A stretch of DNA of 64,000 nt from Candidatus Acidiferrales bacterium (GTDB lineage Bacteria > Acidobacteriota > Terriglobia > Terriglobales > Acidobacteriaceae): NCBI GenBank assembly GCA_035553195.1, contig DATNDP010000221.1:11379-75378 (forward strand), in the 5' to 3' direction. Shown in pieces: positions 1 through 64,000 of this stretch; the stretch's first letter is position 1; the number at the start of each line of letters is the position of its first letter. The notes under the pieces are model-generated. The model was given only the letters and a program-made list of their open reading frames with translations, did no database searches and had not been told where the DNA came from. Position numbers and translations under genes: made by a program.

Positions 1-1454
1 ACCACGGCGCAGAGAATGACGGCTTCACCGGCGCTTATTTCTTCCCCGGTGAGTTCTATGACTATCACTATCCGATTGTGCTTGCGGGACGGAACACCAT
101 CAATACGGATGCGACCGATGCTCGTGCAGGCGGTCCCAACGATGCTGGCGGGATCAACAAGATCGCGGGCGACTGGCATGAAACCATGTCCACCCACTGG
201 TTCCACGACCACATGTTCAGTTTCACTTCTCAGAACGTATACAAGGGCATGGCTGGGATGTTCAACATTTACAGTGCTCTCGATCGCGGCAATGAGGGAT
301 TGAATGACGGCGTGAACCTGCGCCTGCCCTCGGGCACCGCGAAGTCGTGGGGCAACCTGGAGTACGACATCAATCTCATGCTGGCCGACAAGGCATGGGA
401 TCAGGATGGACAGCTTTTCTTTGACATCTTCAATTTTGACGGCTTCCTGGGCGATCAGATGACGGTGAATCTGGTCTACAAGCCGTTCCTCGAAGTGGAG
501 CGCCGGAAGTATCGCTTCCGCATTCTGAATGGCGCTGTGTCGCGCTTCTTCAAGGTGGCCATTGCCAATGCTTCCGGCAGTGCCCAGCCGATGACCTTCA
601 TCGCCAACGACGGCAACCTCATGCCCAGCCCAGTGCTCCTTACGCAGCTGGATGAACAGGGAATCGCCGAGCGCTATGACATCGTGTTCGACTTCTCGAA
701 ATACAACATCGGCGACAAGATCTGGATGGTGAACTTGTGCGAGCACGAGAACGGCAAAAGACCGCATCAGGACTTGACTCTGTCGGCGGCGCTCTCGGGT
801 ACTTCCGGCGATCCATGCGTGGGCAAGTTCCTGGAATTCCGCATCGTGCGGAATCCGGCACAACCTGATCAGAGCCAGGTGCCTTCTGTCATGATTCCCA
901 ACCCTGATCTTTCTCAAATTCCTATTTCGCGAAACCGCATGTTCGAGTTTGGCGACAACGCCACGCAAGATACGAATAACCCGGTCACAACGTTCAGGGG
1001 ACCCTGGGGAATCAGGACCGACGATCAGGGGGCGAGGGCTGCCGCTGACTTTGGCCGCATCTCAGCGGCGCCGAAGTTCGGCACCCGTGAAGTTTGGACC
1101 CTGGTAAACAACGGCGGTGGATGGGACCACCCCATTCACATCCATTTTGAAGAAGGTCAGATTCTGGCCCGGAACGGAAGCGCAAGCAATGTTCCGGCCT
1201 GGGAGAAAGGCCGCAAAGATGTGTACCGCCTGCGTCCTGGCGGCAGTGTCCAATTGACCATGCAGTTCCGCGATTTCGGCGGAATGTTCATGGAACACTG
1301 CCATAACACGGTGCACGAAGACAACGCCATGCTGTTGCGTTGGGAAATCGACGATAGCGGTACGCCATTTCTTAGGCCTCTGCCGACGCCCATTCCCAAA
1401 CCGCAGGGCGTCACCTTCGAGGCCCCGGATGAAATTCTTTCCACCGCTTTCTAG
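1..1454 (+). CDS. multicopper oxidase, 5'-truncated by the window edge
   Basis: Frame 3 is open from position 3 (HGAENDGFTGAYFFPGEFYDYHYP precedes the first Met at 78), so the start lies upstream of the window. Copper-ligand motifs HWFHDH, HPIHIHFE and HCHNTVHEDNAM (HCHxxxHxxxxM) are present. Confidence 0.85.
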   Translation, partial: HGAENDGFTGAYFFPGEFYDYHYPIVLAGRNTINTDATDARAGGPNDAGGINKIAGDWHETMSTHWFHDHMFSFTSQNVYKGMAGMFNIYSALDRGNEGLNDGVNLRLPSGTAKSWGNLEYDINLMLADKAWDQDGQLFFDIFNFDGFLGDQMTVNLVYKPFLEVERRKYRFRILNGAVSRFFKVAIANASGSAQPMTFIANDGNLMPSPVLLTQLDEQGIAERYDIVFDFSKYNIGDKIWMVNLCEHENGKRPHQDLTLSAALSGTSGDPCVGKFLEFRIVRNPAQPDQSQVPSVMIPNPDLSQIPISRNRMFEFGDNATQDTNNPVTTFRGPWGIRTDDQGARAAADFGRISAAPKFGTREVWTLVNNGGGWDHPIHIHFEEGQILARNGSASNVPAWEKGRKDVYRLRPGGSVQLTMQFRDFGGMFMEHCHNTVHEDNAMLLRWEIDDSGTPFLRPLPTPIPKPQGVTFEAPDEILSTAF

Positions 1455-1686
1455 TGGAGAGGAAGCACGTTTGATCAAAGCAGCGAGCGGGCCGCTCTCA
1501 GCATCGGCGGCCCGCACGCTTTTGAGACTTCCGTTTTCCAAGTAAGAGGCTTGACCAGCGCGACGGAATATTTGATGGTTCCGCTTCGGAATGACGGTCG
1601 GGATTACTGGATGTTTGTCAGGGCTCTGCGGAATCGTAAATTTCTAAGAGTAGAGGGGGTCTTTTCTGGAGATGCGCAAAATAGTT

Positions 1687-1720
1687 AAGGGCCAGAGCTT
1701 CCGGGTCTCTGGCCCTTATT
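1687..1720. terminator. hairpin terminator between convergent genes
   Basis: AAGGGCCAGAG (1687-1697) pairs perfectly with CTCTGGCCCTT (1707-1717) across a 9-nt loop, followed by TTATT. It lies between the multicopper oxidase (+) and the SDR gene (-). Confidence 0.6.
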
Positions 1721-1825
1721 AGCAGTCGACGGATGAGCCTGCTTCTGAATAAGTAGAGTTGCTCTGGCCTGGTTTGATATATATCGCAGTGAGATTTTTC
1801 TTTGTTTCTCTTAACCGCTTAGGCT

Positions 1826-2704
1826 TTAGTGATCCTGCTTTTTCTTCCTGGGTTTAATGGCTTCCCACATTTCAGGCGTCAACAGGTCACCCAAGTGGTT
1901 GAATTCGGCTGCGCCCTGGAGCCACTCGCCACCATCCATCACAATCTGCTCGCCGTTGATATAGCCCGAATAGTCGCTGACCAGAAATGCCGCTAAGTTG
2001 GCCAATTCCTCATGCGTTCCGAAGCGGCCCAGCGGATTGCGTTTTTTAGCCAAGTCTTCCAACGATCTTACCGGCATAAGCCGGGAAAACGCGCCTTCTG
2101 TCGGAATCGGTCCCGGAGCTATGGCGTTGAAACGGATCCCCCGCTTGCCCCACTCGACTGCGAGGCTGCGCGTCAGGTTTAGAACGCCTGCTTTTGCTAC
2201 CGCGGACGGAACAACGTAAGGCGAGCCGGTTTCAGCATAGATGGTGGTGATGTTCAGCACATTCGCGCGATTTCCGGCCGCCAGCCAGCGTTTGCCGCAA
2301 GCCATGGTGCAATGGATGGTTCCCATCAGCACGATTCCGATCACCGCCTCGAACGCGCCGATGGAAAGATCCTCCGTGCGCGAAATGAAATTGCCCGCTG
2401 CGTTATTGACCAGCACATCCAGCGGGCCATCCTTCCAGAATTCTTCAATCATGACCTCCACGCGTGCTTTGTCGCGCACATCGCAAGGGAACGTTTTCAC
2501 GCGTGCGTCAGCTTTGATTGCGCGCAATTCGTCCGCGGTTTGCTTGAGCACTTCTTCTCGTCGGCCGCATACGTACAGTGAAGCGCCGAGCTCAAGAAAA
2601 CGCCTGCCCATGCTCTTGCCCAGTCCGGTTGCGCCTCCGGTGACAAGAATCCGTTTGCCTGCAAGTAGATTGGTCTGGAACACGGCTGAGATTGTAAATT
2701 TCAA
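1826..2704 (-). CDS. SDR-family oxidoreductase, 2,4-dienoyl-CoA reductase-like
   Basis: 292-aa ORF with the Rossmann motif TGGATGLGK and an NNAAGN motif, typical of classical SDRs. The start is TTG at 2704; an in-frame GTG at 2683 is an alternative. Confidence 0.85.
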   Translation of the reverse strand: MKFTISAVFQTNLLAGKRILVTGGATGLGKSMGRRFLELGASLYVCGRREEVLKQTADELRAIKADARVKTFPCDVRDKARVEVMIEEFWKDGPLDVLVNNAAGNFISRTEDLSIGAFEAVIGIVLMGTIHCTMACGKRWLAAGNRANVLNITTIYAETGSPYVVPSAVAKAGVLNLTRSLAVEWGKRGIRFNAIAPGPIPTEGAFSRLMPVRSLEDLAKKRNPLGRFGTHEELANLAAFLVSDYSGYINGEQIVMDGGEWLQGAAEFNHLGDLLTPEMWEAIKPRKKKQDH

Positions 2705-2720
2705 ATTAGAAATTTGAAAT
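2698..2720. repeat. perfect 9-bp inverted repeat ATTTCAAAT-N5-ATTTGAAAT in an AT-rich spacer
   Basis: Arms at 2698-2706 and 2712-2720. It spans the putative TTG start of the SDR gene, in the 51-nt AT-rich gap downstream of the CoA-transferase stop (2756). Confidence 0.6.
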
Positions 2721-2755
2721 CAGAAATAACGAATTGCAAATTCAAGGATCACAAT

Positions 2756-3595
2756 TCACCTGACCGCGACGATCGGTAAATCTCTTTCCTCTGCCCACTT
2801 CTCCCATTGGGCCGCACTGCGCTGGCTGAAAACATGTGTGAATGTAGCGTGATCAGACTGCGACAGCCTGAGCTCTGCCATAAGCCGCTGTGCGAAATGC
2901 GCTTCCAGTGCGGCGATCGCAATCCAGCCATCGCTGGTTTCATACAGTCCATAAAACGGCGAGCCGCCGCCAAGCACCCCATCTCGACTCGTGAGGCCTG
3001 CGTTCACCGGCGCACTCAATTCTTCAGCGCAATGGTAGAGGGATATCGACGCGCAACAAGCTTCTCCTGTGCGGGCAGCATGCAGCAACAGTGCCAATGC
3101 CTCGCTCACGCACCGTTCTGCGCCGGCCAGATCGACAAACAGTGTTGAGGGAAGCTCAGGCGGCGTGACCAATCCGGTTTCAGCCAGATACGTCAGATCA
3201 TGTCCGCTCTTTTCTTCATTGGGCGCCGGATACCCGATAATCCCGGCGAAGCACAGTTTAGGAAAGCGCGCGTGCAGGTTCTCCCAATCCAATCCGAGTC
3301 GTCGCAGTGCGGAAGGGCGGTACGAGGCAAGCAGGAGATCGGCTTTGCCAAGCAGCCGGTCGAGTTCCGCGCGCCCGTTGGGATCCTTCAGGTCGAGCGT
3401 GATGATGATTTGTCCCCGGCACAGCGACTCATACCACTCGCGAGCGAACAGCATCAACGGATCGCCCGTTGGCGGTTCCACTTTCGTGACCCTCGCCCCC
3501 ATTCGCGCCAGCCGCGAAGCGGCAACTGGTCCGGGCGTATTGATGCTGAGACTCACAACGCTGACGTCCCTCAGCAGTTCAGATTGTTCAGCCAT
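2756..3595 (-). CDS. CoA-transferase family III (CaiB/BaiF-like) protein
   Basis: The N-terminal LRDVSVVSLSINTPGPVAASRLARMGARVTKVEPPTGDP matches the family III CoA-transferase signature, and a GHDLTYLA segment sits at the expected catalytic Asp. ATG 3595 was chosen; the track ORF extends to TTG 3646. Confidence 0.8.
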   Translation of the reverse strand: MAEQSELLRDVSVVSLSINTPGPVAASRLARMGARVTKVEPPTGDPLMLFAREWYESLCRGQIIITLDLKDPNGRAELDRLLGKADLLLASYRPSALRRLGLDWENLHARFPKLCFAGIIGYPAPNEEKSGHDLTYLAETGLVTPPELPSTLFVDLAGAERCVSEALALLLHAARTGEACCASISLYHCAEELSAPVNAGLTSRDGVLGGGSPFYGLYETSDGWIAIAALEAHFAQRLMAELRLSQSDHATFTHVFSQRSAAQWEKWAEERDLPIVAVR

Positions 3596-3758
3596 GCCTG
3601 CGAAGGATAGGGCAGAGGATGGGCTTCGCGCAATTGCGATCAGCAAATTACGGGATCCGGCTGAAGCACCTGCGCAGATCAGTGCAATCAGCCTGGCCGG
3701 TCACGATATGGTTTTCAAAACGCGCATGTTAGAATCCGCTGCGCTCACTGGAGAGAAC

Positions 3759-5069
3759 ATGTTGCGCAAAATTCTTGCCTTCATCGCCCTATTCACCTTC
3801 ACCGCTGCCGCGACTCAGCGCCAGAATAATTCCGACTATCGCGCCCGCCGCCAGGCACTCGCCACCGCGATGAGCTCCGATCGCGGCACACTCGTTCTGT
3901 TCGCGCCTCTTGAGCCCGAGGGGCAGAACGATCTGTATGGATTTCGCCAGGAGGATAACTTTTATTACATCACCGGGTGGGCTGAACCGGGCGCGGCGAT
4001 AGTGATCACTTCAAGCCCCTACTCAGAAATCCTGTTTCTTCCCGAGCATAATCGGACACAGGAGAAATGGACCGGCCCCAAGCTGGGACCGGAAACTCCT
4101 GAGGCGCCGAAACTCACCGGTTTTGACAAGGTTTATAGCCTCGACAGGATTCACGACGAGCTGCTGCGCATCCTGCCGCAGCCCCGCGCATTGATCTACG
4201 CCGATCTCGGCAGCAATGGGCAGACCACTGCCTCAACCGGCCCCATGGAGTGGCTGCGCCGCACCAATTCCTTCCCGAATTATGTCAGCTTCCGCGACGC
4301 CCGGCCTCTGCTGACTAGGTTGCGCATGGTGAAGGACGCAGGCGAAATTGATCTGATCCGCCATGCAACCCAGGCCTCGGTTGCCGCCCATCTTGCGGCG
4401 CTCAAAGCGATCCATCCGGGTGTTACGGAACGCGAGATCTCTGCCCTGATGCAATATGAGTTTGGCAAGCGCGGCTGCGAGCGCCCGGCCTACGCGCCCA
4501 TCGTCGGCTCGGGGTTCTATTCCACCGTGCTTCACTACTCAGACGATTCCCAAGTCATGAAAGATGGCAATGTGGTCGTGATGGACGTTGCGGGCGAGTT
4601 CTCCATGTACGCATCTGATATCACGCGCACTGCTCCGGTGAACGGCCGCTTCAGCACACGTCAGCGTGAAATCTACAACATTGTTCTCGGCGCGCAGGAA
4701 GCTGCTATCCATGCATTTCAGGCCGGCAAGTCCAAATTGACGGGCAACGATCCAGATTCTTTGTACAAGCTCGCCAAGGACTACATTGATTCGCACGGCA
4801 AAGACCTTCACGGCCAGCCGCTGGGAAAATACTTCATTCACGGTCTCGGTCACCACGTTGGCCTGAGCGTACACGATGCCAGCGATCCCACAGTTCCCCT
4901 CAGCAAAGGGATGGTATTTACGCTTGAGCCTGGAATCTATATTCCTGAGGAAAAGATCGGCGTACGCATTGAAGACGTGTTCTACGTTGACAATGACGGT
5001 AAGCTGGTCATGCTGAGCCAGGGCCTGCCACGCACCGCGGATGAGGTGGAGGAGGCCATGAAGGAGTAG
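3759..5069 (+). CDS. Xaa-Pro aminopeptidase (peptidase M24B) with signal peptide
   Basis: M24 metal-ligand motifs are present (DVAGEF..YASDITRT, HGLGHHVGLSVHD, EPGIYIPEE..GVRIED). The start is placed at MLRKILAFIALFTFTAAA (signal-like). The 230 codons upstream in the track ORF are antisense to the CoA-transferase gene. Confidence 0.85.
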   Translation: MLRKILAFIALFTFTAAATQRQNNSDYRARRQALATAMSSDRGTLVLFAPLEPEGQNDLYGFRQEDNFYYITGWAEPGAAIVITSSPYSEILFLPEHNRTQEKWTGPKLGPETPEAPKLTGFDKVYSLDRIHDELLRILPQPRALIYADLGSNGQTTASTGPMEWLRRTNSFPNYVSFRDARPLLTRLRMVKDAGEIDLIRHATQASVAAHLAALKAIHPGVTEREISALMQYEFGKRGCERPAYAPIVGSGFYSTVLHYSDDSQVMKDGNVVVMDVAGEFSMYASDITRTAPVNGRFSTRQREIYNIVLGAQEAAIHAFQAGKSKLTGNDPDSLYKLAKDYIDSHGKDLHGQPLGKYFIHGLGHHVGLSVHDASDPTVPLSKGMVFTLEPGIYIPEEKIGVRIEDVFYVDNDGKLVMLSQGLPRTADEVEEAMKE

Positions 5070-5128
5070 CCAGGCTCGCTCCGCAACAATTTGGCTTCAG
5101 AGCTGGAAAACCGGTCGCCCAGTAAATC

Positions 5129-5161
5129 ACGACAGCTCTCGCGCACATCGCGAGCTGTGTG
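5129..5161. terminator. imperfect hairpin between convergent genes
   Basis: CACGACAGCTCTCG...CGAGCTGTGTG forms a stem of about 12 bp with one bulge and one mismatch. There is no clear T-tract, so this is weak. Confidence 0.3.
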
Positions 5162-5206
5162 ATCCAAGAAAATGGCCGTTCACCAAACTCCCATGGCTAA
5201 ACGGTA

Positions 5207-5935
5207 TCATTTCACCGTTACCGCCAGCGTGTCATGGTGCTCTCGAATAAACCGCCGCAGATACGGTCCGATATCACCGGGTGACTGAAAACCCGCCGCC
5301 TTGGCCGCCGCTTCCTGGTCTTTTGCCGGCACATCGGCGCTCTGGGCGTAGTGTTTCAAGTCGCGAAACACACCAATGGTAAAGATATCCCACGCGGCTC
5401 CCTGATCGCGCACAAAGATGAAGTTCTCTGGCTCGTGGACCGCCCTGGAGTATGCATTTTCCATTTCGCGTTCCTTGTATAAGTCGGCAAACATTCCCGG
5501 CAGAGAAATGAACATCTCCACGTGAAACAGGCCGCCGTCGCCCAATGACTTGCGCAGCTCAGCCACAGGCGGACCGTACGCGAAAAGATCTTCCTGCCAG
5601 GCGACGTCCGATGTTATCTGCTTAGCCGTCCTCGATTCTGCCTTGCTTCGTCTAGCGATGCGCTCGCTTTGGTAATAGTCCGTGTAGCTTCCCATGGGGT
5701 AGAGGATCATCAGGTCCCAGTGGTCGCCCTGGCTGTGGCGGATCCAGAGCGGCGTCTCGTCGCCCGCGGATTTCAAATCTGGAAACCTCGCTTTGTTTAG
5801 CTCAATCAGTTCCGTCAATTTTCCCGGCGCTGCCTGGACCAGGGTGACTTTGTACAAATATGAGTTATCGGCGGCAAACGCGCGCGAGCCAAGAGCTGCG
5901 AGAATGGTGCACAAAAGCAGTGTGAGCTTCTTCAT
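5207..5935 (-). CDS. hypothetical secreted protein
   Basis: 242-aa ORF with an N-terminal signal peptide (MKKLTLLLCTILAALGSRAFA). No motif recognised. Confidence 0.6.
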   Translation of the reverse strand: MKKLTLLLCTILAALGSRAFAADNSYLYKVTLVQAAPGKLTELIELNKARFPDLKSAGDETPLWIRHSQGDHWDLMILYPMGSYTDYYQSERIARRSKAESRTAKQITSDVAWQEDLFAYGPPVAELRKSLGDGGLFHVEMFISLPGMFADLYKEREMENAYSRAVHEPENFIFVRDQGAAWDIFTIGVFRDLKHYAQSADVPAKDQEAAAKAAGFQSPGDIGPYLRRFIREHHDTLAVTVK

Positions 5936-6080
5936 AGGTGGCTTTCCTTAGTACGCTTCAATCTGCCTGCTCGTCAAGCGGCAGTGCTGCCCAGAGGCTG
6001 ATTGCGCGCGGCAGCAGCGGATGGTACCTTAAGAAGTTTGCAGTGTGAACGAATTTTGATTCGTGGAGGAATCACGCGAG

Positions 6081-7526
6081 ATGGCGTCTTCATACAACGG
6101 TAATCCCCTTCCGGCGGGCGGAAGTCCTGTTACTTTCAGTGGCGGCAAGCTGCAGATCCCTGACAATCCCATAATTCCCTACATCGAAGGTGACGGCACG
6201 GGGCGTGATATCTGGGCGGCATCGGTCCGCGTTTTCGACGCGGCAGTGGAAAAGGCTTACGGCGGGAAACGGAAAATTCACTGGTACGAGGTTTTCGCTG
6301 GCGAAAAGGCTTTTACTAAGTTCAAGAACTGGCTGCCGCAGGAAACCGTTGACGCAATTCGAGACCTTCACATCTCCATCAAAGGCCCCCTCACCACTCC
6401 GGTCGGCGGCGGTATTCGTTCCCTCAATGTGGCCCTGCGTCAGATCCTCGATCTTTATGGCTGCGTTCGTCCGGTGCGCTATTACCAGGGCGTACCTTCG
6501 CCGGTGAAACATCCTGAGCAGCTCAATGTGGTGATCTTCCGCGAAAATACTGAGGACGTTTATATCGGCATTGAATGGCAGCAGGGGACGCCGGAAGTAA
6601 AAAAAGTGATCGACTTCCTCAATAACACCATGCTGGCCGGCGGCAAGAAACGTATCCGCGAAGATTCGGGAGTCAGCATCAAGCCGATCTCCATTTTTGG
6701 CACCAAGCGGCTGGTGCGTATGGCCATTCAGCACGCCATCAAGTATAACCGCCGTTCCGTCACGCTTGTGCACAAGGGCAACATCCAAAAATTTACCGAG
6801 GGTGCGTTCCGCGAGTGGGGTTATGAAGTGGCGCGGGATGAATTCCGCGACAAAGTTGTGACCGAGCGCGAGAGCTGGATCCTGGATAACAAGGACAAGA
6901 ACCCGAACCTTACCATTGAGCAGAACGCGGCATTGGTTGAGCCCGGGCTTGAATATGCTGCGGAGAGCTTCAGGCAGGAGATTTACAAGGAGGTAAAGAC
7001 CTGCCTCGATTCCATCGGCACTACGCACGGCGCGGGAGCCTGGAAGAAGAAGATCATGATCAATGATCGTATCGCCGACTCCATTTTCCAGCAGGTCATC
7101 ACTCGGCCGGCGGAGTACGACATTCTGGCGACCCCCAACTTGAACGGCGATTACATCTCTGATGCCTGCGCAGCCCAGGTTGGCGGGCTGGGAATTGCTC
7201 CCGGGGCCAATATCGGCGACCAGCACGCGATTTTTGAAGCCACGCACGGCACAGCTCCGAAATATGCCGACAAGGACGTAATTAATCCCGGCTCTGTGAT
7301 GCTGTCAGGAGTGATGATGCTGGACTTTATGGGCTGGAGTGAGGCCGCGAGGCTGATTGAGACCTCGATCGAAGCGACGATTCAGCAGAAGTTCGTAACC
7401 TACGACTTTGAGCGCCTGATGCCCGGGTCGCATAAGGTCAAGACCAGCGAGTTCGGCTCATACATCATTGACAACATGGTGGACCGTCGCAAGAAGGCCG
7501 GTGTGCCGGAAGCGCAGCACGTGTAA
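6081..7526 (+). CDS. icd: NADP-dependent isocitrate dehydrogenase
   Basis: Shows the isocitrate/isopropylmalate dehydrogenase hallmarks: [14 protein letters not shown], the [11 protein letters not shown] substrate loop, and [25 protein letters not shown] 6081 was preferred to GTG 6063. Confidence 0.9.
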
Positions 7527-7628
7527 CCATTTCACCGTGATTGATCGTGTGCTCGAAGGTGCTGTTGAGTTGTTGCTTGAGCGCTGTTTTACGCCGTCAT
7601 CATCATTCGCAAGAAGGAAAGGGAACTC

Positions 7629-8555
7629 ATGCGTAAAAAAGTAACCGTAGTAGGAGCAGGGAACGTAGGCGCCACCGCAGCCCACTGGATAGCTTCCAAA
7701 GAGCTTGCGAACGTCGTGCTGGTTGATGTCCTTGAAGGCATTCCCCAGGGCAAAGGCCTTGACCTGCTGGAAGCCATGCCGGTGGAAAAACGCGACTCAT
7801 TCGTGCTCGGGACCAACGACTACGCCGATACGGCGAATTCTGACATTGTGGTCATTACGGCAGGAATCGCTCGTAAACCAGGCATGAGCCGCGACGACCT
7901 GCTGAACACAAACTACAAAATTATGCAGGACGTGATCGGCAAGGTCGTGGCAAACTCGCCCAACTCCATCCTGATCGTGGTTTCTAATCCGCTTGATGCC
8001 ATGTCGCAGGCGGCCTACAAGCTGAGCAAATTTTCCCGTAACCGCGTCATCGGCATGGCGGGCGTACTTGATTCCGCGCGCTTCCGCACGTTTATCGCGC
8101 AGGAATTGAAGGTGAGCGTGGAAAATGTGACTGCGTTCGTGCTCGGCGGGCACGGCGATACTATGGTCCCGCTTCCGCGTTACTCCACTGTCGCAGGCAT
8201 TCCCATCACGGAGCTCATTCCAAAAGACCGGCTTGAGGCAATTGTGCAGCGCACGCGCGAAGGCGGAGCCGAGATCGTGAAATACCTGAAGACCGGCAGC
8301 GCCTATTATGCACCTTCCGCCTCCGCGACAGAAATGGTCGAGGCCATCCTGAAAGACAAGAAGAAGATTCTTCCGTGCGCGGTCTATCTACAGGGCGAAT
8401 ACGGCATCAAGGACCTGTTTGTCGGCGTTCCATGCAAGCTCGGCGCCAATGGCCTGGAGCAGATTATCGAGATTAAACTCACTGCGGAGGAGCAAGCCGC
8501 GCTCAGGAAGAGCGCCGATGCGGTGGCGGAACTGGTTAAGGTGATCGGCATATAG
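7629..8555 (+). CDS. mdh: malate dehydrogenase (LDH-like type)
   Basis: Contains [14 protein letters not shown] (NAD fold), [16 protein letters not shown] and GGHGDTMVP motifs. A good Shine-Dalgarno sequence (AAGGAAAGGGA) lies upstream. Confidence 0.95.
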
Positions 8556-8610
8556 CTCACCAAATCGGATAATTCGATGGACACTCCGCCATCGCACATA
8601 TTGTTCAATT

Positions 8611-9195
8611 CTATCCGACTCTATTTTCAGGAGAGAGCAAGGAGGTGGACTCGTCTCCGCCTCCCCCTCCATACTTCTTCAAATCCTCATCCAACACGGT
8701 CCGCAAAATTGTGCTCAGATTCCATTCTGAAACTACGATCACGGGAGCATCCAGGTACAACGAGACATATTGCTCCTGGTTCATTAGTTGCTGCAGTCCG
8801 GAAGGCGTGGCGACCGTGTATTTGGTCTCCCAGGTCTGTTCGCTGCCGGGATCTTGAACAACCAAAAAGAGCTCGTCATAGAAGCTCCTGGGATCAACCG
8901 GTCCGCGGACAAGGTCCGTTTTGGCGAAGTAATAATTCGTGTAGTAGGGACGGTTAAATCCGCCTTTTTCGTCCTGTTCGACCGCAGGAAGACTGAACGG
9001 AAAGCCTATCTCTGCCCCGGTCAGGCCCTCACCTTGCGACGCAGTCGCTTCATCTACCGGCTGGACCGGTAGCAGGGCCGCGCCATCATGCGGAAGCTGG
9101 TGGGCGTGCACTTCTGAAGCAGCCGAAAGCATTCGGCCCAGCAGGAGCAGCAACAGGAACGCGCCCACAAAAATCAGAATCTTGATCGGGTCCAA
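8611..9195 (-). CDS. hypothetical membrane-anchored protein
   Basis: 194-aa ORF with a TTG start and a single N-terminal TM helix (ILIFVGAFLLLLLLG). No family recognised. Confidence 0.5.
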   Translation of the reverse strand: MDPIKILIFVGAFLLLLLLGRMLSAASEVHAHQLPHDGAALLPVQPVDEATASQGEGLTGAEIGFPFSLPAVEQDEKGGFNRPYYTNYYFAKTDLVRGPVDPRSFYDELFLVVQDPGSEQTWETKYTVATPSGLQQLMNQEQYVSLYLDAPVIVVSEWNLSTILRTVLDEDLKKYGGGGGDESTSLLSPENRVG

Positions 9196-9209
9196 CTCGG
9201 CTGCTTCCT

Positions 9210-9740
9210 TCAGGCCACCCGTTCAATGGTTACTGACTGCAGTGAGACCTGATTCACCGGGCGGTCTTGAGCGCCTCGTTTAAGCTTGGAAATCTTGTCG
9301 GCCACGTCCTGACCTTCTACCACTTCGCCAAAAATCGTGTGATTGCCTGTAAGCCAGGGCGTAGCCGCAACTGTTATAAAAAACTGGCTTCCGTTCGTTC
9401 CGGGACCGGCATTCGCCATCGCCAGCTTGCCCGGCTTATCGAACTTGTACGGAGACCCTTTGGTTTCATCCTGGAATTTATACCCCGGTCCGCCCATACC
9501 GGTCCCGCTGGGATCTCCGCCCTGGATCATGAAGTCGGGAATGACGCGGTGAAAGATCGTGCCATTGTATAGCGGACCGTTGCCGCCCTTTCCGCTCACG
9601 TTATCTTTCCAGCTCCGTTTACCTTCCGCCAGATCGATGAAGTTCTTTGTGGTGACAGGCGCTTCTTTTTCGAAAAGGCGGCAGACGATCTTTCCCTCGC
9701 TGGTATTCAAGACGGCGTAGGTTCCTTGCTCGCGGCTCAT
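9210..9740 (-). CDS. peptidylprolyl isomerase, cyclophilin type (cytoplasmic)
   Basis: Cyclophilin motifs FHRVIPDFMIQGGDP, LAMANAGPGTNGSQFFI and HTIFGEVV are present. No signal peptide. Confidence 0.9.
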   Translation of the reverse strand: MSREQGTYAVLNTSEGKIVCRLFEKEAPVTTKNFIDLAEGKRSWKDNVSGKGGNGPLYNGTIFHRVIPDFMIQGGDPSGTGMGGPGYKFQDETKGSPYKFDKPGKLAMANAGPGTNGSQFFITVAATPWLTGNHTIFGEVVEGQDVADKISKLKRGAQDRPVNQVSLQSVTIERVA

Positions 9741-9756
9741 GAGTTCTCTCTCCTCC

Positions 9757-10527
9757 TTACTTCGTAGATGTGGATTTTTTCGCAGCGCCTTTCGTTGTTC
9801 CCGGCTTCTTGTGCGCGCCCGGTTTTGCCGCCGCGCCCGCTCCGCGGATATCGATGTGAGTAATCTTCACCGGATCGGCGGGACGGCTGTTGCTATTGGT
9901 GCAAGGGCCCATCGTGCAGGGCATGCGCGCGATCTTCTTCACTAGCTCCACTGATGGCTCGTCGCATTGGCCAAAGATGGTGTATCCGCTGTTAGGAGCA
10001 CGGCGGCCGCCCATGCATCCGTTGGGATCAAAGCAAGGATTCAGGAAGGGGAGTTCCGTCTCGGTAATGAAGAATTGCGAGCTGTTGGTGTTTGGGCCGG
10101 CGTTCGCCATCGCCAGCCGTCCTGGCTTATCGAAGAGAAGGTCAGGACGAAGCTCGTCTTCAAAGGTGAAACCGACGTTGCCCGTTCCGGTTCCCATGGG
10201 ATCGCCACCCTGAATCATGAAGTTGGGGATCGTCCGGTGGAAGATCACACCGTCATATAGAGGTTTGCCATGCATCATCTGGCCAGTCGCAGGATTTTTC
10301 CAGTCTTTCTTGCCGGTCGCCAGACCAATGAAGTTTTCAACTGTCTTGGGGGCTTCTTTGGGGAACAGCTCACATTTCAGATCGCCTGCTGTGGTGTGAA
10401 TAATAGCGGTTGGGATGGCTGCTGTTTTGGTGGGGGATGTTTTTGCGGTCGCGGTTTTCGTCTTCTTTGTGCCCTGGGCGAATACCATACTGCAACACAG
10501 CACCGCCAAAGCTATGCGATAGGCCAT
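9757..10527 (-). CDS. secreted cyclophilin-type peptidylprolyl isomerase with Cys-rich insert and Lys-rich tail
   Basis: The start is set at MAYRIALAVLCCSMVFAQG (signal peptide, GGAGAA Shine-Dalgarno upstream). Motifs FHRTIPNFMIQGGDP and LAMANAGPNTNSSQFFI are present. The 198 upstream codons in the track ORF are antisense to the ECF sigma gene. Confidence 0.85.
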   Translation of the reverse strand: MAYRIALAVLCCSMVFAQGTKKTKTATAKTSPTKTAAIPTAIIHTTAGDLKCELFPKEAPKTVENFIGLATGKKDWKNPATGQMMHGKPLYDGVIFHRTIPNFMIQGGDPMGTGTGNVGFTFEDELRPDLLFDKPGRLAMANAGPNTNSSQFFITETELPFLNPCFDPNGCMGGRRAPNSGYTIFGQCDEPSVELVKKIARMPCTMGPCTNSNSRPADPVKITHIDIRGAGAAAKPGAHKKPGTTKGAAKKSTSTK

Positions 10528-10701
10528 TCTTTTCTCCTCGAAGAAGCTTAACGACTTATTAAAACTGGAGTCGGCAAAGAAGTAAAGGCGCAACCCCATG
10601 GTTCTTCGCGGGCGCGCATTGCGCTCGAAATATTGGTAACCTTTTCCCCCTGTCTCAGTATTCATCTTCAGAAAGGGAAACAGCACAGCCCAGAGCAGCT
10701 C

Positions 10702-11304
10702 ATGACGAATGCAATGTCGGATGAGGAGTTGATGGCGCAGGTACGCGGCGGCGTGGGCGAAATGCTGGGTGCGCTTTTTGAAAGGTATCACGTGGCGCTC
10801 TTTAATTTCTTTTACAAGCTGACCGGCGAACGCAGCACTAGTGAAGACCTTGTGCAGGAGGTTTTCCTCAGGATTCTGAAATACCGGCACAGTTACCGCC
10901 CTGATACTGGATTCCGAGCGTGGATGTACCAGATCGCACGGAACGCTCGCGTGGACCTGTTGCGCCGCAGGCATCCGGAAGTGAGCTGGGAGCCGGAGAT
11001 GTCTGGAAGTTTTCAGCCCGATGACCTGGCGCAAGAAAATCAGCAAGCCGCATTGCTGCATGCTGCGCTTCTGCGGTTGCCGGAAGAGAAGCGCGAAGTG
11101 CTCGTTCTTAGCCGTTTTCAAGACCTCAAGTACGAACAGATTGCTGAAATTATTGGTTGCGAGTTATCCACCGTGAAAGTGAAGGTTCATCGCGCGCTGC
11201 AGGAACTGCGCGACATCTTCCAGAAGCTGGAAACAGGCAAGTTACCGTCGAAGACAGGGCTCAAGGGAGCAGGCATTCGACCAGGCTCCGGGAGTTTGCA
11301 ATGA
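10702..11304 (+). CDS. ECF-family RNA polymerase sigma factor
   Basis: Region 2 (LFERYHVALFNFFYKLTG...EDLVQEVFLRI) and region 4 (REVLVLSRFQDLKYEQIAEIIGCELSTVKVKVHRAL) are recognisable. The stop overlaps the next start (ATGA). Confidence 0.85.
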   Translation: MTNAMSDEELMAQVRGGVGEMLGALFERYHVALFNFFYKLTGERSTSEDLVQEVFLRILKYRHSYRPDTGFRAWMYQIARNARVDLLRRRHPEVSWEPEMSGSFQPDDLAQENQQAALLHAALLRLPEEKREVLVLSRFQDLKYEQIAEIIGCELSTVKVKVHRALQELRDIFQKLETGKLPSKTGLKGAGIRPGSGSLQ

Positions 11305-12107
11305 AGTGCGAAGAAGTAGCTCAACTCTTACCGGATTATCTGCAGGGCGGAGCCGCCGCCGAACAGGCCGCGGGCGTGCGAGAGCACATTGTGGAGTGCG
11401 CATCCTGCCAGGCCGACGCGGACATGTGGCAGAGGTTGGGAACCCTGCCCGACCAGCAGCCTGGAACCGCGCTCCGTTCACGCTTTGATGCCTTGCTGCA
11501 AAGTTACCAGGAAGGCCGTTGGGAAAAAGCGAATCTCGCAAAGGAGCATGGCAAGTTCCTCGATCTGCATGCGCTTGCCTATTGGATTCGCACGCCGGCC
11601 GTGAGTGTCGCCTGGGCTGCCGTGCTGGTTCTGTGCGGCTTTTTTGCCGGACGATATCTCGACCGAGACACCAATTCAGCGCAGCAGGTAGCGGCAATGC
11701 GGCAGGAACTCAAGACCACACAGCAGTTGATGGTGCTCTCGATGCTGCAACAGCAGTCAGCCAGTGAGCGGCTTCAGGGCGTGAGCTTCAGTATGCAGGA
11801 GCACAATGCCGACCCCAAGATTCTGGAAGCGCTCCTGCACACGCTCCGCTATGACAACAGCGTGGATGTGCGTCTGGCATCGCTGGATGTATTGAGCCAT
11901 TACGGCAATCGCCCCGATGTGCATAGCGGCCTCATTGATGCCTTGCAGGCACAGCAGTCCCCCATGGTACAGGTCGCGCTCATCGATGTCCTGGTGCAGT
12001 TGCATCGTCCGGACACGCTTGACCACTTCAAGCAACTTCAGCAGAGCCCCACACTTGATCCGACAGTACGGAAACGACTGGACTGGGGTATTCAGCAGCT
12101 TAGTTAG
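11301..12107 (+). CDS. anti-sigma factor (zf-HC2 N-terminus, one TM helix, HEAT-like C-terminal repeats)
   Basis: Translationally coupled to the sigma gene. It has the H-x3-C-x2-C motif (HIVECASCQ), a TM helix (VSVAWAAVLVLCGFFAG) and HEAT-like repeats (LRYDNSVDVRLASLDVLSHYG; QSPMVQVALIDVLVQL). Confidence 0.75.
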   Translation: MKCEEVAQLLPDYLQGGAAAEQAAGVREHIVECASCQADADMWQRLGTLPDQQPGTALRSRFDALLQSYQEGRWEKANLAKEHGKFLDLHALAYWIRTPAVSVAWAAVLVLCGFFAGRYLDRDTNSAQQVAAMRQELKTTQQLMVLSMLQQQSASERLQGVSFSMQEHNADPKILEALLHTLRYDNSVDVRLASLDVLSHYGNRPDVHSGLIDALQAQQSPMVQVALIDVLVQLHRPDTLDHFKQLQQSPTLDPTVRKRLDWGIQQLS

Positions 12108-12154
12108 AGATTTACTCCAACTCGGAGAAGAAGGGAATGACGGAAAGGAGAACT

Positions 12155-13069
12155 ATGTTTAAAGTCAAGGTGCTGTTGCTCATCGCGATCACGCTTGGGC
12201 TAGGCCTGCTGGTATGGCGTGCCAATGCCGAACCTCCGCGCGCCAATGCTTCTGTCCAGAGTGACGATGACGACTCCGGAATGATGCTTCGCGACCAGGA
12301 AACCATCCGCAAGACGTTTTCCCTGACTGCGCCGCACAAGATTCTCGAGGTTGACAACGTATTCGGCTCTATTGAGGTGATCGGAGGCCAGAGTGACCAG
12401 GTGCAGCTCGTAGTAAATAAAACCATCCGCGCCGAATCGAAAGAGCGGATGGAGGCAGCGAAGAAGGAGGTCAAGCTCGACATTACCGAACAGCCCGATC
12501 TGCTCAAGCTCTATGTGGATGGGCCGTTTCGCTGCCATTGCGATGACGGATGCGACGGCTGGCATGGTGACCGTGGCTACAGCGTCAGGATGGACTTCAC
12601 ATTGCAAGTGCCGCGTAATGTCGAACTGAAGCTGAAAACCGTGAATAGCGGCCACGTGAACGTGAAGAATGTGAACGGGAATTTTTCTGTCCATAACGTG
12701 AACGGCAGCATTGAAATGCTGGACGTCGCCGGCTCAGGACAGGCACGGACAGTCAACGGGCCGGTGAAAGTCACCTTTACAGAAAACCCCCGGGAAAAAT
12801 CAGATTTCGGCACCATCAACGGCAATGTCGAACTCACGTTCGTGCGCGGGCTTGCCGCTGACTTTCGCTTTAAAACCATGAATGGCGGCATCTATAGCGA
12901 TTTTGAGATGACCTCGCTGCCCACTCGGCCCGTCGCAAGCGAACAGCGCAACGGTCACTTCGTTTATCGTTCCGACCGGTTTACCGGGGGAAGGGTGGGG
13001 GCAGGTGGTCCGGAAATCAAGGTAGAAAATCTTAACGGAGACATTCGCGTCCTTGAACGCCATGAATAA
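12155..13069 (+). CDS. secreted beta-helix repeat protein (DUF4097 / putative-adhesin-like)
   Basis: Signal peptide, then recurring xNGxI/V strands (VNGSIEM, VNGPVKV, INGNVEL, MNGGIYS, LNGDIRV). ATG 12155 follows an AAAGGAG Shine-Dalgarno; ATG 12137 is an alternative start. Confidence 0.7.
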   Translation: MFKVKVLLLIAITLGLGLLVWRANAEPPRANASVQSDDDDSGMMLRDQETIRKTFSLTAPHKILEVDNVFGSIEVIGGQSDQVQLVVNKTIRAESKERMEAAKKEVKLDITEQPDLLKLYVDGPFRCHCDDGCDGWHGDRGYSVRMDFTLQVPRNVELKLKTVNSGHVNVKNVNGNFSVHNVNGSIEMLDVAGSGQARTVNGPVKVTFTENPREKSDFGTINGNVELTFVRGLAADFRFKTMNGGIYSDFEMTSLPTRPVASEQRNGHFVYRSDRFTGGRVGAGGPEIKVENLNGDIRVLERHE

Positions 13070-13919
13070 TTTTATGAATCAGCAGAAATTTTCTTGTCAA
13101 TTCATCTTGTCATTGATTGCTGTTTGTTTGCTCGCCGGGCCGGTATTGCGGGCTCAGAGCCCTGACCGCGTGCGCGTCCCCCTTACCGATCCCACGCGTC
13201 CTGCAACTGTACGCGCCCACCTGCTGAACGGCAGTATTAACGTGATCGGGGCCAACGTGAGGGAAGTCACGATCGAGGCGCGACTCCGGGAAGGCGGCGG
13301 CAGAACGGAAGGCCGCGCAGAAGGCGGCATGCACCGCATACCAACAAGCTCGACCGGTCTCTCCGTGGATGCAGACAATAACCAGGTGCGCATTACTACG
13401 GACCAGATCAATCGGACCGTGGATCTCACGATCACCGTTCCCGTTCGTACATCGCTCAGCCTCAAGAGCGTGAATGACGGAAGTATCACTGTAAACGGTG
13501 TTGACGGCGAACTGGACGTGGATAACGTCAATGGGCCGGTTACGCTCAAGAATATTTCCGGCAGCGTGGTGGCGCATGCTTTGAATGACAAGGTATTGGT
13601 TACGTTTCTGCGCGTAGATCCGCAGAAGCCAATGGCATTCAGCTCCTTGAACGGCGATATTGACGTTACCTTTCCGCCTGATCTGAAAGCCAATGTCAGC
13701 ATGCGCACCGACAATGGCGAAGTCTTCAGCGACTTCGACGTGCAATTGCAGGCCACCGCTCCTCGGCAAACAGTCGAAGACAACCGCGCTGAAGGAGGGA
13801 AATATCGCGTGCGGGTGGACAAAACCGCTCGCGGTACCATCAACGGCGGCGGCCCGGAGATTCAGTTCAAGGATTTCAACGGGAACATCTACATCAGGAA
13901 GGCGGCGGCGAAGCAGTGA
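13053..13919 (+). CDS. secreted beta-helix repeat protein (DUF4097-like), paralog of the preceding gene
   Basis: Has the same xNGxI repeat pattern (LNGSINV, VNDGSITV, VNGPVTL, LNGDIDV, DNGEVFS, INGGGPEI, FNGNIYI). It overlaps the upstream gene by 17 nt. Confidence 0.7.
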   Translation: MNAMNNFMNQQKFSCQFILSLIAVCLLAGPVLRAQSPDRVRVPLTDPTRPATVRAHLLNGSINVIGANVREVTIEARLREGGGRTEGRAEGGMHRIPTSSTGLSVDADNNQVRITTDQINRTVDLTITVPVRTSLSLKSVNDGSITVNGVDGELDVDNVNGPVTLKNISGSVVAHALNDKVLVTFLRVDPQKPMAFSSLNGDIDVTFPPDLKANVSMRTDNGEVFSDFDVQLQATAPRQTVEDNRAEGGKYRVRVDKTARGTINGGGPEIQFKDFNGNIYIRKAAAKQ

Positions 13920-14191
13920 AATCGGTGGTTTCGGTGCCGGAAAGGACTGCTAAGTAAGTAAAGCCGGAGCCGGGATCTTGAATGTACAACAAACCTTACA
14001 GCTTACAGTGAGTACGGGACAGGCGGTAGAATGGCGACCGTATGTTCGGCCTGACAGAGTACCTGTTCAAATTCATGTTGTTATGTTGTCTCTGGTTCTG
14101 TGATTTAATGGGCTGGAAAAGAGCTCAGAAGTGGTTCGCCAGTATTGTGAAAGAACCCGACATGAAGCCTGAACAGCACGTGCTTTAACAT

Positions 14192-15670
14192 CTACCGCCT
14201 TGCTGCGCTCGCAATCGCGTCGATCACAGCCGAGTCGGCACTATAAGTTTTCAGCTCATCCCGGTAATCAGGAGTAAGGCTGAAGTCCACACCGCGTTCC
14301 CGAACCAACTCAATCAGCCGAGCATCGCTCACATTGTTGGCCAGCTTCAGACAGATTTCGTCGAACGAGAGAGGGTCATCTTCAACCCGTTCTGCCTGTA
14401 AACGCTTCGCGGTTGCTTCCACTTCGCGCATAACGCGCAGGAGATTACCGCCCAGGATTTTGTGAATCTGTTCTCGCTTGTAGCCGCGCTGAAAGAGCGC
14501 CTCGGTGATCTTGGGCAGATCGGCGACAGAATCGAGTCCCTGCGGAGACGAAGTGATGCCGTCAAAATCTGATCCCAGTCCGACGTGATCAATTCCCGCC
14601 ACTTGCGCAACGTGGTCAATGTGATCGATCAGCGACTTGAGAGACGGGCGTGCGAACTGAGCTGCCCACTTTTTCTCGATCGGCGCCGTCTCCTGGTATG
14701 TCACCGGGCTGCCGTCCGCGTGCGCATGAGCCTTCCTGTAGGCATCAAGTTCGGCATCGCGCTGCTTTGTTTTTGCGGGATCGGATGACGCTTTGCGGTA
14801 GTTTTCATCCACAAAGGCAGAGTAAAAGTTCACCATCACAACTCCACCGTTACGCGCGACGGCGCGGAGCATGTCATCTGTCATGTTTCGTGGAGCGTTG
14901 GTCAGCGCTCGCGACGAGGAATGCGATGCAATGATCGGGGCCTGGCTGACCAGCAGTGCCTGATAAAAAGTCGCATCAGAAACGTGCGAAACGTCCACCA
15001 TCATGCCCAGCCGATTCATCTCTCGCACCACATCCCGGCCGAAATCGGTCATGCCGTTATGGTGTTTTACATTGGGATCTTGAATGTCACCGGAAGAGTC
15101 GGCCCAGTCATTTGTGTTCGACCAGGTCAGCGTCAGATAGCGCACGCCGATGCGATAGAAATCACGCAACAGGCGAATGTCATTTTCAATGGCGTGGCCG
15201 CCCTCGACCCCCATCAGCGCCGCGAATTTGTGTTGCTCATGAATGCGGACAATATCGTCAGACGTGAAAGCCATTTCCATTTTGTCCGGATGGCGCGCCG
15301 CCTGCTCATAGACGCTGTCAATCAAGTCCATGGCACGGACTGCATAACGGCCTTTGAAGCTGGGTTCGACCCATATGGAGAAAAATTCCGCGCCCAGATT
15401 GCCTTTCCTTATTTTGTCGAGGTCAACCTGCCCTTCGGTGACGGGAGTAATTTCGCCCAGATCGAAATTTTCATCGAGAAAGCGCTGGGGGGTGTCCGCA
15501 TGCGTATCAATAATCAATGCCGACTGGTGAATGCTTTGGGCGGTTTCCGGCGCGGGCGCTTTACGGGTATGCGGGCGCTTTTGCGGCGCTTGATGCCGGG
15601 TCTGCCTCGATTGGGCCAACGCTACGATACAGAAAAGAGTAATCCAAACAAGAAGGAAATATGGCTTCAT
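14192..15670 (-). CDS. membrane dipeptidase (peptidase M19) with C-terminal extension
   Basis: M19 motifs IIDTHADTP, EGGHAIEND, DVSHVSD and HVGLGSDFDG are present, with a signal peptide at the N-terminus. Confidence 0.9.
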   Translation of the reverse strand: MKPYFLLVWITLFCIVALAQSRQTRHQAPQKRPHTRKAPAPETAQSIHQSALIIDTHADTPQRFLDENFDLGEITPVTEGQVDLDKIRKGNLGAEFFSIWVEPSFKGRYAVRAMDLIDSVYEQAARHPDKMEMAFTSDDIVRIHEQHKFAALMGVEGGHAIENDIRLLRDFYRIGVRYLTLTWSNTNDWADSSGDIQDPNVKHHNGMTDFGRDVVREMNRLGMMVDVSHVSDATFYQALLVSQAPIIASHSSSRALTNAPRNMTDDMLRAVARNGGVVMVNFYSAFVDENYRKASSDPAKTKQRDAELDAYRKAHAHADGSPVTYQETAPIEKKWAAQFARPSLKSLIDHIDHVAQVAGIDHVGLGSDFDGITSSPQGLDSVADLPKITEALFQRGYKREQIHKILGGNLLRVMREVEATAKRLQAERVEDDPLSFDEICLKLANNVSDARLIELVRERGVDFSLTPDYRDELKTYSADSAVIDAIASAARR

Positions 15671-16371
15671 TCACCGGCGATTTTATCAGCCATCTTGTTT
15701 GCTTCCCGCCATTCGGTGTACCGGTCCGAGATCATCACATGGAAGCAGGCCTGGCGGCGCTCTTCCGCGGCTTCAATCAGGTTCTCATCGCGCAGGTTCT
15801 TAAGATAATCCACAACCCACTGATGCTGTTTGCGAGTGAGGCCGCGTTTTGCCAGGTCAACCGTGATACCCGCGAGGTGTGAAGATCCGCTTTCGCCCGT
15901 CTCCGGCGCGGCGTTGCCGTTGCTGCGGCGCAGTTTGTGCTGCTGCTCAATGGTGCGCACGGCTGAATTCACCTGCAACGGTTGGTGGAATTCCTTGTAA
16001 TACTCCTGGCTCATATCGTTAAGGAACTGAATGACCCACGGGCGGGCATAACGCTTGTCAGGCTTGATGGATGCGCTCACGTGGAGCGCACGCGTTTCCT
16101 CGATTGGAACCAGCTCCTGGGTGCGCTCGAGTTCCAGCAACTGCTGATCGTCGGCGATGCGAGGGAGCTGCAGGCGGTCGATTTCTTCATTCTGCCTGAG
16201 CTGTGAATCGTAGGAGCCCTTCAGGACAGGATTCCACACCACGTGGCGCATATGCGCACGGTGATGGCGATAACGCGAAACATGGTGCACGGCATTCGCC
16301 GGCAGCGCTGCTGCGGCCGTAGCGAGCAGCAGAATCGACGAAGTAATCAGTCCTGTAGTTTTGGCGCCCAT
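15667..16371 (-). CDS. secreted LAS-type zinc peptidase (M15/VanY-like, DUF5715-like)
   Basis: Contains an SSHLAGITVDL (SxHxxGxAxD-type) motif plus a distal CFHV His. Its stop overlaps the dipeptidase start (ATGA). The start is set at MGAKTTGLITSSILLLATAAA; the track ORF starts 11 codons earlier. Confidence 0.6.
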   Translation of the reverse strand: MGAKTTGLITSSILLLATAAAALPANAVHHVSRYRHHRAHMRHVVWNPVLKGSYDSQLRQNEEIDRLQLPRIADDQQLLELERTQELVPIEETRALHVSASIKPDKRYARPWVIQFLNDMSQEYYKEFHQPLQVNSAVRTIEQQHKLRRSNGNAAPETGESGSSHLAGITVDLAKRGLTRKQHQWVVDYLKNLRDENLIEAAEERRQACFHVMISDRYTEWREANKMADKIAGE

Positions 16372-16596
16372 CGGGTTTCTGTTTCCTGTCTCTAATTCCA
16401 GCAACTACTTTGCTGCAATAACGTTGGATGACAGATTCTAAACCAGCGCTGCCGCACTCACCCTCAGAGTTTCGCCTGAAATCGCGAAAAACGCTACGCC
16501 AAAAGTTGTCAATTGAGATGAACTTTGGTAACAAATCCTCGCGCAGTGACATTTTTTGTCAGTTCAGCGGACGATTGTCCGCCAAAAGGTGTAATT

Positions 16597-16803
16597 TTAG
16601 CGATCCGCTTTCATCCCAAAGTAAATTAGGCCGCCCACTGCGCCGACCGCGAGTCCCAGAAATCCCAGCCATGAGGCGGACGCGGGTTGAATGCCAAGCT
16701 CTTTGTGGCTGAGAAAAAAGAGATAAAATGCCCCCCACGCTGCCAGCCCAAGGGTAATGCCTGCTCCCAGGCTCCTCAGCCAAATTGATCTATTTTTGGC
16801 CAC
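16597..16803 (-). CDS. possible small two-TM membrane protein
   Basis: Two hydrophobic helices (LGAGITLGLAAWGAFYLFF; WLGFLGLAVGAVGGLIYF). The start is uncertain (GTG 16803 chosen), there is no clear Shine-Dalgarno, and the longer track ORF would run into the neighbouring promoter region. Confidence 0.3.
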   Translation of the reverse strand: MAKNRSIWLRSLGAGITLGLAAWGAFYLFFLSHKELGIQPASASWLGFLGLAVGAVGGLIYFGMKADR

Positions 16804-16877
16804 GATACACGTCCGGCAGGAGGAAGTTTTTGTTTGCCGGAGGCAAATCTTATAGCAGAATAAGCACACTTACCAAC

Positions 16878-17531
16878 ATGGAATCCGCAGCTGCACGAAG
16901 ACCGCTGAAAACTCGCCAGCGGGCGTGGGCACAGCTCATCGCCCGAATGCTGGTAAAGACCCGCATTTCACCGAATGTCATCTCCATCATGAGCGTTGTT
17001 TTTGCCGGCTGTGCCGGGGCGGCAATCCTTTTCTCGCCACGAATGGCCGGCTTCGCGCGCCACCTGTTGCTGCTGGTTGCCGCGGCCTTTATCCAGTTGC
17101 GGCTGCTGGCAAACATGCTCGATGGCATGGTCGCGGTTGAAGGAGGGTTGCAGACGAAATCCGGAGAGATCTTCAACGACCTGCCGGACCGTATTTCGGA
17201 TGCGCTCATTTTGGTACCGGCCGGATACGCCGTGGCGTCGCTCTGGTACGGTCCTGAGCTCGGTTGGAGCGCAGCGTTGCTGGCCATCTTCACCGCTTAT
17301 GTGCGCATGCTCGGCGGAGCATCGGGATTGCAGCAAAGCTTTGTCGGGCCCATGGCCAAGCCGCATCGGATGGCGACTCTGACAATTGCTTGCGTTCTGT
17401 CTCTCTTTGAAGGCGCTTTTTTGCGCTTTGGAATGGTTCTGTGGGTCGCTCTCATCCTCATCAACGTCGGATGCGTTGTGACCATCTGGCGCAGGACGGC
17501 CCGGATTGTTCGAGGTCTTGAGTCGCGTTGA
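16878..17531 (+). CDS. CDP-alcohol phosphatidyltransferase family protein (YnbA-like)
   Basis: The family motif D-G-x2-A-x8-G-x3-D-x3-D is seen as NMLDGMVAVEGGLQTKSGEIFNDLPDRISD. The protein is polytopic. Confidence 0.8.
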   Translation: MESAAARRPLKTRQRAWAQLIARMLVKTRISPNVISIMSVVFAGCAGAAILFSPRMAGFARHLLLLVAAAFIQLRLLANMLDGMVAVEGGLQTKSGEIFNDLPDRISDALILVPAGYAVASLWYGPELGWSAALLAIFTAYVRMLGGASGLQQSFVGPMAKPHRMATLTIACVLSLFEGAFLRFGMVLWVALILINVGCVVTIWRRTARIVRGLESR

Positions 17532-18163
17532 TCCGTGCCGGCGCGAACCTGATCGCAGCCTCTATGCGCGCTTTAACTGGCGTGACTGTGCGCTGGACGG
17601 ACGAGCAGCCCGATATGCGGCAGACCGTTTATTTCGCAAATCACACCAGTCATCTAGATTTTGTCGTGCTCTGGTCAGTGCTGCCGCCTCCAGTGCGGGC
17701 GTTGACGCGTCCTGTGGCTGCCAAAGATTACTGGCAGTCAGGCTTGCGCAAGTATTTGGCGGTGAACGTTTTCCGTGCCGTGCTGGTGGAGCGGGCCGGG
17801 CAAACGCAAGTGCCAGGTGCGGACAAGCTGCGCACCGCAGAGCATTCGCTGGAACTCCTGCTTGAAGCGCTTGGGGGGCAGAACTCGCTGATCATTTTTC
17901 CCGAAGGCACACGCGGTACAGGACAAGAAGTGGCTCCCTTCAAGAGTGGACTGTACTATCTCTGGCGCAAGCGGCCGGATCTGCGCCTTGTTCCGGTCTA
18001 TCTCTCCAACCTGAATCGCATTCTACCCAAGGGCGAGATCTTGCCGGTCCCGGTAATCAGCCGGGCCAACTTTGGCGCGCCGCTTCAAACACGGCCCGAT
18101 GACTCGAAGCAGATCTTTCTGGAGAAAGCGCAGGCGGCCCTCTGCGCGTTGAGGCAGGCATGA
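17528..18163 (+). CDS. lysophospholipid (1-acyl-sn-glycerol-3-phosphate-type) acyltransferase
   Basis: Contains the HX4D motif (NHTSHLD) and an FPEGTRG motif. A TTG start overlaps the upstream stop; the exact start is uncertain. Confidence 0.8.
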   Translation: MIRAGANLIAASMRALTGVTVRWTDEQPDMRQTVYFANHTSHLDFVVLWSVLPPPVRALTRPVAAKDYWQSGLRKYLAVNVFRAVLVERAGQTQVPGADKLRTAEHSLELLLEALGGQNSLIIFPEGTRGTGQEVAPFKSGLYYLWRKRPDLRLVPVYLSNLNRILPKGEILPVPVISRANFGAPLQTRPDDSKQIFLEKAQAALCALRQA

Positions 18164-19110
18164 ATTTTAAACTCGATCATCAGATGGTGCTCATCTTTCA
18201 GGGCCTTTTCGGATTGCTGGTCCTCGCGTCACTTGCCGGTGCGATTCTGGCCCGGACGGCAAAATCGGAGAAGGGCCAGGCCACAGTCGAAAATTTGAAT
18301 GCACGGATGCGTGCATGGTGGGTGATGAGCGGCATTTTTGCCATCACGCTCATCATCGGCCCAAACGGATCAACCATTCTCTTCGCGTTCATCTCATTTC
18401 TGGCTTTGCGTGAATACGTGAGCCTGATTGATCCCTTTCCTGCCGACCATCGCACCCTGTTCTGGACGTTCTTTGTCATCACACCTCTCCAGTACTGGCT
18501 GGTTTATCGGCAGTGGTATGGTCTGTTTTCAATCCTCATTCCCGTATATGCGTTTCTCTTTGTTCCTACGCGGTTGGCAATTTCAGGGGAAACACAGAAA
18601 TTTCTTGATCGCGCATCGCGAATCCATTGGGGATTGATGGTGTGTGTTTACTGCATTAGCTACGCGCCAGCCCTGCTGATGTTGAACATTCCAGGCTATC
18701 GCGGGCAGGACGCCAAACTGTTGCTCTTTCTTGTCGTCGTGGTACAGCTCAGCGACGTTTTTCAGTATGTCTGGGGCAAGCTGCTGGGCAAGCGCAAGAT
18801 TGCGCCGAACGTCTCTCCAAATAAAACATGGGAGGGATTCATTGGAGGAGTGGCGACTGCCGTCGCTGTCGGGGCTGGCTTGTACTGGATGACGCCGTTT
18901 CGGCCCGGCGAAGCTCTGCTCATGTCTATTGCGATCACGCTGTCAGGCTTTGCCGGCGGATTGACCATGTCAGCGGTCAAGCGCGATCGTGGGATCAAAG
19001 ATTTCGGCACCATGGTGGAAGGCCATGGCGGAATCCTGGACCGCATGGATTCCATCTGCTTTTCCGCGCCCATTTTCTTTCACCTGACGCGCTATTTCTT
19101 CGAGCGTTAG
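18160..19110 (+). CDS. phosphatidate cytidylyltransferase family protein (CdsA/YnbB-like)
   Basis: Contains the CTP-transferase 1 signature SPNKTWEGFIGG...KRDRGIKDFG..GHGGILDRMDS. ATGA overlap with the acyltransferase gene. Confidence 0.85.
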   Translation: MNFKLDHQMVLIFQGLFGLLVLASLAGAILARTAKSEKGQATVENLNARMRAWWVMSGIFAITLIIGPNGSTILFAFISFLALREYVSLIDPFPADHRTLFWTFFVITPLQYWLVYRQWYGLFSILIPVYAFLFVPTRLAISGETQKFLDRASRIHWGLMVCVYCISYAPALLMLNIPGYRGQDAKLLLFLVVVVQLSDVFQYVWGKLLGKRKIAPNVSPNKTWEGFIGGVATAVAVGAGLYWMTPFRPGEALLMSIAITLSGFAGGLTMSAVKRDRGIKDFGTMVEGHGGILDRMDSICFSAPIFFHLTRYFFER

Positions 19111-19857
19111 TTATCCGCGGAAGAAATCCTTGAACGCCTGCTTGAAGACTTCGCGGCCGGTATCGGCAATGGCATTGGTCAGCGGGATGTCCTTGGGGCA
19201 GACCTCGACACAGTTCTGTGCATAGCCGCACTCCTGGATTCCGCCATCGCCCATCAGTGCGCGCAGGCGCTCATGTTTCAGCGCAGAGCCTGTAGGGTGC
19301 TCGTTAAACAGCTTCACTTGTGCGATGGTCGCAGCGCCGACGAAGCCGGTGTGCTCATTGAATTGCGGGCAGGCTTCCATACAGCAACAGCACGAGATGC
19401 AGCGGGAAATCGGATAGCGCTCTTCCTGCTCGCTGGGGGACATGCGCGGGCCGGAACCGAGATCATAAGTCCCGTCCACTGGTACCCAGGCTTTCACGGC
19501 TTTGAGGTTTTCGAAAAGAACACTGCGGTCGACAGCCAGATCGCGCACGACGGGAAACTTGCTGAAAGGCTCGACCGTGATGGGTTGTTCCAGTTTATCC
19601 ACCAGCGCCGAACAGGCCATGCGCGCGCGGCCGTTGATACGCATGGCGCAGGATCCGCACACTTCCTCAAGGCAGTTTGAATCATAGGCGATCGGCGTCG
19701 TCGCCTTGCCGTCGCGGGTGACAGGGTTCAGGGCGATCTCCATCATGGCTGAGATCACGTTCATGCCAGGCTTCCATGTCAACTCAAATTCTTCCCAGTG
19801 CGGCTGGGATTTTGGATTTTCCTGCCTCTTGATCTTCAAGACAACCTTTTTTGCCAT
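19111..19857 (-). CDS. sdhB: succinate dehydrogenase/fumarate reductase iron-sulfur subunit
   Basis: Contains the Cys clusters for 2Fe-2S (CLEEVCGSCAM), 4Fe-4S (CISCCCCMEACP) and 3Fe-4S (CGYAQNCVEVCP). Its stop abuts the convergent CdsA-like stop with no gap. Confidence 0.95.
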   Translation of the reverse strand: MAKKVVLKIKRQENPKSQPHWEEFELTWKPGMNVISAMMEIALNPVTRDGKATTPIAYDSNCLEEVCGSCAMRINGRARMACSALVDKLEQPITVEPFSKFPVVRDLAVDRSVLFENLKAVKAWVPVDGTYDLGSGPRMSPSEQEERYPISRCISCCCCMEACPQFNEHTGFVGAATIAQVKLFNEHPTGSALKHERLRALMGDGGIQECGYAQNCVEVCPKDIPLTNAIADTGREVFKQAFKDFFRG

Positions 19858-19860
19858 CGA

Positions 19861-20061
19861 TTATTTTCCGCTTTCCCTTATCGTGATGAACTTCAGCGTA
19901 GTCATGATTGCATTCAGAAATGTAATTCCGGCGAACGCCCAGTACACCCAATCGTGCTTCCTGAGCCCCGCCGCCGCCAGCACTGCCGCAATCGCGAAGA
20001 AGATGATCGCGGTGTTGCGATACCAGAGCGGTGATGCGCCTTGTTTTTCCTGTTGCTCCAC
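19861..20061 (-). CDS. small two-TM membrane protein encoded between sdhA and sdhB
   Basis: 66 aa with a GTG start preceded by GAAAGG. Two hydrophobic helices (AIIFFAIAAVLAAAGL; WVYWAFAGITFLNAIM). It ends 3 nt before the sdhB start. No known family recognised. Confidence 0.45.
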   Translation of the reverse strand: MEQQEKQGASPLWYRNTAIIFFAIAAVLAAAGLRKHDWVYWAFAGITFLNAIMTTLKFITIRESGK

Positions 20062-20073
20062 TTAAAACCTTTC

Positions 20074-20153
20074 AACCACATAGGACACAAAGGAGCACGA
20101 AGGCATAAACGTGATCACGGAAATTTTTGTGACCCTTTGTGTCCTTTGTGGTT
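20074..20153 (-). repeat. long hairpin: 20-bp inverted repeat (19/20 paired) with 40-nt spacer in the sdhA-to-small-ORF gap
   Basis: AACCACATAGGACACAAAGG (20074-20093) is the reverse complement of CCTTTGTGTCCTTTGTGGTT (20134-20153) apart from one position. Confidence 0.8.
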
Positions 20154-20159
20154 TGCTTC

Positions 20160-21953
20160 TCATTTGGCCATGTCATACCTGCGCGGCCTCGGCGGCAGCA
20201 GCGACACATCCACCGGTTCAAATTCGAACCTGGGTTCATCCACGTCCGGGGCGAAATATGCCTTCGTTGTTTTCAGCCAGTTCTTGTCGTCGCGCTCGGG
20301 AAAATCCGGCTTGTAATGGGCTCCGCGCGATTCATTCCTCATGGCTGCTCCCTGGGCAATCACGCGCGAGAGCTGCAGCATGTTGTAAAGCTGGCGAGTG
20401 AAAATGAATGACGTATTGGCCCACTGGCTGCGATCGCTCAGGTTGATGTGGTTGAAACGGTCGAGCAATTCGACCAATTTTGCATCGGTCTCCTGCAAGG
20501 GCTTGTTATAGCGGATGACGGTGCAGTTTTTTGTCATCAGCACGCCCAGCTCACGCCAGATGCGGAACGGATTTTCCGTGCCGTTCGATTGCAGCAGGCT
20601 GGCGTTGGCTTCTTCCTGGCGTTTGCGCTCGGCGTCGAATACGGTGCTGCTCACGCCGTCAGTGGATTTGGCGTTATTTTTTGCGTATTGCAGTGCTTGC
20701 GGGCCGGCGATGAATCCGCCGTTAATGCAGGAGACCAGCGAGTTGGCTCCCAGGCGGTTTGCTCCATGGATGCTGAAGTCGCACTCACCGCAGGCATAAA
20801 TGCCTTTGATGTTGGTGGCCTGGTTGTAATCCACCCAAAGGCCGCCCATGGTGTAGTGCATGCCGGGGAAGATCTTCATTGGTGTCTCGCGGGGATCGTC
20901 GCCGACGAACTTCTCGTAGATTTCCAGAATGCCTTCAAGCTTGCGGTCGAGCGTGTCCCGGTCAATGTGCGTCAGATCCAGATAGACCATCGCCTGACCG
21001 TCGATTCCGAGATCGTATTCGTAAACCACTTTGTGGATGGCCCGCGTGGCTACATCGCGCGGAACCAGATTGCCGTACTTGGGATACCATTCCTCCAGAA
21101 AGTACCAGCGCTCGGATTCGGGAATGCTTTTGGGATCGCGCTTGTCGCCTTTATCTTTGGGAACCCAGACGCGCCCGCCTTCACCGCGGGCTGATTCCGA
21201 CATAAGGCGCAGCTTGTCCTCTCCCGGAATCGACGTGGGATGGACTTGGATAAACTCGCCATTGGCATAAAAACATCCCTGTTGATAGAGCGCGGATTGC
21301 GCGGAACCTGTGCACACGACTGAATTCGTGGATTTTCCGAAGATCGCCCCGATGCCGCCGGTCGCCATAATGACGGCGTCGGCAGGGAACGTGCGGACTT
21401 CCATGCTGCGCAGGTCCATAGCGCAAATGCCGCGGCAGGTCTTCTGGCTGTCGAGGACTGCGCTCAAGAACTCCCAATGTTCATACTTCCGGACCTTGCC
21501 CTCGGACTCGTAGCGGCGTACTTGCTCATCCAGCGCGTAAAGGAGTTGCTGGCCCGTTGTCGCGCCGGCAAACGCTGTGCGGTGATGGAGTGTGCCCCCG
21601 AAACGGCGGAAATCCAGCAACCCTTCGGGTGTACGGTTGAAGGGAACTCCCATGCGGTCCAGCAGATCGATAATGCCCGGTGCGGCCTCACACATTGTTT
21701 TCACCGGAGGCTGGTGCGCCAGGAAATCTCCGCCGTAGACCGTATCGTCAAAGTGCTGCCACGTAGTATCGCCTTCGCCCTTGAGGTTCTTCGCCGCATT
21801 GATCCCACCCTGCGCGCAAACCGAGTGGGAGCGCTTGACTGGCACGATCGAGAACAGATCAACGTGCCCGCCGTGTTCGGCAATTTTGATTACGGCTGAC
21901 AACCCGGCGAGGCCACCCCCGACGACAATGATTTTTGGATTCGTTGCTGCCAT
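20160..21953 (-). CDS. sdhA: succinate dehydrogenase/fumarate reductase flavoprotein subunit
   Basis: FAD fold IIVVGGGLAGLSA, covalent-FAD His region RSHSVCAQGGINA, and active-site HPTSIP and RGEGG motifs are present. Confidence 0.95.
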   Translation of the reverse strand: MAATNPKIIVVGGGLAGLSAVIKIAEHGGHVDLFSIVPVKRSHSVCAQGGINAAKNLKGEGDTTWQHFDDTVYGGDFLAHQPPVKTMCEAAPGIIDLLDRMGVPFNRTPEGLLDFRRFGGTLHHRTAFAGATTGQQLLYALDEQVRRYESEGKVRKYEHWEFLSAVLDSQKTCRGICAMDLRSMEVRTFPADAVIMATGGIGAIFGKSTNSVVCTGSAQSALYQQGCFYANGEFIQVHPTSIPGEDKLRLMSESARGEGGRVWVPKDKGDKRDPKSIPESERWYFLEEWYPKYGNLVPRDVATRAIHKVVYEYDLGIDGQAMVYLDLTHIDRDTLDRKLEGILEIYEKFVGDDPRETPMKIFPGMHYTMGGLWVDYNQATNIKGIYACGECDFSIHGANRLGANSLVSCINGGFIAGPQALQYAKNNAKSTDGVSSTVFDAERKRQEEANASLLQSNGTENPFRIWRELGVLMTKNCTVIRYNKPLQETDAKLVELLDRFNHINLSDRSQWANTSFIFTRQLYNMLQLSRVIAQGAAMRNESRGAHYKPDFPERDDKNWLKTTKAYFAPDVDEPRFEFEPVDVSLLPPRPRRYDMAK

Positions 21954-21989
21954 ATTCAGGACCTTGATCTCTCCATTCTCATTCGTCTG

Positions 21990-22736
21990 CTACTCGGGAC
22001 TGCCGGGAGTACCTGATTGAAAGCTCGGCGGCTTGGGCGGTAACTGGGCCGGAGTGTCTTTCCACTGCAGTTTGAAAAAGGATGACAGTGTTGCTATGCC
22101 TACCGCGATGAACGCGATGGCAATCACCCACGAGACTCCCGCCATCGCGCGGCGCGACTTCTTCGTAGCCGTGATGCCCCACTTGGCGCAGAAAAGATAA
22201 AGTCCGTAAGCGAAGTGCCATGAAGCAGCGATGATGCCGATGGTATAGAAGGCCGCTGCCCACGGGTTCTGTAATTCCATCTGCACCTTGTGGAATGCCG
22301 CCTGGTTATGAGTGAGCAGATGCACGCCGCTGAATCGCATGGTATACGTATGCCAGCCGATGAATACGAAGGTAATCGCGCCCGTCCACCGCTGCGCCCC
22401 GTACATGAAATTCCCGGCCCAGGGATAATCGCTCACATTCGATTGTCCGCGGAACCATATGTAGAAGCCGTACAACGAGTGATAAAGCAGCGGCAGATAG
22501 ATAAAGAAGATTTCTAGAAAGAGGACGAAGGGCAAACCGCTCAGGAACTTAACCTGGTCGGCATAAGCGTAAGGACCGTTGGTGGCAAAAGCGTTGGAAG
22601 TGAAGTGCTCCAGAAGAAAAGCGCCGATGGGGAAAATTCCACTCAGCGAATGCAAACGCCGCCAGAAAAAGGAGTGGCCTTGCGCAGCGCGGAGAGCGGG
22701 CACACCGCGCGCGACCGGGGAAACGTCAGTTGCCAT
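21990..22736 (-). CDS. sdhC: succinate dehydrogenase cytochrome b558 subunit (five-TM, Bacillus/Bacteroidetes type)
   Basis: 248-aa polytopic protein directly upstream of sdhA. The N-terminus FFWRRLHSLSGIFPIGAFLLEHF is typical of the b558 family. Confidence 0.9.
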   Translation of the reverse strand: MATDVSPVARGVPALRAAQGHSFFWRRLHSLSGIFPIGAFLLEHFTSNAFATNGPYAYADQVKFLSGLPFVLFLEIFFIYLPLLYHSLYGFYIWFRGQSNVSDYPWAGNFMYGAQRWTGAITFVFIGWHTYTMRFSGVHLLTHNQAAFHKVQMELQNPWAAAFYTIGIIAASWHFAYGLYLFCAKWGITATKKSRRAMAGVSWVIAIAFIAVGIATLSSFFKLQWKDTPAQLPPKPPSFQSGTPGSPE

Positions 22737-22787
22737 TAAAATCCGCTCCGTTCCTCAGATGATTTGAACAGTACAGGCAAACCTTTC

Positions 22788-22816
22788 ATTATGCGGCTCG
22801 CGGGTTGCCGCGTCAA
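22788..22816 (-). promoter_or_regulatory. candidate sigma-70-type promoter of the sdh operon
   Basis: Read on the minus strand: TTGACG (22816-22811), a 17-nt spacer, then CATAAT (22793-22788). This is about 50 nt upstream of the sdhC ATG at 22736. Confidence 0.45.
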
Positions 22817-23183
22817 CAATCCTGCGTTTGCTTTCACGCAGGCTGCCCTGGGAGAAAGCAAACATCATCGAGGAAAGCAGTATGCCAACGGGAATATGCC
22901 GTGCTGCTGGTGAAGGAGTGCACCGGTCGCGAGCATAATTTGTTTTCAGGAATCGTTAAGAATAGGAAAGGACTGATTCGCGCAAATGGGTGCCGTTGGT
23001 CAGGTATTTACGTTTCAACGCGATACTCTGAAGGACATGGCGGCGAAGCTCGAAACAGGCAACGGCCGGTTTTGGGAATCCATCCATCTTTAAAGAGAAG
23101 ATAGCTCGGAAAAGGTATTGACGGCATAGATACTGCCTGGCAGCGGCAAAGCACCAGGCGTAAATGGCGGAAGGAGGATTTCC

Positions 23184-23414
23184 ATGGCTAAAGGAGCGAC
23201 CATCGAGAATTTTAACACGTGGCTTTTTCTCGCGGTTCTCATCGCGTTCACCACGGCAGCCGGAAGCGTCATGGCTGTGTACGCCTATATGGACGAGACG
23301 CAAACAGCGATTGACCTGAGGGTGGGAGATCACAGCAGCATGTGCCTTCACGCACGATGCTGGGGTCCGCAGGGAAGTTGGGGCAGCAGCGGTCTAGCGC
23401 AGCATACGAGATAA
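23184..23414 (+). CDS. possible small membrane-anchored protein
   Basis: The ATG has a very strong Shine-Dalgarno (GGAAGGAGGATTTCC-ATG) and there is one TM helix (WLFLAVLIAFTTAAGSVMAVYAY). The C-terminal half looks non-proteinaceous, and the last 21 nt overlap the convergent SCO gene. Confidence 0.3.
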   Translation: MAKGATIENFNTWLFLAVLIAFTTAAGSVMAVYAYMDETQTAIDLRVGDHSSMCLHARCWGPQGSWGSSGLAQHTR

Positions 23415-24275
23415 AGCTTGATTTCGATGTGTGTAATCCGACCATGCTCTCATGATGTCGGCAGGCGTCCATGAATTTCCGTGCCACCAGGCAATCACTT
23501 TCCCATCGGGTGCAATTAGCGTAGTACTCAATGAATGAGTGATCATGCCCTGATCGGGAAGCGCAGTCAGACCAAACCACTCGAGAACGCGCGGCAGAGT
23601 TTTTGGGGGAATTACCGCGAAGGTCCAGCTGTGAGCGTCGGGCCCGTGGGTCCACTGCGCATGCATCCGGCGCAGAACTTCAGGCGTATCGTGTTCCGGA
23701 TCAAAGCTGATGCTGAGCAGGCGCAGATTGCGAGGTTGAGAGTTGACCGTTTCATTTTTGAGCAACTCGGCAAAGTTGCTATTCATCCGCGGGCAGTAGT
23801 CGGGCAGTGGGCAACGTGAGTAGATAAAGGTGATGGCAAGCGGGCGTCCGCGCAAGCTGGATAAAGAAAAGGTGCGGCTGTTTTGGTCAACAAGCCGGAA
23901 GTTGGGAACTTCCTCTCCAGGTTGCGGCATGTGGAACGTCGAAGTAGTTGTAACAGTGACGGGCTGCGCTGGAGCTTTGGCTGTCACGCGAATGTTTTCA
24001 AGCCAGGAGCGATCGCCAGCGACCACGAGGTCTGCTGTAACGCTGTCATTCAGGTGAAGCTGCTGTAGCGCGGATGCGTCTTTCACTCGATACTCCATGA
24101 GCATGGCAGGCATGAAGCCCGGGATGGCGTCGTGGCTCACGCTGACATTGCCCCGCGTTGAATCAATGGAAATAACCGTACCGTTGAGCTGGTAGCGCTT
24201 TTGCGAGTGCGAGCAGCCACAGAGCAACGCCACCGCTGCGAGCAGCGGAAGCGCGAAGTGTTTTATTGACAACAT
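23394..24275 (-). CDS. lipoprotein fusing a CusF-like Cu(I)-binding domain to a SCO/SenC thioredoxin-fold domain
   Basis: Lipobox LLCGC|S. The CusF-like segment is GTVISID..VSVSHDAIPGFMPAMLMEYRV. The SCO segment contains FIYSRCPLPDYCP. The start is set at MLSIKHF (24275); the track ORF begins 18 codons earlier. Confidence 0.8.
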   Translation of the reverse strand: MLSIKHFALPLLAAVALLCGCSHSQKRYQLNGTVISIDSTRGNVSVSHDAIPGFMPAMLMEYRVKDASALQQLHLNDSVTADLVVAGDRSWLENIRVTAKAPAQPVTVTTTSTFHMPQPGEEVPNFRLVDQNSRTFSLSSLRGRPLAITFIYSRCPLPDYCPRMNSNFAELLKNETVNSQPRNLRLLSISFDPEHDTPEVLRRMHAQWTHGPDAHSWTFAVIPPKTLPRVLEWFGLTALPDQGMITHSLSTTLIAPDGKVIAWWHGNSWTPADIMRAWSDYTHRNQALSRMLR

Positions 24276-24386
24276 CTCTTTTGAAAATAATTGCTGCGCC
24301 CATACAACGCAAGAGAGCCCAATTCGCAAGACAAGTGGGGTGCACGTTTTTGAAACAATTTAGCGGTCGCCATTATCTAATGGAGC

Positions 24387-25469
24387 ATGAGTGCAATCCT
24401 CCGCGCAACCACGATTTTATTGGTGTGCATTTTTATAATTCCTTTTGCCGCGCGGGCCAGCGAGGCGAACCCAGCTACCTTAATCCACAGCGGGCACTAC
24501 AAGCAGGCGCGTCCGCTGCTGGAACACGAGCTTCAGCAGAATCCGAATAATCCTGATGCCCTGGTCCTTCTTGCGCGAGTTCACCTTGCCTACAACGAAT
24601 ATGATGACGCACTCAAGCTGCTGCGTCAGGCAGTGAAACAGGCGCCCTCGAACTCTGACGCGCATGTCTATCTGGCTGAGGCGTACGCACAGAAGATCGA
24701 CCACGCAGGCGCCTTCGAGAAGATAGGAATGGCAAAGACCATCAGAAAAGAAGCAGAGCGTGCCGTTGCCGCCGACCCGAGGAACCTGGACGCGCTTGAG
24801 TCTCTGATGGAGTTTCATATTGAGGCGCCGGGAATGGTCGGCGGGGATAAAGACAAGGCGCGAGAGCTGTCAATGCGGATTGCAGAACTGGATTCTGTGC
24901 GCGGAAATTTTGCCCGCGCCGCGATTGCCGAGCATGAAAAACATTACGATGAGCAGAAAGAGTTTGAGCTCAATGCGGTGAAATCAAACCCGCGTTCCTA
25001 CGACGCTCTCGTTGGGGCGTCAGAGCTTTATCTGAGCCCACGATTTTTGGACTATCGTGCTGCCTCAGAGTTTGCGGCCAGAGCTATTGCGGTGGATCCA
25101 ACGCGCGTACGCGGGTACTCACTGCTGGCGCAAGCATATGCGGGGCTTGGAAGAAGGGAAGAACTAGGCGCGCTGTTGGAACGCGCACACGACAAAGTCC
25201 CCGACGATTTAGCTCCGTATTTCTATGCCGCACAAACTCTGCTGAGTACAGAAATGGACTCGGCTCTCGCCGAGAAGCTTTTGCGCAAATACCTGACGCA
25301 GCAACCCGAAGGCGAAGCTCCTACACTCGGTGAAGCTCACTGGCGGCTTGGGCAAGCCCTGGCGAGACAGGGAAAAAATGAAGACGCCCAACGAGAAATG
25401 GAAGATGCAGTGCGGATTAATCCTGATCTCAAGGGTGCTCGCAAAGAACTTGAACGCCTGAAATCTTAG
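24387..25469 (+). CDS. secreted TPR-repeat protein
   Basis: Signal peptide followed by repeated approximately 34-aa A/L/Y-rich helical pairs (for example DALVLLARVHLAYNEYDDALKLLRQAV). Confidence 0.8.
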   Translation: MSAILRATTILLVCIFIIPFAARASEANPATLIHSGHYKQARPLLEHELQQNPNNPDALVLLARVHLAYNEYDDALKLLRQAVKQAPSNSDAHVYLAEAYAQKIDHAGAFEKIGMAKTIRKEAERAVAADPRNLDALESLMEFHIEAPGMVGGDKDKARELSMRIAELDSVRGNFARAAIAEHEKHYDEQKEFELNAVKSNPRSYDALVGASELYLSPRFLDYRAASEFAARAIAVDPTRVRGYSLLAQAYAGLGRREELGALLERAHDKVPDDLAPYFYAAQTLLSTEMDSALAEKLLRKYLTQQPEGEAPTLGEAHWRLGQALARQGKNEDAQREMEDAVRINPDLKGARKELERLKS

Positions 25470-25574
25470 AAGGACCCTGGCAATCTTCGGCCGGCAATGT
25501 TGCTTGCGTTTCTCCCTTGCGCCGTGAGGTTCTCTCTGGAATGCGGTTGCGAATCCTGAGAGAATGGCGCTTGA

Positions 25575-27008
25575 ATGTCCACCACAGAATTGAATCCGGT
25601 GCTGGAAAGCATGCGCGCGGAAAAGCGCATGGTGGCGCTGAACTCTGTAGTGGCGGCCGTGGGGATCACAACGCTGAAAATCATCGTTGGCATATCCACG
25701 ATGAGCCTGGGCATTTTGTCGGAAGCCGCACATTCCGGGCTGGACCTGATTGCCGCATTCATTACGCTGCTTTCCGTGCGCGTCTCAGACAAGCCGGCGG
25801 ACGCCGAACATCAATACGGGCATGGCAAGGTGGAGAATTTTTCCGCCTTCATTGAAACCGGTTTGTTGCTGCTGACATGTATATGGATTGTTTGGGAAGC
25901 TGTGAGGCGTCTGACTGGCTTTCACCATGTGCACATAGATCCCACTCCTGCTGCTTTCGGTGTCCTGTTTATTTCCATGGCAGTTGACTGGTGGAGATCA
26001 CGCCGACTGCGCCGCATCGCCCTCAAGTACGATAGCCAGGCGCTTGAGGCTGACGCACTCCACTTCAGTACAGATGTTTTCTCCAGCGGCGTGGTCGTGC
26101 TCGGACTGGCTCTGGTTTGGGCAGGACGGACTCTCCAGATTACCTGGCTGACCAAAGCTGATCCCATCGCTGCGCTCGTCGTTTCCGGAGTAATTGTTTA
26201 TGTAAGTTCGCGTTTAGCGCGGCAGACCGTTGATGCGCTGCTCGATGCTGCTCCCGCTGGGCTTCGCAGCCAGATCATCGATGCCGTCCTGAAGATCAAT
26301 GGGGTTATCGAGGTTGAGCGCGTAAGAATACGTCGCGCCGGAAATCGCTATTTTGCGGATCTGACGGTGGGTCTGGCCCGCAATGTTACGTTCCAGCGCT
26401 CTGAGCAAGTGGTGGTAGAGATTACGGCTGCTGTGCACGGAATTCTGCCGGATTGCGATGTGGTTGTTCACTCTGTCCCGCGGGAAACCGGCCGCGAGAG
26501 CATTTTTGACCGCATCCGCGCCACAGCGTCCCGCAATAATTTTAATGTGCATGATGTGAGCGTGCAGGACCTCAGTGGAAATCTTCATGTAGAACTGCAT
26601 CTGGAACTTGATGAAACGCTCAACCTCAAGCAGGCGCATGATGTTGTCAGCCGCCTGGAATCCGAAATACGCAGCGAGGTTCCCGAGATTTCTACCATCC
26701 TTACCCATATTGAAAGCGAGCCCTCTACCATAGAATCGGGCAACATTGTGCATCGCGATGCGGTGCTGGAACAGAAGCTGAAGCCCATCGTGAAGCAGTT
26801 CCCGGAAGTCTTGGACATGCACGAAGTGGAAATTAAACGCGTGCGCGGCAAGGTTTACATGTCCTGCCATTGCACCATGGCTGACGACTTGTCACTTGCC
26901 GACGTGCACGACATATCAACCGAGCTGGAAATTCGCTTTAAGCAGGCTGCGCCCGAGTTGTTCAAGGTGCTTATCCATCCCGAACCACTCACAGATAATC
27001 GGCGCTAA
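25575..27008 (+). CDS. cation diffusion facilitator (CDF) transporter with three tandem cytoplasmic C-terminal domains
   Basis: Six-TM core with HxxxD sites (AAHSGLD, ALHFSTD). At 477 aa it is longer than the roughly 300 aa usual for the family, because the C-terminal domain pattern occurs three times. Confidence 0.9.
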   Translation: MSTTELNPVLESMRAEKRMVALNSVVAAVGITTLKIIVGISTMSLGILSEAAHSGLDLIAAFITLLSVRVSDKPADAEHQYGHGKVENFSAFIETGLLLLTCIWIVWEAVRRLTGFHHVHIDPTPAAFGVLFISMAVDWWRSRRLRRIALKYDSQALEADALHFSTDVFSSGVVVLGLALVWAGRTLQITWLTKADPIAALVVSGVIVYVSSRLARQTVDALLDAAPAGLRSQIIDAVLKINGVIEVERVRIRRAGNRYFADLTVGLARNVTFQRSEQVVVEITAAVHGILPDCDVVVHSVPRETGRESIFDRIRATASRNNFNVHDVSVQDLSGNLHVELHLELDETLNLKQAHDVVSRLESEIRSEVPEISTILTHIESEPSTIESGNIVHRDAVLEQKLKPIVKQFPEVLDMHEVEIKRVRGKVYMSCHCTMADDLSLADVHDISTELEIRFKQAAPELFKVLIHPEPLTDNRR

Positions 27009-27135
27009 TCTCACGCCGAGTTGAATAACAACGCTATTCTTAACTCATTAATATTATAAAAATAAAGTTGTTGTCCTATATTTTTTAACGATGCGCTGTC
27101 TCTATTGCAGCAGACACTTTGCTGCGATCCAAGGA

Positions 27136-27178
27136 AGGACCAGGCGTCACTAGAAGGCTTGGTCCTCGTTTTTTGTTC
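27136..27178 (+). terminator. rho-independent terminator
   Basis: AGGACCAGGC (27136-27145) pairs with GCTTGGTCCT (27157-27166), giving 10 bp with one G-U. The loop is 11 nt and is followed by CGTTTTTTGTT. Confidence 0.6.
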
Positions 27179-27294
27179 AACCACCTGGATAAATTCGAAC
27201 AAAGGCTGGAACTTCGGTGGCTGAAGGGGACCGCTTTTTAAGTTCGAGTGGAAGCCCGGGCTGCGCTCTGCTCATCCAATCTGAGTGGAGAGCG

Positions 27295-27687
27295 ATGCTG
27301 CGAAGACTGACTCAATTTGCGTTGTGCGCTGTTGCTCTGGGCCTGGTTCTGCCGGCCGCCGGTCAGCAACCCAAGGGGCGACCGCCGATGCAGTTACCGG
27401 GTCAGCCTCCCCGCGGCAATAATCCGGCTGACCCCAATGCTCCGGATACAAAGAAGCCCAAAAAACATGACAGTTCAAGTAAGGATGTTCAGGACAAACT
27501 GGAAAAAGCACTGGACAGTAAGAACGCTGCCTATCAAGGATCCAATATCAAGACGGCAGTCGATGACCAGAGCGTGACGCTCACAGGTACGGTAAACAGC
27601 TCAAGCCAGCATGAAATGGCTCTTCAAATCGTGCGCGCCTATGCTGAGAACCGGAAAATCGTTGACAAACTGGTTATCCAGCCCTAG
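27295..27687 (+). CDS. secreted BON-domain protein
   Basis: Signal peptide MLRRLTQFALCAVALGLVLPAAG, a Pro/Lys-rich linker, then a BON-like segment NIKTAVDDQSVTLTGTVNSSSQHEMALQIVRAY. Confidence 0.75.
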   Translation: MLRRLTQFALCAVALGLVLPAAGQQPKGRPPMQLPGQPPRGNNPADPNAPDTKKPKKHDSSSKDVQDKLEKALDSKNAAYQGSNIKTAVDDQSVTLTGTVNSSSQHEMALQIVRAYAENRKIVDKLVIQP

Positions 27688-27695
27688 CTGTCAAC

Positions 27696-27887
27696 TTAAG
27701 CGGCGGCGCGGAAGACCTGCTCTACGGATACGTCCGACTTGCGGATGAAAAAAATATGACCATTGCTGCAGGTAAGCACTTGCAGGCCTCCGACCCTGAT
27801 GTCGTTAGCCTTTCTCGCTTCCACCTCGTATTCTTCCAGCACTTCGCGAATGAACTCGACATGGCAGATTGGACATTGCAGCGTCAT
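27696..27887 (-). CDS. small hypothetical protein (CxxC plus C-x3-H, zinc-ribbon-like)
   Basis: 63 aa. The ATG is preceded by AAAGGAGAG. Contains CPIC near the N-terminus and CSNGH later. Confidence 0.5.
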   Translation of the reverse strand: MTLQCPICHVEFIREVLEEYEVEARKANDIRVGGLQVLTCSNGHIFFIRKSDVSVEQVFRAAA

Positions 27888-28063
27888 GAGGGTCTCTCCT
27901 TTCGCACGACAACGGTTGTGTGCTGATGTTTTGATTTGCGATGCGAGCTGCTGGATTCAGGTGGTCTGTTTTATTCGTCAAGAATAGTTATGCGCAATCG
28001 GCGCCTTAGACAATTCTCATCTTCGATTGTCGGTATTTTAGAACCGGTTCCAAGACACGACGA

Positions 28064-28333
28064 CTACGGTTCTGCTCCGCTAATGGCGGTTTTTGACTGG
28101 CCTTCCTCAAGAGGATGCAATTCATAAACGTGCATCGGCTCGTAGGTGAAACTGCACTCAACCGTTTGGAGCAGCTCGAAGCTGACCATATCCAAACATT
28201 TGGCGCATCTCGGAAAACTCTCACCTTTGCAGATCGTGACCGCGTGCGGCAGGCGGTGTCCAGCGTGAATAACACGGTAAACGGCGCTTTCCGGAACCAG
28301 TTCACCAGTTTTATAGGAGTTAAAAGCAGACAT
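28064..28333 (-). CDS. small hypothetical protein
   Basis: 89 aa with the pattern GELVPESAVYRVIH..HRLPHAVTICKGESFPRCAKC, reminiscent of small conserved Cys/His proteins. No clear Shine-Dalgarno. Confidence 0.4.
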   Translation of the reverse strand: MSAFNSYKTGELVPESAVYRVIHAGHRLPHAVTICKGESFPRCAKCLDMVSFELLQTVECSFTYEPMHVYELHPLEEGQSKTAISGAEP

Positions 28334-28484
28334 TGGTAGACGCTGGCAGGCGACTGGTAATGCTAGCAGACCAGAGGGGCAAAATGACGCGAGAGGCGTA
28401 GGAATAAGTTCTAGGTCTGTTGTCCACGGCCAACGGAGTTACATTAAGAGGGTTACGGCAAAAGGCTTAAAAACACCGTAAGGT

Positions 28485-28509
28485 GGCAGATGGCTGCCGG
28501 CCATCTGCC
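28485..28509 (-). terminator. GC-rich hairpin downstream of the 28553-29368 gene
   Basis: GGCAGATGGC (28485-28494) and GCCATCTGCC (28500-28509) form a perfect 10-bp stem with a 5-nt loop. On the minus strand a TGTTTTT run follows about 10 nt later. Confidence 0.45.
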
Positions 28510-28552
28510 GTTTAAAGCAGTGAAATCGCGCAGAAGGCGAAGTGGAACGTTG

Positions 28553-29368
28553 TCACTCCGAGACGCGCGGCGCTTCATGCGTCACGCGCATCTTCATCAT
28601 GCCTTGGGTAGTTTTATAGCCAGCAGGCACTTGAAAGAGTGATGCGTCCGGTTCGCCCTGTTTGATGTCAGTTAACTGGAATACCGTCTCGCCAAAACGC
28701 GGGTCGTTGCGCTTTTGCAGCACCACGGTTTGCAATTCAGGCGAGGTCCACGTTTCCACCGTGATCTGGATGGGCTGCTCGTTTCCGATGGCGCCTGCAG
28801 GTATGGTCCGCGTCACACGCGTACCCTCCGAAGTCACTCCGCCGACCTCCTGCTTGCCCAGGGATTCCGTCTTGATTTCACCCTGCTCGTCCTGTGACAT
28901 GGTTTTCATCATTTTCCTGTGCATCTGCGCCATGCCCGGCATGCCTTCGTGCTTCATCACATGGGCGGTTTGTTTATCAGGGTTCAGCATGTACATGGCT
29001 TGTGCCACGGGATCATGGATCATGATCATCTTTGCTCCATTCACGGCTACCGGTCCCATTCGGCCCATTGTTTCCTCGCGGCGTGTGCGCCCTTGGCCAT
29101 CACGAGCCACGAATCCGCTTTGCTTATGCACAATGCGATTGCCGTCAGCAAGGACTTGGGTGGACTCCGTGGTTGCGGTTGCCGTGTAGGGAGCGCCTTT
29201 TACAACTTTGTGGTCCATGTCGCCAATGAACAGCAATTCGCCATGTGCCGGCCCCGCCATCACCATAATTGGTGCATCCGGAGGAGCGGAGGCAGGAGGA
29301 GCCTGCTGGCCAACTGCCAACCCGGCCATCAGGAGCACTGCGACGATGCAAACATGTACTGGCTTCAT
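28553..29368 (-). CDS. secreted protein with a methionine-rich central segment
   Basis: Signal peptide, then 13 Met within residues 101-157 (for example HVMKHEGMPGMAQMHRKMMKTM). It lies directly downstream of the anti-sigma gene. Confidence 0.7.
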   Translation of the reverse strand: MKPVHVCIVAVLLMAGLAVGQQAPPASAPPDAPIMVMAGPAHGELLFIGDMDHKVVKGAPYTATATTESTQVLADGNRIVHKQSGFVARDGQGRTRREETMGRMGPVAVNGAKMIMIHDPVAQAMYMLNPDKQTAHVMKHEGMPGMAQMHRKMMKTMSQDEQGEIKTESLGKQEVGGVTSEGTRVTRTIPAGAIGNEQPIQITVETWTSPELQTVVLQKRNDPRFGETVFQLTDIKQGEPDASLFQVPAGYKTTQGMMKMRVTHEAPRVSE

Positions 29369-29395
29369 TAGTGATTCTCCTTTAATAATGCTTTT

Positions 29396-29986
29396 TTACT
29401 GAACCAATCTCACTGCATAAGGCGTGCCGTCGCGGTCTGTAATGAAATCTGCCGTTACCGGCTGGTCTGAGAGGTCTCCAAGCACAGGCGCTCCCAACAT
29501 GCGCAGCTCTGATCCCGGCAACTCCACGCGGACTACTTGCAGCTCTCCGCTCGCCGTTGCGGGATCATAACTGGGCAGAGCGATGAAGTTCTCTGATTCG
29601 CTGCTGGTCTGCTCATCAGTTGCTGGCCGAGGATGCTTCGTTATGGCACGTGCGGCCAGCTGAGTTGCGTCAGAATGTTTTGCCACCGGTTGGGTTGGCA
29701 CTTCTGCCACTTTTTGGAGTTTGGGCGGTGGTATCGTCGCGAGTTCATTTCCTGGAGCGGGTGCACGCAAGTTGAGCATTGCCGCGACCAGAAGCAATAA
29801 AACAGCAACAGAAGCCGCAGCCAGGAACCGCTTCTGCCGGCGGCGAAGATGGTGTCGGCGAAACTGGCCCAAAAGGCTGGCTTGCAGTGCCTCCGGCGCA
29901 TTGCGCTCGGTGCCTGAGGCCAGCCGGTGCAGTGCTGATGACAGCAGCGCCTCCGAGGGCGCACGAACTGGATCTATTTCACGCAT
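29396..29986 (-). CDS. probable membrane-spanning anti-sigma factor
   Basis: Overlaps the stop of the upstream ECF sigma gene by 13 nt. It has a single TM helix (FLAAASVAVLLLLVAAML) and an extracytoplasmic C-terminal domain. The call rests on position and topology only. Confidence 0.55.
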   Translation of the reverse strand: MREIDPVRAPSEALLSSALHRLASGTERNAPEALQASLLGQFRRHHLRRRQKRFLAAASVAVLLLLVAAMLNLRAPAPGNELATIPPPKLQKVAEVPTQPVAKHSDATQLAARAITKHPRPATDEQTSSESENFIALPSYDPATASGELQVVRVELPGSELRMLGAPVLGDLSDQPVTADFITDRDGTPYAVRLVQ

Positions 29987-30543
29987 GGTTGGCAGCTCAA
30001 TTTTTTCTTCAGCATCTTGCGCCCGCGGTGGACTCTTGAAGCCACAGTTCCGGGTGAACACTTGAGCAGTTCGGCGGCGTCCTGGTAACTGACATCTTCA
30101 AGGTCGCACAAGACGATTGCTTCCCGGTACTGCTGGGGCAAGGCCAGCACTGCGGCGCGAACCGCTGATACCAGTTCGCCGTTTGTAAGGTCCCGCAAAA
30201 CATCCATTTCCTCGGCGAGAGCGAAGTCATCGTCCTCAATATCTTTGTCCAGGGTCATCTCCCCGCTGACACTCTGAACGGCCCGGCGGGTGATGTTTCT
30301 TGCAATTCCGAAGAGGTATCCGCCTACGGAACCCTTGCCAGGGTCATAACCTTTCGAGTTTGTAATGAGTTGCGTAAACACTTCTTGTGTCGCCTCTTCC
30401 GCCGTTGCGCTATTACCGCTCATATGCAACGCGAACCGGTAAAGCGGGCCCTGATAGCGTTCGAACAGTGCTTTGAAAGCAGCCTCATTCCCTCTGGAGA
30501 GCTGCCGAAGCAACTCCTGGTCATCCTGCGCGAATTCCGCCAT
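29974..30543 (-). CDS. ECF-family RNA polymerase sigma factor
   Basis: Region 2 (FKALFERYQGPLYRFALHMSG...EEATQEVF) and region 4 (REAIVLCDLEDVSYQDAAELLKCSPGTVASRVHRGR) are present. The start is placed at MAEFAQDDQELL; upstream in-frame ATGs at 30612 and 30648 are possible. Confidence 0.85.
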   Translation of the reverse strand: MAEFAQDDQELLRQLSRGNEAAFKALFERYQGPLYRFALHMSGNSATAEEATQEVFTQLITNSKGYDPGKGSVGGYLFGIARNITRRAVQSVSGEMTLDKDIEDDDFALAEEMDVLRDLTNGELVSAVRAAVLALPQQYREAIVLCDLEDVSYQDAAELLKCSPGTVASRVHRGRKMLKKKLSCQPCVK

Positions 30544-30734
30544 GGTTCTGCCCGGTGCTTCGGCTTTTGCTCCTACTCTCCATTGCGCGAATTTGACGGT
30601 TTCTTCCACCATTTTTCTGGAATCTTCTTGGGGCCAGCCCGGGCCCACGACAACTCAGACGTTCCCATGGGCTCTGGGTAAGCCCGCAATTCCGGCAACA
30701 AGCCTGCTATTCTAATGTCCGATTTGGAGCATCT

Positions 30735-31178
30735 ATGGTGGAAGCCAAAGCAAACTGGATTGATGGTGAACGTTTCGCGGCGAGCGCCAGCAGCAGCCAC
30801 GCCGTCGTGATCGACTCAGATCGCCAGCGCAACACCGCGTCTGGGCCTATGGAGATGGTTTTGATGGGCCTGTGCGGCTGCACTGCTACCGACGTGGTGA
30901 GTATTCTGCGCAAGAAACGCGAGCCCTTCACGGGGGTCGAGGTACGTGCTGAAGCCGAACGAGCGCAGCAGCCGCCTACGGTCTATACGTCCATCCATCT
31001 CATCTACACGATTTCAGGGCCGGTCGCGCGCAAGTCGGTGGAAGATGCCGTCCGGCTCTCGGAAGAGAAGTATTGCAGCGTCGCCGCAATGCTGAGGAGT
31101 ACAGCCAAATTAACTTGGGAAATCCGGCTCCTGCCCGCTGTAAATGCGGTTGAAACGCATCTCGAGGCCGCAAAATAG
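30735..31178 (+). CDS. OsmC/Ohr-family peroxiredoxin-like protein
   Basis: 147 aa with the two family Cys contexts (LMGLCGCTATDV and EKYCSVAAML). GGAG Shine-Dalgarno upstream. Confidence 0.9.
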   Translation: MVEAKANWIDGERFAASASSSHAVVIDSDRQRNTASGPMEMVLMGLCGCTATDVVSILRKKREPFTGVEVRAEAERAQQPPTVYTSIHLIYTISGPVARKSVEDAVRLSEEKYCSVAAMLRSTAKLTWEIRLLPAVNAVETHLEAAK

Positions 31179-31228
31179 TGCAGCGGGAGGCCGTGCCGTG
31201 GAATCTTATCTTTCAACGGGAGGAAAGA

Positions 31229-31468
31229 ATGACAGCAAAGAAAGTGGTTGTGTACAGCTCACCCGGTTGACCGCCATGCTCCTGGGCCAAGGCCTACCTT
31301 TCGGAGAAAGGGATTCCATTCGAAATCAAGGACGTCAGCGTGGACCAGCAGGCCGTCTTCGAGCTGGTTCGAACCTACAAAAGCCGCTCCACACCTACGA
31401 TAGTCGTTGGAGACCAAGTCATGATCGGATTCGATCCTGACCGGCTGGACCAGATGCTTGCCGAGTAG
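31229..31468 (+). CDS. YruB/NrdH-type glutaredoxin-like protein with in-frame TGA at the first CxxC position (candidate selenoprotein, or a nonsense pseudogene)
   Basis: GGGAGGAAAGA-ATG, then MTAKKVVVYSSPG-TGA(31268-31270)-PPCSWAKAYLSEKGIPFEIKDVSVDQQAVFELVRTYKSRSTPTIVVGDQVMIGFDPDRLDQMLAE-TAG. The full glutaredoxin fold pattern continues in frame after the TGA. It is absent from the ORF track because of the TGA. Confidence 0.6.
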
Positions 31469-32432
31469 TCTTACCGCACCAGAAATCAGCCCCCGCAGCG
31501 GCCATCAGCAGTCGCACCCCTGGCGGGGGTACTTCTTTATAGCCGGAGCGACGTTTTGCTGGGGAGCCGCTGCAGCGGCCGGCAAGGCAATCTTCAACGG
31601 AAGCGTCTTTGCCGGACGCGCGGCCATCTCACCGCTGGTCTTGTCGCAGGCACGGACGACATTTGCCGTAATTGTTCTCGCGGGCTTTCTTCTGCTGCGC
31701 TTCGGACCGCGCTTTTTACGTATCCAAAGACGGGACCTGCTGCTTTGCGGACTTACCGGCATTCTCGGCTTGGCGGGATCGAATTATTTTTACTATCTCG
31801 CCATTGAGAAGTCTTCCGTGGCCATTGCGATCACGCTGCAATATACAGCTCCTGTCTGGGTTCTGATTACGATGGTGATGCGCGGCCGCGATCGGTTTTC
31901 GGCCACGCGCGTCTCTGCTGTGATCCTCGCCATGGCGGGAACTGCCCTGGCGATTGATGTTTTTCACTCGGGCCTGAGCTTCAAAGCCATGGGAGTGTTG
32001 GGCGGGATCATTGCATCGTTCTCCTATGCTTTTTACAACATCGTGGCGCAGGAACTGGTCAGCCGCCATCATCAGTTCAAGATCATGTTCTACGCGCTCC
32101 TGGCAGCGTCCGCTTTCTGGCTGCTGGTGAACCCTCCGCAGAGGCTGGTGGCTGAGCATTTCACCGGCGCGCAATGGAGTTTCCTGTTTCTTTTTGCCTG
32201 CCTCTCCACGCTCCTCCCGTATTTCTTTTACTTCACAGGACTGAAATATCTCGATCCAACACGGGCAGTTATCGCCAGCTCTCTGGAACCGGTCTTTGCC
32301 ATCCTTTTCGCCGTGAGTTTTGTAGGGGAGATCCTGCGCCCGGTTCAGGTGTTAGGAATTGCAGGAGTGCTCGTCGCAACCATTCTGGTGCAGCTACAGG
32401 GTCACCCGGCACCCTCGCCAGATCAGCCGTAA
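31458..32432 (+). CDS. EamA/DMT-family transporter
   Basis: About ten predicted TM helices in two EamA-like halves. TTG at 31458 is the only start found upstream of the first TM helix, and it overlaps the glutaredoxin-like frame by 11 nt. Confidence 0.8.
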   Translation: MPSSLTAPEISPRSGHQQSHPWRGYFFIAGATFCWGAAAAAGKAIFNGSVFAGRAAISPLVLSQARTTFAVIVLAGFLLLRFGPRFLRIQRRDLLLCGLTGILGLAGSNYFYYLAIEKSSVAIAITLQYTAPVWVLITMVMRGRDRFSATRVSAVILAMAGTALAIDVFHSGLSFKAMGVLGGIIASFSYAFYNIVAQELVSRHHQFKIMFYALLAASAFWLLVNPPQRLVAEHFTGAQWSFLFLFACLSTLLPYFFYFTGLKYLDPTRAVIASSLEPVFAILFAVSFVGEILRPVQVLGIAGVLVATILVQLQGHPAPSPDQP

Positions 32433-32488
32433 CTGCAAAAAGTAAGCGGCCTCACGTAGAGGCTGCAGAGTTACAAAAGAAACCAGGA

Positions 32489-34420
32489 TCAGTAGTAGGA
32501 AGTCTGATTGACCCACTGCAGACGCTGCACTGTCGTTGTAGCTTTCGCCGACGCGACGCCGCCCAGGGTCAGGCTGGTGGAAGGGAACCACGGTGGAGCG
32601 AATCCACCCTGAGCATACCGCCGGTCAAAATACACGTTTCTAGTCTTCGCATTGATGTTCTTGATGTTGTTTTGAATGCGGCCGCCCACAATCGTCAACT
32701 GGTTGATTTGATTTCCAATATTCGTCAGGCCGCCCGTGCCATTTTGTGAAATGGTCGCCAGCGAGGCATCAATCTCCAGGTTGGCGTTTGCCTGCTGGTT
32801 GTTCAACTGGATGTCGCCGGTTGCGGTATAGATTCCCAATGCCTGACGGGTGTCATTGCCTGGAATCAGCGTATCTGCAGGTTGTCCTGTAATCGGGTTC
32901 GGGCTGGTAGTCACCGGCTCCGTAGTGTAAAGAATATCCCCGGTTACGGTAACGTTATTGGCGGCTGTGATTGTTACCTCACTCCCGTTCTGGATGGCGG
33001 GTACGCCCTGCCCAGGGCCTGAAAGGGAAGTAATGCTGCCATCCACATACAGCATGGTTGCCGGCGACGATGCGTGCGTGGCCGGATCGATCTGCTGTGG
33101 AACTCCCTGGAATACCACGGGAGCGGAGACAGGCAAACCTCCAACTTGCGTCGTCACGGTAGTTGTTCCATTACCGTTTTTTCCACCCGTGGGGTTGATT
33201 ACAACCGTTGTGGTGGTGGCGGGATTCCCTTGCTTTATCGTATACACCTGCTGTGAGGTGCCATTGGGAGCGGAGAGCGTTACTGAAGCACTGCCCTCCA
33301 CGTAGATTCCGCCACCATCGATCGTGTTATCGCCGTCCTTCTGTGTGTAAGGGAGAAAGACGCCCGAGTTTGTGCCGGAAGAAGGATACGGATTTCCGTT
33401 TACGTCTTTCAAGGCATTGTGAAGATCGCTCTTGCTTACCGGGCTTGTATCAGCGCCGATCCCATCCAGCACCGCCCTTTGCTGGTTGAAGTCATTGGAC
33501 GGAAGAGGCACTGCTGCTTGGCCTTGTTGGACTCCTGCCTGGAACTGGGGATCGATGGTGTTGTTGCCAGACTTCACGGGAACATCACCCGCCACTTCCT
33601 TGCAAGTGCCGCTGAACTGATATCCCGACGTGGATGCCACGCTGCCGACTGTATCGGTAAAAATATAGGAACCTGACGTGCCGAAATTCCAGGCACCATT
33701 GGTGAATACGGGACCGGAGATCGTGCCGGGCACCAGGGTCGTGCCATCGCATTCCGGAGAATGGTCAATAAACATTCCCCAGGCAGCAAAACTGATCTTG
33801 GAATTCGTGGGGACGAGAGTGGCCTTTACGATCACGCTGCCCCGGTCAGAGATGGTTGTCGCCTGAGTACCTTGTGCTTGTCCTTGCGCAGTCAGGGAAT
33901 AGTTGTAGAGATAGTCGTATTCGGTGACCGGGCCGCTGGGCGCAGCACAGGTTGCCGTCTTATCACCGCCCAGTACAGTACAACCATTCGGCGCAAGTGC
34001 AAACGAAACGTTTGTCAGCTTGAAGCTGCCCGGCCACGAAGAGCCGGCACTACCGTTTCCCGTGAGCTTCACAAAATTCTGGCCGTAGGTATTGACGAGA
34101 AAATTCTGCACGTTCGTGTCAGTACCGTTCGGGATCGGCTGCTGTGTAATGGTGAAGCTGGCCGGGATTGCAGCTACCACCTGGTCCAGCATGGCTTGGC
34201 GCGCCACGTTCAGGCCTGAGTCTGCCGCATAGAATGAGCCGCGGAAATTGCGGTAGTACCCGTTGATGAGCATGTCTGAACGGACCGAGAGGACCATGGC
34301 CAGGCTCAGCCCCGTCATCAACATCAGGAGCAGCAGGGTCGTGATCAGCGCGACGCCTTGCTGAGTCTTGCTTCGCTTCCTGTTGTGAGAGGTGGAAAAC
34401 CGAGGTGTGTTCCGTTGCAT
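32489..34420 (-). CDS. large PilX-N-domain-like pilus-associated protein
   Basis: The N-terminus QQGVALITTLLLLMLMTGLSLAMVL resembles the PilX N-terminal helix. The rest is a Thr/Gly/Asn-rich beta-type region. ATG 34420 is preceded by GAGGAGGGAGCA; the track start at 34438 is also possible. Confidence 0.7.
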   Translation of the reverse strand: MQRNTPRFSTSHNRKRSKTQQGVALITTLLLLMLMTGLSLAMVLSVRSDMLINGYYRNFRGSFYAADSGLNVARQAMLDQVVAAIPASFTITQQPIPNGTDTNVQNFLVNTYGQNFVKLTGNGSAGSSWPGSFKLTNVSFALAPNGCTVLGGDKTATCAAPSGPVTEYDYLYNYSLTAQGQAQGTQATTISDRGSVIVKATLVPTNSKISFAAWGMFIDHSPECDGTTLVPGTISGPVFTNGAWNFGTSGSYIFTDTVGSVASTSGYQFSGTCKEVAGDVPVKSGNNTIDPQFQAGVQQGQAAVPLPSNDFNQQRAVLDGIGADTSPVSKSDLHNALKDVNGNPYPSSGTNSGVFLPYTQKDGDNTIDGGGIYVEGSASVTLSAPNGTSQQVYTIKQGNPATTTTVVINPTGGKNGNGTTTVTTQVGGLPVSAPVVFQGVPQQIDPATHASSPATMLYVDGSITSLSGPGQGVPAIQNGSEVTITAANNVTVTGDILYTTEPVTTSPNPITGQPADTLIPGNDTRQALGIYTATGDIQLNNQQANANLEIDASLATISQNGTGGLTNIGNQINQLTIVGGRIQNNIKNINAKTRNVYFDRRYAQGGFAPPWFPSTSLTLGGVASAKATTTVQRLQWVNQTSYY

Positions 34421-34430
34421 TGCTCCCTCC

Positions 34431-35501
34431 TCATTCATTCATGCTCAGGTTCCGGGGATTGATTACTACCGAAACCGCCTGGATTTTGTATGGGCCCTGA
34501 TCAAACGTATTTTGAAATTTGTTATTTACGTCGCCTGACGGTGGTGTTCGTCCGATAAGAGAAATACGAACAGCGCGAATCAGACTCCAGTCATGTTTAT
34601 AAGTGCTCGCGTCAAAGCTGTAGGGATCAGCACTGGTACCATTCCAGATGGACGCGCCGACTTTGAACCCGATGATCTGTTCCGCAATAACATTCTGTTG
34701 GCCACTCTGCTCGCGTATCAGTTTGGGATCAGCGGGATCGGAAGCGTCCACCCAATATTTAATGGGAGCAAGCTTCAGGACCCAATCTGTGTTGCAAAAC
34801 TGATCACCCAACTTGTTGTTGTCGCTGTTGCTGGCAATTCCCAGGGGATCAGTATCGTTTACCCCTCCTGCCCCAGTGGGATTGTGCGCCAGTTTTACCT
34901 TTCCGCCTGACACCTCGCCATCGCTGGTGAGAACCGTCGTGGTCATCTGCGAACCGTCACTCTTCACCAGGAGAACCTCGTCTCCACTGTGAAAGTCCGC
35001 CGCAAGTTGAGCCAGAGTCGTAGCGCCAAGCGGGGTGATGAACAGGCTGGATGACGTGCTGCTTACACAATTTGCGCCGATATCCTGAGGATTGGCTGGA
35101 GGAGTGTTCGGGTCGATCGCGATCACGTTCATCGCGTCAAAACAAGTCTGGCCGTAGGTATGGGTCGTGGCATCGTAACAGTTCGTGGCCGGCGGATTAT
35201 TGACGATGGTCACGCCGATGGGCCATGAAGGAATATTCACGCCCTGGTAGTACCCGGTTCCTGCATTCACCACGTCAATCTGCATCTGCGCCGCAGCATT
35301 TCGCATGGCAATATTGAGCCCGGTCTGTTGTTCTTCGGTCGTGAACAGAGGCGCGTGTTTCCTCACCAGCCCAATCGCGGCACCGCCAACGATCATGAAG
35401 ATCGCCATAGCCACCAGAAGTTCGACAAGCGAGAAACCTGCTGTTCCTGCGGCAGCATTCGACCTGGTTTTGCGAATCAGTTGTGCATTGGCTTTGCGCA
35501 T
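34431..35501 (-). CDS. prepilin-type N-terminal cleavage/methylation domain protein (PilW-like minor pilin)
   Basis: Class III signal TAG|FSLVELLVAMAIFMIV. At 356 aa its size and operon position fit PilW. Confidence 0.75.
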   Translation of the reverse strand: MRKANAQLIRKTRSNAAAGTAGFSLVELLVAMAIFMIVGGAAIGLVRKHAPLFTTEEQQTGLNIAMRNAAAQMQIDVVNAGTGYYQGVNIPSWPIGVTIVNNPPATNCYDATTHTYGQTCFDAMNVIAIDPNTPPANPQDIGANCVSSTSSSLFITPLGATTLAQLAADFHSGDEVLLVKSDGSQMTTTVLTSDGEVSGGKVKLAHNPTGAGGVNDTDPLGIASNSDNNKLGDQFCNTDWVLKLAPIKYWVDASDPADPKLIREQSGQQNVIAEQIIGFKVGASIWNGTSADPYSFDASTYKHDWSLIRAVRISLIGRTPPSGDVNNKFQNTFDQGPYKIQAVSVVINPRNLSMNE

Positions 35502-35505
35502 GTGC

Positions 35506-36123
35506 TCACCTCACCATGCTGGTTTGGAAGTTTACTGCCCCTGTTACGGCGGGCAATTGCACCACGACCGTGATCCTGCGCGATTCCGGCGGCAATCCAG
35601 GGACGTTCGTTTCAATGATCCAGCGGCGTCTAAATAACAGGGTGTCTCCGTTGCCGGCAGGGGGTGCATTCCCTTGCGTAGAGATTACGGTTCCATCCGG
35701 GGCATGAGTTGTCGTCGTGAAGACATTCTTGCCGCCCGCGTCTTTTCCGCTCACCGTCTCAACAATGGATCCGTTGCCGGACGAAATGGCAACCGTATCA
35801 AAATAGTCGATGGTTTGAAGGCTTCCATCCGGAGCAGTAACGCTCGCGGTGGTGTCGGCTGTCAGGCTACCCACGGAGTTCCCCGCGGAAACAGAAATGG
35901 CGGGATCAGAGTCGGGCAGCCGATTGAGATCGTCGAGCTTTTCAGAGGCAAGCAGCGCCTCCGTGCTCATGTAGCGTGACGTGCTTGAATTTCCGGTAAG
36001 CTGCGCCAGCAGAGCGGCTGCACCAAGCAACCCGACCGCCAGGATTACGATGGCAATCATGGTCTCTATCAAGGCAAAACCTGTCTGCCGGCCCGTTTTA
36101 CGGCGTGACTTTGATATTTCCAT
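35506..36123 (-). CDS. prepilin-type minor pilin (PilV-like)
   Basis: Class III signal QTG|FALIETMIAIVILAVG. ATG 36123 or TTG 36138 could be the start; both overlap the end of the upstream gene. Confidence 0.75.
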   Translation of the reverse strand: MEISKSRRKTGRQTGFALIETMIAIVILAVGLLGAAALLAQLTGNSSTSRYMSTEALLASEKLDDLNRLPDSDPAISVSAGNSVGSLTADTTASVTAPDGSLQTIDYFDTVAISSGNGSIVETVSGKDAGGKNVFTTTTHAPDGTVISTQGNAPPAGNGDTLLFRRRWIIETNVPGLPPESRRITVVVQLPAVTGAVNFQTSMVR

Positions 36124-36595
36124 AGCTAGATACCGCAATCGACTCAGTCTTTCCGTGGGACGTCAGCGTGAGTGTAGTAGAGCCCACTGAGGCGGTAACC
36201 AGACCGCCAGGATGGAACTGGAGAGTTGTGTCCTGACCCAGCACAAATGCATTTCCGAGAGGCACCGGATTCGCCGTTACGTTTGTGAAGACTCCGGTGC
36301 GGTTCGGGTCGCTCTGCACCTGATAATTCGAATTGGCCTTGCTGAATACGACTTGAAACGGGTACCCCCCGGAGATCGCCTGATACCGGGTGCCTTGAAT
36401 CGCTCCTGTAACCGCTGAGACCGCCGCATTGAGTTGAAACGACCGGTAAATATTAGTGATCAGCGGAAGGGCTACCAGCGACAGGAGCAGAGCTATGACG
36501 AGTGTGATGATGAGCTCGATCAGCGTAAAGCCTGATCTCCCGGACTGGGACCGGCGTGCCGATCCTATTCTCGATGCCAACCTGCCACCGCTCAT
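36098..36595 (-). CDS. prepilin-type minor pilin (GspH/FimT-like)
   Basis: Class III signal RSG|FTLIELIITLVIALLL. ATG 36595 is preceded by AAGGAGGAGCAG. It is the first gene of the operon. Confidence 0.75.
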   Translation of the reverse strand: MSGGRLASRIGSARRSQSGRSGFTLIELIITLVIALLLSLVALPLITNIYRSFQLNAAVSAVTGAIQGTRYQAISGGYPFQVVFSKANSNYQVQSDPNRTGVFTNVTANPVPLGNAFVLGQDTTLQFHPGGLVTASVGSTTLTLTSHGKTESIAVSSYGNIKVTP

Positions 36596-36925
36596 CTGCT
36601 CCTCCTTGCCGAAAATTGCGGCCGAAACCCAGCCTTTGAAACCGTTCGGAGCCCAAGAGAAGAACACTTCCGGAAAAAGTACTGTCGGTCGGAAAAGTTA
36701 CTTCGGTTATGCAGACTCGATTGTCTGGCCCCCCGGCGGGAGCGACAAGTTACCAAAGTGTTTTTGAGAGGAGCCGCAGTGGTTACTAAAGTTGTCGCGG
36801 CAAAGGCTGTGAGTCCTTGTCTATATTGGAGCTTTCTAATCGGTTCAGCAGAGATTGCAAATCTGGGTTGCCCGAGATTCGTTTCTTAAAACGTTCGGCA
36901 TCCAGCAGCTTGCTACAATACGGGT

Positions 36926-37300
36926 ATGATCCGTCTCCGAAATGCCGGTGTTTTCGTGCTGTTTCTTGGTTTGGCTGCCATGGCTCAGCCCGATAAGCTC
37001 CCAACCGCCACCGTGAACCTTGTGGTTGTCCGAAATTCAAATGGGAAGCCCGTCAAAAACGCGGAGGTTGTCCTGCACATGCTAGACAAGGACGGCCATA
37101 TAAAGCAGGATGGCCTGGAGCTGAAGACTCATGAAGATGGCAAAGCGGGAACGGACGGAATACCGTATGGCAAGGTGAGGATCCAGGTGATTGCTCACGG
37201 CTTCCGCACCTGGGGAAACGATTTTGACGTGCGGCAGCCGAATATGGATATCACCATCAAACTGCAAAAGCCCACCGAGCAGTTCTCCATCTACAAGTGA
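36926..37300 (+). CDS. small secreted carboxypeptidase-regulatory-like (Ig-like beta-sandwich) domain protein
   Basis: Signal peptide, then the pattern VVRNSNGKPVKNAEVVL...TDGIPYGKVRIQVIAHGF. Confidence 0.6.
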   Translation: MIRLRNAGVFVLFLGLAAMAQPDKLPTATVNLVVVRNSNGKPVKNAEVVLHMLDKDGHIKQDGLELKTHEDGKAGTDGIPYGKVRIQVIAHGFRTWGNDFDVRQPNMDITIKLQKPTEQFSIYK

Positions 37301-37421
37301 GCGACGGGGGCGGATGCTTCCCGCAGCCAGCTTTCGGCGGTTATCTTGACAGAACCGTCCTTCCAATGTCATTTCTAGTAGCTTTCCTTGTTTAGCGGAA
37401 AAGCGGAAAGGTAACGCTCGA

Positions 37422-38381
37422 GTGAAGGTAAGGGTCTTTTTCCATGGCAAGTGCTTTGACGGCACCTGTTCGGCGGCCCTGTTCTCACGCTTCTACCGCG
37501 AGCGGATCCGAGAGGACGCGCTTTTTGAATTCACCGGTCTTGTGCACCGCGCCGGCGCTCTTTTTGATGAGAACCAGTTCGATGGCGATGAAAACGTAAT
37601 TGTTGATTTCAAGTACTCGGCTTCGCCGCGGATTACGTGGTGGTTTGATCATCACCAGAGCGCGTTTCTCACGCCCGAGGATGCGGATCACTATCGCACC
37701 CATGATCAAAGCCGGAAATTCTATGATCCGGAATTCAAGTCCTGCACCAAGTTTCTGGCCCAGGTGGCGCAGGACAAGTTTGGCTTTGATGCCGCGCCCG
37801 TCGCTGAGTTAATTCATTGGGCGGATATTATCGATGGCGCTCAGTTTGAATCACCCGAGCAGGCGGTGGAAATGGCTGAGCCGGCCATGAAGCTTACCAT
37901 GGCCATTGAATCTACGAATGATCCCGACTTTCTGCCCCGGGTCATTCCGTTTCTTGTGAGCGAGCCGCTGGCCAGCGTCATCCAGGAGCCATTTGTGGCC
38001 GAACTCATCCCGCCGCTGATGGAGCGGCATGGCAAATCACTGGATATTATCCGCCAGCACTCCGAGTGCAAAAATGGCACAATTTATTTTGATATCAGTG
38101 ACTACGATCTTGAAGGTTACAACAAGTTCATTCCGTACTATCTTCATCGCGACTCGGTCTACAGCGTAGGCTTGAGCCGTAGCAGCTTTCGAGTAAAGGT
38201 CGCCGTCGGATCAAATCCATGGACGCGGAAAACTGACATGGTAAACCTGGCAAAAATCTGCGAGCGATATGGCGGAGGCGGCCATGCGCGCGTGGGAGCC
38301 ATTTCTTTCCCGCCGGACAGGGCGGAACTCGCCCGTAAGGCCGCACAGGAGATCGTTCAGGAACTGCGTAATTCAGATTGA
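37422..38381 (+). CDS. DHH/DHHA1-family phosphoesterase
   Basis: DHH motif (WWFDHHQS) and DHHA1 motif (GGGGHARVGA). GTG start. Confidence 0.75.
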   Translation: MKVRVFFHGKCFDGTCSAALFSRFYRERIREDALFEFTGLVHRAGALFDENQFDGDENVIVDFKYSASPRITWWFDHHQSAFLTPEDADHYRTHDQSRKFYDPEFKSCTKFLAQVAQDKFGFDAAPVAELIHWADIIDGAQFESPEQAVEMAEPAMKLTMAIESTNDPDFLPRVIPFLVSEPLASVIQEPFVAELIPPLMERHGKSLDIIRQHSECKNGTIYFDISDYDLEGYNKFIPYYLHRDSVYSVGLSRSSFRVKVAVGSNPWTRKTDMVNLAKICERYGGGGHARVGAISFPPDRAELARKAAQEIVQELRNSD

Positions 38382-38485
38382 ACGATATCATTTACTCGCC
38401 TCTAGGACTAAGGTTCCGTACTACCTCAGACGGAAAAAAGCTCTCACGTGCTTGATGCAGAGTTGATGCTTCGGTAGGCTCGTCA

Positions 38486-39805
38486 ATGTCCCCACGGGAG
38501 TGGGGTTCCCTGTCAAAAAACAAGGTTGGAGTAGATCACGTGTACCGCATCTCTAAGCTGGTTGCGGGCGCCGCAGTGGCGGCCCTGTCTTTATGCGCGG
38601 CAGCGCAGGAACAGCCGCCCAAGCTGAGAGGACAACACCCTCAGCAGCAACAGCATTCCACCGCGGCGAAGCTCACGCCCGAGCAGAAGTTCGTTTTTGA
38701 TACCGTCAATATGGCGGTGTCGCTGCCCGAGTCTGACCCGCAGGATCGCCTCCGTGTATTGGCCAGCGCGGCTGATGTGATCGCCCCTATCGACCGCACC
38801 ATGGCCCGGAAGCTCTGGCACGAGGGCGTGCGCATAGAATCGGAGTTGATTCGCGTGGGGCAAAAGCCATCTGTGTCTTTAATGGCCAGCGGTCAGGCTG
38901 ATTGCCAGGCTGCTCTGAACTTCGTTGAAAACCTGCCCGTAAACGCCGCCTTCCAGGCCGAGCAATCTCTCATTGGCGCTGTAACTTCCTGCCCCAAGCA
39001 GACTCTGGATACAATTTCGCGGAAGCTGGATGCGGCCATGGACAAAGGCATTGTGCCCTCGCGAGCTCTGATGGCTGCGATTCAAGCTCAGGGAGCGAGC
39101 TCTCAGTGGTCGCAGCAGCACTTTGAGAAGATGTTCGATTCGCTGCCTGACAGCCACGAGTACGCCGGCGAAGCAGAGAACTTTGCCGCAATGTACGCGC
39201 AGATGGCCCCGGACGTAAACAAGGACCTGGCCAGCCGCACGGGACTCAAACTGCTCGACTGGCTGGCCAAGATGGACGACAGTCCTGTCCGTACGATGGG
39301 CATCAACATCACTGCCGGTGCAATGCAGGAAGCGCTCGGTGCGACGGACTACGCGGCAGCACTGCAGAAGGATCTGGTGGCGAATTCTGCTGTCCAGAAT
39401 CCCGGCCAAACAAGGGAAATCGAGCGCCCTCCCGAGGACACGGTTTCCGTGCTCGAAGCCATGGACAAGGCCGGAACCGATCAAACCGAAGCTCTGCGAG
39501 GCCTTCCGCCGGTTCAGCGGGCACGCCAGGCCGCAGCCAGCGGTTTCGCTGCTGGAACCTCCGGACATAAGGCCCAGGCTGCAAAGTACTTTGATATGGC
39601 GTTCGACGCCGTAAATGAAGCCTGGGACGCTCGTACTCCGGAGACGGACACCGCTGCAGTAGTTCAAGAGGTTGGCGAGGCCGCCGCTCAGGTGAACTCT
39701 TTAAATGCACTCGTCAGAGCCCAGGCTCTCCGCGACTCTTCAGCCCAAGCGATTGCCATGCTCGCTGTTGCGCGCGTTGTGTCCAGCAACGGCATAGCTC
39801 GTTAA
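38486..39805 (+). CDS. hypothetical secreted Ala/Gln-rich helical protein
   Basis: Signal-like AGAAVAALSLCAAAQ. GTG 38540 is an alternative start. No family recognised. Confidence 0.55.
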   Translation: MSPREWGSLSKNKVGVDHVYRISKLVAGAAVAALSLCAAAQEQPPKLRGQHPQQQQHSTAAKLTPEQKFVFDTVNMAVSLPESDPQDRLRVLASAADVIAPIDRTMARKLWHEGVRIESELIRVGQKPSVSLMASGQADCQAALNFVENLPVNAAFQAEQSLIGAVTSCPKQTLDTISRKLDAAMDKGIVPSRALMAAIQAQGASSQWSQQHFEKMFDSLPDSHEYAGEAENFAAMYAQMAPDVNKDLASRTGLKLLDWLAKMDDSPVRTMGINITAGAMQEALGATDYAAALQKDLVANSAVQNPGQTREIERPPEDTVSVLEAMDKAGTDQTEALRGLPPVQRARQAAASGFAAGTSGHKAQAAKYFDMAFDAVNEAWDARTPETDTAAVVQEVGEAAAQVNSLNALVRAQALRDSSAQAIAMLAVARVVSSNGIAR

Positions 39806-39918
39806 AATCAGCAGGACATCGGTCGTCAGTGTGTATGAACTTGGGTGCCGTTGCGTGGTAAGCTGTCAAAATACATCATCAAAATAGCCAGGATTGTCCT
39901 TTGGTTCAGATCATTGAC

Positions 39919-40071
39919 GTGAAGTGTCCCAATTGTAAGCGCAGCTTCAGGACAGTCCCCGCTGTGGTAGAGCACGCAGGCTCAGTCTTCTGCTCAAGCT
40001 GCGGTACTCTAATGACAATTTCAGCGCCTCAATCCATTGAGGTTCTACGCAAGAAGCACGACGCTGCTTAA
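39919..40071 (+). CDS. possible 50-aa zinc-ribbon protein
   Basis: VKCPNCKRSF...FCSSCGTLM carries two CxxC pairs. It is below the track length cut-off, starts with GTG and has no convincing Shine-Dalgarno. Confidence 0.3.
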   Translation: MKCPNCKRSFRTVPAVVEHAGSVFCSSCGTLMTISAPQSIEVLRKKHDAA

Positions 40072-40118
40072 TTTGTGGATAGCGCGGAATCGGCGTATGC
40101 GCTCTTTTGCCTGGCAAT

Positions 40119-40679
40119 CTACTGCGAGGATCCCACACGCAGGTTGTTTTGCACAGAGAAGACTCCTGGCACGGAGTTCGCGCGAATCCCCGCTTCATTC
40201 TTGTCGGCTTGGCTGTTTACCATTCCTTCAAGGGTCACGTGACCACTTTTCACAACGATGTGAATTGGAGGGACCGATCCCATGGCGTAGGGGAAGAGAC
40301 GATCGTCATTAAATATGGCTCGCGCGACTTGGCGCCGTATACGGTCATCATTGGGGGAGGGAGGCAGGATTTCAATCTGGTTGTTGACGGTTTCCACGCC
40401 TTCCACGTGCTTCACAGCCCGTTGCGCATCGTCCTTGAGAACAGCATTGCGCACCTGACCCATCAGGGTGACCGTGCTGCCATCAACTTTATAGGAAATG
40501 TTGTCAAAAATTGAAAGTTGCGGCAGCATGACAAGCTGGTGATAAACCTCCTGCGTGACACGCTCCTGCATTCTCTGTTTTCCCGCGGAAGACTGGTTTT
40601 GAGCAGTGGACTGGGCCCACAACCCAGATGCTAGCAGGCAAATAAAAACCGTTAAACCTCTAGAACAAGCTTTTCTCAT
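40119..40679 (-). CDS. secreted protein with two BON domains
   Basis: Signal peptide (start set at MRKACSRGL). The two BON-like units are ISYKVDGSTVTLMGQVRNAVLKDDAQRAVKHVEGV and IHIVVKSGHVTLEGMVNSQADKNEAGIRANSVPGV. Confidence 0.8.
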   Translation of the reverse strand: MRKACSRGLTVFICLLASGLWAQSTAQNQSSAGKQRMQERVTQEVYHQLVMLPQLSIFDNISYKVDGSTVTLMGQVRNAVLKDDAQRAVKHVEGVETVNNQIEILPPSPNDDRIRRQVARAIFNDDRLFPYAMGSVPPIHIVVKSGHVTLEGMVNSQADKNEAGIRANSVPGVFSVQNNLRVGSSQ

Positions 40680-41012
40680 CTCCTCGACCCTCTCTGGATG
40701 GCTTAGATGCGTCAAGGCCGGGGCTTGTCACTATGCGGCGGGTGCGCGTGTGTGTGCTGAAGTGGCGGTCGGTCCTGAGAGCATTAGGAATTCAGTGCGG
40801 CCAACACTTATAAGCAGAGGATTAGTTAGAATTTTCTAATATCAGGTTGGAGCAAGTGCCGGGTCTTAGTTCGTGGATCAGGTGTGTCGCAGCCGTCTTA
40901 AGAGTCTTTTTTGTTCCAAGAGTTTTGCGTGAAAGTGTATGATCACAGCAACTCTGAATTTGGCAAAAAATCAACACCTCCTCAAGAAGGAGAGCGGGCG
41001 TCCGTTTTGGAT

Positions 41013-42554
41013 ATGATGCAGTACTTTGCGAGTTTCCTGGCAAGCATCGTGGTTTCCGCGTGCCTGACCTGGCTGGTGCGCAATGTAGCCAGACGTTGTG
41101 GACTCGTCAAACTTCCTGACTCGCCCCGTCACATTCACTCCACTCCCATTCCACGCCTTGGCGGCTTCGCCGTTTTTACCTCATTTCTCGCGCTGTTTAT
41201 TTCCTATTTGGTTGCTGCCCGACATGGATGGGGCATCTCTCCAAACAATGGAGACGTGATCCGGGTTGTCATTATCGCAACAGTATTTTTCCTGGTCGGT
41301 TTGGTGGATGATCTCATTTCGGTTGTGCCATGGGTAAAACTGGCGGTCGAAATTGGGGGTGGTGTTGCTCTCTACCTTTCCGGGATTCATTTTGGCTTCT
41401 GTTCCACTCAGAGGTGGATGCACGGTTCCGCGGCTATTTGCCTCGGCTTAACTGTAGTTTGGGTCGTCCTGATCTGCAATGCAATCAACCTTATTGATGG
41501 ACTTGACGGTCTGGCTGCTGGGGCGGCTCTGTTTTCCATGGTCACGATTTTTACTCTGGCTGCGGCAGGTCGACCGGGGGTAGCAACGGCGACCACCATT
41601 CTGGCGGGCAGCCTCTTCGGCTTCCTGATCTTTAACTTCAATCCCGCATCCATCTTCCTGGGGGATTCTGGCAGTCTCTTTGTGGGTTTTGTCCTCAGCG
41701 CGTTTGTGCTGGCGGAATCGCAGCGCCAGACTTCAACGCTGGACAGCATCATTGTTCCAGTCGTCTCTTTTGCACTTCCTTTGACGGACGTGGCACTCAG
41801 CTTCCTCCGCCGATTCCTTAGTGGCCATTCTATTTTCGGAGCTGACCGGGAGCACATTCACCATAAGTTGCTTGAGCTTGGACTTACACAGCGTCAGGTG
41901 GTCTGGGTTCTTTACGGAATCTCTGCTCTTTGTGCTGTACTGAGCCTCTTCCTGCTCAACCCATCGCCGGTGGTTTTTGTACCGGTAGGTGCGATCCTGT
42001 TGCTGCTCGTCTTCTTCGGGCTGCGCAAGCTCAAGTATCCAGAATTCAGGGAATTCCAACGCGTTGGGCGGCGTTTGAAGCTGCAGAAGAAAGTTTTTGC
42101 CCGCAACATCGCATTGCGGAAAGCTGCTGCCGGCTTGCAAAGCTCGCGCAACGTTGCCTCGATCGCCGAGCTGCTGGAGGAGTGCCTGGCCGGCGATTTT
42201 GACGGGTTCGAGATCGTTCTCGATGACCGCTTTGCGCCCGGCCAGTTATTCGACAGCTACGGAGACGGACGCTCAATCAAGGTTCACTGGCGTTCCAGCA
42301 AGGAGCGCCTGGTACTTACGCTTGATCTCTGCACTTCCCGGCGGCGTCCAATAGGCCAATTATCTCTTTATCAGGGTACTGGGCGGCTTCTCTTGATCGA
42401 TGCCGAGCTCCTGAAAGGGGCGTTTCGTCATTCGCTGGAGCGAGCGGTCCAGAATACGATTGCCGCCCCTGTGCTCACCCGAGTACCGCTCTCCTCAGTA
42501 CTCGAAACAGCCGAGACCCCGGTGCCAGCCGGCGCTTACGACAATGACATTTAA
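41013..42554 (+). CDS. glycosyltransferase family 4 polyprenyl-phosphate sugar-1-phosphate transferase (WecA/MraY family) with a long C-terminal extension
   Basis: Motifs VDDL, NAINLIDGLDGLA and FLGDSGSLF are present, with about 11 TM helices followed by roughly 170 soluble C-terminal residues. Confidence 0.85.
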   Translation: MMQYFASFLASIVVSACLTWLVRNVARRCGLVKLPDSPRHIHSTPIPRLGGFAVFTSFLALFISYLVAARHGWGISPNNGDVIRVVIIATVFFLVGLVDDLISVVPWVKLAVEIGGGVALYLSGIHFGFCSTQRWMHGSAAICLGLTVVWVVLICNAINLIDGLDGLAAGAALFSMVTIFTLAAAGRPGVATATTILAGSLFGFLIFNFNPASIFLGDSGSLFVGFVLSAFVLAESQRQTSTLDSIIVPVVSFALPLTDVALSFLRRFLSGHSIFGADREHIHHKLLELGLTQRQVVWVLYGISALCAVLSLFLLNPSPVVFVPVGAILLLLVFFGLRKLKYPEFREFQRVGRRLKLQKKVFARNIALRKAAAGLQSSRNVASIAELLEECLAGDFDGFEIVLDDRFAPGQLFDSYGDGRSIKVHWRSSKERLVLTLDLCTSRRRPIGQLSLYQGTGRLLLIDAELLKGAFRHSLERAVQNTIAAPVLTRVPLSSVLETAETPVPAGAYDNDI

Positions 42555-42845
42555 TATCATACGAAGTTGGTGAGCGGCATATAGCTACAAAGCTCTCATT
42601 GCGACATGGAGCGATGGTAATCGCGTTCAGCAACGCTGCCTGCAGCGACTAAAACGTCCGCTGTTCGATTTCGCACAGTAAAATGCACAAGCGAACAGCA
42701 GTGTTGTGTTCAATACTGCAACATACCGTCGCAACACACTGAATGCAAACGGGTTGCTCAACAATCGTATTCGGCATAAAACGTGCCATTCTGGTAGCGT
42801 GCCCCACCCTGAGGAAGATCTGAAGCTGCCGAGGGAGCCGCTACT

Positions 42846-43307
42846 ATGAACGAGCTAAGGAGATCGAGGTTAGGTTTGCTGTTGGGAATGGGTCTGCTGG
42901 TGCTCAATGCCTTTGCCGCCTGGAACGGTGCCTCGCCGGATCGATCTCAGAAGAAAGACCCCATAAGCAGCCACATCAGCATTTTAAAAACAGGGAAGGT
43001 GCAGGAAAAAGCAGCAGCAGCCTATTGGTTGGGACAACAGCACACGGCCGCTGCACCGGCTGTAAATTTGCTGGTTGAATTGCTCGGCGACAGCAGTGAA
43101 GTCAACCCTGTGAAATACCGTTCCAGCCCAATACCCACAAAGATGACTCTGGGCGAAGAAGCAGCGGCTGCCTTGGTCAATATTGGCCACCCTTCTATAG
43201 ACGCGCTCATTCGAGTCTTGAAGACCTCTCCACTGGCCGAAGCACGCAAGAACGCGGCGTGGGCTCTGGGAGCATTGCACGACACCGGGGCGACGGCTCA
43301 GATTTAG
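42846..43307 (+). CDS. secreted HEAT-repeat protein
   Basis: Signal peptide plus HEAT/PBS-lyase-like repeats (AAAYWLGQQ...[11 protein letters not shown]; [12 protein letters not shown]). Confidence 0.65.
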
Positions 43308-43383
43308 CAGCCATTTGCAACCAGACAGGAATCCAGCCCGAATGAGCTGGACTGCATTCACTCAAAAGAGAGGTGAAAGCGGG

Positions 43384-45894
43384 ATGCACATTTTGTTTCA
43401 GGACGTCCGTTACGCTTTGCGCATGTTGCGCAAGAACCCGGGTTTCGCAACTGTGGCAGTCGTCACGCTCGCGCTGGGTATTGGAGCCAACACTGCAATC
43501 TTCAGCTTGATCAACGCCGTCCTGCTGAAATCTCTTGCCGTTCAGGATGCCCACCAGTTAGTGATTGTCAGCGATCCCGCAATGGCGAACAGCAGGAGCA
43601 TCGGTACTCCGCGAACTGATATCTATTCTTATCCGCTCTACCGGGATCTGCGGGATGGCAACAATGTTTTTTCCGGAATGGCTGCATCAGGGCAAGAACA
43701 CCGTGTGACAGTGGAAACTGGGGCAACCGGCGTTGTCACCGATGACGCGACCATAAATCTTGTAACCAGCAATTACTTTTCCGTGCTCGGAGTTTCGCCG
43801 TTTCGCGGACGCACGCTGGTGCCGGATGATGATCGAGCCAAATCATCGAACCCGGTCGCCGTGGTCAGCTACGAGTTCTGGATCAGAAAACTTGCCGAAG
43901 ATCCTGCTATTGTCGGGCAAACGGTTCGGCTCAACAAGTACCCTTACGTCGTAGTTGGCATAGCCGCACCCGGATTTTTCGGGGATACCGTGGGCGAGAA
44001 GCAGGATTTCTGGATACCTGTAACCATGCAGCCCCAGGTGATGCCGGGACGGCCCTGGCTGGATAACGTTCAAGCCTCTTGGCTTCGGGTGATGGCGCGT
44101 CTGAAGCCAGGTGTAAGCAGAGGCCAGGCCGAAGCTAACTTAAACGTCCTGTTTCAACAATGGCTGCAAGGTCCGCAAGGGCGCTCCCTCGATCCCGGGG
44201 ATCAGCAAGCGCTTAAGCAGGAAAAAATATCTGTTGTTGCCGGAGCCGGGGGTTTCTCCGGGCTGCGGCCAGAGTTCTCTCGCCCGCTGGTTCTCCTGAT
44301 GGCGATCGTCGGCCTTGTTTTGCTGATTGCTTGTGTCAACGTGGCAAATCTTATGCTGGCGCGGGCCAATTCACGTCAGCGCGAGATTGCGGTCCGCCTG
44401 GCGATCGGCGCCAGCCCGCGCCATCTGATCCGGCAAATGCTGACGGAAAGCGTCTTGCTTGCCTTTGCCGGTGGAATTGCCGGATTGCTGCTCGCGGGTT
44501 GGGGCACGCAAAGCCTGTTGAAGCTGAGCTTAAGCGCGCGCGCGGCCGAGGGATTCACTGCAAATCCGGACTGGCGCGTGCTGGTTTTCACCGCTGCTGT
44601 GTGCCTTTTGACCGGGCTGCTCTTTGGCTTGGCGCCCGCCTTGCGTTCAGCCAAGCTCGCAGTGGCGCCCACACTGAAAGAGAACACCGTGGCGCAGGCC
44701 GGTTCCGGGCGGTTTCCACTTGGCAAAATTCTGGTCGCCTCGCAGGTTGCTATTTGTCTGCTGGTCTTGTTTGCTGCCGGGCTGCTGGTGCATAGCCTCA
44801 AGAATCTCAGAGATCTCGATCTGGGATACAGCCGCGACAACGTTCTGATGGCGCGCGTCGATCCGGTTGCCGGTGGATACAAGCCCGCGCAGCTGATCGA
44901 ATATCAACGTGAGATGAGTTCGCGGCTCGCATCGCTCCCCGGAGTACGTAGCGTTACAGCTTCAGAAAACGGTTTGTTCAGTGGTACCGAATCTGCAGAC
45001 GCTATGAAGATCGAAGGTTACACCGCCTCGCGTGATAAAGACCGAGTGGTGTATTGGGACCAAGTCGGGGTTGGTTACTTTCATGCATTGGGAATTCCCA
45101 TTCTGATGGGGCGAGAATTTGGTCCTCAGGACACGCCGACTTCTATGAAGGTCGCGGTCATCAATGAGACCATGGCGAAATTCTACTTTGGCAACTCCAA
45201 CCCGATCGGCCGCAAGATGTGGATTGACGATCAACAGCACAAGGACCAGCCAATGGAGATCGTCGGAGTGGCCCGTGATGTGCGCGATCATACGATCCGC
45301 GGGCCGGTCCAGCGCCGCTTTTACGTGCCCACGGGGCAGGCTTTGGATGCCCTGTACGCCATCAATTTCGAAATTCAAACCGCCGGCAAACCTCAAGATC
45401 TCACCGAACCTGTGCGAAAAGCCTTTGCTGCACTAGACGCAAATGTGCCGGTTTCGCGAATTCGCACTCTGAACGAGTTGGTGGACTCTTCTATTTCCAA
45501 CAACATTCTGGTGGCGCGTCTTTCCACATTTTTCGGTGTCCTGGCTCTAATGCTGGCCTGCATAGGACTCTACGGAGTCATGTCGTACACCGTGAGCCGC
45601 CGCACACGTGAAATTGGGGTGCGCATGGCGCTGGGAGCGCAGCGAACGCAGGTGCTCGGCATGGTGCTGAATGAAGGATTGAAGCTTGTGCTGATAGGAA
45701 TTGTCATTGGAATTCCTGTGGCGTTGCTCTCGACTCGCATTTTCAGTTCTATGCTCTTCGGCCTGAGCGCGGCAGACCCGCTCTCAATGCTGACGGTGAT
45801 TGCGATCTTGGGCAGCATCGCGACATTGGCAGGGCTAATACCTGCGAGGCGCGCAACAAAAGTGGACCCTATGGTGGCCCTACGTTATGAATAG
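43384..45894 (+). CDS. ADOP-family duplicated FtsX/MacB-like ABC permease
   Basis: The N-terminus [37 protein letters not shown] is followed by two MacB-periplasmic plus FtsX (4-TM) halves. The C-terminus ends [17 protein letters not shown]. Confidence 0.9.
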
Positions 45895-45911
45895 AGCCTG
45901 AGGACAAACGC

Positions 45912-48353
45912 GTGCTGGCGAATTTGGGACAAGATATCCGATATGGCTTGCGAGTGCTGCGCAAAGCGCCCGCATTCACTGCTGTCGCCGTGATTACCCT
46001 CGCTCTTGGGATAGGCGCCAATGCTGCTATGTTCGCGGTGTTCAGCGCGTTTATCCTTCGGCCATTACCATTTCGTGATCCTGACAAGCTGGTTGCGCTC
46101 TGGGATAAACGGCCTGGGATGAGGGGCGGCATGGATGGTTTATTTCTCTCCCCCCTCACGCACTACAGAGCGCTCCTGGACCAATCCCACACGCTCCAAG
46201 ACGTGGCTGCGTTTCAGCGCTACGCGCCGCGTCTGGCAGGTCCTTCAGGGTCCACGAAAATTGAAGCCATCAAATGCAGCGCAAATCTTCTCCAATTGCT
46301 TGGTTTCAGAGTAGCCGCAGGCCGCAGTTTTTCAGCAGATGAGACTACGGCGGGCCGGAACAATGTCATAGTCATTACGGCTGGCTATGCGTTGGATCAT
46401 TTCGGCTCTTTGAAGGGCGCTGTCGGCAAGTCACTCACGCTGGACGGAGCCGCTCATGTGATCGTGGGAGTTCTGCCGCAGGGCTTCCGCATGCCCAATC
46501 TCATGGAAGGGGAAATGCGACTCAATCCTCAGTTGCTGCTCCCCCTTGACACCTCGGCTACAGCAGCGGGCAAGCCAGGACCATTTGTAAGCATGGTAGC
46601 CCGGGTGAAGCCGAACTTCACTTTGGATCAGGCCCGCTCTGATCTTGCCGTGATTGCGCAGCAGTTTCGCAAGGAGGACATCCATGGGTTAACTCCCGTA
46701 ACCGGAGTTAGTGTTCTCTCTTTGCGATCAGAAGATCGGAGCCCGGATTCAACCAAACGGTTGCTGATTTTTCAGGGAGCCGTTGTCTTTATCTTGTTGA
46801 TCGCCTGCGCGAATATCGCAAATTTGCTGCTGGCCCGCGCTACAGAAAGGAAAAAGGAAGTGGCGGTAAGGCTGGCGCTTGGCGCGTCCCGTGCTCGCAT
46901 CATGGCCCAAATGCTTACTGAAAGCATCACACTTGGTGTTCTCGGCAGCATTGCCGGCCTGCTTCTGGGCCAATGGCTTGTTGTCCTGGTTGTTGACGTT
47001 GGGCCGGGAGATTTTCTTCAGGGGCACATTCCAGCCATCGATTCCAGCGTACTGCTATTCACTGTTTTCGCCACAGTGATCACGAGTATCTTGTTCGGTT
47101 TGGCTCCGGCTGTGCACACTTTGCGGCAGAAAATACAGGAAGCTCTAGCTCGAACGGGGAGAGTGGCAAGCAGTCAGGGGAGCAGGATCCGTTCTGTTCT
47201 TGTCGTCGCGGAGTTGTCTCTTGCGCTGATGCTGCTGGTTGGCGCGGGCCTTTTGATCAGAACTCTTCGAGCGGTCCATGGCGTCGATCCCGGTTTTCAG
47301 CCGGAACATTTGCTAACTGCCGTTATTCAACTTCCTCCCGATAAGTACAAAGTTGACCTGAAAACTGGTGACAACGGAAAGCTTTCCAGTTTCTCGAACG
47401 AGCTGCTTACCCGAGTACGCGCTCTCCCCGGCGTAGAGTCTGCGACTGCTTCAGGTTCCCTGCCAATGAGCACGATTGAGTTGACAACGTTTCACGTAGA
47501 AGGGCAATCGAACGAGGACCAGCGTAGCGTCGATATGGCCAGCGTACGTGATGATTACTTTAAGACAATGGGCATCCCTGTTGTAGAAGGGCGCGATTTC
47601 AGCCTTCAGGACCTGCAGCAAAAAAACAAGGTCGTTGTCGTGAGCAAGAACCTGGCGAAGACCCTTTGGCCTGGTCAGGATCCAATAGGACGAAAAATCA
47701 TCACGGGCAGAAAGAGCGACGATGCCTTTACGGTTATAGGCATCGCTCAAGACACTCATGATCTTGGCTTGGACGCACCGCCGACAGCAACTATTTATCG
47801 AATTGCTGCACCCCAACATCTGTTTGTCATTCTGCGCACAATGGGCGATCCGAATCTGCTCGCCAAGCCCCTTCGCGAACAGGTTGCCGCAGTCGACGAA
47901 GATGTCCCGGTAAGCGACATTGTTCCTATGGAGGAGGTGGTCGAGAGCACCTTCCAGAATCGTCGGTTTCAAATGTGGCTGTTCATTGTGTTTTCAGCAC
48001 TGGCGTTGGGCCTTGCTGCGGTTGGGCTGTATGGGCTTCTTGCCTATATTGTCAGTGCTCGGACCCGGGAAATTGGCATTCGTATGGCGTTGGGCGCCCA
48101 GGTCACGGATGTGCTGCAGATGGTCATCAGGCAAGGATTAACACTCGCTCTTGTGGGAGCCATGGTCGGATTGGCGGCCGCTGGAGCGCTCTCCCGGCTG
48201 ATGTCAAACCTCGTGTTTGGAGTGAAAACCATTGATCCGGTGACGTACGCTGCGACCGCCGGTATCCTGATTCTGGTGGCCGTTTTCGCCTGCTACATTC
48301 CAGCTCGACGCGCAGCCAGGGTAGATCCAATGGTGGCTCTGCGCTGCGAATGA
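45912..48353 (+). CDS. ADOP-family duplicated FtsX/MacB-like ABC permease (tandem paralog)
   Basis: GTG start. The N-terminus [36 protein letters not shown] and the C-terminus [17 protein letters not shown] show the same architecture as the upstream gene. Confidence 0.9.
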   Translation: MLANLGQDIRYGLRVLRKAPAFTAVAVITLALGIGANAAMFAVFSAFILRPLPFRDPDKLVALWDKRPGMRGGMDGLFLSPLTHYRALLDQSHTLQDVAAFQRYAPRLAGPSGSTKIEAIKCSANLLQLLGFRVAAGRSFSADETTAGRNNVIVITAGYALDHFGSLKGAVGKSLTLDGAAHVIVGVLPQGFRMPNLMEGEMRLNPQLLLPLDTSATAAGKPGPFVSMVARVKPNFTLDQARSDLAVIAQQFRKEDIHGLTPVTGVSVLSLRSEDRSPDSTKRLLIFQGAVVFILLIACANIANLLLARATERKKEVAVRLALGASRARIMAQMLTESITLGVLGSIAGLLLGQWLVVLVVDVGPGDFLQGHIPAIDSSVLLFTVFATVITSILFGLAPAVHTLRQKIQEALARTGRVASSQGSRIRSVLVVAELSLALMLLVGAGLLIRTLRAVHGVDPGFQPEHLLTAVIQLPPDKYKVDLKTGDNGKLSSFSNELLTRVRALPGVESATASGSLPMSTIELTTFHVEGQSNEDQRSVDMASVRDDYFKTMGIPVVEGRDFSLQDLQQKNKVVVVSKNLAKTLWPGQDPIGRKIITGRKSDDAFTVIGIAQDTHDLGLDAPPTATIYRIAAPQHLFVILRTMGDPNLLAKPLREQVAAVDEDVPVSDIVPMEEVVESTFQNRRFQMWLFIVFSALALGLAAVGLYGLLAYIVSARTREIGIRMALGAQVTDVLQMVIRQGLTLALVGAMVGLAAAGALSRLMSNLVFGVKTIDPVTYAATAGILILVAVFACYIPARRAARVDPMVALRCE

Positions 48354-48519
48354 GAGAATAAAGAGGGATTGAGTAATTGTAAGTTGGTAATTGGCTTTAT
48401 TGAACGTACGACAGGGGTTGTTGCATGACGCCGACACAATTTACCAGTTACGAAATCACCCAATTATCAAATTGACCGGATCCGCCGTTATTTCGCGGAG
48501 TGTGTTTAAGGACCAGACC

Positions 48520-49215
48520 TTGATTCAACTTCGTAATATAGAAAAAACCGTTAAGAGCCCGGCTGGTACAGCCTGGCTGCTGCGACGAATTAACCTGAAT
48601 ATCCGAGAAGGTGAATTTGTCACCATCATGGGACCGTCCGGCGCGGGGAAGACGACGTTGTTGAGCATTGTCGGGATGCTCGATGATGGTTGGGCCGGCG
48701 AATATGTCTTTGCGGATCAGCTCGTGCACAAGCTGGACCGCAAAAAGCGCGCTGATTTGAATCGGCGTTACATCGGATTCGTCTTCCAAAGCTATCACCT
48801 GTTGGACAATCTGACGGTCCAGGAAAATATCGACGTGCCGTTGAGCTACCGTGATATTCCGCGCGCTCAGCGGGCCTCCATGGTCGCCGACATTCTGGAC
48901 CGGTTCCAGATCGTCGGGAAGAAGGACCTGTATCCCAACCAGCTTTCCGGCGGGCAGCAGCAGCTCGTCGGTGTCGCGCGCGCGGTGGCCGGAAATCCCA
49001 AGCTGATCCTGGCCGATGAGCCCACGGGAAACCTGCATTCCGCCCAGGCAAAAGAGATCATGGAGCTGTTTCGCAGATTGAACGAGCAGGGTACGACTAT
49101 TGTTCAGGTGACGCATTCTGAAGCGAACGCCGCATACGGAAACCGCGTGATTCAGCTTAAGGACGGGTGGATTGTGGAAGACACGGCAGCAACGCCGGGC
49201 AGCGCTACTGCCTGA
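48520..49215 (+). CDS. ABC transporter ATP-binding protein (MacB/LolD type)
   Basis: Walker A GPSGAGKTT, Q-loop, signature LSGGQQQ, Walker B LILADEPT and H-loop VTHS. TTG 48520 gives MIQLRNIEK; GTG 48502 is an alternative. The track ORF start at 48391 is probably too far upstream. Confidence 0.85.
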   Translation: MIQLRNIEKTVKSPAGTAWLLRRINLNIREGEFVTIMGPSGAGKTTLLSIVGMLDDGWAGEYVFADQLVHKLDRKKRADLNRRYIGFVFQSYHLLDNLTVQENIDVPLSYRDIPRAQRASMVADILDRFQIVGKKDLYPNQLSGGQQQLVGVARAVAGNPKLILADEPTGNLHSAQAKEIMELFRRLNEQGTTIVQVTHSEANAAYGNRVIQLKDGWIVEDTAATPGSATA

Positions 49216-49233
49216 TTTTGGGGGAGAACGCAG

Positions 49234-50643
49234 GTGGCAACGAAGGTCCAGGAAGTGGAAAACACGACGGCGATTGTAACGGCGAAAGTGGAGCCGGTGC
49301 GGGTCCTCATTGCTGACGATCAGGCTGATGTGCGTGAAGCCCTGCGCCTGTTGCTCAAAGCCGAAGGATACAGCACCGAGACGGTTAACAGCCCGAATGC
49401 CACGCTGGATTCAATCCAGCACGGAGATTTCGATGTCGTGCTGATGGACCTGAACTATCAGCGCGATACCACTTCCGGGCAGGAAGGAATTGACCTGCTG
49501 TCGCGCGTGCAGTCGCTGGACAGTCGCCTGCCCATTGTCGTGATGACGGCCTGGGGCAGCGTAGAACTCGCTGTGGAAGCCATGCGCCGCGGTGCGCGCG
49601 ACTTCATCCAGAAACCCTGGGACAATGCTCGGCTGCTCTCCATTATCCGCACGCAAGTGGATCTATACCGCACCATGCGTCGTGCTGAGCGACTGGAGGC
49701 GGAGAATCGGCTGCTTCGCGCACAAAACCGTCCCGTGTTCATTGCAGAATCAAAGGCGATGGAGCCGCTGCTTACGTTGATCAGCCGTATTGGCCCGAGC
49801 GACGCAAACGTGCTCATCACCGGCGAGCATGGCACAGGCAAGGAAGTCGTCGCCCAGACGCTGCACGTCATGTCGCCGCGCAGCAGCCGCCCTATGATTA
49901 CCGTCAATACGGGCGGCTTGCCGGAAGGAACTTTCGAAAGCGAACTGTTCGGCCACGTGAAAGGCGCATTTACTGACGCGCGCACCGATCGCGTCGGTCG
50001 TTTTGAACTGGCTGACCACGGCACGTTGTTCCTCGACGAAATTGCAAATGTGCCTCTGAAACAGCAGGCCAAGCTACTGCGTGTCCTCGAAACCGGAGAA
50101 ATGGAACGGGTGGGTTCTTCACGCACTCACAGAGTGGACGTTCGCGTTCTCTCGGCCACCAATGCTGACTTGAAGGTGGAAAGCGCTGAAGGCCGGTTTC
50201 GTTCCGATCTCCTATTTCGGCTGAACACGGTTGAGCTCCACATACCGCCGCTCCGCGAGCGGAAAGAGGACATCCCACTTCTGGCGGCGCATTTCCTGAC
50301 GGCGTACGCGCAACGCTACCGCAAACCGGTATTGGGATTCGATCCTGCCGCCATGCAGAAGATGCTGGATCATCCATGGCCGGGAAATGTGCGAGAACTG
50401 GACCATGCCACCGAACGCGCTGTCCTGATTACAACCAGCGAACAGATTCAGCCCGGCGATCTGGGACTGGAAAGCGAACGCGCTGCATCGGCGAAGATTG
50501 AGGATATGAGCCTGGAGGAAGTGGAGAGCCTCCTGATCAAGAAGGCGCTTTCACGCCACTCCGGTAATATCAGTCATGCCGCGGACGCGCTCGGGTTGAG
50601 CCGCAGCGCTCTTTACCGCCGCATGCAAAAGTATGGCGTCTGA
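49234..50643 (+). CDS. sigma-54-dependent response regulator (NtrC family)
   Basis: Receiver domain (VLIADDQ..., VLMDLNY), AAA+ domain with GEHGTGKE and a GAFTDA (GAFTGA-type) loop, and a C-terminal Fis-type HTH (LGLSRSALYRRMQKYG). Confidence 0.9.
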   Translation: MATKVQEVENTTAIVTAKVEPVRVLIADDQADVREALRLLLKAEGYSTETVNSPNATLDSIQHGDFDVVLMDLNYQRDTTSGQEGIDLLSRVQSLDSRLPIVVMTAWGSVELAVEAMRRGARDFIQKPWDNARLLSIIRTQVDLYRTMRRAERLEAENRLLRAQNRPVFIAESKAMEPLLTLISRIGPSDANVLITGEHGTGKEVVAQTLHVMSPRSSRPMITVNTGGLPEGTFESELFGHVKGAFTDARTDRVGRFELADHGTLFLDEIANVPLKQQAKLLRVLETGEMERVGSSRTHRVDVRVLSATNADLKVESAEGRFRSDLLFRLNTVELHIPPLRERKEDIPLLAAHFLTAYAQRYRKPVLGFDPAAMQKMLDHPWPGNVRELDHATERAVLITTSEQIQPGDLGLESERAASAKIEDMSLEEVESLLIKKALSRHSGNISHAADALGLSRSALYRRMQKYGV

Positions 50644-52036
50644 TCCACTGCATCCCTTCAGCTCCCTGCCTGCGCTCCATCCCCCCAAGCGGAGCAAGCT
50701 GAGCTTTGATGCGCGCATCACTCTCCTGACATTGTTAATCAGCGCTCCAGGAATTGTTGTTGCAGAAATCCTTATCTGGTTCAGCGGACATTCGGTGGAG
50801 TTCAAATGGACTGTCACCTTATTTATTGCCTTGGCCTGGATCATCGGAACATCAACATTGCATGGCCGCGTCGTCCGGCCGCTCCAGACCCTCTCCAATA
50901 TGGTGGCAGCGATTCGCGAAGATGATTTTTCCTTCCGATTGCGCGGCGGGAGCAGGGAAGATTCGCTCGCCGATCTCATCCTTGAGATCAACGCTTTAGC
51001 TTCACGCCTGCAGGAGCAGAAGGTAAGCGCGCTGGAAGCCACGGCGCTGTTGAAGAAGGTGCTCATGGAGATTGATGTCGCGGTCTTCACCTTCGATCAG
51101 CAGCAGCACCTCCGCATAGTGAACAGGGCCGGCGAGCAACTGATGGGTCGAATTGCCCCGCGCATGCTGGGGCTGACGGCGCAGGAACTAGGCTTACAGG
51201 AGTTCCTGCAGGCGTCGGAACCGCAAACCCTGCAGATGACCTTTCCGGGAAAGCACGGACGATGGGCCATCAGCCATACCAGTTTTCGCGAAAACGGAGT
51301 TCCACATCAACTCCTGATTATCTCGGACCTGAGCCGTGCTTTGCGTGAAGAAGAACGGCAGGCCTGGCAGAGGCTGATCCGGGTCCTTGGCCACGAGCTC
51401 AACAATTCACTCGCCCCAATCAAGTCCATCGCGGGAACTTTGGGTTCACTGACCGCCAGGGCGGAGATGCCTGATGATGTGACCCAGGACATGCGCCAGG
51501 GGCTGCGTGTGATTGAAAATCGCGTGGAATCACTCAGCCGTTTTATGCAGGCATATACCCAACTGGCGCGCATGCCGGCGCCCACGCGCACGCGAACTGA
51601 AGTAGGCCCGCTGGTGCAACGCGCGGCGTCCCTGGAGCGCCGCCTTGCCGTACGGAACTCCGAAGGGCCGCGAGTCTTTATTGACGCTGATCCCGACCAG
51701 TTGGAGCAGTTGCTCATCAATCTGATCCGCAATGCGGTTGACGCATCACTCGATGGCTCACTGAGGCAGGCGGGTTCGGTGGAAGTGGGTTGGCGCACCA
51801 ACGCCCGCAGCGTTGAAATTTTCATACGCGATGAAGGGCCAGGTCTCCTCAACAGCGACAATCTGTTTGTTCCATTCTTTACGACGAAGCACGGAGGAAG
51901 CGGCATTGGGCTGATTTTGAGCCGCCAAATCGCAGAGGCGCACGGCGGCGTCCTGCAGCTTTCCAACCGCTCTGATCGCACCGGTTGCGAGGCAGTCATC
52001 GCGCTGCCCCTTTCTTATGACTCAGCCTTTAGTTAA
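50633..52036 (+). CDS. sensor histidine kinase (2 TM, HAMP-like, PAS-like, HisKA, HATPase_c)
   Basis: H-box LGHELNNSLAPI, N-box LINLIRNAVDA, G1 DEGPGL and G2 GGSGIGL. Overlaps the response regulator gene by 11 nt. Confidence 0.85.
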   Translation: MASDPLHPFSSLPALHPPKRSKLSFDARITLLTLLISAPGIVVAEILIWFSGHSVEFKWTVTLFIALAWIIGTSTLHGRVVRPLQTLSNMVAAIREDDFSFRLRGGSREDSLADLILEINALASRLQEQKVSALEATALLKKVLMEIDVAVFTFDQQQHLRIVNRAGEQLMGRIAPRMLGLTAQELGLQEFLQASEPQTLQMTFPGKHGRWAISHTSFRENGVPHQLLIISDLSRALREEERQAWQRLIRVLGHELNNSLAPIKSIAGTLGSLTARAEMPDDVTQDMRQGLRVIENRVESLSRFMQAYTQLARMPAPTRTRTEVGPLVQRAASLERRLAVRNSEGPRVFIDADPDQLEQLLINLIRNAVDASLDGSLRQAGSVEVGWRTNARSVEIFIRDEGPGLLNSDNLFVPFFTTKHGGSGIGLILSRQIAEAHGGVLQLSNRSDRTGCEAVIALPLSYDSAFS

Positions 52037-52073
52037 GTCTTCCCGTCAGGAACGCGATATCATGTTCCTATAG

Positions 52074-52538
52074 ATGGAACAGGATCTGCACAACTTAAAA
52101 GATGACATGATCGCGTTCATTGAAGGCCACGGATTGCGCCGCTTCAATGCCTACGTCGGTGATGATGTGAGCACAGTACCCTGGGCTACTGGCGAAGACA
52201 ACCCGGACGCGTGGAAGGATTTCGTGGAGCTGGCCAAAGCATCCGGTGTGAGCTTTGTCACCATGAGCTTTGTGGAGTTGGACAAGGAGGATGTTGACCT
52301 TCTGCTGGACCGCCTGCAGGAAATTGAATACATGAACGAAGAGGATGTGGAGGAGGCACGGTGGCTGCGGAACTTTGTCGGCAAAACCGGACTTATTCAA
52401 CTCGGCTTCCCCTGCCAGGGCGTGATCTTCACGTATGAACTCTCCACCGAATGGTACGAATCCTTTCAGCGGCTGGAAGACGCAGCCGACGACTATGACG
52501 GCATCCTGATTGATGACTCCGATCAGGAAGAAGACTGA
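52074..52538 (+). CDS. hypothetical acidic cytoplasmic protein
   Basis: 154-aa ORF rich in Asp/Glu. No family recognised. Confidence 0.5.
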   Translation: MEQDLHNLKDDMIAFIEGHGLRRFNAYVGDDVSTVPWATGEDNPDAWKDFVELAKASGVSFVTMSFVELDKEDVDLLLDRLQEIEYMNEEDVEEARWLRNFVGKTGLIQLGFPCQGVIFTYELSTEWYESFQRLEDAADDYDGILIDDSDQEED

Positions 52539-52553
52539 CTCCGGCGTCTGATC

Positions 52554-54320
52554 ATGCGCTGGACCTACCGCAATCCCGACGAGTTCACAGCTCGAACGCT
52601 GGAAAGGGAAGCGGGCGTATCCTCCATGATGGCACGTTTCCTGACACTGCGCGGGATCTCCAGCGCTTCTCAGGCTGCCGAGTTTCTCTCCCCTTCGCTT
52701 GAGAAATTGCATTCCCCTTACCTGATGCTGGGGATGCGTGAAGCTATTGACCGGCTCTGCGCCGCCATCGCGCGCCAAGAAACCCTGCTGATCTACGGCG
52801 ACTACGACGTGGATGGCACGACTGCCGTCGTGGTGCTAAAGACGGCGATTGAGCTGTGCGGCGGCACCGCCGACTTTCACGTGCCGCACCGGATTAAAGA
52901 AGGCTACGGAATCAAAGATGATGTGATCGAGCGAGCTGCCGCAGCCGGCGTCAGACTGGTCATCAGCGTTGATACAGGAATTCGAGCCTTTCAAGCTGCG
53001 GAAACAGCGCGCCGTGTGGGCGTGGACCTGATTGTTACCGACCACCATTTGCCAGAAGCTCATGAAGGTGTGCCCCACGCGCTGGCGGTTTTGAATCCGA
53101 ACCAGCAAGGCTGCAGTTATCCTTGTAAGGCTCTTTGCGGAGCCGGGGTTGCATTCAAGATCGCTCAGGCGCTGTTTGCGAAATTCAAGGATGCATCCGA
53201 GCAGGCAAAGCTCATTCCATCATTTCTGAAGATGGTCGCCATGGCGACGATCGCAGATGCCGTGCCGCTGATCGATGAGAACCGGGCGATCGCGAAGATT
53301 GGCCTTGAAGGCCTGCGCAAGCCGGTGAACGGCGGCCTCAAAGCCCTGATGGAAGTTTCGGGACTTGTCGGCATAGGGCGCGCATTGTCAGCAGGCGATG
53401 TAGGGTTCCGGCTCGGACCGCGCATCAACGCTGCCGGGCGGATGGATGTTGCCCGTGATGTCATCGAACTGTTCACGTGCAAAGACTCCGAACGCTGTCG
53501 CGACATAGCGCAAAAGCTGGATCATCTCAACACCGAGCGCCAGAACGAGGAAGCGCGGATCGTGGCTGAAATCGAAGCGCAATTAGCAAGCGAGCCTGAC
53601 CTGCGTGGCAAATTCTGTCTGGTATTTGATGGCGAGGGATGGCATCGCGGAGTGGTGGGAATTGTGGCATCACGCGTGGTTGAAAAGACCGGGCGGCCCG
53701 CGCTGGTGGTGGCCAGAGATGGGCAGGAGGCGCACGGCTCGGGAAGGTCCATTTCAGCTCTGCATCTGCTCGACGCGTTGGACTCATGCAGGGAACTGTT
53801 CACTCGCTTTGGCGGCCACGCACATGCGGTGGGATTCGCTCTCCCGAGCGGCCAGGTTGGAGAGTTAAAGCGCCGCTTGAACAGTTTTGCGCAGTCAAAA
53901 CTGACCGCAGAGGACCTTGAGCCGGAACTGCCCATTGACGCAGAAATTCCACTCGGCGATGTTACGCCTCATTTACTTGAAGAGGTGTCTCGCCTGGAGC
54001 CGTTCGGGCACGGCAATCCTGAACCGGTCTTTCTGACAAAGAATGTCAACTTGCTGCTGCCCCCAAAGCTGATTAAGGAAAAGCACATAAAGTTACGGGT
54101 GAATCAAAAAGTTCCGGGGTTGAAGAACAGCTTTAACTATGAAGCAATGGGCTGGAGGATGGCTGAGCGACTTGCCACCGATGCTCTCCAGCCGGGCGAC
54201 CGCCTCGATATCGCGTTTAAAGTGGCCATGAATTTCCACCCCGACTTTGGCGGGCTCGAACTGATGCTGGAAGACTTCAGAAAGTCGGCGCCGGCCGCGA
54301 TTGCTGTTTACAGCGAGTAG
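52554..54320 (+). CDS. recJ: single-stranded-DNA-specific exonuclease RecJ
   Basis: DHH motifs (YGDYDVDGTT, SVDTG, ITDHH) and the DHHA1 motif GGHAHAVG, at the typical length. Confidence 0.95.
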   Translation: MRWTYRNPDEFTARTLEREAGVSSMMARFLTLRGISSASQAAEFLSPSLEKLHSPYLMLGMREAIDRLCAAIARQETLLIYGDYDVDGTTAVVVLKTAIELCGGTADFHVPHRIKEGYGIKDDVIERAAAAGVRLVISVDTGIRAFQAAETARRVGVDLIVTDHHLPEAHEGVPHALAVLNPNQQGCSYPCKALCGAGVAFKIAQALFAKFKDASEQAKLIPSFLKMVAMATIADAVPLIDENRAIAKIGLEGLRKPVNGGLKALMEVSGLVGIGRALSAGDVGFRLGPRINAAGRMDVARDVIELFTCKDSERCRDIAQKLDHLNTERQNEEARIVAEIEAQLASEPDLRGKFCLVFDGEGWHRGVVGIVASRVVEKTGRPALVVARDGQEAHGSGRSISALHLLDALDSCRELFTRFGGHAHAVGFALPSGQVGELKRRLNSFAQSKLTAEDLEPELPIDAEIPLGDVTPHLLEEVSRLEPFGHGNPEPVFLTKNVNLLLPPKLIKEKHIKLRVNQKVPGLKNSFNYEAMGWRMAERLATDALQPGDRLDIAFKVAMNFHPDFGGLELMLEDFRKSAPAAIAVYSE

Positions 54321-54342
54321 ACGCGAGGTTATAGTCCGCTTT

Positions 54343-54987
54343 ATGGAAGACAAAGTCGTTTACTGCTCACAGTGCGGCACGCCAAGCACGGGCGGAGCCG
54401 GTTTCTGTCAAAAATGCGGAACGCAACTGGTTTCATCCGCAGCAGCGGGATCGCCCTCGCCGGCTTCGGGCGGACTTTATTCGGCCGCTGCTGCTCCCGC
54501 CTTTCCTGCCGTACCCGAAATGGGCGAGCAGTACGCCGGATTCTGGATTCGCGTTGTGGCCTATCTCGTGGATCACGTAATCTTGGGTGCTGCGGTGGCG
54601 CCTTTTTATTTCCTTCTGATTTTCCCTAATGTGCTCAGGATCATTCAGCAGGCGCAGCAGGAGAATCGAGAGCCAGGACCCGAAGTTCTCGCCAACATGT
54701 TTGGGTCAATCTTTCTCGTTGCCTGCATTGCTCTTGTTGGAACCTGGCTCTATGAAGCGTTGTTGACCAGCTCTCCATGGCAGGGCACCGTGGGCAAACG
54801 CATTCTCCGCTTAAAAGTTACTGACGACCTGGGCAACAGGATCTCTTTTGCCCACGCCACGGGCCGCTTCTTCGCTAAGATTCTCTCAGGCCTGGTGATG
54901 GACATCGGCTTCATCATGGTTGCATTCATGGAGCGCAAGCGCGGACTGCACGACCTGATTTGCGGAACCCAGGTCTTGCGGTATTAA
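54343..54987 (+). CDS. RDD-family membrane protein with N-terminal zinc-ribbon
   Basis: CSQCGT...CQKCGT zinc ribbon, then the RDD-family pattern (GFWIRVVAYLVDHVIL ... GKRILRLKV ... RKRGLHDLICGT). Confidence 0.8.
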   Translation: MEDKVVYCSQCGTPSTGGAGFCQKCGTQLVSSAAAGSPSPASGGLYSAAAAPAFPAVPEMGEQYAGFWIRVVAYLVDHVILGAAVAPFYFLLIFPNVLRIIQQAQQENREPGPEVLANMFGSIFLVACIALVGTWLYEALLTSSPWQGTVGKRILRLKVTDDLGNRISFAHATGRFFAKILSGLVMDIGFIMVAFMERKRGLHDLICGTQVLRY

Positions 54988-55025
54988 CGTTCGGCGGTTC
55001 AGGCTTAAAGGTATCATTAGTCCAG

Positions 55026-57260
55026 ATGCCGCTCGATCCCAAACGCCTTCGCAGACTGTTTGCCACAGGAGCCATCCTCACAGTTGTGGTGGCGGCGTTC
55101 TTCTATCTCCGCGGCATTCTGAAGAGCGTTCCCGTCGCCAAGCTCCCGAAAAATATTCCAGCTAATGTCGAAAGGAGCGGGAGAGGATTCACCTTCTCTC
55201 AGTCAGAGGGCGGGAAAACCCTGTTTACGATCCGCGCTGCCAGCTTTGAGCAATTCAAAGAGGGCGGTAAGGCGGAGCTTCAGGACGTCAGCATCATCGT
55301 ATACGGCCGAGATGCGGACCGCTCCGACCAGATTTACGGCTCCGAGTTTTCCTACGATCAGAAGACCGGGGACATTAGCGCGCAGGGTGAAGTTCACATT
55401 GATCTCGACGTGAATTCATCCGGGGCATCGCAGCCGGGTCAGCCCCCGGCACAAGAAACGAAAAACGTCGTGCATGTGAAGACCAGCGGCCTTATTTTCA
55501 ACAAGACGAGCGGCCTGGCCCACACGGATCAGATGATCGAATTTCGGATACCGGAAGCCACCGGATCCGCCGTGGGTGCGACATATGATTCGCACAAAGG
55601 CGTGCTTACACTGAAGTCGGCGGTCAGGATAGCGAGCGTTGAGAAGCAGGGCTCAAGCCTGGCGGCGCAGAGCGCCACCATCAGCAAGGACCCGAGAACT
55701 ATTGTGCTTTACTCTGCGCGAGTCAAACAGCCGCAGCAAGCGATGAGCGCTGACAAGGTCTCGATTCTGCTCCGCGACGACAACTCCGTGAGTCGTATTG
55801 TTGGGGCAGGTGATGTCCGGGCGTCCGCTGAAGGTAAGCGGGCATTTGAAGTCACTGCACCTGAGGGCGAAGTCCTGATGGCGGCTAACAATCAGCCTCA
55901 ATCCGGGGCATTGTCTGGCGGAGTACATTTTGAATCGCGCGGCGTTGCGCCTGCGCGGGGCACAGCCGGCAAGCTCCTGATTTCCTTTGCTCCTCAGGGT
56001 CGCGTGAACAAGGTGAGGTTGCAGGATGCGGTGGAGCTAAATCAGGATAACGGACCGAAGTCGCAGCAGATAAAAGCTGTTGCCATAGATCTCTTTGTGA
56101 AACCAGGGAACAAGCTGGAAAAGGCGGTCACCTCGAACGGTCCAGCTCAAATCATTTTTAGTGATCGGGGAGCTAAGCCTAACACCTCCACCATCAGCGC
56201 TGGACAATTTGAAGCCACTTTCAACGCCCAGAACCGCTTGAGCTCCGTTTTCGGCAGCCCAGAAGCAAAGATTGTGTCACAAACACCCGGACAGCCGCCA
56301 CGGATTGCCAGCGGCGATGAACTCCACGCCAGCCTCACCACCAAAGGCCAGATTGCTGGAGCCGACCTCATCAACAATTTTCATTATCAGGAAGGGAACC
56401 GGTCGGCCAGAGCAGACCGCGCGCATTACAATGCGGAGGACGAAAGCTTCAATCTCACAGGGTCACCCAGAATCGCTGATTCGGGTTTTCAGCTCACCGC
56501 CAACACGATCCAGCTCGGCCGCAAGGCAGGCAGCGCCATCGCTCAGGGCGACGTGAAGACCACGTACAATGACATGAAGCCTCAGCCCAATGGGGCTATG
56601 CTGGCCTCCGGGCAGCCAGTCCATGTAACCGGCGCCAGCGTGACGGCCACCCAAGGCGGCGGAGTGGCTCATTACACTGCGGCCCGCCTCTGGCAGGGCG
56701 GAAACATCATTGAAGCGCCGAGTCTCACCTTTGACAAGCCGCACCGCAGCCTGCTGGCGCAGCGGAACCCGAGCGAAAGGGTGACATCGGTCTTTGTTTC
56801 ACCCGGTAAGAACGGCGCTTCCACTCCTGTGAACGTCACTTCCGACCGTCTTTCCTATGTGGATGCTGACCGGAAAGCCGTTTTCACCGGCAATGTACGT
56901 CTACATGGCGAAGATTTCACGATGAGCGCCGCCACCATCCAGGTGCTGCTTGCGCCTGCTCATCAAGCGGCGACTAAGTCCGGGAACCAGTTGGATCGTA
57001 TTGTGGCAGAAGGAGATATTCAGATTCAGCAGCCGGACCGAAGGGCTACAGGGAGCCAACTGGTGTACACGGCGAGCGAGCAAAAATTCGTGTTGACCGG
57101 GGTTCCGGGCAAAAGGCCTAGCATTTTTGATGCCGAACGCGGCCAAATTTCCGGTGATTCGTTGACTTTCTATACTCACGATGGTAGGGTGCTGATAGGT
57201 AGCGGACAAACATCGCAGAGCCTAACCCCAACTAGGATTCGAGACGCGAGCACGAAGTAA
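55026..57260 (+). CDS. large membrane-anchored LptC/LptA (OstA)-like LPS-transport bridge protein
   Basis: N-terminal TM anchor, then repeated OstA-like beta-jellyroll segments (for example [23 protein letters not shown]; [23 protein letters not shown]). Its stop overlaps the lptB start (TAATG). Confidence 0.65.
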
Positions 57261-57988
57261 TGCAGACCCTGGCTACGGACGACATCGCGAAATCGTACCG
57301 CGGTCGCAGGGTGGTGAACGGCGTCAGCCTCCATATTAACCAAGCTGAGGTAGTCGGGCTGCTGGGACCCAACGGCGCCGGCAAGACCACCACGTTTTAC
57401 ATGACCGTGGGATTGGTGCCGCCGGATAGTGGGCGCATCCTGATGGATGGGGAGGAAATAACGGGCGTTCCCATGTACCTGCGCGCGCGGGAGTACGGTA
57501 TCAGCTACCTGCCGCAGGAGCCGTCAGTTTTTCGCAAGCTAACGGTGGAAGAAAACATCATGGCGGTCCTGGAAGTACAGCGCCTGTCATGGCAGGAGCG
57601 GCGGAAAAAGCGCGACCAGTTGATTGACGAGTTGGGCCTTGGCCATATCCGCAACAACATGGGTTACGCATTGTCAGGCGGCGAACGACGACGGGTCGAA
57701 ATTGCGCGAGCGCTGTGCATTGCGCCCAAATTTATCCTGCTGGATGAACCGTTCTCGGGTATTGATCCGATTGCTGTTCTGGACCTGCAGAAGATCATTT
57801 TCGATTTAAAAGGTAGCGGCATTGGCGTGTTGATCACGGATCATAACGTTCGTGAAACGCTTTCCGTGACAGACCGGGCCTACATCATCAACGAAGGGCG
57901 AATCTTCCGTACCGGCACTCCGGAACAACTGGGAAACGATCCCGAAGTCAAAAGAGTTTACCTGGGGGAAAGCTTTTCGTTTGTGTGA
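57260..57988 (+). CDS. lptB: LPS export ABC transporter ATP-binding protein
   Basis: Walker [10 protein letters not shown], signature LSGGERRR and Walker B ILLDEP. It sits in the classical position upstream of rpoN. Confidence 0.95.
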
Positions 57989-58111
57989 ACGTGATTTGAG
58001 AAATGCTGGGCCACAAGCGCCAATAAACGCCAGAATTACGAGCGTACCCTTTCATCACAAACGGTACGGTGCAACAATAGAAGCAGGAAAACAGGGACAA
58101 ATCAGGGAAGA

Positions 58112-59794
58112 ATGGTTTTACTGCAGAACAAGCTGAATCTCAAGGTTGCTCAAAAGCAGATTCTCACGCCGGGACTGGTGCAGATGGTGAGCGTCCTGGC
58201 GCTCAACAAGCTCGAGCTCCGGGAGATGATTAACACTGAAATGGTGGAAAACCCTGTTCTGGAAGAATTGGATTCTTCCGTTCCTCTGCTGGATGAGGTG
58301 GCGGGGCGCGAAGAGGCCCGGGATCGCGAAGCAGCACAGGAGTTGGAAGCGGCAAAGGGTCAAGAGTCCGCGCCGGAGGCGGAGAAGAAAGACCCATTTG
58401 ACGAGATCGATTTCGGCTCTTTCTTCCGCGACTATCTGGATCCGGGGTACCGCAGCTCGAGTGATCTTGAAGAAATTGAGCGCCCCTCGTTTGAGAATTT
58501 TCTTTCCAAGCCGACCAACCTTACTGACCATCTGATGTGGCAATTGGGCTCGCTCAATGTCACGCGTCGGGTGCATGCCGCGGCGGAACTTGTAATTGGC
58601 AACCTGAATGAAGAAGGCTATTTGACGGCATCGGAAGACGAGTTGCTTGGAATCGTTGCCGTCGGCGATGAAGCAGGTCAGCCGTCGAGCTCGACCGAAA
58701 CTGCCGTGAGTGAGGATCCTGCAACCCTAAACGGCGATAAAGAAGCTTCCCATCTGGAGCTGGTGGTTTCCCATACTCCATCGCCTGAAGCCGTGGCCTC
58801 GAATAACCATCTTTCCCCGGTATTGCAATTCACCCGCGAAGATTTGCAGGAAGCAATCCGGCTAATCCGACATTTTGATCCCGTAGGAGTGGCGGCGCGC
58901 GACCTCCGCGAGTGCCTGATGGCACAGCTCGAATACCTCCGCAACACCCGTGAAATGGAAGGTTCAGACGACCCGGAGAACGACCAAGTCATAGAAGACG
59001 CGCTGAAGATCGTGGATGGCCAGTTGCACCTGCTGCAGAACAAGCAGTACAGGGAGATTGCAAAGGCTATTGGCCGCACCATGGAAGCGGTAATTCAGGC
59101 GCACGAATTTATTCGCACCCTGGATCCCAAACCCGGGCTGCGCTACAACAAGATTGAGCCCAGGCTGATTGAGCCGGATGTCGCTTTTGTGAAGCACGGA
59201 GATGAATATCTGGTGCTGATGAACGATGAGGATCTGCCTCAATTGCGGGTAAGTCCCACCTACCGAAAAATGCTTCACCAGAACCAGGGTGTGGAAAAGG
59301 ACGTCAAGTCCTACGTGAAGGAACGTTACAAATCCGCCGTTCAGTTGATCAAGAACATCGAACAGCGGCGGCAGACGATCCTGAAGGTTTGTCAAGCGAT
59401 CATTGGACGACAGCGAGACTTCCTGGATCATGGAATCGATCTGCTCAAGCCGATGATGATCAAGGAAGTGGCCGAAGAAATTGGGGTGCATCCTTCCACC
59501 GTGAGCCGCGCAGTGGCCAACAAGTACGTCCATACACAGCAAGGCGTTTATGAGCTGCGCTTCTTCTTCTCAGAGAGCGTCCAGGGACCCGAAGGCGCCG
59601 GTACGTCATTGCTCATCTTGAAACGGCGCGTGAAGAAGTTGATTGAGGAGGAAGATCCTGCACACCCGCTCACTGACGAGCAGATCACCAAAGTGCTGCA
59701 ATCCCAGGGCATTCAAGTGACACGGCGCACAGTAGCAAAATACCGCGAAGACATGAAGATCCCCAGCACGCATCAAAGGAGGGTGAAAAACTAG
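58112..59794 (+). CDS. rpoN: RNA polymerase sigma-54 factor
   Basis: Region I (LKVAQKQILTPGLVQMVSVLALNKLEL), an acidic region II, and the C-terminal RpoN box (ARRTVAKYR-type: TRRTVAKYRE). Confidence 0.95.
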   Translation: MVLLQNKLNLKVAQKQILTPGLVQMVSVLALNKLELREMINTEMVENPVLEELDSSVPLLDEVAGREEARDREAAQELEAAKGQESAPEAEKKDPFDEIDFGSFFRDYLDPGYRSSSDLEEIERPSFENFLSKPTNLTDHLMWQLGSLNVTRRVHAAAELVIGNLNEEGYLTASEDELLGIVAVGDEAGQPSSSTETAVSEDPATLNGDKEASHLELVVSHTPSPEAVASNNHLSPVLQFTREDLQEAIRLIRHFDPVGVAARDLRECLMAQLEYLRNTREMEGSDDPENDQVIEDALKIVDGQLHLLQNKQYREIAKAIGRTMEAVIQAHEFIRTLDPKPGLRYNKIEPRLIEPDVAFVKHGDEYLVLMNDEDLPQLRVSPTYRKMLHQNQGVEKDVKSYVKERYKSAVQLIKNIEQRRQTILKVCQAIIGRQRDFLDHGIDLLKPMMIKEVAEEIGVHPSTVSRAVANKYVHTQQGVYELRFFFSESVQGPEGAGTSLLILKRRVKKLIEEEDPAHPLTDEQITKVLQSQGIQVTRRTVAKYREDMKIPSTHQRRVKN

Positions 59795-59913
59795 CTGTTC
59801 GGGAACCCGTTGCGCGAGAGCGTGAGTTCCCCCGGAAACATGCAAGATGCCTGTATGTGTCTCCCGGGCACAGTCAGACCACTCCAAAATGGATCCAACC
59901 AGGAGGGGAGTCA

Positions 59914-60516
59914 ATGAACGTGGAATATACTGGCCGGCAGTTTGAAATTACTCCCGCAGCCCGCAAACAGGTGGAAACCGGGCTGGAAAAGCTCAAAAAA
60001 CACCTAGGCAGCAACTTTCAAACCCACGTAATTCTTTCCGTCGAAAAACATCGTTCCATTGCCGAAATCACCGTTGCTGTGCGCAATCACGCGCCGATTG
60101 TCGGCCTCCATCAAGCCACCGACATGAGCGTGGCCATCAGCACCGCGCTGGACAAGATTGAGCGCCAGGCAGTGAAATACAAGACCCGCTGGAAGAGCAA
60201 GAAGCAGAAAGCACGCAAACACCAGGTTGAACCAGTGCCAGAAGAGGTTTCACTGGCAATCGCCGTGGGCGGCGATCTCAAGAGTGCTATCCCTGTCAAA
60301 GTGCATTCTTTTCCGAACAACGTCAAATTCACAGAAGCTCATATCACCAAGAGTTCTGACTCCGTGTCCCACAAGCCACTTACGCTCGAGGAGGCGGTAA
60401 AGGAGTGCGAGTTCCGTGACCGGGACGTGTTCGTGTTCCGCGACATGGAGGGCAGGGTAAAGGTCCTGCACCGCAAGAAGGACGGCAAAATGGAGCTGAT
60501 CGAAGCACCGCTTTAG
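59914..60516 (+). CDS. hpf: ribosome hibernation-promoting factor, long form
   Basis: N-terminal S30AE/YfiA fold (NVEYTGRQFEITPA...) plus a C-terminal dimerisation domain (FVFRDMEGRVKVLHRKKDG). ATG 59914 is preceded by AGGAGGGGAG. Confidence 0.9.
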   Translation: MNVEYTGRQFEITPAARKQVETGLEKLKKHLGSNFQTHVILSVEKHRSIAEITVAVRNHAPIVGLHQATDMSVAISTALDKIERQAVKYKTRWKSKKQKARKHQVEPVPEEVSLAIAVGGDLKSAIPVKVHSFPNNVKFTEAHITKSSDSVSHKPLTLEEAVKECEFRDRDVFVFRDMEGRVKVLHRKKDGKMELIEAPL

Positions 60517-60712
60517 TTTCTGTCGCTGCGCTCCACACCGCGTTACGTTATTTGAACGTACGAACCTATCTAGGCTCTTGAACCAGCCCGCTCGGCACGC
60601 AAGACGGCCTCGCAGGCTTGACTGTTTTCGCTTCGATTGGTGCGCGCATTGGGTGGCGGGCTGTGAAAATCTCGTCTTCTTCTGCGGCGTATAATTGAGT
60701 GAGTTTCCTATC

Positions 60713-62509
60713 ATGGCCTATCAGGTTCTGGCGCGCAAATACCGTCCCCAGCGTTTTTCCGAGGTCATTGGCCAGGACCACGTCACGCGCACGCTCAGGA
60801 ATGCGATTGAGCAGCAGAGAATCGCGCATGGTTATATCTTCAGCGGCCACCGCGGCATAGGAAAAACCACGATCGCCCGCATCCTGGCAATGGCGCTGAA
60901 CTGTCGTTCTACTGACAAGCCAACACCGGAACCATGCGGCATGTGTGATTCGTGCGTGGAAATACGCGCGGGCAGTGCTGTGGATGTGATTGAAATCGAC
61001 GCAGCCACGAACCGTGGCATTGACGAGATCCGTGAGTTGCGGGAGGCGGCGCGCTATCGCCCGGCGCGCGACCGCTACAAGATTTATATCCTGGACGAAG
61101 CCCATCAAATTACTGACGCTGCCTTCAATGCCTTGCTGAAGACCCTGGAAGAACCTCCACCGCACGTTGTGTTCATGATGGCTACGACGCAACCCGAGGA
61201 CATCCCTCAGACCATTCGCTCGCGATGCCAGCATTTCAGCTTCCATGCGGTCAAGTTCGACGAGATCGTAGCGCAGCTTGCAGAGATCGCGCGAAAAGAA
61301 AGCATCGGGACCGATGATGAAGCGCTGGCGGTACTGGCGGAGGCGGGCGACGGATCCATGCGCGACGCGCTCTCCATCATGGACCAGGCGATTGCATGCT
61401 GCGGCACGAAGCTCAACGGTGAACTGGTACGCGGGCTTGCAGGCACAGTGGGATCAGATGTTTTTGAGAATCTCATGGCAACTGTCGCCCGGAATTCCAG
61501 TGAAGACGCATTGCATGTTCTTGACCGGCTGATGACCGAAGGACAGAATCCCGCTCATTTCGCAAAACAGTTTGTACGCTTCCTGCGCAACACCGTAGTT
61601 GCGAAGGTCGCTGGCGACGATTCTCAGCTCCTGCAAATTTCCGCAGACGAACGGGCAAGAGTAGGACGTGTAGCATCGCAGTTTTCAGAAGAAGAGCTGG
61701 CTCGTTTTCTCAACATCATGCTGCGTACCTTTGATGAGCTTGGCTATCGTCAGGAGCAGAGGTTTCATCTCGAACTGGGAGTATTGAAGCTGGTGCATGC
61801 GCAACGAATGCTTCCATTGGAGCAGTTGTTGAGCCAGGTGTCAGCGGAGCCAGGAAAACTTGGAGCAAGTTCACGCCAGCCTGCGACCGCGGCAGCGGCC
61901 CCTTCAGTCCCGCCAGTCCCACGGCAACAGGGAAGCGCACCTTCTCCCTTTGAGGTAGATCGCGCCCGGAAAACGCGAAGCTTTGAACCAGAGATGTCCG
62001 CCGGGCCCACAGTGACAATGCAATTCGGCAACGGGGCAGTGGCAGCGGCCACCGCTGTCGCTGAGATGGAGGTTGAAGCTCCATCGCAGGAGGACGTTCC
62101 ATCCTTCATTGATCCAGCAGTCATACTGGGAAAGGTGCTGACTGAACTGGAAAATGGCGGGCATAAGATGCTGGCTTCGACCCTTGAGACCGCAGCGGTC
62201 AGTCTCCGCGGAGGAGAGTTGGTGCTTGAAGTTCCTCAATCAGCCGCAGTGATCGACATGATGATGGGCGCTGAGCCGAAGCGAATCGCCAATGCAGGGG
62301 CCAGCAACGCCGCGGGCCGGCCGGTGAAAGTCACCGTAATCGGCGGCGCTGCTGCCCAACGCAACGGCAATGGTGCTCAATCCGTACGACCGGTGCGCAA
62401 TGGAGTGGGTGCGCGGGCCCGCGCGGCGGAGGACCCGGTGGTCAGGCGGATGCAGGAAAAATTCGGCGCTGAAATACGCACCGTCATTGATCATCGTGAG
62501 AAGGTGTAG
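60713..62509 (+). CDS. dnaX: DNA polymerase III subunit gamma/tau
   Basis: YQVLARKYRPQRF, Walker A GHRGIGKTT, zinc module CGMCDSC, Walker B ILDEAH and sensor SRC are all present. Confidence 0.95.
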   Translation: MAYQVLARKYRPQRFSEVIGQDHVTRTLRNAIEQQRIAHGYIFSGHRGIGKTTIARILAMALNCRSTDKPTPEPCGMCDSCVEIRAGSAVDVIEIDAATNRGIDEIRELREAARYRPARDRYKIYILDEAHQITDAAFNALLKTLEEPPPHVVFMMATTQPEDIPQTIRSRCQHFSFHAVKFDEIVAQLAEIARKESIGTDDEALAVLAEAGDGSMRDALSIMDQAIACCGTKLNGELVRGLAGTVGSDVFENLMATVARNSSEDALHVLDRLMTEGQNPAHFAKQFVRFLRNTVVAKVAGDDSQLLQISADERARVGRVASQFSEEELARFLNIMLRTFDELGYRQEQRFHLELGVLKLVHAQRMLPLEQLLSQVSAEPGKLGASSRQPATAAAAPSVPPVPRQQGSAPSPFEVDRARKTRSFEPEMSAGPTVTMQFGNGAVAAATAVAEMEVEAPSQEDVPSFIDPAVILGKVLTELENGGHKMLASTLETAAVSLRGGELVLEVPQSAAVIDMMMGAEPKRIANAGASNAAGRPVKVTVIGGAAAQRNGNGAQSVRPVRNGVGARARAAEDPVVRRMQEKFGAEIRTVIDHREKV

Positions 62510-62517
62510 GAGACAAT

Positions 62518-62832
62518 ATGGGCGGCTTTAATACGCGTGAATTCCAGGAAATGCTGCAGCAGGCTCAGAAACAGGCACAGGACCTGCAAGAAAAAATGCA
62601 GCGCACCGTGGTTGAAGCCTCATCCGGCGGAGGCACGGTTACGGTGAAAATGAATGGCCAGAAACACGTGCTGGAGACGCGCATCGACCCTGAAGCCGTG
62701 AGAGCCGGTGATGTTGAAATGCTGCAGGACCTTGTCACCGCCGCCGTCAACGCTGCCGCGCAAAAGATTGATGAGGCCATGCAGTCAACTGTCGGCGGCA
62801 TGCTGGGCAGCCTCGGTATTCCGGGGATGTGA
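62518..62832 (+). CDS. ybaB: YbaB/EbfC-family nucleoid-associated protein
   Basis: 104 aa with the pattern MLQQAQKMQ...[11 protein letters not shown]...V.ID. It occupies the conserved position between dnaX and recR. Confidence 0.9.
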
Positions 62833-62842
62833 GGGACGCTTC

Positions 62843-63442
62843 GTGTCCAAGTTTGCCGAGCCGATGGCTCGACTGATTGACGAGTTGAAGAAGTTGCCGG
62901 GTGTCGGCGGCAAAAGCGCTCAGCGGCTGGCCTTCCACATTCTGCGTTCCAGTGAGGATGACGCTGAAGCGCTCGCTTCAGCCATTCGCAACCTTAAAGA
63001 AAAACTTCATCTCTGCTCTGTATGTAACAACATTACAGATGTTGATCCGTGCAGTTACTGCTCAAATGCAACCCGCAACCAGCGTTTGATCTGTGTTGTT
63101 GAGGAGCCAACCAATATCGCTGCCGTGGAGAAAACACGTTACTACAACGGGGTTTATCACGTACTGCACGGAGCGCTGTCACCGCTGCACGGCATCGGTC
63201 CGGAGCAGCTTCGCATTCCTTCGTTGCTCAAGCGGCTTGATGCGGGAACCGCCGATGAAGTGATCATCGCAACTAATCCAACGATCGAAGGGGAGGCAAC
63301 GGCGGTCCACCTCACGCAGATTTTGAAACCTTACGGCATAAAAATCACGCGCATTGCCACAGGTATTCCCGCAGGCAGTGACATTGAATACGCCGACGAA
63401 GTCACGATGCTGAAAGCAATGGAAGGGCGACGGGAGCTGTAA
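62843..63442 (+). CDS. recR: recombination protein RecR
   Basis: HhH ([20 protein letters not shown]), a C4 zinc finger (CSVCNN...CSYC) and a Toprim domain. GTG 62843 follows GAGGGA; ATG 62864 is an alternative start. Confidence 0.9.
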
Positions 63443-63479
63443 CTAAGCTCAGAGCTCTTCCCCACTGGTTAAATCCTAT

Positions 63480-63860
63480 TCACAGTTTCAATTTGGCAAG
63501 CAGGTCCTGCGGATGTACAGGCTTAGCAAGGATATCGAACTCGTGGCCCTGAGCCCGCGCTTTTTCGAGCAGATCAGCTGTAGCTGCCTGTCCAGAGAAG
63601 AGCAGGATCTTGCACCCGGGCAGGAGTTGGCGGATGCGAATCGCAGCTTCAATGCCGTTCATGTCCGGCATGATCACGTCGCTGATGACGAGTTCCGGCT
63701 TGGTCTCTCGTGCGCGGTCGACTGCGGCCGTGCCGGTATAAACGGCGGACGCGTCGAATCCGTTCTGGTTGAGGATTATGGAGAGGGTGTCGGCAATCAC
63801 ACGTTCATCGTCAACGACGAGAACTCTGGGCTTGCTGGGCTGGCCATTCGCTGAGCTCAA
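63480..63860 (-). CDS. single-domain response regulator (CheY-like receiver)
   Basis: VLVVDDE..., the phospho-acceptor context LVISDVIMPDMNG, and a conserved Lys in ILAKP. TTG 63860 is preceded by AGGAGA; the track ORF extends 33 codons further upstream. Confidence 0.8.
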   Translation of the reverse strand: MSSANGQPSKPRVLVVDDERVIADTLSIILNQNGFDASAVYTGTAAVDRARETKPELVISDVIMPDMNGIEAAIRIRQLLPGCKILLFSGQAATADLLEKARAQGHEFDILAKPVHPQDLLAKLKL

Positions 63861-64000
63861 ACAAAATCTCCTGAGAAAGTGCTCAACACGATTATACGCG
63901 TCGAAGACCTCAATGTAAGAGATGCGAGCTCCTGGATGTGAGCTGCCCAAGCCAACCACCCCAAAGGCTTCCGCTTCTCACCATTGAAGCTCAGGAGGAA

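Follow-up and report, generated by a model that had tools for sequence, protein, structure and literature searches.

Glutaredoxins (PF00462) that carry selenocysteine (Sec) at the first position of a UxxC motif have been described for Moorella thermoacetica, Alkaliphilus metalliredigenes/Clostridium sp. OhILAs and Geobacter sulfurreducens (Zhang et al. 2006, PMC1794560). The family ranks among the experimentally verified selenoprotein families (PMC13188914), and a selenoprotein glutaredoxin is credited to Kim et al. (2011, Mol Microbiol 79:1194) in a passage of the same review. The gene analyzed here has in common with these systems a product of 75–79 amino acids with thioredoxin fold, Sec as the first residue of UxxC after strand β1, the TP and VGFD motifs, and a Sec insertion sequence (SECIS) located within the coding region just 3' of UGA. 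Amino acid identity to the published Sec-glutaredoxins amounts to 44 % (Moorella) and 43 % (Alkaliphilus), both gapless and with U14 opposite U, and to 32 % (Geobacter). The hosts differ, being anaerobic Clostridia and Deltaproteobacteria in the published cases versus soil-dwelling Terriglobia/Ca. Angelobacter-type Acidobacteria here, as do the motifs (UPSC, UPHC and UPYC versus UPPC). Moreover, unlike the published Sec-glutaredoxins, the present branch displays a fixed OsmC-glutaredoxin-EamA operon context and escapes current annotation, which retains only fragments (NCBI, JGI). Based on the Sec-aligned homology, the gene therefore belongs to an already known selenoprotein family, the soil-acidobacterial branch of which is routinely cut short in annotation.

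Two further groups of redox proteins are related more loosely. Redoxins of the YruB (TIGR02196), BC3987 (3ZIT/3ZIJ) and NrdH types carry Cys where this gene has the TGA codon, 3ZIT/3ZIJ being of the same length with CPPC aligning to UPPC; a link between YruB and Sec was not found in the literature searched. The UXX-star selenoproteins possess a glutaredoxin-like fold, are represented by selenoprotein-aware NCBIfam models and are weakly similar to the product, but have, going by the NCBIfam names, a C-terminal U-X-X-stop instead of an N-terminal UxxC. All scores were below the respective cut-offs (NF041212, 55.6 bits; NF041114, 34.2 bits; NF041211, 42.0 bits; NF047338, 34.2 bits), and membership was ruled out on the basis of the NF041212 score (cut-off 66), the location of Sec at residue 14 and the C-terminus MLAE-stop.

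The gene resides in a 64-kb stretch of DNA analyzed as a whole (referred to as the window), in which the following features were delineated:
31218–31224, forward strand: Shine-Dalgarno sequence GGGAGGA, 4 nt 5' of ATG, read directly
31229–31468, forward strand: predicted Sec-glutaredoxin gene, 79 codons including UGA14, followed by a TAG stop
31268–31270, forward strand: UGA codon 14, inferred Sec codon, where CPPC has its nucleophilic first Cys
31340–31468, forward strand: 42-amino-acid GTG-started fragment, annotated by public gene callers instead of the full gene

Direct reading bore out the ribosome-binding site, start codon and interrupted frame of the original prediction: from ATG at 31229 the frame encodes MTAKKVVVYSSPG, then reaches TGA, continues for 65 sense codons and ends with TAG at 31466–31468. 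GGAGG-like motifs precede the start codon in many orthologues. The conceptual product of 79 amino acids reads MTAKKVVVYSSPGUPPCSWAKAYLSEKGIPFEIKDVSVDQQAVFELVRTYKSRSTPTIVVGDQVMIGFDPDRLDQMLAE. With U read as C, the Pfam glutaredoxin model PF00462 matches residues 6–64 and thus spans the TGA (E=7.5e-15; 55.3 bits versus a cut-off of 22.9), in agreement with the proposed glutaredoxin pattern in which TGA occupies the position of the nucleophilic Cys, to which the Cys of homologues also aligns. The best NCBIfam match is the YruB family TIGR02196 (87.7 bits versus a curated cut-off of 88.55), the score of which remains 0.85 bits below the cut-off despite full-length coverage (model positions 1–73 of 74). 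In the best PDB match, 3ZIT/3ZIJ (E=8.7e-14), the leading Cys of CPPC lies opposite UGA14. Judged from sequence comparison, the product is a small redox protein similar to glutaredoxins, in which Sec is almost certainly encoded by the TGA at 31268. Those checks suggested in the original prediction that were carried out all favoured a selenoprotein. With high confidence, 31229–31468 can be assigned to a thioredoxin-fold, YruB/NrdH-like glutaredoxin with the active site U14-P-P-C17, the Sec of which would be inserted at UGA by means of a downstream hairpin.

Contrary to the earlier statement that no in-frame start follows the TGA, an in-frame GTG at 31340 (codon 38) opens a 42-amino-acid ORF. 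This fragment is an annotation artefact; codon 38 is not conserved as a start, its amino acid entropy being 2.43 bits. Fragments nevertheless prevail in databases, accounting for 95 of the best 120 homologues versus 22 full-length CxxC forms among the same 120. The NCBI and JGI entries comprise 42–63 amino acids, with one JGI entry reading TGA as Trp, and no selenoprotein-aware NCBIfam model covers the soil-acidobacterial Sec-glutaredoxin branch. This branch is widespread among soil Terriglobia/Ca. Angelobacter-type Acidobacteria, themselves recurrent in the collections of soil MAGs and metagenomes searched, and is systematically mis-annotated by current pipelines; the extent to which soil communities use selenium is thus underestimated. 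Several Acidobacteriaceae were reported to possess SelA, SelB and SelD but "0 known selenoproteins" (Peng et al. 2016), a gap which small unannotated selenoproteins of this sort could fill.

Two adjacent hairpins are located downstream of the UGA:
31283–31296, forward strand: 5' hairpin UGGGC-CAAG-GCCUA, partly conserved
31297–31311, forward strand: SECIS-type hairpin CCUUUC-GGA-GAAAGG, 15 nt, 6-bp stem, GGA loop closed by C-G

Both had been predicted and are present; strict conservation, however, applies only to 31297–31311. Its stem starts 26 nt and its loop 32 nt after the UGA, free of indels in 66 sequences, and all 372 alignment cells are paired (none broken), compared to 43–69 % of cells at slid control positions. 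The stem covaries (UA>CG in 18 sequences, UA>GC in 6, UA>UG in 6), two pairs display compensatory double changes (24 cells), and the covariation score was reached by none of 500 shuffles. The apical loop reads GGA in 63, GGC in 2 and GGG in 1 of the sequences, and the stem, 6 bp in the window copy, reaches 8 bp in a large number of relatives. At codons 23, 25 and 26 the third base does not vary in any of the 66 sequences (0 bits), as opposed to 1.4–1.95 bits at four-fold sites of other codons. TGA forms possess the hairpin in 66/66 cases and Cys forms, positional orthologues included, in 0/8 (Fisher p=6.6e-11), so that the expected coupling between TGA and a conserved, covarying hairpin was indeed observed. 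The 31283–31296 hairpin is paired in 83.5 % of cells, with the loop-closing pair broken in 22 of 62 sequences; many family members form it when folded to minimum energy, and it may belong to the SECIS element as an accessory or a lower section.

Published rules for bacterial SECIS elements (PMC13188914, Fig. 2) specify a loop of 3–9 nt, an upper stem of 4–16 bp, a UGA-to-loop distance of 16–37 nt and G within the first two loop positions, with N1-G-G-N-N2 as favoured pattern. The window hairpin agrees with these values (loop 3 nt beginning with GG, stem 6–8 bp, spacing 32 nt). Like the E. coli fdhF-type SECIS and the bSECISearch consensus, it is an intragenic stem-loop 3' of UGA with GG opening a small closed loop; it differs by its very short core (6–8 bp plus triloop) and, with respect to the bSECISearch consensus, by its folding energy. 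The window hairpin alone yields −4.2 (15 nt) to −5.8 kcal/mol (21 nt), weaker than the minimum free energy cut-off of −7.5 kcal/mol, whereas across the family the 21-nt segment has a median of −8.0 kcal/mol (range, −10.6 to −5.8). In the near-identical relatives L001 and L002 both adjacent hairpins fold (−12.5); a 53-nt segment of the window folds at −13, but its minimum-energy structure is a competing one. Single-sequence folding of the window segment is unremarkable, being no more stable than shuffled sequence (z=0.57); support for the hairpin is comparative. Likewise unspecific was a bSECISearch-like scan of the window, which returned 82 candidates and ranked the genuine hairpin last by energy among those bearing the motif; a second gene convincingly encoding a selenoprotein did not emerge from the window. 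No Rfam family matched the element when the window, the 60 loci and the local region were scanned. The compact core (C-GGA-G, fixed 26-nt spacing) together with the fixed operon provides a clean system for studying the specificity of acidobacterial SelB.

TGA is one base away from TGC/TGT and gene callers handle the gene as broken, which would fit a nonsense mutation that inactivated a Cys-glutaredoxin, the alternative named in the original prediction. Whether relatives carry TGA or TGC/TGT at codon 14 is answered by 65 out of 65 Terriglobia/Ca. Angelobacter-type orthologues, all of which have TGA at 66–92 % amino acid identity and a pS of ~0.6. The ratio pN/pS is 0.205 before and 0.198 after the TGA; at ~0.2 upstream and downstream, purifying selection acts equally on both sides. 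Frameshifts or additional stops are absent, and four metagenome assemblies, independent of one another, contain the gene with its TGA without a single base difference. The invariable TGA and the selection on either side thus leave a pseudogene with a probability close to nil. Alternatively, translation could terminate at UGA and resume at GTG 31340 to form a separate 42-amino-acid product, with the hairpin as a regulatory or pausing structure. The corresponding ORF exists and is annotated by pipelines; it is extremely unlikely to be a genuine product, since codon 38 is among the most variable positions and no start in the majority of orthologues, codons 2–13 and 15–37 are under purifying selection in the glutaredoxin frame, and the fragment is devoid of β1, redox motif and α1.

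A reading of UGA as Cys or Ser rather than Sec would involve an opal-suppressor tRNA, either a tRNA(Sec)-like tRNA(Cys)-UCA with a SelB paralogue, as in Deltaproteobacteria, or an acidobacterial allo-tRNA, with the hairpin serving that system. Such selC* tRNA(Cys)-UCA species with selB* copies have been described (Mukai et al., PMC5389517), and for tRNA(Sec)-like allo-tRNAs of Acidobacteria a role in nonsense or missense suppression is considered possible (PMC5389517). The selC*/selB* pairs, however, were reported for anaerobic Firmicutes, Thermodesulfobacteria, Nitrospirae and Proteobacteria, not for Acidobacteria (PMC5389517), the hairpin matches the canonical loop rule of bacterial SECIS elements, and the published glutaredoxins, an experimentally verified selenoprotein family (PMC13188914), carry Sec at the homologous position. 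For insertion of Cys, furthermore, a TGC codon would suffice, as exemplified by the Cys orthologues. Suppression by Cys or Ser is, hence, considered unlikely, and Sec is retained as the preferred reading. Cys-form homologues align Cys to the TGA, four distant ones by means of TGT, and some occupy the same syntenic slot, with P0020, P0011, P0007 and P0005 residing in CDF-OsmC-glutaredoxin-EamA synteny. MAGs with the TGA form include DASTAS01, CAVROV01, CAVYOH01, JAIQGL01 and QHVI01, and the Cys form is carried by GCA_035295685.1 and GCA_025927695.1. A composite signature, defined as TGA followed after 20–32 nt by a 6-bp stem with C-GGN-G loop and an open frame on both sides, occurred 56 times in the Sec-glutaredoxin gene, compared to just 3 occurrences outside it in the 753 kb searched (both strands).

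Global reassignment of TGA was ruled out, as TGA terminates flanking orthologous genes at which others have TAA/TAG. At the same loci and end positions, TGA alternates with TAA/TAG as terminator in 6/31 CDF, 17/54 OsmC and 23/56 EamA orthologues, and it ends 4 of the 21 genes of the window. UGA recoding is therefore local, TGA being a normal stop for neighbouring genes in the same genomes.

Genes for selA, selB, selD and tRNA-Sec were not found in the 64-kb window or the 60 flanking loci. Among 20 large ORFs of the window, Pfam scans identified ordinary housekeeping genes and no SelA, SelB or SelD, and tRNA scans of the window and the 60 loci no tRNA-Sec. Several Acidobacteria are known to possess SelD, SelA and SelB (Peng 2016, Table S1). 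With Solibacter SelA from a paper supplement as query, acidobacterial SelA proved abundant in soil data, the best 120 matches all being Solibacter/Bryobacteraceae-like; three SelA contigs and a cluster look-up provided no match to any MAG with the TGA form. ARAGORN detected only an antisense tRNA-Pro on two selA loci, so that these could not serve as positive control for the detection of tRNA-Sec. This genome presumably encodes SelB and tRNA(Sec), and selenium would then be incorporated at U14.

The Sec-glutaredoxin gene is flanked by:
30735–31178, forward strand: gene for OsmC-family peroxidase (PF02566, 64.9 bits)
31458–32432, forward strand: gene for EamA-family transporter (PF00892, 122.5 bits), overlapping the 3' end of the glutaredoxin gene

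As predicted, the OsmC-type peroxidase gene ends 50 nt upstream of the glutaredoxin gene, an arrangement with osmC directly upstream in 52 of 60 loci, and eamA follows directly downstream in 57 of 57. No terminator-like site was observed in the osmC-glutaredoxin gap, the promoter/terminator scan being otherwise at background. The glutaredoxin gene and eamA are assigned to one operon, to which osmC probably belongs as well. OsmC represents a candidate redox partner and may be a client of the Sec-redoxin. According to the proposed mechanism, the glutaredoxin gene would be co-transcribed with osmC upstream and eamA downstream. With the ribosome at UGA14, the hairpin at 31297–31311 (C-GGA-G loop, 26 nt downstream) would serve as bacterial SECIS element and tether SelB-GTP-Sec-tRNA(Sec), such that Sec would be inserted in place of termination and translation would proceed to TAG at 31466. 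In the mature protein, the U14 selenolate would be the attacking nucleophile and C17 would resolve the intermediate as selenenylsulfide; in analogy to redoxins of the NrdH/YruB type, thioredoxin reductase probably serves as reductant. Selenoproteins are rare in aerobic bacteria according to a 2026 review (PMC13188914), and the OsmC-glutaredoxin-EamA operon allows recycling of an OsmC peroxidase by a Sec-redoxin to be probed in presumably aerobic soil bacteria.

In two independent relatives, P0001 (L078:2253–2492) and P0016 (L083:474–716), the Sec position is occupied by TTA, a rare codon for Leu, and the perfect hairpin is retained. By eye they share only ~60 % of residues, and the nearest relatives of P0001 are apparently TGA forms. 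A search for TTA, TCA or TAA forms with hairpin in 241 million JGI metagenome records detected none, apart from one chance match in a non-glutaredoxin. The TTA variants more likely reflect two recent inactivating mutations or assembly errors. From Acidobacteria, (9/3) allo-tRNAs are known that resemble tRNA(Sec), bear UAA anticodons and decode UUA in E. coli (PMC5389517). It is conceivable, albeit very unlikely, that the TTA site in some Terriglobia undergoes SECIS-guided recoding of the sense codon UUA by such an allo-tRNA; if so, the UUA-recoded glutaredoxin gene would be a natural client that could reveal the role of the allo-tRNA. The covarying hairpin is limited to the TGA and TTA forms.

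The gene at 31229-31468 represents a new, unannotated and lineage-wide member of the known selenocysteine-containing glutaredoxin (Sec-Grx) family. Reading of the sequence and its open reading frames revealed the following elements:

31218-31224, + strand: Shine-Dalgarno sequence GGGAGGA
31229, + strand: ATG start codon of the Grx gene
31268-31270, + strand: in-frame TGA, preceded by 13 sense codons (MTAKKVVVYSSPG)
31466-31468, + strand: stop codon TAG, after 65 further sense codons in the same frame
31340-31468, + strand: 42-aa ORF opened by an in-frame GTG after the TGA
31144-31440, + strand: off-frame 98-aa ORF with ATG start

Shine-Dalgarno sequence, ATG, TGA and 65-codon continuation are all present as originally described, and the selenoprotein interpretation built on them is supported with high confidence; the claim that no in-frame start follows the TGA fails on the GTG at 31340. 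With TGA translated as Cys, the 79-residue product matches PF00462 (Glutaredoxin) across the TGA (55.3 bits, cut-off 22.9) and covers the full NCBIfam model TIGR02196, "glutaredoxin-like protein, YruB-family" (87.7 bits, cut-off 88.55). The nearest solved structures, 3ZIT and 3ZIJ, are 78-residue CPPC redoxins with their first Cys opposite the TGA. The bacterial selenoprotein families already established include Grx (PF00462, UxxC; Zhang et al. 2006, PMC1794560), which a 2026 review (PMC13188914, citing Kim et al. 2011) lists among the experimentally verified ones. Among the Sec-Grx sequences in the supplement of Zhang et al. 2006, those of Moorella thermoacetica (44 % identity over 77 residues, gapless), Alkaliphilus metalliredigenes (43 %) and Geobacter sulfurreducens (32 %) all place U opposite U14; on account of these identities, the protein is assigned to the Sec-Grx family, with which it shares the YruB-type fold. 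No connection between YruB and selenocysteine was found in the literature searched. Assignment to the NCBIfam "UXX-star" glutaredoxin-like selenoproteins was rejected because scores fell below the cut-offs and their Sec is placed elsewhere.

Four independent public metagenome assemblies (L074-L077) contain the gene, TGA included, without a single base difference, so the TGA is no sequencing error. With one genome searched per GTDB species, 69 related loci emerged: TGA stands at this codon in all 65 Terriglobia or Candidatus Angelobacter-type orthologues (66-92 % protein identity), and TGT in the four distant homologues (Desulfobacterota, Marinilactibacillus; 42-44 % identity). In a set of 66 distinct coding sequences, codons 2-13 show a pN/pS of 0.205 and codons 15-77 one of 0.198 (pS about 0.6), indicating a single coding frame maintained over long divergence; a nonsense pseudogene is excluded by this maintenance on both sides of the TGA. 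Codon 15 (31271-31273), directly after the UGA, is CCG in 61 of 66 sequences, its four-fold site showing 0.44 bits, and the near-fixed UGA-C-C-G context suggests an added constraint beside the recoded codon.

Two hairpins downstream of the TGA had been proposed:

31283-31296, + strand: hairpin 1
31297-31311, + strand: hairpin 2, CCUUUC-GGA-GAAAGG, SECIS-type element, helix predicted by RNAalifold

In a gapless alignment of 62 distinct sequences (72 nt from the TGA onward; columns 30-44 correspond to 31297-31311), hairpin 2 is strictly conserved, with standard pairs in 372/372 cells and not one broken pair, whereas hairpin 1 is not (83.5 % of cells paired, closing pair broken in 22/62). Pair exchanges within hairpin 2 comprise U-A to C-G at 33-41 (18 sequences), U-A to G-C at 34-40 (6) and U-A to U-G at 32-42 (6); none of 500 shuffles matched its covariation score or double-change count, and pairing fell to 43-69 % when the 3' partner was shifted 1-3 columns along. 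The loop reads GGA (n = 63), GGC (n = 2) or GGG (n = 1). As judged from the aligned sequences, the constraint acts on the RNA and not on the protein alone, because the third positions of codons 23 (TAC/CAC/TTC), 25 (TCG/GCG) and 26 (GAG) are invariant in 66/66; that of codon 25 is four-fold degenerate yet always G, the other four-fold sites of the gene showing 1.4-1.95 bits.

Bacterial SECIS elements, as modelled in PMC13188914 (Fig. 2), have a loop of 3-9 nt, a stem of 4-16 bp, a UGA-loop spacing of 16-37 nt, the favoured loop pattern N1-G-G-N-N2 and an energy of -7.5 kcal/mol or lower. Hairpin 2 conforms to its geometric rules (loop 3 nt; stem 6 bp, 8 bp in many relatives; UGA-to-loop spacing 32 nt; loop opened by G-G, with N1:N2 = C:G). 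The window copy of hairpin 2 alone reaches -4.2 to -5.8 kcal/mol, the family median being -8.0; in near-identical relatives, both adjacent hairpins fold at -12.5. Single-sequence support is weak: the 53-nt fold of the window copy (z = 0.57) prefers a competing helix, and scanning the entire window in the manner of bSECISearch yielded 82 candidates without singling out hairpin 2, which ranked last by hairpin energy among the motif-bearing matches. The exact family geometry of TGA plus hairpin 2 is specific to the Grx gene, with 56 matches inside it versus 3 junk matches in 753 kb (both strands).

Comparison with Cys forms, i.e. homologues with a Cys codon at the site, ties hairpin 2 to the TGA. 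Full-length CxxC homologues make up 22 of the best 120 database matches, and some occupy the genomic slot of the TGA form: P0020 (Candidatus Angelobacter MAG) in CDF-OsmC-Grx-EamA, P0007 in OsmC-Grx-EamA, and P0011 and P0005 in CDF-Grx-EamA. All six pairs are present in 66/66 TGA forms versus 0/8 distinct Cys forms (Fisher's exact test, p = 6.6e-11), which retain 2-5 of 6 pairs and have local folds of 0 to -3.4 kcal/mol; the Cys form at locus L080 lacks the hairpin despite similar amino acids (YLAEKG). Hairpin 2 is regarded as a compact, well-supported SECIS.

TGA also serves as an ordinary stop, terminating 4 of 21 Pfam-supported window genes. In the loci harbouring TGA-Grx, it ends flanking orthologues of CDF (6/31), OsmC (17/54) and EamA (23/56), where it swaps with TAA or TAG at the same end position; this requires read-through in Grx to be local and to depend on context.

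The surroundings of the Grx gene comprise:

29396-30061, - strand: probable anti-sigma ORF, divergent from osmC, relatives in 26 related loci
29974-30648, - strand: ECF sigma factor, divergent from osmC, relatives in 31 related loci
30735-31178, + strand: OsmC gene, ending 50 nt upstream of Grx as originally described
31458-32432, + strand: EamA transporter gene, overlapping the Grx 3' end
32489-36667, - strand: run of same-strand ORFs
32489-34438, - strand: 649-aa protein without Pfam match, recurring downstream of eamA in 23 loci
34431-35501, - strand: 356-aa protein with N-terminal prepilin-type methylation motif
38486-39805, + strand: 439-aa ORF, no Pfam family at E<=1e-5

In 57/57 loci EamA directly follows Grx, and in 52/60 OsmC directly precedes it; no terminator-like site was found between osmC and the Grx gene. 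Most simply, osmC-Grx-eamA form one operon, and recycling of the OsmC peroxidase by the Sec-redoxin may reasonably be inferred. The ECF sigma/anti-sigma pair is placed divergently upstream in many loci and, given this recurrence, may regulate the unit. The ORF run at 32489-36667 looks like a pseudopilin or type IV pilus-like cluster.

Public annotation misses the gene. The off-frame ORF at 31144-31440, an expected miscall, does exist, but where public contigs have the same sequence as the window, gene callers chose just the 42-aa GTG fragment. Fragments of <=65 aa without redox motif account for 95 of the best 120 database homologues, one being named [quoted passage not shown] by NCBI. In a second type of mis-annotation, the JGI protein P0002 (L079:650-889) has W at the Sec site (GWPPC) despite TGA in the DNA, evidently the outcome of a translation table with TGA=Trp. 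The finding bears chiefly on annotation and on estimates of how much selenium soil Acidobacteria use.

Leu occupies the Sec position in two full-length database proteins, the DNA of which reads TTA:

L078:2253-2492: P0001, from an NCBI MAG, TTA at 2292-2294
L083:474-716: P0016, from a Logan assembly

Unlike the Cys forms, both retain a perfect hairpin 2 with GGA loop (-9.3 and -8.0 kcal/mol, respectively); they have about 60 % of residues in common, by eye, and P0001 seems to have TGA forms as its nearest relatives. In these genomes TTA is rare, making up about 3 % of Leu codons. Acidobacteria possess tRNA(Sec)-like (9/3) allo-tRNAs with anticodons for UUA/UUG, and that of Silvibacterium (allo-tRNA-UAA) decodes UUA in Escherichia coli (Mukai et al., PMC5389517). 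Neither of the short contigs carries a tRNA gene. In the JGI metagenome collection, no additional hairpin-bearing form with TTA, TCA or TAA at the site turned up, so such forms are rare; they more likely reflect recent loss or an assembly error.

Sec decoding is documented for Acidobacteria at the phylum level. SelD, SelA and SelB are reported for Candidatus Koribacter versatilis (11 selenoproteins), Candidatus Solibacter usitatus (8), Terriglobus saanensis and Acidobacteriaceae KBS 83/89/96 and TAA166, some bearers of these proteins being given "0 known selenoproteins" (Peng et al. 2016, Table S1); four selenoproteins were counted in Acidobacteria by Zhang et al. 2006 (PMC1794560), and Acidobacteriota have Sec-hydrogenases according to a 2026 study. 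The 64-kb window and 60 flanking loci contain no tRNA genes, and the window no Rfam family at gathering scores. SelA, SelB and SelD are absent among the 20 large window ORFs scanned, which encode ordinary housekeeping functions (among them multicopper oxidase, peptidases, succinate dehydrogenase/fumarate reductase flavoprotein, CDF transporter, sigma-54 system, RecJ, DnaX and LptD-like proteins). Acidobacterial SelA is abundant in soil data (query: Solibacter SelA); matches, SelA contigs and cluster look-up did not place it in the same MAG as a TGA-Grx. Solibacter-like contigs carry a tRNA-Pro(CGG) gene in antisense orientation immediately upstream of selA (L085:5868-5945 and L086:5868-5944, - strand). 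The Solibacter SelA of the 2006 supplement carries an odd N-terminal extension (…GEWIRTTGLLVPNQALYQ…) resembling a translated tRNA gene, which the antisense tRNA-Pro gene probably explains.
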